In this document: positions 1 to 64,000 of the stretch, one piece after another
Layout of the letters: the number at the start of each line of letters is the position of its first letter
Numbering within the stretch: position 1 is the stretch's first letter
NCBI RefSeq assembly: GCF_902713615.1
Contig: NC_052154.1
Span: 80,455,072 to 80,519,071 of the forward strand
Reading direction: 5' to 3'
DNA: 64,000 bases
Source of the DNA: Scyliorhinus canicula
Lineage: Eukaryota
Notes under the pieces: model-generated
Seen by the model: the letters and a program-made list of their open reading frames with translations, nothing else
The model's database searches: none
What the model was told of the DNA's origin: nothing
Position numbers and translations under genes: made by a program

Positions 1-12105: not shown

Positions 12106-13399
12106 ATTCCCTTTGATCTATCCCTACCATATCTACAATACTGTTTCACAAATGCCATTCCGTGGGAGGATCACCCTCGACCGTCTTCAGTGCACAGACT
12201 GCCTACCTTCACATTGTAACATCACCCGTCTCCACCCCATCCAAACTCCTTGCAGCTCAAACAGTTATCATGTCTTTTTTTAATTTGCATCATTGATCAA
12301 TGGAAGTTAACACATATGAAAATACAGAGAAATGTAAATGAGATTGCCAACCAAAATGAGATTGCCACCCCACTGCATCTGGTAAAGACTTATCTAATGA
12401 TACCAAGGTGCTCTTTGCTACCTCCCCCACTCCCCACCCCGCCCCACCAATCTTGAACTTGCAAACTATTTAGGCTCATTCAAAACTCTGCTGTCCATCG
12501 CTTATCCCACACCAAACACTCATCTCCCTTCATTCCTAACCTGAATGACCTACATTAAATCTCACCTCCCCAGTGCCTGGAATTTAAATTTGTGCAGTAC
12601 CTTGTCCTTCCCTCTCCATCTAACCTGCCCAGCTAACAACGCTGGAATGTAATACATTATGCATCCCTTAGTGCACTGTTGCCTAGTTACCATGCTCAAA
12701 ATTTCTCTCTCCAAACTTCTCTGCTTCCGCATCCCTTCTCCTCAATTAGGATTGTCCTTGACAGCCACCTTTGTAATCAAACATTTAGATCATCGTGCCT
12801 AACAGCATTCTGGGTGTACCTTCATCACATTGCTGCAGAGGTTCAAAAATGTGGCCCACCACCACTTTCTCAAGGGCAACTGTCGATGGGTAATAAATAC
12901 TGCCCTAGCCAGCGATCCCCACATCCTCTGAAAGAGTAAAAGAAAATACATATTTTTTTGATTGGGTGCGTTTTTCATTTTGGTTAGATCTTTAGGAAAT
13001 ACGTTTCTCTGCTTTTAAAGAGTTATGTAAATGAAAGTTATCATTTACAACTTTGACTTTATGTTTCCAGTTCTCATGAAGGATTATGACTGAACAGTTA
13101 AACTATATTTTCACTTGGCTGATGTTGATGGAGACACAGTATGTTTCCTGCATGTTCTGTTTCACATTACATAGAATTACATACAGCGCAAGAATAGACC
13201 ATTCGGCCCAACTTGTCTGTAATGACATTTTAACTGCACCGAGCCCCATCCTACCACTTTTCATCAGTCATATCAGCAGTTTAAAAAAATATTTCACTCT
13301 CACATGCTGACCAATCATTCCCTTTCAAAGCCCCCCCCCCCCCCCCCCCCCCCCCGCCGAACTTGCCACAACCACTCCTTTTTCTAGTGTCCACCACAT

Positions 13400-13720
13400 T
13401 CCTGCAATTCATTGGTTTAAATTCTTGAATTTGTTTTTGAATTTATTTTCAGGGCTTTTTTTATGTTCTCCCCTTTAATTTGGCACTCCCACACAATTTG
13501 AAACATTTTCTCCAGCTCTACCCTGTGAAACCCTTTCATAATTTCAAAAATATCTATCAGGTCTCCTTGAGTCTCCGAGCGTTCAACCTTTCCTGATAGG
13601 TTCACCCTTTCGCTTCTGGTATTCTCCTTTTGGACATCTTTGTACCATTTTCAATGCTTCTGTGTGCCGTTTGTAACACGGAGAGTTGAATTCCCACACA
13701 TAACACCAAGTGTGATCTAA
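13400..13720 (-). mobile_element. CR1 LINE 3' fragment
   Basis: Reverse CR1-type sequence (ctctaccctgtgaaacccttt...ctatcaggtctccttgagtctc). Confidence 0.6.
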
Positions 13721-13987
13721 GCAAGGTTTCGTTAATTTTTTTCACGGAGTAAACTTGGTTTGTTCTCACTGGAACGAAGGAGGTTGAGGGGCGACCTGAT
13801 AGAGGTCTACAAAATTATGAGGGGCATAGACAGAGTCTTTTTCCCAGGGTAGAGGGGTCAATTACTAGGGGCATATGTTTAAGGTGCGAGGGGCAAGGTT
13901 TAAAGGAGATGTAAGAGGCAAGTTTTTTACACAGAGGTAGTGGGTGCCTGGAACTCGATGCCAGAGGAGGTGGTGCAAGCAGGGTTA

Positions 13988-14933
13988 TGTTGCACGTTTT
14001 ACTATGGGCGTAAAACGCGTTTATTGGAGTGTATTAACACGCCTCCGAGTTCGACGTGTGCTTAACACTACTAGGCTCTGTTGTATGTAATTATTTAGCT
14101 CTGGAGTCGCCAGTTGCCGTATAGACAACGTCACAAGTATTCCAAGGTCAAGTTCAAAGTAATAAAGACGATACACCGATTAGTAAAGTTCAAACGATCA
14201 ATATTTATTATACAGTTATAATAAATACTCATGCACACTAAGAGACTAAGCTATAACTAAACTTAAGTGAACAGAATACTTATCTAACAGGAACAGGCAA
14301 GGTCAGAGAACGAGGCCTTCGTCCTGGTCTTGTACTGCAGCCTTCAGCAAGCGTTCTGGTACTGGGGGTCTAGTGGGCTTGGATCGCGTAGCGAGCGTTG
14401 AACTTACGGTTTCGGCGGCTGGTGCTCAACGGCTGGAGTCAGGATGCAAGATGTCAGTCAGAGCCGGAGCACGAGTTTAACAGACCGGGCTCTGTGGGGA
14501 ATTTGCCTTTATACCCCTCTCTAATGTCCTTGCCCCCTTCTAGGCGGGCTCTACCTTTCGGTACCGATTGGAGCGTTTCCAAACGGCTACCTTCGAAATC
14601 CTCCAATGCGGGGGCTTCCCTCTATGTTGGGGGTGGTTTCGATATTCGTTACTCTGGTGCCATCCTGCCTGCACAACCAATTAAGTGTTACATTGAGATG
14701 GAAATGTTGCCATTGTGTGTGCCTGGATCTGGGCTGCCTCATCAGAATGTTAAGCGCTTTGCCATTAACACCTTTGGCTTGGAGATCTTGCACCTGGCCA
14801 GAAAACTGGTTTGCTGCTTGCAAAATGCTAATTAGTTGAGAGCAGGCTGTCTGTTCTCACTAAACAGGCTTTTCCTTCTGTCTTCCATTTTAGTTTGGCT
14901 CAGTGTCCATTTTGCGTGGCCAGCATGGCTACA
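13988..14933 (-). repeat. 3' LTR (946 bp)
   Basis: Plus strand starts tgttgcacg and ends gcatggctaca; minus-strand TATAAA at 14508-14513 and AATAAA at 14204-14209. Confidence 0.95.
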
Positions 14934-14943
14934 TTCCCTCCTT
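14934..14943 (-). promoter_or_regulatory. Polypurine tract
   Basis: AAGGAGGGAA on minus, directly abutting the 3' LTR. Confidence 0.8.
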
Positions 14944-15264
14944 GTGATCCTCACAATCATACTATTGTGAAGGATCACCTATGTACGTTGCCTTCCTTGT
15001 GTTCTGACCTCTTGCCAGTTCCTGTTCTACTCTATTCTTAAACTATGGGAAGAAGAGAAAAAATTTTTAACTAACATTTCTACTTGGCCCTATGTCAAAG
15101 GGACATGCATTACTACAACTGGGAACCTCTACCTATCACTATTAACCTTAACCTTAACTTAACATTTCATCACTCTAAAACCTTAATCATTCCCACCACA
15201 ACATCACACTTCCCAACTCGGCAGTCGAGTATGGAACAATATAATACATGGCTGAACTTTTTAT

Positions 15265-15621
15265 TTACAGAGTGTTGTAATCAGTGAGGGGTTGAGGGGT
15301 TTGGTGGAATCCGAAGATGGGGGATTGAACTCTATAGATGGGTGAGGTGCTGGAACGAGAGGCTCTCCTCTTCCATTTCCTCAACCTGAGGGTCTGCACT
15401 AGTATGATGAGGATCGCGATCACCAACAGTGATTCGATTATATAGGACATGGAGTACCACGTCATGAATTTAGTGCACCAGGTCTGAACCTCGCTGATCA
15501 GAGCTGAGCACTGGGGGTTTGCTGTAATTGAAACATTTACGGTGGGGGTTGTGGGGGAAACGTGTCTTGTTTCCACACATACACATATAACATTAAACAG
15601 TAATAAGTGGGCTTCCATCAT
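15265..15621 (-). CDS. 118-aa small type I membrane protein in the env position (unknown function)
   Basis: MMEAHLLLFNVICVCVET signal-like segment; ectodomain with NVS sequon and C38/C49; TM YIIESLLVIAILIILVQTL; polybasic RLRKWKRR; C-terminal TDYNTL; good Kozak context (aaaATGATGG). Confidence 0.7.
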   Translation of the reverse strand: MMEAHLLLFNVICVCVETRHVSPTTPTVNVSITANPQCSALISEVQTWCTKFMTWYSMSYIIESLLVIAILIILVQTLRLRKWKRRASRSSTSPIYRVQSPIFGFHQTPQPLTDYNTL

Positions 15622-16564
15622 TTTGCTGTTCTTCTTCTTTCTCTTCCTTCTTCCTCCGGTATTGACAATCCTGGCTTCGACCTCTGTCTCGTCCTTTGAA
15701 ACCTTTGGGATCAAGCACAGTATCTGTCAATACACAGTTTAAGACCTTTACTTGTTAGTGCATCTGTCTTTCAAAACCCAATTGACCCTTTAAAATGACT
15801 GGCTAAGTCACACCCTGTGACTCCCCTCATTTTTTATTTTCAAAAAGCGAATTTAAAGACCAGCATACACCTAACAATCCTTCCTTCTGCGAGCCGTCTC
15901 GCAGGCTGTGCTGATTTACCATCCGAATGTTCCTGGATGTAAATAGCATGTGGGATGGCGGCCGAAGGGCTACCTAACTTAAAATGAAAACAAACTTTGA
16001 AACAAACATCCGAATGAGTTGCGTATGGGCCGCGACGGGTATGAGTTGGATGGAATCCCCGGGTAGGGCGTGCTGTGCCATACCCGAGCTTGGCTGACCA
16101 AGGGTTGGTTCTCAGACAGGGCGGGTCCTCATTGCCGTTTGTCCACTGCCTGAGTAACCTGGAAAAAACGGGTACGAATGTGTTCATCATGACTTGCAGC
16201 CTCTATTTCGCCGAATAGAGGGGCACCTAAAAAAAAAAAACCAAGGGAGCCAAGATGCTCCAACTGAGGACATCACTGAAGTTCTCAGAGATATCTGCAG
16301 ATAAACTATTTGGCGTGTAGCCTTACAACTTTGGAAAGGATCTCCAATCAAACCGAAGTTCTCAAAAGTTTCGGCAGACAAGCTAACGTGTATGTGAGGT
16401 GGTCACAATCTTTTCAGCTGAAAAGAAGATGTCCATCCTCCAGCTGAACAATTTGCAATCCTGAAAACAAACAAACATAAAACGAAGACAAACATACGTG
16501 CAGGTTCCATCAGAAAGGACATCGTTTCCCTCAAACGATTCCTATTTTACATCATCTGGACACC

Positions 16565-19500
16565 TCACTTTGATTCTGCCTCTGTGAACAGGGTCACAAA
16601 GGGGTTGCCGTGTCGGGAGTCAGACACCGTGTCGTCCTGCTCTCCCGGATCCCACACCCTTGTGTGGATCAGGCATGAAACTTTGGAATTGTGTGACCGG
16701 GGGTCACTTTCATCATTGCGGACAAGTCTGTAGGAATTGTCCCTGTGCCATTGTGTAGTGTCGAGTGTGTTGTCGGGGTAGTCGGGGTCGGGTGGTGGTT
16801 CTGGATATTTGAGGTAGGTGACTTCCATGGGGTCACTGGAGTCGGGGTCGTAGTTGGGGCAGTGTGGGCTGTATGGCTGTGTGCTGTCGCTGTCTTCGGA
16901 GTCAGTGTCAGTCCTGCTGTCTCTGCTGTGGCAGCTTGTGGGCGTGTCGGGGCGTGGTCTGTCGTGGTCTGTGGGCGGAGTCGTGGGCGAGTCCGTGGAT
17001 GAACTGGTCTGTGAGGGGGATGGTGGAGAAGTGTCTCTGGTGGGCGGGGTGAAGTGTTCTGCTGCATCCAGCAGGACATGGTGAGCATGGTTGGCCTGTG
17101 TTCCATATGCCTTTAACTGGTTTATATGGAACCACGCGGTCTTCCCATTAGGATACTTTATCCTGTAAACTGAGGGGCTAATTTTGTCCGAAATTGAGTA
17201 GGGACCGGAATATTTTGGAGCCAAAAAACTGCTGGGGTTATAAACAGATAACATTACCTGTTGCCCAACCTGGAATTCTGTGGTGTGTACGGTCTTATTG
17301 AAACAGGCAGTACGTTGCTGTCGGCGTTTCCCTAGCTGGACTGCGGCTGCGATCTGTGCAGACCTCACAGTCTCAACTAGATCTTTAACTGCCTTTTCAT
17401 GTGTGAGGGCCGTCACTTCGGGGCTTGTCATGTCCAGTCCTAAAAGGAATTCTGTACCTTTCATAGGGCGTCCGGTCATGAGTGTATGTGGTGTGTATCC
17501 TGTAGATGTGGAGACAGTGTTCATTATGAACATGAGTGCAAAGGGGAGCACTGAATCCCATGTGGAATTATTCTCTTGAACCATTTTCCTGAGGGTCGTT
17601 TTTAGGGTCCGAAATTGAGTAGGGACCGGAATATTTTGGAGCCAAAAAACTGCTGGGGTTATAAACAGATAACATTACCTGTTGCCCAACCTGGAATTCT
17701 GTGGTGTGTATGGTCTTATTGAAACAGGCAGTACGTTGCTGTCGGCGTTTCCCTAGCTGGACTGCGGCTGCGATCTGTGCAGACCTCACAGTCTCAACTA
17801 GATCTTTAACTGCCTTTTCATGTGTGAGGGCCGTCACTTCGGGGCTTGTCATGTCCAGTCCTAAAAGGAATTCTGTACCTTTCATAGGGCGTCCGGTCAT
17901 GAGTGTATGTGGTGTGTATCCTGTAGATGTGGAGACAGTGTTCCTTATGAACATGAGTGCAAAGGGGAGCACTGAATCCCATGTGGAATTATTCTCTTGA
18001 ACCATTTTCCTGAGGGTCGTTTTTAGGGTCCGATTCATGCGCTCCACAATCCCGCTGGACTGTGGATGATACGCAATATGGAAGTTTTGTTTGATACCGA
18101 ATATTGTCAGGACGTTCCTCATGACCCGTCCTGTAAAGTGAGATCCCTGGTCCGAATCGATACTTCGGGGTAAACCCCATCTCGTGAAGATGTGGTGGGT
18201 CAGGATCTTTGCAGCTGTCTTAGCTGTGTTTGTACGTGATGGAAATGCCTCTACCCATTTTGTAAAGGTATCTATCACCACCAGAACATACTTATAGCCA
18301 TTCCGACAAGGGGGTAATGGACCTATAAAATCGATCTGGAGGTTTGTCCAAGGGCCGTTAACTGGGCGAGTATGCCGAAGTTGTGCTTTCTTAGAATACC
18401 GCTCCGGGTTATTCTGAGCACAAATCAGGCAATTCTCTATATAGTGTGTGACATCTGTCCTGAGATTAGGCCACCAACAGAGTTGCCTGAGGTGCCTCGT
18501 GGTTGAATCAATTCCTTGGTGTCCGTGGTTATCGTGGAATAAAGCAATCATTGCATTTCTATCCTGCTGTGGGACCACATAAAGTTGATCCTTAATGATC
18601 ACACCCTCATGTGTGGTCAGTGCGTGTTTAAAGTGCTCGTACGCAGGCACAAAGTTTCCCTTGAAAACCTCCCTGAGGTCTCCGTCCTGTTTCTGTGCTG
18701 CTACGAGATCTTTAACCTCTGTTTGTGAGACTTGTACTGCGCTCACAGGGGCGCTAGCTGGTGCGCTAGCTGGGGGGGTCCATAAGTGTCCTCTCCTGGA
18801 ACCTGCCTTAGCCAACGCGTCGGCTTTTACATTCCCAGGGGGTGATGACCTATGGTGGCTTCTTACTTTTATTATGCCGAAGGTCCTGTCCTTCGCTTTT
18901 GCTAAAATATGCTGGAGTAGAGGGGCTGATGGAAGGGGTTTTCCGTCTGCGGATACAAAACCTCGTGTCCTCCACAGGGGCAGAAAATCTGTCAAACTGT
19001 TGCATACATATAAACTGTCAGAATATATGTCTGCTGGGCTGGGGAAAGAAGCGGGGTGGTCCACTATATACGCTATGGCTGCTAGCTCTGCTGCCTGCGC
19101 GCCTAAGTGACCGGGTAACTTCAGTGCTATTTCCTCGAGAGCGCACCCCTGCGCGTCCTCGACGTAGATGCCGCATCCAGTGATACGCTCACCATTTAAA
19201 ACTGTGGATGAACCGTCCACGTATATCTTGAGGGGTCCACACGTGTCTGTGTGTGGGGTGCCTTGTGCGGGGTTTCCTAGCTTCCTGGGGGGTGTTTTTG
19301 CTATGAAGGGGCCTGTGTTATGCAGGGGAGCTACAATTTCACAGTCATGGGGCTGTCCGGGGTATTGGAGGTTGTCTGCTAAATATGTGTGTGTGCGTGT
19401 CCGTTTTACAGTAATGTCCCGTCCTTGTAAAAGTAGGGTCCACCTAGCTGCCCTAATCTGGCTAACTGAACCGTCCTTCAGTCGACCGTCTAGTAGTAGC

Positions 19501-21172
19501 TGTGTGGGTGTGTGTTCGGTTAGAATGGTGATGGGGTTTAGTCCGGTTATGTATGAAAAGTACTGTACTGCCCAGAAGACAGCAAGGAGGTGCCTCTCAC
19601 AGGCTGAAAATCCTTGTTCTACCGGGTCTAACAGTCGGGAGGCAACACGGCCGAGAGGGTTAGATCTGTGCTAGCTACCTCGATTGCGTACGGGGAAAGT
19701 TGGTCTGGGACTAGCAGCGCGGGTGCTGCACTAAGGGCTCGTTTTAACTCTTCCACAGCCTCTGTATGCTGCGGAAGCCATTCCCAGGGGGCTCCCTTCT
19801 TAAGGAGGTCTGAAAGTGGGGCGGCTTTTGTCGCGAATCCGTCGATGTGGTTCCGACAATAGCCAACCAGTCCTAAAAACGACCGGAGGGCTGAAACATT
19901 CTGGGGAAGGGGCAATTTGACAATCGAATCAATTCTTTTGAATTCGATCTCGCGTTTGCCGTGCGTGATGACTGATCCCAAATACATCACTTTACTTTCC
20001 AATATCTGGGCCTTTCTGGGGTTAACTTTACATCCAATTGAAGTCAACAATTCCAGGAGTTCGGCCAGAAGCGAAACGTGCTCTGCCTTTGTGTCTGTCT
20101 GCAGTAGTAGGTCGTCTACATACTGTACCAGACATTTGGGGCGGGAAAATTTTTCTAGTCCACTTGCCAGCTGTCGGTGGAAAATGGAGGGGGAATTGTG
20201 GAATCCCTGTGGGAGGCATGTCCACGTATACTGCTGAGTTTTGAAAGTGAATGCAAATTTGTATTGGCACGCTTTTGCCAATGGTATGGACCAGAATCCG
20301 TTACTGATATCCAATACCGTGAAGTACTTGGCGTTGAGACCCTGCTTGAGCATGGTCTCGGGACTAGTAGCTACCGTTGGGGCTACTGCGGGGGTTACTT
20401 TATTGAGTTCCCGATAATCAATGGTCAGATGCCATGATCCATCGGGCTTCCTCACTGGCCAAATAGGGGCATTGTTGGTGGAGGCTACCGTTCTCAGTAC
20501 ACCTTGGTCCAACAAGCTACCTATAACTTTTTCTATTTCCACCTCTGCCTCAAGGGGAAATCTATATTGCTTTTGCGGTCGGGGGTCCTGTCCGGTAACA
20601 TGAACTTGTCCAGTCATTCTGCCACAGTCATGACGGTGACTTGCAAATGCTGTCCTGTGTTTGTTCAGTAGGGCCTTAATTTGTCGGTCGGTGTGGAGTG
20701 TAGTCAGGTCGAATGAGTACTCTCCCACTGCGCTAATCCGATTAGCGTAGTCTCCTACTGTGAGGGTGGCTGGTGCTCTGTCTGCTCTAGCCATGCGCCA
20801 GACACACTGGTTCACTGGGTCGAACGATAAGCTGTGTGTGTTCATAAAATCAATCCCTAGGATGTGTTCTGCTGTCCTGGGAAGGTTTACTAGAACTACG
20901 GGGTGTCTTGTGCTAATGTTCCCTAGCTGAATTGCTATGGGTGCTGTAATGTGCCCCTGCTGCGAGTGTCCGGTGAACCCGCTAAGTGTAATGGTGGAGG
21001 TGGTCGGCCACGTGTCTGAGTGTGCCGTGATCGTGGAGTTAATGGTGGTGCGGGATCCTCCTGTGTCCCACAGTAACTCTATGGGCTTCCCTTTGATTTT
21101 CGCTGTGACTACGGGCCTCCCTGATGAGTCCCATAGTGTGTCACAGACCCAAGTGGGGGAGCCCGGACACCG
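16565..21172 (-). pseudogene. pol: Pro-Pol (protease, RT, degenerate RNase H tether, RNase H, integrase), disrupted
   Basis: Protease LWDTGGS...ILGIDF; RT PVRKPDGSW..IDYRELNK, LDISNGFWS, LPQGFHNSP, YVDD; tether SACERHLLAVFWAV/ILTEHTP; RNase H IYVDGSS, AQAAELAAI, IYSDSLYV, GNVKADALAK; IN HHCC, QIDFIGPLP, IDSDQGSHF, VERMNRTLK, GPY. Frameshifting deletion near 19645 and a 421-bp tandem duplication in IN. Confidence 0.92.
17186..18027. repeat. 421-bp tandem duplication within integrase
   Basis: Units 17186-17606 and 17607-18027, GTCCGA microhomology at 17186, 17607 and 18028, 2 differences between copies; 421 is not a multiple of 3, so the frame shifts. Confidence 0.95.
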
Positions 21173-22921
21173 TCAGTCCGTCTCGTCCACATTGGTGGGT
21201 CCTGACTGTACTGTAACATTATGGATCGGTTTTGACTTGTTGCGGTTCAGAGTGCCTGTCTGCTGGCCTCTCTGAGATCGCTGGGGTGCATTGCACTCTT
21301 TTGCCCAATGCCCTAACTGTCCACAGTTATAGCATTCCTGTCCTTTCTGTTGTGGGCTGCTCTTCCCTTCATTTACCCATGCGGGCTTCTGGTGCTCTCT
21401 GACTGCTTGGATATCTGCAGCAGCCTGAGCCTCTTCTGGGGATCTAACTTTGCCTTTTGCCTGAAGCGATTGCTCCCAAGCGCGGGACAACCTTTTCAGG
21501 ACCCACTTCTCGTTATGGGCCTCTTCTGAGGGGTCATAGCTGTTGCAAGCGCTCTGTCCTGCTTCTGTTGCGTGGGAGATTATTGTGCGCGTCCACTTAA
21601 CCATGTTTTCGCGGGTTAAATGCGCTCTATCTAATTGTCCAAAAACTGCGCTGAAATGAATCCACAGCCTTCCTGCGAATGCTGTGGGGTGTTCGGATCT
21701 TTTCTGCCTGCATTTGTTTAATCCTTCTACTGGGTCACCTCTATTGTACCCAATAGCATCTAAAATGGCGGTGTGCATCTCCTCTAGGCTGCCTCCTGCC
21801 ACGTTCTGTGGGTCGGGGAGGGCTGCTACTACACTTTGGTCTAAACTCAGCACGGTGAGCTTAACCTGCTCTCTCTCATCCAGGCCGTACATGGTAGCCT
21901 GCTGCTTTACTTTAGCAAAGAACTGGTGGGGGTCTGCGGTGGGGAGGAACGGAGTGATCTTTTCACAAGCGTCCCTTAGCTGGGTTACTGTTAAAGGGGT
22001 GGTGTAGGTTATGTCTGGGGCGCCTTCTGATTCGGCTTTTCTCTGCGTGGTTACGGGATTCATGGGTGCGGTTATGGTCTGAGCTGTGGGGGGTTGGGGT
22101 GCCTGTCGTTTCTGCTGAGCTGCTGGCGCACATGTTCCCTGAACATAACGCTGCGCTGTCTCACTTAATTCCTGCCAATCTGGGGCATTTTCCCCATCTA
22201 ACTGTGCTCCAAAGGTGCTTTGGAAGCCATTCTGCACCGAAAGCAGAGATTGCAGTTCCGCAATCTGTTTCCTGCATTTCGCGTGGTCAACTGTGCTTTG
22301 TCTTTGTTCGGTCGTTGCAGCATGGAGTGCTCTCAAAGCTGCTTTGAGATCAGAACATTGCCTCTGCAATGCCTCCACCTGCTTTTCCGATTCCTGTCTT
22401 ATCAGAACGGCACGTTGCACGTCCTGATAGGCTTTCTCATACTGGGTCTGGGAACTGTTCAGATGAGCTAGACAAGACTGGTGAGCCCTCTTGGCATCAT
22501 CCACCTCTCTATCCTTCTCTGCCAACTTCCCTTTTAGATCCAGGTTCTCCTTCTCGATGTCCCTGACATCGACCTTACTCATCCTATTCCTCTCTTCTAA
22601 ATCTGTCCGGAGCGTCCTGATGACCTCCTCTGCGCCTCGCAACTGTGCCAAGCAGGACACAATCGCCATCGGCTTGCGTGCTTTACCTAGGTTCTTTTTG
22701 TGTATTTGAGAGAGGTTCTCCCACCAAGTATGACCTATACTCCCGGGACCTGTCTCCTCATTTGCACAAAACTCTTTCCAAAGGGGCCATCCCTTTCCTT
22801 GTAAATATTTGCGGAGTTCCAGCTCCCACGTGGGACACTGGCCTACCCTGCTACTGTTGCTGGTCGCTGCGACCACAAACTTTGCTGGATCCATCAGACG
22901 TTCCATTGCCTGCATGGCCAT
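21173..22921 (-). CDS. gag: Gag polyprotein (582 aa from MAMQAMERLMDP)
   Basis: Open frame with a coiled-coil region, a capsid-like region and a CCHC zinc knuckle CYNCGQLGHWAKEC; ends at TGA in frame with pro. Confidence 0.9.
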   Translation of the reverse strand: MAMQAMERLMDPAKFVVAATSNSSRVGQCPTWELELRKYLQGKGWPLWKEFCANEETGPGSIGHTWWENLSQIHKKNLGKARKPMAIVSCLAQLRGAEEVIRTLRTDLEERNRMSKVDVRDIEKENLDLKGKLAEKDREVDDAKRAHQSCLAHLNSSQTQYEKAYQDVQRAVLIRQESEKQVEALQRQCSDLKAALRALHAATTEQRQSTVDHAKCRKQIAELQSLLSVQNGFQSTFGAQLDGENAPDWQELSETAQRYVQGTCAPAAQQKRQAPQPPTAQTITAPMNPVTTQRKAESEGAPDITYTTPLTVTQLRDACEKITPFLPTADPHQFFAKVKQQATMYGLDEREQVKLTVLSLDQSVVAALPDPQNVAGGSLEEMHTAILDAIGYNRGDPVEGLNKCRQKRSEHPTAFAGRLWIHFSAVFGQLDRAHLTRENMVKWTRTIISHATEAGQSACNSYDPSEEAHNEKWVLKRLSRAWEQSLQAKGKVRSPEEAQAAADIQAVREHQKPAWVNEGKSSPQQKGQECYNCGQLGHWAKECNAPQRSQRGQQTGTLNRNKSKPIHNVTVQSGPTNVDETD

Positions 22922-23217
22922 TTTCTCTGACTCTCTTTGTATAATTTGGAACAGGGGGTTGTTGGGGTTGTGTTTCAAGAAACGGGTACGGCTTACGCTA
23001 TGTTCCGTTAACAAAACTACCGAAAGTTTGTCGCAACAAAAAGCTTTCAGTTTTACCTTACAGCCCTGTTAGTGCGCATGCACTAAAACACACTTCCGAA
23101 TTACGCTTATTATTTTGAACACCTTGAATACTTGTGATCTCTTTCTTTCTCTGCAATTTGGAGTTCTAAATCAAATTTCAGGTTCCTGGACGGTGTGGGG
23201 TTTCCACTTACAACCGT

Positions 23218-23235
23218 GTCCCGGCGGAGTCGCCA
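23218..23235 (-). promoter_or_regulatory. Primer binding site, tRNA-Arg(UCU)
   Basis: Plus strand gtcccggcggagtcgcca equals the recalled 3' end of a vertebrate tRNA-Arg(UCU) plus CCA (18/18); separated from the LTR by 5 nt. Confidence 0.85.
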
Positions 23236-23240
23236 CTAAA

Positions 23241-24180
23241 TGTTGCACGTTTTACTATGGGCGTAAAACGCGTTTATTGGAGTGTATTAACACGCCTCCG
23301 AGTTCGACGTGTGCTTAACACTACTAGGCTCTGTTGTATGTAATTATTTAGCTCTGGAGTCGCCAGTTGCCGTATAGACAACGTCACAAGTATTCCAAGG
23401 TCAAGTTCAAAGTAATAAAGACGATACACCGATTAGTAAAGTTCAAACGATCAATATTTATTATACAGTTATAATAAATACTCATGCACACTAAGAGACT
23501 AAGCTATAACTAAACTTAAGTGAACAGAATACTTATCTAACAGGAACAGGCAAGGTCAGAGAACGAGGCCTTCGTCCTGGTCTTGTACTGCAGCCTTCAG
23601 CAAGCGTTCTGGTACTGGGGGTCTAGTGGGCTTGGATCGCGTAGCGAGCGTTGAACTTACGGTTTCGGCGGCTGGTGCTCAACGGCTGGAGTCAGGATGC
23701 AAGATGTCAGTCAGAGCCGGAGCACGAGTTTAACAGACCGGGCTCTGTGGGGAATTTGCCTTTATACCCCTCTCTAATGTCCTTGCCCCCTTCTAGGCGG
23801 GCTCTACCTTTCGGTACCGATTGGAGCGTTTCCAAACGGATACCTTCGAAATCCTCCGATCCTTCCCTCTATGTTGGGGGTGGTTTCGATATTCGTTACT
23901 CTGGTGCCATCCTGCCTGCACAACCAATTAAGTGTTACATTGAGATGGAAATGTTGCCATTGTGTGTGCCTGGATCTGGGCTGCCTCATCAGAATGTTAA
24001 GCGCTTTGCCATTAACACCTTTGGCTTGGAGATCTTGCACCTGGCCAGAAAACTGGTTTGCTGCTTGCAAAATGCTAATTAGTTGAGAGCAGGCTGTCTG
24101 TTCTCACTAAACAGGCTTTTCCTTCTGTCTTCCATTTTAGTTTGGCTCAGTGTCCATTTTGCGTGGCCAGCATGGCTACA
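23241..24180 (-). repeat. 5' LTR (940 bp)
   Basis: Matches 13988-14933 except one substitution (aaacggCtacc vs aaacggAtacc) and one short replaced patch 6 nt shorter; minus-strand TATAAA at 23761-23766. Confidence 0.95.
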
Positions 24181-24849
24181 GTTGATAGTGATGTTTAAGG
24201 GGCATCTTAACAAATACATGAATAGGGTGGGAATAGAGGGATACGGGCCTCGGAAGCGTAGAAGATGTTAGTTTAGATGGGCAGCATGGTCGGTGCAGGC
24301 TTGGAGGGCCGAAGGGCCTGTTCCTGTGCTGTACTTTTCTTTGTTCTTTGTGTCCCCCCCATTTTTATTGCCCATCTCCAGTTTGCCTTGAGAAGCTGGT
24401 GGTGAACCTCTTCTTGAACCACTCACAGATAGTGCTGAGCCTCTGATTCAATGACAGTGAAGGAACATAATTATACTTCCAGTCAGGATGCTGTATGATT
24501 TGAAGGAGAACTTGCAGGTCATGATCTTCCCATACATCTCCTGCCCTTGTCCTTCTAGAATCTAGATAATGGAGATACTTCTCTGGAAGATACCGACTAA
24601 GGCGCTGCTGCAGTCCATCTTGTGGATGGTGCACACTTCTGCCACTATCGATGGGGGAGCAAATATGGTGCATGGAGTGCAAATCAAGTGGGCTGTTTAA
24701 AACAATAATTTGGGGATGTGAACCTGGCTGGCTAATTTATTGCCCATACCTAATTGCCCTTGAACTGAGAGGTTTGCTGAACCATTTCAGAGATTCTGTG
24801 GTCTGGAGTCACATGTAGGTCAGACCAGGCAGTAGGCCAATATCAGAAG

Positions 24850-27065
24850 GCTATTAAACATGATTATGATGCCCCCGGAAGGTAGAGAGGTGGAGGTAGA
24901 GGTCGCAATGGACGCAGAGAAGGCATTTGATCGAGTAGAATGGGAATATCTGTGGTAGGTACTGGGACGGTTCGGATTTGGGCGGGGCTTTATTGACTGG
25001 GCCAGGTTGCTGTATCAGGCTCCTGTGGCAAGTGTACGAATGAATAGGACAACATCGGACTACTTTAGGCTGCATCTGGGGACGAGGCAGGGTTGCCCCC
25101 TCTCCCCACTGTTGTTTGTGCTAGCTATAGAGCCACTGACAATTGTTCTGAGAGCTTCAAGGGGCTGGAGGGGGCTGAACCGGTGGGGGGAGGGGGGGGG
25201 GGGGTGGAGCACAGAGTTTATGCAGACAATCTGCTCCTGCTTTATGCAGATGACCTACTCCTGTATGTATCGGACCCAATAGAGGGGGTGGAAGAATTCA
25301 TGAAGATTCCAGGGGAATTTGGCCGGTGTTTGGGGTATAAGCTAAATATGGAGAAAAGTGAGATGTTTGCGGTCCAGGCAAGGGGACAGGAGAGGCGATT
25401 GGGGGAGCTGCTGTTTAGACTAATGGGGGAAGCTTTAGGTATCTAGGCATCCAAGTGGCCCGGGAGTGGGACTGGCTGCATAAATTAAATCTGGCCCGAC
25501 TAGTAGATCAAATGAAGGACGATTTTCGGAGATGTGACATGCTTCTGTTGTCACTAGGTGGGAAGGTGCAGACGGTGAAGATGACGGTCCTCCTGTGATT
25601 CCTGTTTGTATTACAGTCTCTCCCCATCTTTATCCCGAGATCCTTTTTTAAATGGGTCAACAAAGTGATCACTGGCTTTGTTTGGGCGGGAAAGACCCCG
25701 CGAGTAAGGAAGGTAATGCTTAAGCGGAGTCGGGGAGAGGGCGGGCTGCTATTGCCAAATTTTAGTAACTATTACTGGGCGGTAAATATAGCCATGATTA
25801 GGAAGTGGGTGGGTGGGGGAAGGGTTGGCATTGGAGCGTATAGAGTTGGCTTAATGCAAGGGCACCAGTTTGGGGTCATTGGTAACTGCGCCTCTGTCAT
25901 TCCCGTCGGCATGGTACTCCACCAGCCCCATGGTGGTGGCAGCCCTGAGAGTCTGGGGGCAATGGAGGAGACATGTGGGAGCAGATGGAGCATCGGTTTG
26001 GTCTCCAATCTGTAATAATCGCCAGTTTGCCCCGGGAAGGCTGGAGTGGGTTTCCAGAGATGGCGGAGAGCAGGGATTGAGAGGATGGGGGTTATGTTTA
26101 TAAAGGGGACCTTTCTGCGTTTGAGGGCATTGGAGGAGAAGTTTGGATTGGCGAGGGGAAACAAATTGAGGTACCTGCAGGTGCGGGACTTCCTACGTAG
26201 ACAGGTTTCAACCTTCCCGCTCCTACCACTAAGGGGGATTCAGGACAGGGTAGTTTCCAGAGGGTGGGTGGGAGAAGGGAGCATCTCTGACATTTACAAG
26301 GAACTTATGGAGTCAGAGGAGACGCAGAATGAGGAGCTGAAGCGCAAGTGGGAGGAGGAGCTGGGAGGAGAGATAGATGATGGTCTATGGTAGAGCCAAC
26401 GTGTCCACAACATTTGCCAGGCTCAGCCTGATACAATTCAAGGTTGTTCATCGGGCACACGTGACAGTGTCCCGGATAAGCAGATTCTTTGGGGTGGAAT
26501 ACCGGTGTGCAAAGCGTGCGGGAGGGCCAGTGAACCATATCCACATGTTCTGGGCATGTCCAAAGCTTAGGGGATTTTGGCAGGGGTTTGCAGATGTCAT
26601 GTCCACGGTGTTAAAAACAAGGGTGGCACCGAGTCTGGAGGTGGCGATTTTCGGGGTGTCGGAAGATCCGGGAATCCAGGAGGAGAAAAAGGCAGACGTT
26701 CTGGCCTTTGCTTCCCTGGTAGCCCAGTGATGGGTACTATTAGCTTGAAAGCCCCCGATGTCGGAGACCTGGCTATTGGACATGGCTAGCTTTCTCTGAC
26801 TGGAGAAAATTAAGTTCGCCCTGAGAGGGTCAATGTTAGGGTTCTCCCGGAGGTGGCAACCGTTCATCGACTTCTTTGTGGAAAATTAATCGTCAGCAGA
26901 AGTGGGGGGGGGGGGGGGGGGGGTTAGTTTAGCTTACAGTAGGGGGTTAATAAAGGTGGGACCTGTAAGGGAGGGAGACGGCTTTTGCACTATGTTTATA
27001 CATTCATGTACATTGTTTCTTTTGTTGTTGTAAAACCAAAAATACCTCAATAAAATGTTTATTAA
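24850..27065 (+). mobile_element. 5'-truncated L1-clade LINE (degenerate ORF2)
   Basis: RT motifs (HLGTRQGCPLSPLLFVLAIEPL, LYADDLLLY), C-terminal C..C.....HIHMFWACP, AATAAA and A-rich tail at about 27048-27075; many stops and frameshifts. Confidence 0.9.
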
Positions 27066-28525
27066 AAATAAAAGAAATTATCACTTTGTTTTAGATAGGT
27101 TGCCCGACAATCCTTTATTAAATAGATTCTATGATGGTACAAACAGAAATCTGAGATTCTAATAGAAAGCTGGCAGGAAGCGACAAGGGTTAGATTTTTC
27201 ACATGCTGCCCTAATGGTTCATATAACAAATTTGCAAAGTCCGTTTTCCCCCTGGGCAGCAAATTGAAAATCTATCCTCCATGATGAAGGTAATATTCTA
27301 CATCACAGATCGTAATTCAAACACAACTGGGCTTCAATTTTCTGGTATCTCCAATTGCATAATTGGAAGTTATTTTTTTTAAAAACTGGCCAACATTTGT
27401 ACACAGTAAACTGTTTTTACTGTTTTCCTATGGGGAGAAAATGAGGAAGATATTGACCTTTTACTACATTGCAACCCGGCTAACAAAGTCCCAACCTCTT
27501 ACTTTTCCTAACTGTGGAATGTAATACATTAATAATAATCTTTATTGTCACAAGTAGGCTTACATTAACGCTGCAATGAAGTAACTGTGACAAGCCCCTA
27601 GTCGCCACATTCCGGCGCTAGTTCGGGTACACAGAGGGAGAAACAAGATGGATAACACGCCGATCCACAGCACACCGGACTGACTACACTGAGGAGGGAT
27701 ATGGAGCAGACTGACAACTCACCATCATCGTTTGACAGGCTCGACGCCTTATGCTTTAAAAAAAATCAATTCAAGTACGATGGACGTTCTGTTTTCATGT
27801 TTTCATCAATAAACCTGTACTTCTGCCGCGGTTTTAATCAGAAGTTCGGCTACAGACTTCTGCACCAAGAAACGACCGTATATCGATAAATACACAATTA
27901 TAATAGTTGTGATCTAGTCAGTGGACGGTGGCATTATAACTAGTATCTCCGGCTATCTGATACTTCAGAAAATATAGGGTTTGACCTTGCCTTTGTCCGA
28001 CAGTGTAAGACGGCAGCTCATTTTATATTTCTCCTAAACTATTATTGCCATTGACTTTTCGGCCCAATCGCACTGAAATACTTGGGAGAGCTGTAAAAGG
28101 TGCTTGTATGTTCTCTGTCCCGCTATTTCACAAAGTCAAAATCTATCCGCATTGCACATCAAGGTTTGAGTTCATATCCTCTGGAAAAACCCGGTTTCAC
28201 AATTTTATGGGTGAAAGTTTTGCTCACAGTTGGTCAGGTTCTGGACAGTTGTTTCCGCGTGACCTGCTAAAGAAGCACAACATTCAATACTGGCCATGGA
28301 TTGAAGTATCGATTACTTTGATTAATTATTACAAACTTCCAAACCCCACCAATTTTACCCATCCTCTTTCAAATGCCCTGGATAAGCTTCCCTTTCATAT
28401 CCGCAATATACCTTCTGATATCTCACCCGGCTGAGCAACTTTGAAGGATACTTCTAAACGGGGAGGAGCATACATTTATCCTGGGCGACAATACAACGCT
28501 GGCGATTGGGAATTGTTTTTGAATT

Positions 28526-28749
28526 TGTAATGAACTCCAATTGGCTTAATTGGTTGGCCAATTGGAGTATGAGCTCCCTCAATGATAGCTCATTGAGGGG
28601 GCCCATATAAGCACCTGTGTAGGCTTTGTGAGTCAGTCTTAAGTTGACTGGACTGCTAGCAGCACTGTTTGTAGCTGCTCCTGTAATATCGTTATTGTAA
28701 ATAAATGTTGGTGTGGTGAGGGAACTCCTGCCTCCCCTGGATTACTACA
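28526..28749 (+). mobile_element. Solo LTR (224 bp)
   Basis: TGTAATG...TTACTACA termini, catataag TATA-like motif, AATAAA, perfect 5-bp TSD GAATT (28521-28525 and 28750-28754). Confidence 0.85.
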
Positions 28750-30154
28750 GAATTCCACCTGAATTACTTTTCCATTTGCTTTCAATGAACAATAGCAAAT
28801 CGGTAAGAGCTTAAAACGGATTCGTTTTTGGAATGAAAGCTGATACCCTACAGAACTCATTTCTATCTCTGAGTGTGAGCCGGATTTTGCTCTCAGGCGG
28901 AGGGAACATCACCACCTTACACTACCCTGAACTCCACACATTTCTGAACGAATCACTAACATCAGGAGTTTGACCAGGCTGATTTTAACCCCCCCCCCCC
29001 CCCCCCCCAAGACAAGAACAACATAATGGAATCCTGTTGCCCACGTGCAGAAAACATAGTGCCAGTATTGGAGTCGGAGATTTCCCCACTATATTATTAA
29101 CATAGTGACCCAAGTCGGGAATCGAACCTGGGATCCTGGTGCCGTGAAGCAATAGTGCTAACCACTACTACAGACCACTACTACAGACCGCCTTTGACAA
29201 CGTGGCTACTATTTTTTTTTAAAACAAGAGACAGATTGAGAAATGCCTTTGTTTCAACTTTGGAGTTTCTCAGGTTATTCACAGCCTGCAATAATAGCAG
29301 GTTGATCAGCGAACTTTACCTACAAACATCTGGGAGATTGATTATATGGACTTTTGAGGCCATTTTTAGTTACTCCGTCCTAAACGTGGAATCTGGTTCT
29401 GAAAAACGTATTGAGTTCCTCAATTTGCAGGACCCCCCCCCCCCCCCCGGAAAAACAAAACAGCAGAAGACAATAGGATACTCCGGTTCCACTCGAGTGA
29501 ATGGAAGATTTGACTGAGAGCCAAATTTTCCATCCTCGCTAGCAGTGGTAGCGATGCAGACTCGCAACCGAGAATGGCGACATTATGAGTAGGGAAGTGT
29601 TTGCTCTCACTCCAGCCAAATCCTAAACACTATTTACCAAAAAAACGCACTTACAATAATCTTAACAAGCATTAGGGTGAAAGTAATCGTTCTCCTTTCC
29701 AACAGAGTGTTAGCCCTGGCTCATTATATGGCACTCTTACCTCTGATTCAGGGGGTTGTCATAGAGTCAGAGCGGTTTACAGCATGAAAACATTCCCTTC
29801 GGCCCAACTTGTTCATATTGCCCAGTTTTAAAAACTAAGCCATTGCTAAATTGCCCGCATTTGGCCCATGCCCCTTGATATCCAGCTTTCCCCAAAAATT
29901 GTCTAAATGCTTTTCAAAAGACTAAATTTTACCCGCATCGACAACTACCTCTGGCAACCCATTCCAGACACTCACCACCCTGTGTCTGAAAAAATTGCCC
30001 CTCTGGACCCTTTTGTATCTCTCCCCATTCACCTTAAACCTATGCCTTTTAGTTCTAGACTCCCCTTGACTCCCACTCCAGGCCTTGAGCAACTTTCTCA
30101 GGTGGAAGTAAAAGAAGCCACAGCATGATTTAGAAGAGCATGAGATTAATCTCT

Positions 30155-30350
30155 GTGGTGTCCTGGCTAATATTATTATAATTATTAATATTTATCCCTC
30201 AATGCAAATCAGGGAAACACATCCTCTGGCCATTATCACCTTGCTTTTGTTGTCAATTGGCACTGGGCAAGTTGGCTGCGTGTTCCCCACATGAAAATAG
30301 CGATTAGTCTTCAAAACTACTTCATTGGTTGTAAAATGCTTTGAGATTTT
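30155..30350 (+). mobile_element. DeuSINE (SacSINE1-like) remnant
   Basis: ggtgtcctggctaatatt...atttatccctcaa...tggccattatcaccttgct...caagttggctgcgtgttccccaca...tacttcattggttgtaaaatgcttt matches the recalled Deu domain. Confidence 0.65.
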
Positions 30351-31649
30351 AGCTGGTATCTCCTTCCCGATGGAAGAAGTTGGAAGAGTGAGTAAACCAG
30401 GTGGGGGCAGTGGGAGGTGTAGATGGAGTCAATGGATGGGAGGCAGGCTCATGTGATGGACTGGGCTGTGTTCAGGGCTCTCTGATTAACGCAAAATTAA
30501 TTAGTCATAGAGTTTTTACAGCACAAAACGAGGCCCTGCAGCCCATCTTCTTTGTGTAAATATGTTTTAAAAATGATTTGAAACAAATGGCTGTTAGCAC
30601 TGCTGCCTCACAGCGCCAGGGACTCGGGTTCGATTTCCACCTTGGTTGACTGTGTGGGCTCTTGGGCCTCCGTGGCTCTTCTAGCGAAGTTCCAGGGGGT
30701 CAAGGGAAATCAGGATGTTTGGAAACGAATGAAGTCTATCAGAATATTGGAAAGTGATTATTAGTGAAATTAGTGTTAGTGGCACAGTGGTTAGCACTGC
30801 TGCTTCATAGCGCCTGGGTCCTGGGTTCGACTCCACCCTTGGGTGACTGTGGAGTTTACACTTCCTCCCCGTGTCAGCGTAGGTTTCCTCCCACAGTCCA
30901 AAGATGTGCAGGTTAGGTGGATTGGACATGCTAAATTGTCCCTTAGGGTGAGGTTACAGAGCAGGTGATAGGGCCTAAGTAGGGTAGTCTTTCAAACAGT
31001 CGGTGCAGCATCGATGGGCCAAATGGCCTCCTTCTGTACTGTGGGGATTCTATCATTCTATTAAATAATTGGCTCTCTAACCAGCGATATATTTTTGCTC
31101 CTTTAACTACTGGGATAATTTCCCTCTGTTTGTTGTGCGTGGTGAAATCATAAATGCTTTATTATAGAGCACTTAGAATAATAAAATCCCTGCTGTGCAG
31201 AAGGAGACTGTAAATTCTATGATTCTATGAGACCATTCGGTCCACAGAGTCCGCACGACGCTCGGAAAGAGTGCCCTACCCAGGCCCCCACCCCACCCTA
31301 TCGGGATCAAAAATCTGACTAACTCAGCCTTAAATATACTCAATGACCCAGCCTCTGCTTGTTTCTGGGGAAGAAATTACAAAAACGAAGGCCCCTCAGA
31401 GAGAAGAAATTCCCCCTCATAGTCATCGTGTTTTTTCAGCACAAAAAGAAGCCCTTCAGCCCATCGATTTTGTTTTGACAGTAGCCTTGTATGTTTTGAT
31501 ATTTCAAGTGGTTATCTAAATGCTTCTTAAATGTTAAGTGTTCAAGCCTCCACTACTATTTCAGGCACTGAGTTCCAGATTCTCGATTACTTACAAGTGA
31601 TTTGATTTGCAAAGTGACGATGCGCCGTGGTGATAATGGTGTGCCTCAC

Positions 31650-31757
31650 CTTTGACTGTACCTCGGTTTAAAATAATTCCCAACGATGACTGCCAGCACC
31701 ATTATTACCAACAAACTCGCTAAATGTCGAGACAGCAACAGGATACGTTAGCAGCAC
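31650..31757 (-). CDS. Transmembrane exon (frameshifted)
   Basis: Acceptor ctctgttgcag, donor gtgagg; the hydrophobic LASLLVIMVLAVIVGNYFKPRY lies one base out of the frame set by C1, which hits TAG. Confidence 0.6.
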
Positions 31758-31992
31758 CTGCAACAGAGTATCGGAGATAAAAGGTCAAAGGACGTCAATA
31801 TCAATGCCAGCAGCAAGAAGACCCAGCCACAGATGGGACCGGAAAATTGTGTAAATATATTTTTTTAATATTCAAAATAAAATGCCAACAAATGAAACAA
31901 TTCGCAATCTGAATAATGAATCCCCAATGTAATAAACGAACGGATCAAATGTTAACACGTGTCTTCGGCGTGTTAATAGTAAGCGCGCAAAC

Positions 31993-32322
31993 CATTTTGA
32001 ACGGGATGAATGAACAGGGTAACTTGAAAGTTGAAATTGACTTTGGCTGGTGTCTGGAGAGAAATATGAGACACTTGACAGCTGTAGGTAGCTCTGCTGC
32101 GGAATGGCCTCGTATCTTTCAAAGTGCTGCAAACTTCATACGTTCCCACTGCGGTTCGCTGCTTCATCGTATTTATCCCAGTTACAACTTCCGCGTCGTC
32201 CTTATACCAAGTCACGTTGAGATCTTCGGGGGAAAACTCAGCTGTTTTACGCAGCAGAGGCGGGAAAGTAGATAGACGACATTTGGATTCAACCAAGCCG
32301 ATTGTCAGAGGAGTGGGCCGAA
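31993..32322 (-). CDS. Ig C1-set domain exon
   Basis: Acceptor ttcttttcccatccaag; VRPTPLTI...LLRKTAEFSPEDLNVTWYKD...GTYEVCSTL...TYSCQVSHISL; first Cys codon appears as CGT. Confidence 0.85.
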
Positions 32323-34202
32323 CTTGGATGGGAAAAGAATCTGGTTTATTGACTGAAATGTAAATTGTTTATTGTTCTATTTGTTCAGAACACGAATTTA
32401 GGACCAGGCTGTCTATTCATTGGAACGTTTAAAAAATTTTCATGTTCAAATATTATTAAACATGTAGTTAGACATTACATGGCGCCCTTAACGGAGAAAG
32501 ATATGTAATGCATTTGGTAGAATCAGAGAGTCACGGAGGGCAGATGGAGACTATTCGGCCCACCGTGTGTATGCTGGTTCCACGAGAGAGCTGCGCAGTT
32601 AGTCCCATTCCCATTCTCCATAGCCTGACCAACATTCCATTTTAAATATGAACGCAATCTCCCGTGGGAATTTCTGTTTATTCCCATTACTTCCAGGTAG
32701 TGACTTCCGAACGACAGAACGTGTCGTGCAAGACAATTCCCCCCCCCCCCCCCCCGCCCCCCACTCTTTTGCAACTTAGCTGAAATGTGCACCCTCTGGT
32801 TCGGGACTAACGTTTGTCTGTTTATCGAGTCACACCGCTTTATCATGCTGCAGGAATCCATTTAGCTCAGTATTCTGATCTCCTCTCAGGCAGAGCAATC
32901 CACGTAGTCACATTGACATACTGAGGTAGATCCCTTTAAAACCATATAGATTCTCCACTGTTTCTGAAAATACATCCCACGTGGTAACAATTCTACGCTC
33001 CCTCCAGCCCTGTCAGATCAGTTGGAACCATAGAATTTACAATGCAGAAGGAGGCCATTCGGCCCATCGATTCTGCACCGGCCTTTGGGAAGAGCACCCG
33101 ATTTAAGCCCACATCTCCACCCCATCCCTGCAACCCAGTAACCCCACCTAATCATTTTGGCCACTGAGGGGCAATTTAGAATGGCCAATCCACCTAACCT
33201 GCGCATCTTTGGACTGGGGGAGGAAACCCGAGCACCCGGAGGAAACTCACGCAGACAAGGGGAGGACGTGCAGACTCCACACTGTAACCCGAAACCAGAA
33301 TTGAAACCGGACCCTGGAGCTGTGAGGCAGCAGTGCTAACCACTGTGCCACTAACACTAATATCACAAATTTCCCTAATAATTACTTTCCAATATTTTAA
33401 TAGATTTCATTCGTTTCCAAACATCCTGATCTCCCTTGACCTGCCGGAATTTCGTTGGAAGAGCCGCGGAGGCCCGAGAGAGACCTGAGACCCGCGAAGC
33501 CGAAGTTGCAGGAGTTGTAAGGAAGAATTCACTCGTGTAGTGTTGAGATGAACCTTAATGAAGTTCCATGTGGCCGTCCTGTGCGGTGGCATTGTAAATC
33601 TACTTAGAAATGGCCTTGTGGTTTTGAAATCCTAAAGTTGCTCCAAAAGGAGAACAAAATTTCATGCCAGTTTTAACTTCATTGGAGCCACCAACGCTTC
33701 TCCGCGGCGGAAAATGGCTACGTTTGATGTCCCATGCAAAATTGTAGGAACTTTCTAAGCAAACGTTTGAACACAAACAAACAGAGGAAACATTCCATCC
33801 AGATATCAGGCCATATCCAGCACACATGGACTTTGTGCGATAATGGAAACCAGACCAGAGCCTCTGTTACACCCCCTCTGGTATATATTGCCATTTAAGT
33901 TGGAATCAATTTCCTGTCAACTATTCTGCTCATCCTGCGCAAAGCCAGGTCACATGGGAGAATAGGCATTTCTGAGCAAAATGCGTTCGACTTCCTGGGG
34001 GGGGGGGGGGGGGGGTGATTTCCCCCCCCCTGTATTCTGCAAGATTTCACCCCTGGAGTGTCAGTGTCTTGATGCTGACACTGGATATATAAATCGAAGG
34101 CACCATTAAAGCAAACTTTCCCACCTCTTTGGTATTTTAGCAAATAACCATTGCACACCTCACGCCTGTCCCGTCAGCATCGGGGACTCGCGGACACATG
34201 GA

Positions 34203-34386
34203 AAATCAAATGAAATGAAAATCGCTTATTGTCACAAGCAGGCTTCAAATGAAGTCACTGTGAAAAGGCCCTAGTCGCCACATTCCGACGCCTCTTCGGG
34301 GAGGCTGTTATGGGAATTGAACTGTGCTGCTGGCCTGCTTGGTCTGCTTTCAAATTCAGCGATTTAGCCCTGTACTAAACAGCCCT
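34203..34386 (-). mobile_element. SINE inserted at the end of the V exon
   Basis: Head gggctgtttagtacagggctaaatcgctg with L2-like tail, closely similar to 61858-62030; short TCCA duplication (34388-34391 and 34199-34202). Confidence 0.85.
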
Positions 34387-34694
34387 CTGGAGCCCTGAGT
34401 CGGTTCCATTCCCAAACATTCTTCCCCCGCAGTACACAGAGCAATAACAGCGGCCAGAATCTTGGAGGCTTACATTCAGAAATTGGAGGACGGCTGCCCC
34501 TCTTTTCCAAAGCCTATACTGCCTCTTGTTCGCTTCTTCGTCGGCCAAGAACTCGCTGTCACCATGTCGCCACCAGTGAACCACGACCTCTGAATCCTCT
34601 GGAAAGACTGGGAATGTGCAATAGAGAGTAATGTTCGTTCCGCTGAGTGCAAACTTGAATGGAGGGATTTGGACAATGGTGGAATCCCCAAGAA
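34387..34694 (-). CDS. Ig V(J)-type domain exon
   Basis: Acceptor ttggctttctgatag; ITLYCTFP (B-strand Cys), VHWWRHG (C-strand Trp), LQDSGRCYC (F-strand Cys), MFGNGT J-like motif. Confidence 0.85.
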
Positions 34695-34870
34695 CTATCA
34701 GAAAGCCAATATAAATACAAAAATACAGATCTAATTGCTCAAGTAAATAAAGATACAAATGGGATTTTAAAATTTTATAATTTATAAGAACTGCTGATAG
34801 AAATCCACTGATCAAATAATATGACTATACAAAAATTGTTCTTATTTCTAACCAGTAAATATTAAGATAC

Positions 34871-34910
34871 CTGTGTGTGCAATCGCCAGGATCAATACAC
34901 ATGACAGCAT
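34871..34910 (-). CDS. Leader exon MLSCVLILAIAHT
   Basis: ATG at 34910, hydrophobic 13 codons plus G, donor gtatct; phase 1 joins the V exon as MLSCVLILAIAHTVLG-DSTIVQ. Confidence 0.75.
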
Positions 34911-47494: not shown

Positions 47495-50400
47495 GTGAGG
47501 GCCAGTCAGAGATATGGGGCTGGGAGAAGCTCTCAGAAGATTGGGAAGCGGCCAGTCCGATAATCCAAGGCCGGAGAAATTATTCCAGTGCCAGTTGAGA
47601 TCAGTGGGAATGCACTGAGTTCAGTGGCCACTAAACTGTCAGCATTAGCAAATTATACACCTCTGAAATTAATGGCAATTTTTGAAGTCCGTATGTGTGC
47701 AGTTAGAGGTGGAAACTCAGTGATTCCATGCTGCCCCATGGATGTGTTTTCGACTGTAATCAATTAGAAATCACTGAATTGACAGATTGGCAGTTTTAAG
47801 TGATTCATCTTGCTGTAAAAATCTTTTAAAAAGTTACTATGTCTTGTTGAATGATGTGTAACTGGGTTTTTAAAAATATAGTTTATTCAATCAAATTCAT
47901 AAAAACAAACCGGGGTTAAATTGCCCCTTAATTGGAAAAATGAATTGGGTACTCTAAATTTATTAAAAATAAAATAAAAAACAAACCGAAGCAGAGGCAA
48001 AATGACATATGATAAATAACCAACACCCACTCCACACATCACCCCTCCTCCCGTCCTGTCTTCCCCATTTTAACCCCCTTACCACCCTTGCACCCCCTCC
48101 CTCCTCCCCTTTTGCTGACTCCTCAATCCTCCTCAAAGAAGCCAATGAACGGCTTCCACCTCCGAGCGAATGCATCGACTGACCCACTCAGGATGAACTT
48201 GAATTCCGGCCATCAGGGAGGCAAAGGCCAAAATATCAGCCTCTCTCACATCCTGGACTCCCGGGTCTTCCGACACCCGAATATCACAACCACTGGACTC
48301 GGACCACCTTTACCCCCGCACCTCGGACATTACTCCACAAGCCCCAATCAGAACCCCTTTATCTTTGGACATGCCCAGCACATGTGGACGTGATTCACGG
48401 GCCTCCCTGCACACTGCCCACAACTATCTTCTACCCCCTACTCATCCGCGCTACCGTTATATGTTTCTTATGAAATACTTTAAACTGAATGAGGCTTAGC
48501 CTTGTACACGGCGAGGCCGCATTCACCCTCCGCCTCCACCACCCCACCCAGCTCCTCCTCCCACTTCTGCTTTATATACCCCACCGGGGCCCCCTCCCAA
48601 TCCATCAACATTTATAGACCTCAGATACCTTCCATTCCCCATCTCCTCCTTCGACAGCACCTTTTCTTACAACCCTAAGGGTGGAAATCCAGGAAAAGGG
48701 CAGCTCAAACTCTAGGTCCTCCAATTTCCTGAAACTGCCTCTACAAACAGATCACCAAATCGCTCAATCCGTGCCTTCCGCCACCCCATAAACCTCAGTT
48801 CCAGCCCTCCACCAGTGCAAACCTGTGATTATAACAAATCGGTGCCGACACCGAGGCGCCCTCCACTCCCACATGCTGCCTCCATTGCCCCCACACCCTC
48901 AAGGCTGACACTACCTCTGGGCCCATGGAGCACCTGGCTGACGAGAATGGCAGAGGCACTGTTACCAGTGCCCTTAAGATCATTCCCCTACAACCGCCCT
49001 TATGCTGACCCCTCTCCCACTGCCCATTTCCTAACCATGGCCATGTTCACTGCCCAGTAGTTGTTCACAAACCCAGAGATCAGCGTGTTAACCGTTTTAA
49101 AGAACAACTTCGCGATAAAGATCGGCAGGTTCTGAAATATGAACAGGGACCTTGGCAGCACAGTCATCTTTACTGTCTGCACCCGACCCGCCAGCGACAG
49201 TGGCACCACATCCTACTTCTTGAATTCTCTCTTCATCTGCTCCACCAGCCGAGTCAAATTTAGCTTGTGCAGCTGCACCCAATCCCGCGTCACTTGGATG
49301 CCCCGGTGTCTAAACCCACCCCCACTATCTTGAATGGCAACTCCCATAAACTCCTCTCCTGCCCTCTAGCCTCAATCAGGAACACCTTGCCCTTTCCCAT
49401 GCTCAACCTCTTTCCCAAGAATCAGCCATAGTCCTCCAAAATCCCCACAATTACCCCAATACCACCCAATGTGTTTGAGATATATAACAGCATGTCGTCC
49501 GTGTGCAACAAAACCATGTAATCAACACACCACCTCTCTTTCCAATCCCTCAATCCTCTAAGCATCATTGACAATGGCTCTATAGCCAAGGCAAAGAGCA
49601 ACAGGGAGAGCAGGCACCCCTCCCTTATCCCGCAATGCAGCGCAAAATATCCCTAACTCACCTGGTTCATCCACACCCTTGTGACCGGTGCCTTGTACAG
49701 CAGCCGGACCAAGTCAGCAAACCTCTGTCAAACCCGAACCACCCCAGCATCTCCCACAAATATTCCCACTCCACCTGGTCGGAAGCCTTCACTGCGTCCA
49801 TTGCCGCCACCACATCCACCTTTTGCCCCTCCGGAGGCATCATCATAGAATCTACAGTGCAGAAGGAGGCCATTCGGCCCATCGAGTCTGCACCGGCCCT
49901 TTAATTAGCACCTCACTTAAGACCACACCCGTAACTCAGTAACGCCACCTAACCTTTTTTGGATACGAAAGGCAATTTAGCATGGCCAATCCACCTAACC
50001 TGCACATCTTTGGACTGTGAGAGAAAACCGAGCACTCGGAGGAAACCCGTGCAGACTCCACACAGACAGTGACACAAGCCGGGAATCGAACCTGGGACCC
50101 TGGAGGTGTGAAGCAACTATGCTAACCACTGTGCTACCGTGCTGCTCTGTAATCATAATTACATTAAGCAGCCTCCTCACATTCACTGACAACCGTCTCC
50201 CTTTCACAAAACCCATTTGTCGTTGCCTACCATCCCTGAGATGCAGTCCTCCATTTGTGAAGCCAACACCTTCGCCAGCAACTTGACGACCACATTCAAC
50301 AGCAATATTGGACATACGATCTACACTGTTCCGGACCCTTGTCCTTTTTCAATATCAAAGGTATACATGCCTGCGATAGTGTAGGGCGGAGGACCCCCCC

Positions 50401-53400
50401 CTCCTTAGCCTCATTAGCAGTGGCCCCAGGTCCCCCCAACCTTTTTATAAAAATACACCAGGAAGGGCCCGGGCCTTCTCTGCTTGCATCACCCCCATAC
50501 TCTGCATCACCTCCCTCAAACCGATAGGGGTTCCATTAACTCCTTCTGGGACCAACACCACCCTTTCCGTCTTGTCCTTTACTCTGCCAGTCTCCCACAC
50601 CGCCTCCTGCTTCCTCAGCTGGTGGGCCAGCATGCTACTGGCCTTCTCACCATACTCCTATACTGCCCCTCTGACCCTCCGCAGCTGCCTCTCTGCCTTC
50701 ACCGTGGACACTACCCGAACTCCATCTGGAGCCTCTGCCTCTCCTTCAAAATCGCCGCCTCAGGGCTCTGTTTACTTTCTATCCATCTTCAGAATCTCTT
50801 CCACCAGCCTTGCCATCTCTGTCTGTTCCGCCTTCTCCCTATGCGCCCGAATTAAAATAAACTCCCCCCGAATCATCGCCTTGAGTGCCTTCCACAGCAT
50901 GGCAGCCTTGAACTCCCCCATGTCATTCAGTTCTACATATCCCCCAGATGGCAGCCCTCACCTGATCGCATACCTCCTCATCTGCCAACAACCCCACATC
51001 CAGCCTCCACTGCCCCCCACCCCCCACTCCACTCGCAAATCTCTCTCATGCAGCACGTGGTCAGACACCACGATCGCCGAGCACTCCGAGTTGACCACCC
51101 GCCAACAACACCCTGTTCAGCATGAAAAAGTCAATCCCGGAGTACACCCGGTGCACCTGGGAAAAATGTGAGAATTCCTTCACTCTCTGCGTCCCAAACG
51201 CCACGGGTCTAAACCCCCCCCCCCCCCCCCCCCCCCGGACACACACACGCTCTATAAACCTTTACAGCTCCTTCTCACTGCCAACAGATTCCCCGATCTC
51301 GGACTCAACCCCCCCGCCCCTGGAACCCGCCTCATGAAATCTACATAATTCCAATTTGGGGCATAAACATTTACCAGGACCATCGGCATTCCCTCCAACC
51401 TCCCACTCACATCACAAACCTCCAACCCCCCCCCCCCCCCCCGCAAAACCACCCCAGGATCTGCCACAATGCTCCCCACCTCAAATGCCACCCGCTTATT
51501 CACCAGCATAGCCACCCCCCGTCGCCTTCATGTCCAGTGCCGAGTGGAACATCTGCCCTCTCCATCCTTTCCTCAACCTTGTCTGATTCCTGCAAAAAAG
51601 CCACGTCCACCTTCAGACTCTTCAGCAAATACACATGACCGTTTGACCAGCCCATTCACCTCCCTCACACACATGGCCAGCCCACCCTCCTGTCCACACC
51701 CCCCCCATAAAGCAGAAAAGATGCATTCACCATTGATATTTCCCCCACGGAGGGACCTGCCCTCCAAACACCCTGCCATCAAAACCAAAAGAATATTTCA
51801 AGGGGAAATGTTTCCCGTGAGCAAAGAAACCTCCTCACAAACCCTCCCAAAGTGCAATGTCCTCCTTCTCCTGTCAGTCCAGTGTCCTTCATGAACTCCA
51901 TTGCCTCCTCTGGGGTGCCAAAATAATATTCATGCTTCTAAAAAGCCACCCAGAGGCGGGCCCAAACCTCATCCCCTGCTTGAAGAGGGCAGCCTTAACC
52001 CGATTAAATCCGGCCTTCTTCTTTGTCAGTTCTGCACCCAGGTCATGTTACACCTGCGGCTTATTCCCTTCCCAGGGACATTACCTCGTCTGCCTCGCCC
52101 ACCGAAGATTCTTCTCTTTATACAGAAAGCCGTGCAACTGCACCACTATCGCCCTTGGTGGCTCACCCGCTTGCGGCATCCGCATCAGCACCATGTGCGC
52201 TCGGTTGAGCTCCAGGAGCTAGTCGAAGGCCCCCTCCCCATCAACTGCTCCAACATTTCGGCCACACATGTGCCGCCTCTGCACCTTCAATGCTTTCGGG
52301 CATCCCCACAACCCTCAAATTGTGCCTTCTGAAGCGGTTTGCATGTCCTCCACCTTCTCCTTCAGCCTCTTCTGGGTCTCCTGCATCACCCCACCTTGGC
52401 CACCAATGAGGCCAACTGCTCCTTATGCTCACCCACCACCTCCTCCACTTTCTGGATTGCCCGACCCTGGGACTCGAGCCTCTGCTCCACTCTCTCAATA
52501 CCTGCTTTGGCTGTAATAAGTGTAACAATGTACAGATAATTCTTGTTTGTAGTTTTTAGGAACCTGACAATTCAACTTCCCTTTACTTTCACAAATGTGG
52601 TGTGGAAAGCAAAATATTTCATGCCTGTAATTTGTTGTAGCAAAAGTGTTCCAAGATATTAACAGTCCCTTTCCTCCTCCCTTTACAGAGAAAGGCTTGC
52701 TGGTGGACATTCAGCCGTTTACACACTGTGTGATATCAAATTTTATCCAGAGTCAAACATTCCTGGAAGGGCTTCAGAATGAACTTCTGCAGCTGAACTT
52801 TCACGAAAAATCAAATGATCTGTACAAATTCAAGCAGGTGAGAAACTGATCGTGCAAAGGAAAGGTTTGAGTGGGGAGAGATAACAAAGTGGCAGGCTTT
52901 TTTGCTGGTTGAACATCAACAAAATTGGTGGTTCCATTGTAGACTGTTTTGAATGAAAGGACCTCATATCATGTTGCAACTGTTAATTATAATCTTTATT
53001 AGTGTCACAAGTAGGCATTCAGTAACACTGCAATGAAGGTAATGTGAAAAGCCCCTTGTCACCACACTCCTGTGCCTGTTCGGGTACACAGAGGGAGAAT
53101 TCAGAATGCCCAGTTCACGTAACAGCACATCTTTTGAGACTTGTGGGAGGAAACTGGAGCGCCCGGAGGAAATTCACGTGGACACGAGGAGAACGTGCAG
53201 ACTCCTCACAGACAGTGACCCAAGCCAGGAATCAGACCTGGGTCCCTGTTGCTGTGAAGCAACAGTGCTAACCACTGTGCTACCGTGATACCTTTCAGCG
53301 ATGTAGACTGAGGGGATTTCTGTGCAGTGGATAGACCAGATATCCTGAAGAAATGGAGGGCAAGAGAATCACTGCAGCAGAGAGGAATGGATACACTGGA

Positions 53401-56400
53401 GTGAAATGCATTTATGTAACGCCTTTTCACAACCCCAGAAAATCCTGAAGCATTTCTTTTCACAGTAACTTCATTTGAAGCCTACTTGTGATAATAAGTG
53501 ATTTTCATTTCACCGTCACTAAAGCAATGTTGTGTAAGGTGATTCTTGTGAGCGAACATATTGGAACGCCATCGGATGAGTGGTCCGGTGTGAATGAGCC
53601 GTTCCAGAATGATGTAGGATGAGCAAATTCATTGTTCAGTTTATCCACTTACAATCACAGTTATCAATTATAGTCTCTTAGGACAGGAATAAGTTGTGGG
53701 CATTTTTTACCGTCTGAGTATTTACTGATATATTCAACAGAGACTGGGTGCAAAATAAAAACAACAACTTCCATGTTGTGATGCATGAAATGCCAGTCAA
53801 AAAGGTTTATGTGATTATGAATGTAAATATTTGCACTGAGCTGACAGAGTGAAGTTCTAGATATGAATATTCAAAAGTAATTGAGTTTCTGGATATCGGT
53901 ATTCAAATAGAGCTCATGAGAGTAATGTTCTAGATGTACATTTCTAGGCAGAACTAATATGCTGAGGTTCTAGATATAAATGTATTTTTTTCTCTCTTGA
54001 CAGTCTGATGATCTGCGGAAGAAAAAAGGATATCATATATCATCATTGAGGTGAGTTACTTGAACCCATCTCCTCTGAACCTGTTCCGGGCATAATTGGA
54101 ACTGGATTATTAGACTGAAATATGTTAACGTTTTCTGTATGTTTCCCTTATTGCAACACTAATTTTCAGTTGAGTGGTTTCCTGTGAGCTTTGTGTATAT
54201 TGTGTGAGCTAGTGAACAGGTGAAGTTAACATCTCTGAGATCAAGCTGTTGCACAATTTGGTGAAATGTAGTAGAAGTAAGCTAGTTGGAAATACTGGCA
54301 AAAAAGAAACTATTTTGAGTAAAACTTTTAAGAAGCAAATTGAGCAGACTCAATGGACCATAGTACTGTACTGCATTGGTCTGTGAGTGTGTGATTATTC
54401 TGTGAACACCACCAAGCCATCTAGCTGTGCAGGAGCATATTTATTCTTGTTTTTATTAAGTTTGTGACTTCTGCGGGCTGGCATTGACTTCTAGTGCAAA
54501 CTCCAGGAATCGCACGTAAATATTTTGTTGCAGCTTTTTTAAAGAAAAGGTTTTCTCCTTTTGTTTGCTCTTATGTACTAGTACTTCCTGTGCCTCAGAC
54601 TGATTAATTCAGTTCTTCTCCATCATGGTTTGTTTAACTCTTGCCCTTATTGCTGTTTTTAAAAAGTTTTTTCATTGGATGTGTGTTTGGCTGGCAAGGC
54701 CATAATTTATTGCCCATGCCAGAATTACCCTTGAACTGACTGGCTTGCTAACCCAGAGGATATTTATGAGTTTACACATTCCTGTGGACCCAGAGCCACA
54801 TGTAGGCCAGACCAGTTAATGAAGGCAGATTTTATTCTGCTAATGGGCATTTGTGAACAATTTGCACCAATCAATGGTCACCAACTCACTTTCTATTCCA
54901 GATTTATTTATTGAATTTAAATTCCATCAGCTGGTGTGGTGAAATTTGAAGTCATGTCCTCAAAGCATTAGCCTGGTGTCATGTGAGAGTACCTTTAAGA
55001 AATTGGTGTTTTTTATAGAATAGCTGTAGTGGGTGTACCTTTAAGAAATGGGTGTTTATTACTGCAGTGATGTCAGAGTGTGGGTGGAGCTAGGCTGTCT
55101 CTCAGCTTTTACTTTTGCTTTGGGCTTGCAGCTGCAGGGTGTGTTTATTTTTAGTTTTGGAGACGCTGCAATCACAGCAAGATGTGTATGAATCTCTGAA
55201 AGCTTATGCATGTCCATTTGGTGATTTCAATGTCGTAACTGTTCTCAGTAGTGAAGTTAAACCTGATGTATTTCTGTACAAAGGGTTCTTTTTGTCTTAT
55301 AGATGTTGCAAGGAAAGATTAAGAGTTACTAATAGCGTACTGTATTCTTTGGGGGATTTATTGGTGTTGATAGTTGTTAAGATGTTTACTGTGGTTTATA
55401 AAGTGCTAACTGGACTCATAAATGAACATTGTTTTAATTTAAAAGTACTTTAAGTCTCTGTTCACTACACCTGTAAGGTAAGCCCATTTACTCCCCATAA
55501 CCACAATCTATTAAAAGTTGTGGGTCAGGTGAACTCCATGATACACTTTGGGGTTCTCTAAACCCTGGCCCATAACACTGGGTCTCTAGATTATTAGTCC
55601 AGTGACATTACCACTTCGCCACTGTTCTCTCTACTGTTAGTGATTGTGATCCTGGTTTAGTCCCATAAACTTTACTGTGATCTACGCTCACAGACCCTGA
55701 ATCATATATATTTTTTAAACATTCACCTAATGTTTCTCACCACCATGTTGTATTGTTCCTTCCAATGCTTTCAATTAGCAAACTGTCCACAATATAAGGT
55801 AGTACAAGAGAAAATCCTTTCACTTAGTCTATGAACATAACCAGTGTTTTAATGACTATAAAATTTGCATCTCGCTGCCATTGCCTGGCACGTTACAAGA
55901 ACATAAGAAAGTATTCATAAATGACTTTCCCCCAGCTCATTCTCTGACACATTGGACAAAATTGTGGTGGTACCGTGCATGAAGATTTGAAGGTGGGACC
56001 GGGAGGAAACTTGGAAATTAGGACACAAGACGACAGGCCAACATGTTCCGGTGGAGGCGGGTGAACATAGGCAGCATCTACCCACCTGGTAGTGTTTCCA
56101 AGGATGCCTCTATTTTGGGATATCCTCATATTCTCCTTTCTGCCTGAGCATCATTCACCTTTCCCAATGGCTGTCCAAAGCTAAAGGCTCTCTGATTGGG
56201 CCTGTAGCCTCAGGATCCTGCTTGCCTGTAGGGACTCGCAGACAATGTGTGGAATCCGTCGAAGCAGGATGCATGAAACAACAGGTAGAAAGCGATGAAC
56301 AAGGTTTTTCAGTAATACAGTTGAATTCTCCACTCCCCAAAGGGTCTTCCTCCCTGACCTACACCCAGGTCAGGGTTTTTATACCAGTGAGGGCTCCCCT

Positions 56401-59400
56401 TGTTAAGGGGCAGCCCTGTCACCGTTACCGGGGAAGTTCATATTCTGTGGCGGTCACATGGAATCAGATCATCCTTATTCCTTGACCTCCATGCAGGTTA
56501 TAACACAATGAGAATGATGTCTCCTGGTAGATCGCTCTGGAACCCCCCCCTTCGGCCACTGGGGCAGCAAGCCTGTGAGCAAAGATGGTTACTCACTCCC
56601 TCGGCTCCCCACAGAAGCCCTTCCGCCAGGTTAACGGTTTTCTAAAGGAGTACTAATCAGCACCAGCGTGAACACTTGCTGGGGAGGGTGCTGAATGACA
56701 GGAGGCCGTTGGATATGGGGTCGATCCCATTAATTGTATGGAAATGGGGCTTAAGTGGTGATAATTGGTTTCTCGCCACACAATGGTGAGATCCCTATTT
56801 TGCCCACGGGAGCGGGCCAGTTGTATTGCAGAGTGTTTGGTGCCTGGCGTGGATCTTGTTTTTGGCCTCTCCCGCTTTTCGCCGGTCTTGTTCCACTTGA
56901 GTGAGAGCGCAGCGAGGGCGGAGAATCACGCCCTTTAATTCTAGATGCTATCTACAGTTTTCCTGTAGAATGTTTCACTATTACCCCCACCCCCCCTCCC
57001 CAGCCTCTTAAACATTTGTGGAATTCGTGATTTAATTTTGGTTTAACCAAGATTCACTTATTCAGTTGTTTTTCTCTCTCTAGGAAGGTTCTCTTTGAAG
57101 ATTTCCGTACATGGTTGTCAGATATTCTTGGTGTAAAACTGGAGAGCACGGTGGATTTGTCCTGTGCTAAATATGAATACACAGGTATAAAACATTAAAT
57201 AAATTATATTTAGGCATTGGATATATTGCACGCATATGACTTTATTGGGGTACTGTATGTGATATACTGGTGTTATTGCACATGTGGTATCACATTGGCA
57301 CTTGTTTTACACTGGAGCGATTACATATGTGACATTTCACAAGCATTGTAGTCGCCAGAGGTGGCAATATTACATAAAATCATACTTGCAATGGGAATAC
57401 TGTACATCTAGGGGGGCGATTCTCCAAGCCCCGCGCTTGGGCCAGAGAATCGCCGCAACTGCGATGGCGCCAGCGTGTTTGGCGCGTCGCCGGCCGCCGA
57501 TTCTCTGGCCCGAATGGGCAGAGCGGCCGCGCCGATACAACAGAATCCCGCCAGCGCCATTCACCCCTGGTCGGCGGGAACTCTGCGAGAACGGCGGCCT
57601 GGGGAGGGGGGCTCCAATGGGATCTGGCGCCGTGAAAGGAGGCTGGAGTGGCGTTAACCGCTCCAGCACCGTGCTGGGCCCCTGTGGGGGCCAGAATCTG
57701 TCGTACCTGTTCACGATGGCGCGAACACTTGGGCTCCATATTGGAAATCGCCCCCCCTGGTGCATGAAGACTTTGGTATACACTAGAGATAATAGGTGGG
57801 TCGTATGGTAAGCCCTGAAAATATTGCAGACAATGAATTAATTTGTCTCAGTTGTAAGGATGGTCTTTAATATTGCAATATTTTGCTCGTTTCAAATTTA
57901 TTTTGGATGCCATGTTTAATGTACTGGATGTGTATAAAGAAAAGCACAGTTTTACCTTTCGCAATTTTAACCTGTTCCTGATGGCCATAAAGAACTGAAT
58001 TTCAGAAGACTGAAAGAACTTTCAAGAGGATTGATTTATACAGCACCCCATCATGTCCCTCACAAATGGCACGAAGTGATTTGCACATAATAAAGTGTAG
58101 TGATTATCCATATATGTAAATACAATACCAATTTTAAATATGTCAGTAAGGTGAATGACTAATTAGTTTGTTTTTGGTGTTGGTTGAGTGGAGATAGCTG
58201 AACAGGGCATTGTGGGTACTCCCTGTTTTGTTGTCCGCTAAATCCAGAATAGGACCTCCATTTGAGGTTTTGTCAGATAAATATACTTTTAGCAATGCAG
58301 CATCATTGCAAAGCTACACTTGAATGTCAACATGAATTATGTTAAGAGTGAGGCTTGTTCTTATAATGTATATCTGAGGTAAAAGTGCTGCCAGGTAAAG
58401 TGAGCTTATGCTGATTTGGGTGAGGAAACCTGTGCTTCTTCAGGGAAATCATATGAAGGCTGATCAAGAAGTATTCTTCCACAGGTGCTGACATTTGTGC
58501 AATATTCTGAACAAAAAGTCCTTTCTCACATGAGATGGGATATGCAGTATTAACAGAGTTTTTGATCATCGGCCATCACAGCTGAAAATGCTGTTGCATG
58601 TCCACTCTGCCGGCAGCATGGGCTATTGAATTGGATGCAGGGCCAATTTGGCAACGATTGCTAGGACCAGCTAACCATCAGCAAAGCCCCAGAAGAATAC
58701 ATTTTTAAAAAATCCATAAATACATCAGTCAAAATTGCTAAACTGAAACTGAAATACTAAAGCTGTGCTAAAACCTAAACCAATGATATTGCAGATGTGT
58801 TGCTCTGTCACGATGATGAGTTAGAAGGGCGGAGAATAGCATTCATCCTGTATCTCGTTCCTGAATAGGGAGCCGGTGATGGTGGCACTTTGGAACTTTA
58901 TGATTCAGATGGTGAGTAGGATTAGCCACATATAACTGCATATTCCAGCTTTAGCCCTGACTTGGTGCCTCCACCCTGGGATGTGTTGATCTGATACTCA
59001 GCATAGTTTTGGGCATTAGCTTTGTATTGAATTTGAAGCTCCAATTCTTGTCAATTAACATTATGAATATCCTGATACACTACTGGATACTGGACATACC
59101 TATTTGTTATGGGCCAGGATTTTAAAAATCCGGAGTGTATTATGGAGTTCACCTGACCTATAACTTTTTGTTGAAACTGACTAGGATGAGTACAAGAGCC
59201 TTCACTTGAGGTGTGATTCAGTTGTCTGCCTAGATATTTCAATCAAAATAAGCTTTACTCTAAGAACTTAGTTAACATTTATATATAAACAAACAGCAAG
59301 AATTTTGATCAATTACTAACATAAAGATACCCCACAGCTGCAGTAACCCATGTATAACACTTAATGGAATTCCTCCTTTTACTGTTCCAGGAATTCCCCC

Positions 59401-62400
59401 TTTTACTGTTCCAATTCAAAAACAAAATCGCATAAACCAAAAAAACCTTTTCAAGGGCGTGGCCCTGCACTCTACATTCTCACTTGAAAAAGACTGGCTT
59501 TCCCTGAGAGTCTGACCCTGACTCACCAGCGGGTTTAAGCCCTTTCTGAAAGCAAACTATATTTTTTGAGTGACTAAAGCAGGTTGCTATAATCAATGTT
59601 TTTTTTGTTCCTGGAATAACTCTTTGAAATGAAAATAGAAAGACGGGAACAAAACACTTCTTTTTCCCTGAGTCCACAGCAGTCAAATCTGAAAGCGAAT
59701 ATAAAACTCATACCTACAGCTCAGCTCCACCCACAAAAATGACCACTGAAGTCATGTGATAAGACAAAAACCTTTCTTAAAGGGACAGTCCCACGACATA
59801 TTGTGTTATCATAATGCATCCGTGTACATGCTAACACTGAAAATTAAAGCTATTCGTAGGATTTGGGTGTTTACAAACAATGAAGCTGCAGCAGGGTAAG
59901 TGGATCTTGAGGGTGTGGCCAATTTCTTTTTTTTGATAAATTTAGATTACCCAATTATTTTTTCCAATTAAGGGGCAATTTAGCGTGGCCAATCCACCTA
60001 CTCTGCACATTTTTGGGTTGTGGGGGCGAAACCCACGCAGACACGGAGAGAATGTGCAAACTCCACACGGACAGTGACCCAGAGCCGGGATCGAACCTGG
60101 GACCTCAGCGCCGTGAGGCGGTTGTGCTAACCACTAGGCCACCGTGCTGCCCTCGGGTTTGGACAGTTTCTAATGGTGGAACTCGGAATTAAAGTTGCTC
60201 GTGTGGCAGACCAAAACAAAATGAAGAAACACAAATTGGTTGTTGAATGTAAGGTAATCTCATGTAGGAAATTAGCATTCCTCTGTCTGTTATGCAAGAA
60301 ATTGTGTCAGAAGTCTCTTCTTTTTTGTTCTGGCCTTCTACTGTTAACCCAGCCGTGGTTTCAAAGATTAAGGTCTGCATTTTTGAATATAGGATGGGTG
60401 AAAAACTAGATCAGAACTCTGTCCAACTTGAATGTCAGTTCTGCAATGTGACTGAAAAATGTGGTTGGTTTATTTTCTTTCACTTCAAAGTTAAGGCAGA
60501 TTTGGAGGTGGGGAGGGTGGAAGTTTTAATTTGATGATTCTCGTGTGGAATTGACACAAATTAATATTACAGTTTATAAATGGCAATTAAATAAATTTAT
60601 TCTACATGCACGACTCTGAGACTTATCATTATGTACCTAAACTGATTGTCTTTTACAGAACATGATCAACCTCAGCAGATTGCCAAGTCTCTAACTCCAT
60701 CATGGAACACATTAATTTTCTTTGAGGTTTCCCCTGTGTCTATCCATCAGGTACAGAAATTCAGAACATTCTGTAAATGGAGCTGAAAAATTCAGTGGTA
60801 TCTGCACCTTATGCACTAGTTTGGTTTATGTGCTACGTAGCAGAGCATGTTAGGTATTGCTATTGTTTTCTTCATTGAGGGAGAGTTTGCTACGTAAAAC
60901 GATATTCATTGTTGAAAAGTGATTTAATAAGCAAAAGATAGCTTGTCTCAGTGCAGTGTATGACATATCTGACTGAATTCAGTGCTTAATGCTACTCTGC
61001 ATACCTTTCCTGTTCAGGTGTCTGAAATCCTGTCAGAGGAAAAGTGCCGTCTTTCTGTTAGCGGTTGGTTCCATGGACCATCATTGGCAAGGCCACCATG
61101 CTACATCGAATCTCTTTCCTCTCGAAATCCACATATTGCAAGTGATGTAAGTACAGATTCTATCATCTTGGCCAGAATTAGCACTAAAGTGTTGTTCTGA
61201 TTAAGATAGTTAACCACTAGCTTTTGGATATGGGAGCTGAATGCTGTTGTGAAGTCTCGCGTTACCATTTTTCCTCCAAGACTTGGGTTTCTATCCAGTA
61301 CAAGACAGATGTGATGAAAGAGGGCTCCTCTTCTTTACAGCTGTTTAATATTTGAAATGAGCTTAGGTTGTAAACTATGATATGAATTTGACAAACATTT
61401 GGCACAATTGGCATTGGCCACAAACGTCACAAAAATGGCTGACATTGAAAATGGAAAAGATGATAATTGATGCAGTAGGGATTGATCTTCTGGGGTGGAG
61501 GTATGTTGTCGGCCTGAGTATGAGAAGTTGTGCTCTGTGTCTAACCCGTGTTATACCACATCTGTGAGTGTTTGATAGCAATGATGGTTAAAACTCCAAC
61601 TGCTTCATTCACCAAAAATATATTAAAAAAATTAGAACAAGAATAGGTCTGCCATTCCAATAACTCATAACAGTAACAAGAACAACATGTATTTTTATGG
61701 CATCTTTAATGTAATGAAATGTCTCAATGATGCCTATCATGGCTCCATATTATTTGTAACCCGTACCAAACAAAAATGTATCTTTTGTCTTTAGAATTCC
61801 AATTTACCCATCAACATATCCTTTTGATGGAGAGAGTTCCAGAATGCTATGACCATTAGGGGCTGGTTTAGCTCGCTGAGCTAAATCGCTGGATTTTAAA
61901 GCAGACCAAGCAGGCCAGCAGCACGGTTCGATTCCCGTACCAGCCTCCCTGGACAGGCGCCGGAATGTGGTGACTAGGGCTTTTCATTGAAGCCTACTCG
62001 TGACAATAAGCGATTTTCATTTTTCATTTGTGTGAAAACTGCTTCCTGTTTTTGCTTCTACGTAGACCAGCTCTAATTTTATGTCCCAACACACCCCCAC
62101 CACCCCGCTTCTTGATTTCCCTCACCAGAGGAAATACTTGCTCTATCCTATTCAGCTTCTTTAACATTTCAAGCATCATCATCATCAGATCACCCTTCAA
62201 TCCTCTATACTCCAGGGAGCACAAGACATATATATTCAACCGGTCCTCCGCATTTAATCTTATAAAGCTAATGATTTTGTGGTGAATTACAAAGCAAGTT
62301 CCAATTTTTGAGCTTGTGATAGAAGGGAAGAAGGGTGGTGGGTGGAGACCCTGCTTTCTTCCTACCTCCACCCAGAGTAAGTCTGCAGAAGGAAGGCTTG

Positions 62401-63226
62401 TCGCTGGCATTTCTGCCCTGGAGGCCACTCAAGGGCCTCATCCTGTTGCTGCTTTTTCTTACTGCCACTGCATCGCCTACTTCTGATAAGAAATTTTTTT
62501 CATCTTAAAAAATCTAAATCGCACAGCAAAGCGCGAACATGGTTCTCTTAAGAGGTGACACTGAGCTCTTGCTGGCTTACCAGCTGGTAGGAGAGACCCC
62601 AGTAAACTCCATTAAATCGAGCCCATTATTTTCGTAACAGGATATGGCCTAATTATCAGATCTTAAACCATTTTTAGTACCACGTTCTTGGTTTGCTGTG
62701 TTATTTTGTATTTTTTAAGTGAACATTTTCCAAAGTTACCAGGAGTAGGCTGTTGTGTAGTTGCTGAAAGTATATCCAGTAACAAGGACTTCCATTTATG
62801 TAACACCTTTAACATTATAAAATGGTCCAAGGTGTTTCATAGAAACATAGCGCAACTAAATTAGAGTGTAAGCTGTATAATGAGATATTAGGGCAGGCGA
62901 ACAAGAGCTCAGACAAACGGATATATTTTAAGAAGCATCTTAAATGAAGAGGAACAGGTAGAATTCCAAAGCTTAGGGTAAAGATCGAATTTAAAGCACA
63001 GAACCAGTGCCATACCTCGAACACAGCAGGAACCTGACACTTTGGTGTCACTGCAATGGTAAGATTATCTCAATCGGATGAAATATGTTTGCTTCCTTTT
63101 ATTATGTTTCAGGAGGAAATTCTATATGACTGGATCAATCCAATTTACCTGGATGTTTCAACTCAAGTTCGCATCCAAGATGAGTTTGAGGAGAAATCTG
63201 AGATACTTCTCAAGAACTTCTTCAAG
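47341..63226 (+). CDS. OGFOD1: Prolyl 3-hydroxylase OGFOD1, exons 1-8 (gene continues beyond window); premature TAG in exon 5
   Basis: Eight GT-AG exons in consistent phase whose translation follows the recalled human OGFOD1 sequence (EAWSR..SH; NFIQSQ.FLEGLQ.EL; [20 protein letters not shown]; [13 protein letters not shown]; EILYDWINP). Confidence 0.95.
47870..52500 (-). mobile_element. Long degenerate L1-clade LINE in OGFOD1 intron 1
   Basis: ORF1 ([16 protein letters not shown]), EN ([10 protein letters not shown]), RT and C-terminal remnants; HE1 SINE nested at about 49840-50145 and a truncated SINE at about 47913-47976 with aaaaacaaaccg TSD. Confidence 0.85.
52689..52837 (+). CDS. OGFOD1: OGFOD1 exon 2
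   Basis: [50 protein letters not shown]; ctttacag / gtgaga. Confidence 0.95.
54004..54050 (+). CDS. OGFOD1: OGFOD1 exon 3
   Basis: [16 protein letters not shown]; ttgacag / gtgagt. Confidence 0.92.
54977..55577 (+). mobile_element. Solo LTR (601 bp) in OGFOD1 intron 3
   Basis: TGTCATG...CATAACA termini, 4-bp TSD CTGG. Confidence 0.85.
57084..57184 (+). CDS. OGFOD1: OGFOD1 exon 4
   Basis: [33 protein letters not shown]; ctctag / gtataa. Confidence 0.95.
57411..57757. mobile_element. GC-rich MITE (Harbinger-type TIRs)
   Basis: ggggcgattctcc ... ggaaatcgcccc termini. Confidence 0.65.
58795..58911 (+). CDS. OGFOD1: OGFOD1 exon 5 with in-frame TAG (58866-58868)
   Basis: [38 protein letters not shown]; HxD iron-binding motif precedes the stop; ttgcag / gtgagt. 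Confidence 0.95.
59105..59798 (-). mobile_element. Solo LTR (694 bp) in OGFOD1 intron 5, same family as 54977-55577, opposite orientation
   Basis: TGTTATG...CACGACA termini, 4-bp TSD TATT; tgttatgggccagg...atggagttcacctgacc matches the reverse complement of the end of the intron-3 LTR. Confidence 0.85.
59930..60152 (-). mobile_element. Short V-SINE with A-rich tail
   Basis: Near-identical reverse complement of 8438-8665. Confidence 0.85.
60659..60750 (+). CDS. OGFOD1: OGFOD1 exon 6
   Basis: [31 protein letters not shown]; ttttacag / gtacag. Confidence 0.95.
61018..61146 (+). CDS. OGFOD1: OGFOD1 exon 7
   Basis: [43 protein letters not shown]; tgttcag / gtaagt. Confidence 0.95.
61858..62030 (+). 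mobile_element. SINE with distinct head and L2-like tail
   Basis: gggctggtttagctcgctgagctaaatcgctgg...ggttcgattccc...gcgccggaatgtgg...gtgacaataagcgattttcattttcattt. Confidence 0.8.
63113..63226 (+). CDS. OGFOD1: OGFOD1 exon 8
   Basis: [38 protein letters not shown]; gtttcag / gtgaaa. Confidence 0.95.
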
Positions 63227-64000
63227 GTGAAAGCTCAATTGCGGATTCGTTCAGCGGAAAGGCAACAGCCCTTTTAAAAAAAAAAAATGCTTGTGGAACA
63301 TGAACAAGAAAATGGATATGATTCATTGACAACAACCATGGAAAGGCCCGTGGAATTAATCAATGTCTTTATTTGAGCGTTGGTATGAGGTGTCCTCTTT
63401 TGTTCACTGCTGGTTTGTTTATGATGATTATCATATTCAGATGTAATACATGGTGATGGATTCAGCTGTTGTGGGAGAGGAGTGGGCTGTTATTTCTTTG
63501 GTTAAAGATTGCCACAGGAGTCAGATGTTATTAAAAGAAGAGAAACATAGACACTGAAAGCTAGTTTGGTACTTGGAACCCAACTATAAAGGCAGGTAGG
63601 CTGTGATGGACATGATACTTAAGGGAAGGGAGTCCTGTCCCAGGATTATACAAGGTTTATTCTGTTTAGATTAAGCTAAAACCCAAGGTAGAATAGGTTA
63701 ACTTCTTTAATATCGTTACATTAAGTATGATTTAATGTTAGCAACCAATTGCTTCACACAATCCACTTTCCTAAATTGTGCAAGAAAGACTAGGAATTCA
63801 AAGCAATCTTTGCCTCACCTTTTTTTTAACTTGGTCCACCTTCAAAAAGATTGAAGAAGTAAAAATGCAAAAGACACAGGGAGTTTTATTCTTAGAAATC
63901 TTGCTACCATACAAATGGATATCGAATAGTGAGTCAACTCCCCGAAAAATAAGCTAATTAGACAACTTGTACGCGTGATTGACACTACTGCACCCGACAA

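Follow-up and report, generated by a model that had tools for sequence, protein, structure and literature searches.

The LTR element at positions 13988..24180 (minus strand) of the DNA analysed here, a 64,000-nt window from the catshark Scyliorhinus canicula, is read as a defective copy of a high-copy, env-less, likely SnRV-like family of canonical endogenous retroviruses (ERVs) that copies like an LTR retrotransposon in the germ line (probability about 0.75, for classification and copying mechanism, the role of its small protein being weighed separately). The family is young, very abundant and envelope-less, and the window copy is defective, with pol broken. Element boundaries are exact, the LTRs are near-identical with TG...CA ends, and the flanks GTTA/GTTG form a 4-bp target site duplication (TSD) with one mismatch. 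Features are listed in the direction of transcription.

23241..24180, minus strand: 5' LTR, 940 bp, TG...CA; differs from the 3' LTR by 2 substitutions and one 6-nt indel.
23218..23235, minus strand: primer binding site (PBS), 18 nt, complementary to the 3' end of tRNA-Arg(UCU), starting 5 nt past the LTR.
21173..22921, minus strand: gag, 582 aa from the first ATG, ending in TGA; dN/dS 0.08-0.10.
21170..21175, minus strand: UGA-CGG gag/pol junction, in frame, predicted type II readthrough signal.
19628..21172, minus strand: pol part 1, with protease, RT (YVDD, LPQG) and the start of the tether; frameshift near 19644 in the window copy.
17568..19670, minus strand: pol part 2, with the remainder of the degenerate RNase H (tether), an intact second RNase H, and integrase zinc finger and core; dN/dS 0.05-0.09.
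17186..18033, no strand: 421-bp tandem duplication in integrase, private to the window copy.
16565..17674, minus strand: integrase C-terminus, an SH3/GPY-type module and a long Pro/Thr/Asp-rich tail (tail dN/dS 0.18-0.47), out of frame with the core in the window copy.
15900..16190, minus strand: conserved non-coding block, 80-94% identity across subfamilies, predicted hairpins.
15265..15621, minus strand: small ORF of 118 aa where env would lie; predicted to encode a signal peptide, a short ectodomain, a single membrane helix and a polybasic tail.
14934..14943, minus strand: short polypurine tract, adjoining the 3' LTR.
13988..14933, minus strand: 3' LTR, 946 bp; TATAAA at LTR position 421, AATAAA at 725.

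Pfam matches in pol comprise an aspartyl protease, RVT_1 (E 2e-32), a Gypsy-type RT_RNaseH (1e-09) and RNase_H PF00075 (5e-16); those in the integrase are H2C2, rve and SH3_Tf2-1. On alignment with single-RNase-H Gypsy-type proteins, the first RNase H shows replacements at all three acidic catalytic positions, and the second keeps its D-E-D-H-D catalytic residues. Gag carries a long predicted coiled coil, a capsid-like helical region and one CCHC knuckle (Pfam zf-CCHC); likeness of the capsid region to Retrotrans_gag clusters by features is a lead only, and a fold prediction (pLDDT 46.7, no Foldseek match) was uninformative. The PBS-complementary end was found in a tRNA-Arg(TCT) gene of the catshark genome G000 (ARAGORN call, 1 of 3 loci tested); 4 loci checked for a second tRNA-Arg form, to match PBS variants, gave no tRNA-Arg call from ARAGORN.

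Most of the initial annotation of this element was borne out. Its CCHC gag, degenerate first RNase H, complete second RNase H and RT motifs are all present as quoted (motif check, Pfam, alignment); the probable shark host agrees with an integrase 87% identical to a Scyliorhinus torazame protein, and the young age with the small difference between the LTRs. The absence of env also held, with no env-sized ORF between integrase and the 3' LTR of the window copy, though the env position holds a small conserved ORF and a non-coding block. The RT motifs had been called spuma-like; the motifs are there, but SnRV matches them as well or better (LDISNGFW identical, LPQGFHASP). Two features had been passed over, the UGA-CGG context at the end of gag and the 118-codon ORF in the env position.

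The block at 15900-16190 gave no consistent coding signal in six frames and no Rfam match; its hairpins have a covariation term of only -0.74, with two-sided change in 5 of 46 pairs, and it is possibly a cis-acting RNA element. Two further frames were rejected as genes: a 120-codon frame at 15840-16202 (dN/dS >1, not significant, frameshifts) and a frame in the LTR (dN/dS about 0.65, not significant, frameshifts).

Damage to pol is peculiar to the window copy. It is without 40 nt near 19644 that 20/20 sister copies have, which shifts the frame in the tether, and the integrase duplication occurs in one of the 40 sequences holding that stretch, the window copy itself.

Copy number and LTR identity across the genome, proposed earlier as a check, agree with a young and numerous family. 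At least 1,678 exact LTR-PBS junction matches were counted in the catshark genome (control 0), with 5,390 LTR-end matches (control 85). Two complete LTRs are present in 16 of 20 RT-selected sister copies, diverged by 0-2.3% (median about 0.26%), and 13 of these 16 have perfect 4-bp TSDs. All 20 share a post-integrase region of 1.6-1.8 kb; among junction-selected copies, 17/19 are colinear through to the 3' LTR and 2/19 are interrupted.

The small ORF in that region is under purifying selection: in-frame dN/dS is 0.10-0.44 in 11/11 comparisons (each p at most 0.003, the comparisons not being independent), and 0.68-10 in the other sense frames. At 19 of 20 loci, homologues with about 50-65% identity follow gag/pol sequences belonging to the same lineage (the remaining locus was fetched on the wrong side), and the ORF is kept through subfamilies 20-30% diverged in DNA, in two catshark species. 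The predicted ectodomain is Pro/Thr-rich, with an N-glycosylation sequon and a Trp-rich amphipathic segment (hydrophobic moment about 0.5 at residues 43-56); hydropathy peaks near residues 58-77, and 7 K/R lie in residues 79-89. Because the N-terminus is hydrophobic and has an A-x-A type end in older subfamilies, a signal peptide is suggested; the ectodomain is about 40 aa only if this peptide is cleaved, on a topology read from hydropathy. Best kept are the Trp-rich segment, the membrane helix and the basic patch; only a single cysteine of the ectodomain is shared by the subfamilies. A HMMER scan of 1.84 billion proteins returned 4 hits, all Scyliorhinus gene models; a word-index protein search gave no match, Pfam nothing significant, and Atlas hits were all under 0.9. 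Contigs from four runs, presumed to be RNA, cover all 30 bins and list no joint from leader to small ORF, which counts neither way.

The layout agrees with that of sORF2 and FAST proteins (60-210 aa, one helix, ectodomain of 10-50 aa, amphipathic segment, 3 or more K/R in the 15 aa that follow the helix); an MGxxxS/T or MG start is found in none of the copies printed. By this analogy, the role ranked first, tentatively, is that the small protein may aid particles in crossing at cell contacts independently of an envelope. An accessory function, by which the protein would act on the host cell and be unrelated to passage between cells, for example by removal of a restriction factor or receptor or by targeting of Gag to an internal membrane, is a real possibility, if short of an even chance. 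Host-facing proteins often evolve fast, and the small ORF evolves faster than pol (about 50-65% versus 75-95% identity); in its predicted signal peptide and glycosylation sequon it departs from FAST and sORF2, and SnRV has several small 3' ORFs, according to an excerpt of PMC12193657. Set against an accessory role, the best-conserved parts (amphipathic segment, helix, basic patch) are those described as common to FAST and sORF2 in excerpts of PMC7830690 and 10.1101/2025.03.14.642691, and a surface protein would be hard to explain in an element that never leaves its cell.

For the origin of the ORF, and compatibly with either function, a shrunken but still useful env, its signal peptide joined to the membrane-proximal end by an old internal deletion, is rather unlikely. 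It lies in the place of env and shares env topology, with a signal peptide, a single membrane helix at the C-terminal end and a tail, and an AG about 105 nt upstream is conserved in 51 of 53 aligned copies; yet no env-like protein is among the 4 hits in the protein scan, neither an SnRV env match nor a Pfam env family was found, and the short form is the fixed state in subfamilies with 70-80% DNA identity.

At the gag/pol junction, the gag stop is TGA in 51 of 52 aligned copies and CGG follows in 49 of 52 (59 copies examined, 7 not aligned). UGA-CGG is read as a type II readthrough context after an excerpt of PMC3159437; the stem-loop following UGA is weak (z -1.85; 10/200 shuffles equally good). 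Readthrough here, if real, would differ from that of UAG in gammaretroviruses (same excerpt).

Placement rests on RT trees with Gypsy outgroups, subsampled to 43 rows (LG+G4) and 31 rows (mixture model) by dropping long or redundant rows, with no Odin sequence and with SnRV as the sole published clade Huo reference. Canonical retroviruses including the element form one clade without Loki under LG+G4 (100/95) and are likewise monophyletic under the mixture model (100/98); the published position of Loki is recovered, its clade (100/100) being without the element. These trees replaced first ones with caulimovirus-type outgroups only, in which Loki was unstable and in one case was drawn into the group of the element (careful search unfinished, quick tree shown). 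Within the canonical clade the element RT lies among frog, coelacanth and turtle ERVs, where the nearest named proteins have 49-58% identity. In an alignment scan of 13 confirmed viral contigs, the best match to it (44%) was L054, identified as SnRV through its 205-aa 3'ORF motif as given in an excerpt of PMC12193657; when the RT of the window copy was used as a single protein to scan viral contigs, 7 pattern matches came up, 0 confirmed. The sister grouping of element and SnRV on RT is weak (79/92 under LG+G4, 69/68 under the mixture model). The element is placed as a canonical retrovirus, likely of the early-branching SnRV-like group.

By RT, the defining character of lokiretrovirus and Odin lineages, this placement speaks against the resemblance to them suggested earlier. 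The dual RNase H, taken then as a pointer to them, is common to all retroviruses and is therefore no such pointer; and SnRV-like ERVs had already been published from a cartilaginous fish, as elephant shark CmiERV lineage I (PMC4422223). A position near the boundary between retrotransposons and retroviruses had been proposed as well; the early branching fits, but it lies on the retrovirus side. The recommended RT and RNase H phylogeny, run without Odin, gave a divided answer, RT being canonical and the second RNase H (RNase H2) grouping with Loki in borderline tests.

That division is what a lineage on the Loki/Odin side, primitively env-less and with its canonical RT placement an artefact or the product of RT exchange, would draw on, and such a history is improbable. 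Integrase scores 209-230 bits to 12 of the 13 Loki proteins hit versus 128 to SnRV, and the tether 66-70 to most Loki versus 52. In the integrase tree Loki is nested among relatives of the element (97/86); a constraint uniting those relatives to the exclusion of Loki is marginally rejected (AU p 0.049), a sister relation of element and SnRV is rejected (AU p 0.016), and the RNase H2 tree groups the element with Loki and foamy viruses (97/92). On RT, a topology placing the whole group of the element beside Loki is not rejected (AU p 0.12), whereas one forcing the element together with Loki is (AU p 0.011); the RT motif is LPQG in the element and PFG in Loki and Odin, and canonical monophyly holds in both Gypsy-outgroup trees. 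An RT-like topology is not rejected on integrase (AU p 0.056), the Loki affinity of integrase and RNase H2 is borderline throughout (AU p 0.049-0.094), and shuffling of RH and IN domains has been reported already (PMC7947760). In the catshark genome, a stricter search with a Loki protein gave no match above 36% identity, and the Loki motif pattern had 0 matches.

On the canonical placement, judged from tree position only, env was more likely lost than primitively absent. Neither a catshark-genome search with the SnRV env TM region (stricter search, no match, no positive control) nor the sampled TLV_coat env loci, 0/20 of which held family members, yielded a copy of the lineage with env; RT near those loci, where present, is at 34-42%. 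Spread as infectious particles with Env borrowed from other ERVs of the same genome is very improbable: env-bearing ERVs are present (of 1,387 candidates 78 were scored, and all 78 matched TLV_coat), but the sampled ones belong to distant lineages, nothing pointed to complementation, and the high copy number fits intracellular copying of env-less ERVs. A missing env is compatible with ERV status within Retroviridae, since many ERVs lose env secondarily (excerpt of PMC4299795).

In the preferred reading, of a canonical ERV family copying within the germ line, LTR-driven RNA would be primed by tRNA-Arg(UCU), Pol would be made as Gag-Pol through readthrough of UGA-CGG, and cleavage would be carried out by the second RNase H, the first serving as a structural tether. 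Gag, pol and the small ORF are under purifying selection (dN/dS); the window copy, presumably damaged at or after insertion, would be unable to supply its own Pol. The lineage, which likely lost env, is predicted to multiply in the germ line of the shark, as LTR retrotransposons do, and to keep a gene for a small membrane glycoprotein; this protein would be made from a spliced RNA, enter the secretory pathway and act at the cell surface, the weakest step.

Env-less ERVs are usually taken as confined to the expressing cell, and env remnants decay; here purifying selection has kept a small predicted surface protein in the env position. Should it work as sORF2 does in insects, envelope-independent transmission would reach into Retroviridae as well. 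The family offers more than a thousand young copies in a laboratory fish. Its poorly sampled group (sharks, eel, coelacanth, frogs, turtles), with proteins deposited as 'NYNRIN-like', combines canonical RT with Loki-related integrase and RNase H2, and including it in published trees would bear on whether env absence in Odin is primitive and on where the Loki domains arose. That a vertebrate retrovirus lineage traded its envelope for a minimal membrane protein resembling sORF2/FAST, reached thousands of germ-line copies by envelope-independent cell-to-cell passage, and belongs to the group that was the source of the integrase and second RNase H of Loki (and Odin) is doubtful.

Compared with known systems, three assignments were rejected: Spumaretrovirinae (element RT outside the foamy clade, gag with CCHC, pol not separate from gag); Ty3/Gypsy, Metaviridae (RT outside, first Gypsy-type RNase H degenerate, second RNase H intact); and ERV4, which by an excerpt of PMC4299795 has a 5-bp TSD, no gag zinc finger, no GPY/F and an env, versus a 4-bp TSD, CCHC and SH3/GPY module here. 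ERV-Spuma.0-Sca (PMC10699275) is likewise a catshark ERV with paired LTRs and young copies; the present family differs from it in anatomy (about 9,820 nt, 945-nt LTR and 1,408-codon pol frame versus 9,220 nt, 866-nt LTR, 2,946-nt pol and a 1,326-nt env slot, grouped with foamy-like ERVs). Odin retrotransposons (PMC9040795), compared outside the trees, share the dual RNase H, the lack of env and, by eye, a similar integrase; they differ in LPFG/FVDD versus LPQG/YVDD, in copy number (1-6 versus at least 1,678), and from the vertebrate host and extra membrane ORF of the element. Lokiretroviruses share a well-preserved Gypsy-like tether with a second RNase H and related integrase and RNase H2 (PMC7947760), and Bik-1 a coiled-coil gag as described (10.1101/2024.03.25.586437); unlike them, the element has an RT outside the Loki clade, no smc gene and no Mononegavirales-like fusion env, its 3' ORFs giving no Pfam hit to the lokiretrovirus env (paramyxo/pneumovirus fusion protein, PF00523).

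In excerpts of 10.1101/2025.03.14.642691 and PMC7830690, sORF2 (MDG1 group; an env-less LTR element, with envelope-independent passage described for insect retrotransposons in the former) and reovirus FAST are single-pass proteins of 60-210 aa, predicted N-out, with a short ectodomain bearing an amphipathic segment and a polybasic patch after the helix, likenesses predicted here from sequence. The element differs from sORF2 elements in belonging to Retroviridae versus Metaviridae and in having its small ORF after pol, and from most sORF2/FAST proteins in a predicted cleaved signal peptide and N-glycan and no MGxxxS/T motif; no sequence homology was found. Closest are SnRV and SnRV-like ERVs (clade Huo), by best viral RT match, LDISNGFW/LPQGFH motifs, YVDD and dual RNase H, and SnRV also by a coiled-coil gag bearing a single CCHC, a pol that continues in frame past the gag stop, and small 3' ORFs. 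Unlike SnRV, whose env frame has 1,042 codons, and unlike the elephant shark CmiERVs, which are defined by a downstream env, the element is without env; it has UGA-CGG versus UAG-GGC in SnRV, an integrase that does not group with that of SnRV, a small ORF with no SnRV counterpart, and thousands of copies. SnRV-like shark ERVs being already known, the added feature is the putative small membrane-protein gene in the env position, with homologues found only in Scyliorhinus.

The element is read as an env-less, high-copy endogenous retrovirus (ERV) resembling snakehead retrovirus (SnRV), with a conserved gene for a small predicted membrane protein and likely UGA readthrough. Its features in the window are:

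13988-24180, minus strand: LTR element, boundaries from LTR comparison
23241-24180 and 13988-14933, minus strand: LTRs, identical to each other except for 2 substitutions and one indel of 6 nt
15265-15621, minus strand: small ORF (118 aa) in env position, from hydropathy and sequence features

The element is flanked by GTTA/GTTG. Pfam identifies a CCHC knuckle in gag and, in pol, protease, RT, Gypsy-type RNase H, second RNase H (PF00075), and integrase. All sequence motifs of the initial annotation are present, and its pairing of a degenerate first RNase H (tether) with a complete second one (RNase H2) is borne out by Pfam and by alignment with proteins that have a single RNase H: the first is substituted at each of its three acidic catalytic positions, a state shared with relatives of the element and with lokiretrovirus (Loki) proteins, and the second retains its catalytic set. 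The window copy is damaged; 40 nucleotides present in 20/20 sister copies are missing at ~19644, and a 421-bp integrase duplication occurs in this copy only, among 40 sequences covering that stretch. An intact 1,408-codon pol frame is found in 6/20 sisters. Degraded RT fragments, presumably LINE-like, lie on the element's flanks and elsewhere in the window (24850-27000 and 40065-41059).

An in-frame TGA precedes pol in 51 of 52 aligned copies (59 examined), directly followed by CGG in 49 of 52. UGA-CGG is a type II readthrough context according to the available text of PMC3159437, and Pol is likely made by UGA readthrough, judging from these codons; the SnRV contig (L054), in contrast, has an in-frame TAG at this junction.

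Exact matches to the LTR-PBS junction number 1,678 in the catshark genome (4.22 Gb; control 0), and LTR-end matches 5,390 (control 85). Among 20 copies chosen by RT similarity, a sample skewed toward young copies, 16 have two complete LTRs (element length 9.78-9.93 kb; LTR divergence 0-2.3%, median about 0.26%) and 13 of these 16 have perfect 4-bp TSDs (LTR query offset by one base). Under shark substitution rates assumed in the available text of PMC4422223 (2.2e-10) and PMC10699275 (5e-10), 0.2% LTR divergence corresponds to about 2-5 million years. A protein of Scyliorhinus torazame shares 87% identity with the integrase, and the small ORF has its homologues in gene models of S. canicula and S. 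torazame, which together point to a Scyliorhinus catshark as the probable host.

The primer-binding site (PBS; within 23218-23240) complements the 3' end of a tRNA-Arg(TCT) gene (tRNA called in 1/3 loci tested). Among copies (L012-L030, L124-L142) it is the exact tRNA-Arg(UCU) end in some and a second tRNA-like variant in others, with 1-2 additional bases in many and a match longer than 18 nt in a few; this variation could be a trace of different primer tRNAs copied in reverse transcription. Copies L013, L017, L023, and L124-L142 have interiors 94-98% identical to the window's and LTRs only about 80% identical, which suggests LTR swapping between subfamilies. Five same-strand junction matches at 48.30-48.39 Mb of contig C1, the last four about 18 kb apart, are likely a segmental or tandem amplification carrying the element. 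Disrupted or rearranged copies (L140:5973-9500, L024, L030, L020) contain other insertions, a nested reverse diverged copy, or an inverted duplication; one interrupting insertion has an RT-like frame and terminal repeats.

The absence of env first noted in the window copy extends to the sampled members of its family: the 1.6-1.8 kb stretch from integrase to LTR is common to 20/20 RT-selected sisters, and 17/19 junction-list copies (one contig) are colinear through to the 3' LTR, the other 2 being interrupted by foreign sequence. Env-bearing ERVs do occur in this genome; of 20 sampled, none belongs to the element's family. SnRV env has no significant Pfam family, and a Pfam-based search may therefore overlook SnRV-type env; SnRV env as a direct query, in a stricter first look, gave no match in the genome. 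A non-coding block at 15900-16190 is more conserved than the adjoining small ORF, has predicted hairpins with little covariation, and is possibly an RNA export or splicing element.

Beta and caulimovirus groups in the trees carry labels that we take to be correct. Loki labels follow motif agreement with a published alignment (P0060 fits the Loki-Str row), the foamy label a motif from a solved foamy RT, and the gamma label grouping with a named PERV. The Gypsy-type label is given to unnamed proteins that have just one RNase H, an active one, and mostly PFG motifs. By RT the element is closest to proteins from frog, coelacanth, and turtle, which are deposited as NYNRIN-like (49-58%); the best viral contig by RT (L054, 44%) encodes the 205-aa 3'ORF motif of SnRV (available text of PMC12193657). 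With Gypsy-type outgroups, RT trees place the element within the canonical retroviruses with Loki as sister (100/95; mixture model, 100/98), Loki being sister to canonical retroviruses in the published arrangement also. Element plus Loki is rejected on RT (AU p 0.011); joining the element's 8-row group to Loki is not rejected (AU p 0.12). Membership of Loki or Odin retrotransposons, the lineages initially suggested, is not supported. SnRV is weakly recovered as sister of the element's group (79/92 and 69/68). Lineage I CmiERVs group with SnRV and came from a screen that required env (available text of PMC4422223).

Other domains point the other way: for integrase and tether, scores against Loki exceed those against SnRV. 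In single-model trees from short alignments with no Odin sequences, Loki is nested among the element's relatives for integrase (231 columns; 97/86), and the element groups with Loki and foamy for RNase H2 (145 columns; 97/92). Integrase AU tests gave p 0.049 for excluding Loki from the relatives, p 0.056 for the RT-like topology, and p 0.016 for an SnRV grouping. The proposed position near the retrotransposon/retrovirus boundary finds partial support. In our reading, the element represents a canonical ERV group that branched early and would have ancestral or exchanged domains in common with Loki. P0004 (unnamed assembled protein) and P0138 (Anguilla anguilla) are near-identical in the integrase and RNase H2 trees, and a Heptranchias perlo protein likewise belongs; the group therefore spans sharks and bony fishes. 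In P0151, a toad model named 'posterior protein-like', a gag-like coiled-coil region is combined with an integrase that belongs to this group, a hint that the posterior-protein genes of amphibians descend from these ERVs.

The protein encoded by the small ORF is hydrophobic at its N-terminus; a Pro/Thr-rich region containing an N-glycosylation sequon comes next, then an amphipathic segment rich in Trp, one predicted membrane helix (topology from hydropathy), and a basic patch. Against diverged copies its in-frame dN/dS over 94 codons (Nei-Gojobori) is 0.10-0.44 in 11/11 pairs, with p no higher than 0.003 in any of them; all pairs include the window copy and are hence non-independent. In the remaining sense frames the ratio is 0.68-10. 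The usual shadow is present in one antisense frame, which is also the case for pol, and gag and pol themselves have ratios of 0.05-0.10. Diverged versions elsewhere in the genome occupy the same position in the same ERV lineage at 19/20 loci and keep the sequon and helix as well as the W-C..F..WYS.SY motif and the RKW.RRA patch. Some 105 nt upstream, an AG is retained in 51/53 aligned copies; no splice joint to the small ORF is listed. A profile run against 1.84 billion proteins gave 4 hits, all S. canicula or S. torazame gene models, one of which is a fusion with a host gene model that has an Ig domain. P0197, an S. torazame HEPACAM2-like model, has the membrane segment of the small ORF at its end, possibly by exon capture or as a prediction artefact; P0194-P0196 are likewise gene models resting on the small ORF.

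Literature was compared from the available portions of PMC7947760, PMC9040795 (with two supplementary alignments), PMC4422223, PMC6001957, PMC12193657, PMC4977317, PMC4299795, PMC3159437, PMC7830690, PMC10699275, 10.1101/2025.03.14.642691, and 10.1101/2024.03.25.586437. No description of the family or its small ORF turned up in literature searches or in these portions; Repbase/Dfam, subscription papers, and Loki/bioRxiv supplements could name the family. The available main text of the Loki paper (PMC7947760) mentions neither shark, Chondrichthyes, nor cartilaginous. The catshark ERV-Spuma.0-Sca (PMC10699275) differs in anatomy from the element as described in the available text, and element motifs had 0 matches in the supplements of that paper (long entries covered in part).

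It seems unlikely that the envelope was exchanged for a protein like sORF2 or FAST (small membrane proteins of insect retrotransposons and reoviruses, respectively), with spread by envelope-independent passage and the group as source of the Loki/Odin integrase and second RNase H. Compared with sORF2 as described in the available text of 10.1101/2025.03.14.642691, the small ORF agrees in size, topology, amphipathic and polybasic features, and, provided the predicted signal is cleaved, ectodomain length; it differs in having no myristoylation motif, which according to the same text is also absent from two of the six sORF2 proteins of Drosophila and from some of nackednaviruses. By analogy, the small protein may work like sORF2.

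Follow-up and report, generated by a model that had tools for sequence, protein, structure and literature searches.

An env-less retrovirus lineage of the catshark Scyliorhinus canicula keeps a gene for a small predicted membrane protein in the env position under strong purifying selection

A retrovirus lineage in the genome of the catshark S. canicula, env-less and with many uninterrupted pol frames, retains one small predicted surface protein across five subfamilies. The open reading frame (ORF) that encodes it is a real gene, under strong purifying selection about equal to that on reverse transcriptase (RT) and gag, and selection maintains it within the replication cycle of the element. The product is predicted to be a type I membrane glycoprotein and matches no known family, and the gene appears to found a new family of small membrane proteins. 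We tentatively suggest that it stands in for Env. The copy described here lies in a 64,000-nt stretch of contig NC_052154.1 (hereafter, the window), and all coordinates are window positions.

The element is a 10.2-kb minus-strand LTR-gag-pol element, flanked by a 4-bp target duplication with one mismatch, in which a 118-aa ORF occupies the env position. Its parts are as follows:

13988..14933, minus strand: 3′ LTR, 99.2% identical to the 5′ LTR, with TG...CA termini
14934..14944, minus strand: polypurine tract, a purine run adjoining the 3′ LTR
15265..15621, minus strand: gene for the 118-aa small membrane protein, in the env position (ATG at 15621, stop at 15265)
15807..15821, minus strand: cis element, a conserved 5-bp inverted repeat that follows an A-run and a purine tract, present in 87 of 99 copies
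16565..21172, minus strand: pol, with protease, RT, tether, RNase H and integrase by Pfam (a tether plus a second RNase H)
21173..22921, minus strand: gag, 582 aa, with one CCHC knuckle and no Gly2; its UGA stop is in frame with pol
23218..23235, minus strand: primer binding site for tRNA-Arg(TCT), complementary to the 3′ end of the host tRNA-Arg(TCT) gene
23241..24180, minus strand: 5′ LTR, 99.2% identical to 13988–14933

The ORF starts 943 nt past the pol stop at 16565 and ends roughly 330 nt from the 3′ LTR. An earlier note on this DNA had described an intact ORF of 118 aa with a set of membrane-protein features and had seen no env between the pol stop and the polypurine tract. Translation and hydropathy recover those features in the window copy, and no env-sized frame lies between the pol stop at 16565 and the 3′ LTR at 14933. 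Shuffling the 1,631-nt interval from pol to LTR 1,000 times produced an ATG-initiated ORF of at least 118 aa in 15 cases. The pol gene of the window copy is itself broken, by a small deletion near 19640 and by a tandem duplication of about 420 nt in integrase, as seen from self-matching and from comparison with sister copies. In the window-copy sequence, Gag has none of the PPxY, PT/SAP and YPxL motifs; a crude heptad test found no coiled coil in it, and its Pfam matches to helical families are weak (E 0.05–0.2). The gag stop UGA is followed by CGG (21170–21178, minus strand), and UGA-CGG is a leaky stop context in alphaviruses. OVEX1 is described as having an amber stop at the gag–pol position, a feature likened there to SnRV. 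The host tRNA-Arg(TCT) gene was called by ARAGORN in one of four loci scanned. Adjoining the 5′ LTR, fragments of a non-LTR retrotransposon reverse transcriptase can be read by eye from the ORF list (24959–26239, plus strand).

The element is very abundant, with more than 5,000 first-look candidates, and represents a large env-less lineage of catsharks. Protein searches returned 5,165–5,391 such candidates and DNA searches with the young subfamily A returned 1,971 and 1,785; these are not copy numbers, 40–150 candidates having been scored per search. We assembled 99 copies in five subfamilies (29 in A, 30 in B, 25 in C, 3 in D and 12 in E), leaving aside two unassigned copies, the truncated copy of A and, because of frameshifts upstream, 8 of the 20 E loci. 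At the nucleotide level, the ORF of subfamily A differs from those of B–D by 32–42%. An uninterrupted pol frame of 1,408 codons occurs in three of eight A stretches and in 14 of the best 25 matches to an RT search; because so many copies retain such a frame, the family must be young.

The earlier note had allowed that the ORF might be broken in sister copies, might evolve at a dN/dS of about 1 or might be a remnant of, or a capture into, a full env. None of this was borne out, and the reading as a dedicated small membrane gene in an env-less retroelement stands. Of 30 copies picked through a stretch outside the ORF, the window copy among them, 28 have an intact ORF; of the other two, one is frameshifted and truncated and one carries a stop at codon 107. 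All of 20 ten-kb stretches, drawn from all five subfamilies, have pol remains that stop about 0.9–1.1 kb before the ORF, and none of these 20 long copies has an env-sized frame in between. The distance from ORF to LTR is about 330–370 nt in A and B, the two subfamilies checked. The interval between pol and ORF (about 940 nt) is non-coding, with no conserved frame; 18 ATGs separate the pol stop from the start of the ORF, and within the 260 nt preceding its ATG no upstream ORF shows a consistently constrained frame.

The ratio of non-synonymous to synonymous change is far from 1. For residues 46–111, comparison of the window copy with individual natural copies (two of B, then one each of C, D and E) gave dN/dS values of 0.10, 0.10, 0.13, 0.13 and 0.15, in that order (Fisher p ≤ 2e-7; bootstrap upper bounds 0.22–0.35). 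Elsewhere in the element, using other copies of B, D and E, the values are 0.08–0.14 for RT, 0.08–0.12 for gag and 0.02–0.05 for integrase. Ten comparisons between subfamilies gave 0.09–0.32 for residues 46–111 and 0.12–0.51 for the whole ORF; the signal region ranges from 0.1 to 1.6 where it is computable. Its N-terminal hydrophobicity survives this turnover of sequence, and the glycosylation sequon persists although its middle residue changes. Between subfamilies, synonymous sites are 58–70% different and non-synonymous sites 10–26% different. In single old copies, private variants show pN/pS of 0.63–0.82, closer to neutral decay, in a set chosen by protein likeness, which biases the ratios downwards. 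A test for indel depletion in the ORF was null (p=0.49) and is confounded by compensating alignment pairs.

In the window copy, the protein has a hydrophobic N-terminus (approximately residues 3–16), a sequon at N29, cysteines at 38 and 49, aromatic residues at 48, 52, 55, 56 and 60 and, by hydropathy, a single transmembrane segment (approximately residues 61–77) containing E63, followed by a basic patch and a tail ending in YNTL. Read from the N-terminus, the predicted parts are as follows:

15568..15621, minus strand: predicted signal peptide, residues 1–18, variable in sequence, with a hydrophobic core and a (-3,-1) small-residue site
15487..15567, minus strand: Ser/Thr/Pro-rich stalk with the N-x-S/T sequon at N29 (S/T/P 42–57% by subfamily)
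15439..15486, minus strand: aromatic amphipathic helix beside the membrane (W48, C49, W55, Y56, Y60), helical in AF2
15391..15438, minus strand: transmembrane helix by hydropathy, with E63 in 99 of 99 copies
15355..15390, minus strand: juxtamembrane basic patch, 6–7 K/R within 15 residues past the transmembrane helix (subfamily A)
15268..15354, minus strand: cytoplasmic tail, with Y96, G104 and P109 kept and the last six residues not

A simple, permissive rule for signal peptides, under which cleavage is predicted, is satisfied by 98 of 99 copies, and the stalk sequon is present in 91 of 99. Between 44 and 57 residues precede the conserved W-C pair. The amphipathic character of the juxtamembrane helix is modest: its hydrophobic moment is 0.54–0.67, and four of five representatives reach or approach the 0.55 cut (p=0.04 by shuffling). 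Residues found in at least 60% of copies in every one of the five subfamilies are T47, W48, C49, W55, Y56, S57, S59, Y60, E63, L65, L66, A69, V75, Q76, T77, R79, K82, W83, R85–A87, Y96, G104 and P109. Two features to which the earlier note had drawn attention do not generalize: C38 and Y115 occur in 29 of 29 subfamily-A copies and in none of 70 copies of B–E, and a terminal YxxL/I/V is likewise absent from all 70, so the C38–C49 loop and the 'ITSM-like' tail belong to the young subfamily A only. An extra cysteine in the transmembrane segment is present in 65 of the 70 B–E copies and absent from A. No copy of the 99 begins with MGxxxS/T. The first homologues also showed a YxxQ (STAT3-type) motif in the tail, which we set aside given its absence from subfamilies C–E. 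AF2 models a helix at residues 2–19, a loose stalk (coil, mostly of low confidence) and one helix at 36–91, with a mean pLDDT of 66; a homodimer prediction for residues 36–92 scored 0.05.

A RefSeq protein labelled S. canicula is 100% identical to the genome sequence over the 114 aa searched. Outside the S. canicula genome, homologues of the ORF were found in S. torazame only. A word-index protein search with the ORF returned nothing at E≤1 among four candidates, and a search with a 13-sequence alignment returned one S. torazame match (E 0.004). Longer RefSeq models carry unrelated N-terminal extensions that are not continued in the genomic frame and are likely to be spliced-on host exons. In S. 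torazame, an isoform model of a HEPACAM2-like host gene with Ig domains ends in an ORF stalk, transmembrane segment and basic patch of the subfamily E type, possibly an exonization that adds a retroviral membrane anchor to a host protein, or else an artefact of the gene model. Comparison with known families, as the earlier note had proposed, gave no significant match: none was found by PDB profile search, in Pfam, PHROGs or Rfam, or by Foldseek against viral models and the ESM atlas (where the top match, at 0.88, is unnamed), and neither Foldseek, the PDB profiles nor Pfam links the protein to any fusogen by sequence or fold. Below the Pfam cut-off, TMEM156 matched 8 of 13 members, adenovirus E3A 4 of 13 and K1 2 of 13 (best E 0.006–0.12). 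The retroviral Env hallmarks sought (TLV_coat, F-like loki Env; furin site, fusion peptide, heptad) yielded no Pfam match. The same genome holds unrelated env-bearing ERVs, several with uninterrupted env frames of 563 codons; against Env of 25 such loci, in a very small search, the ORF profile found no match (best E ~3), and their integrases are only 21–38% identical to that of the element. Full-text searches, which do not cover Repbase or most subscription papers, returned no account of this gene or of an SnRV-like ERV that lacks env and carries a small membrane ORF, and no match for the two S. canicula RefSeq locus identifiers.

The element likely belongs to an SnRV-related lineage, judging by sequence comparison. 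Among solved relatives of its pol, the enzymes of foamy virus and MLV rank best, above those of Ty3, and the nearest named database proteins are from coelacanth, whose main ERV class is described as SnRV-like. The RT motif of the element occurs three times in the supplement of PMC7947760, and both places shown are in the SnRV row; compared by eye with the rows of that supplement, the first RT block is identical to SnRV at 30 of 53 positions and to MuLV at 21 of 53. Because our RT tree, in which coelacanth proteins lie near the element, lacked an SnRV sequence and left the deep fork unsettled, the placement is likely rather than proven. A sister clade (P0001/P0035) shares 72–74% RT identity. 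A single Gag zinc finger, a Gag without myristoylation and gag–pol in one frame, described as features of SnRV, are all present here. The element's primer binding site is for tRNA-Arg, the primer that SnRV reportedly uses. The UGA stop after gag is a difference from the SnRV clade. SnRV and CmiERV-I of the elephant shark are described as having env, unlike the catshark element, and SnRV as having accessory ORFs of 52, 76, 94 and 205 aa, in contrast to the one 3′ membrane-protein ORF here. An identity with ERV-Spuma.0-Sca, as described in PMC10699275, was rejected: the host species is the same, but the element differs in its LTR start, in its gag and pol lengths and in an annotated 1.3-kb env. 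The tether and second RNase H recall accounts of Lokiretroviruses and Odin. The former, with no report in sharks among the sources covered, carry an F-like Env that the catshark element lacks (a strict first look, which is a weak test, found no match to PF00523 in the catshark genome); the latter, from cnidarians, is described as having gag and pol only, to which the catshark element adds the ORF. A metagenome integrase scan returned 18 loci with best segments 26–38% identical and one short segment at 54%, no close relative among them, and none of the 18 matches the ORF profile.

Seven of the 30 subfamily-B copies are pol-less derivatives with the structure LTR-gag-ORF-LTR, all sharing one breakpoint just beyond the end of pol. 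They are about 5.8–6.4 kb long, with LTR pairs 95–97.5% identical and 4-bp target duplications in five of five checked, and their synonymous distance to subfamily B equals the distance within B. The ORF is stop-free in six of the seven. They match window positions 15265–16510 plus gag, with about 500 nt of unrelated sequence after gag. Retention of gag and the ORF without pol fits a protein that acts with Gag; it could instead be due to RNA signals that act in cis within this 3′ block, or to recombination between derivatives and full elements. That block contains, at 15807–15841 (minus strand), an A-run, a purine tract, the inverted repeat with a 5-nt spacer and then a TATA-like word, a grouping that may represent either an internal promoter element or a central polypurine tract.

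The earlier note had looked to RNA sequencing for spliced transcripts. Sense RNA covers the ORF in bulk runs, and no splice joint into it was listed. We mapped four RNA runs from two studies to a sister copy; three are bulk oligo-dT runs of one study, and the fourth, a single-cell run, was uneven and was excluded. Since the reads come from many copies, they are uninformative on the window copy itself. In the bulk runs, reads fall about 25–60:1 on the strand that represents sense RNA under the usual stranded protocol, and the ORF bin is covered to depths of 48, 106 and 117 against gag–pol means of about 5, 26 and 22, a 4–10-fold excess that begins with a step near the end of pol. Related subfamilies account for some of the hump seen upstream of the ORF (loose ends), with 3′ bias or deleted copies as possible further contributors. 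In the four runs, no joint spliced into the ORF region was listed, although joints with three reads were. Acceptor-like sites lie at 16461 and 15724 (minus strand) and donor-like words at about 23660 and 23210, the depth step falling near the first acceptor-like site; an internal start is possible. A search of indexed sequencing runs listed none that contains such RNA.

What the protein does is best explained, in our tentative view, by its standing in for Env and helping capsids to move from one cell to another where the two touch, such as from supporting somatic cells into germ cells, an explanation that we rate as possible but somewhat short of probable. As predicted from sequence, the glycosylated stalk would lie outside the cell, the amphipathic aromatic helix on the outer leaflet and, beyond the single transmembrane segment, the basic patch and tyrosine-bearing tail inside. 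The basic patch would route the protein to the plasma membrane, the tail would gather non-myristoylated Gag capsids or an actin-linked adaptor, and the helix, clustered through Cys49 and Glu63, would perturb the membrane at close contacts, an action like that of FAST and sORF2 proteins without membership of that family. Constraint near that on RT and gag, the lack of env in all 20 long copies, retention of the ORF together with gag in the pol-less derivative and the excess of sense RNA over the ORF in the three bulk runs argue for such a role, as do a Gag without Gly2 and a layout that shares most features of sORF2 and FAST proteins; a surface protein would, moreover, be of no evident use to an element copying inside one cell. 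Set against it are a predicted signal peptide and glycan, of which the former is absent from FAST proteins and the latter not relied on by them (PMC3952855), and a glycosylated stalk that should hamper membrane apposition. Neither known FAST fusion module is present, there is no sequence or fold link to fusogens, the missing splice joint leaves the translation route unexplained and the pol-less retention may stem from cis RNA signals or recombination. An invariant glutamate in a transmembrane segment, such as E63, is more typical of partner-binding membrane proteins. That the protein is a fusogen of a new class, signal-peptide-bearing, glycosylated and of about 100 residues, which replaced Env and spreads the element from soma to germline by cell-to-cell fusion, we consider unlikely.

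A glutamate of this kind would be at home in an immune modulator or restriction-factor antagonist, a membrane-bound accessory protein comparable to Vpu, the adenovirus E3 proteins or an immune adaptor that no longer signals; we regard this as somewhat unlikely, and hold with the same reserve its mechanism, in which a host membrane protein would be bound through the transmembrane glutamate and re-routed through the tyrosine-bearing tail. A signal peptide, glycan, Ser/Thr/Pro stalk, one transmembrane segment and a short tyrosine tail are the usual build of immune-modulator proteins, which this protein matches; E63 is present in every copy, SnRV is described as carrying several accessory ORFs, and TMEM156, adenovirus E3A and K1 are the families to which Pfam points, every match below its cut-off. 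In most of the best ungapped alignments, E63 of subfamilies A, B and D is in register with the Asp of two catshark zeta/FcR-gamma transmembrane segments, but the scores (5–17) do not exceed those of unrelated env transmembrane controls (5–21; core-shuffle p 0.05–0.56). The terminal YxxL is unconserved, the Y96/Y115 spacing fits no ITAM and selection through thousands of germline insertions is not readily explained by a somatic immune function. Homology to CD3-zeta/FcR-gamma was rejected, with scores not above controls and no ITAM; the two zeta/FcR-gamma family exons had been found as controls, and the four PF11628 matches in the genome include none of the ORF loci fetched. Quite unlikely, in our judgement, is a cut-down Env stem, made up of the signal peptide, membrane-proximal region, transmembrane segment and tail that remain after loss of SU and the fusion core, which serves only to recruit Gag to membranes for budding while entry proceeds through the envelopes of other ERVs or vesicle uptake. 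Its position, an aromatic helix before the transmembrane segment that resembles the membrane-proximal regions of catshark env C-termini, a Gag with neither Gly2 nor PPxY, PT/SAP or YPxL and the uninterrupted 563-codon env frames elsewhere in the genome suit such a stem, and the SnRV lineage once had env, since a chimaera SnRV-like ERV (CmiERV-I) is defined by having one. Yet the ORF profile is unmatched in the 25 env-bearing loci, a comparison among elements of 21–38% integrase identity that lies outside SnRV Env, and the interval between pol and ORF has no conserved frame. Finally, the missing splice joint, the 18 intervening ATGs and the null indel test would suit a frame that encodes no functional protein and survives through the youth of its copies or conserved RNA or DNA signals. 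The excess of synonymous (58–70%) over non-synonymous (10–26%) divergence, with a sequon and an N-terminal hydrophobicity that outlast changes in the underlying residues, makes this highly improbable.

ERVs without env are regarded as replicating solely within a single cell, and some screens are described as dropping Pol hits without a downstream env. If the protein does carry capsids between cells, Env-independent infectivity, so far shown in fly retrotransposons, would also have arisen in a retrovirus lineage of vertebrates, through a protein built differently. A fusogen of a new class would be a Retroviridae counterpart of fly sORF2 in one of the most successful catshark ERV families, and a modulator would represent a new family of small viral membrane proteins in cartilaginous fish.

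The earlier note had likened the protein to the reovirus FAST fusogens. The likeness to p10, p14, p15 and p22, described as small proteins with one N-out transmembrane segment and a polybasic motif of 3–8 residues, holds for size (118 aa, within the FAST range of about 100–200 aa), the single transmembrane segment with a short ectodomain, the juxtamembrane polybasic motif and, modestly, the amphipathic ectodomain motif. It fails elsewhere. FAST proteins are described as having a reverse signal anchor with no signal peptide and no reliance on glycosylation (PMC3952855), and their fusion modules as a myristate or an ectodomain cystine loop; the catshark protein has a predicted signal N-terminus in 98 of 99 copies and a sequon in 91, MGxxxS/T in none and C38 in subfamily A alone. 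Lacking a myristoylation motif and a conserved cystine loop and having a predicted signal peptide, the product is probably not a FAST protein, although it may work like one.

The closest parallel in design is sORF2 of the Drosophila MDG1 group, described as a small transmembrane protein that carries env-less capsids from the soma into the oocyte (10.1101/2025.03.14.642691). The earlier note had called the design undescribed; because env-less insect elements with a small FAST-like ORF have already been reported, the general design is not, and what appears to be new is that it occurs in a retrovirus lineage of vertebrates and involves another type of protein, a case that we did not find in the literature covered. 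The screen in that work is described as one of arthropod Gypsy elements, and the sORF2 proteins belong to insect Metaviridae, are 63–107 aa long, mostly carry MGxxxS/T and have no sequence link to the catshark protein; the main text of that source has no mention of a signal peptide, which is predicted here. The function of sORF2 has been shown in flies (10.1101/2025.03.14.642691), whereas a comparable role for the catshark protein is proposed here. In layout, the two nevertheless coincide for the most part: both are small ORFs in env-less LTR elements, with a single transmembrane segment, a short ectodomain with an amphipathic motif and a juxtamembrane basic patch of at least three K/R past the membrane, and two of the six fly proteins, like the catshark ORF, are without myristoylation (10.1101/2025.03.14.642691).
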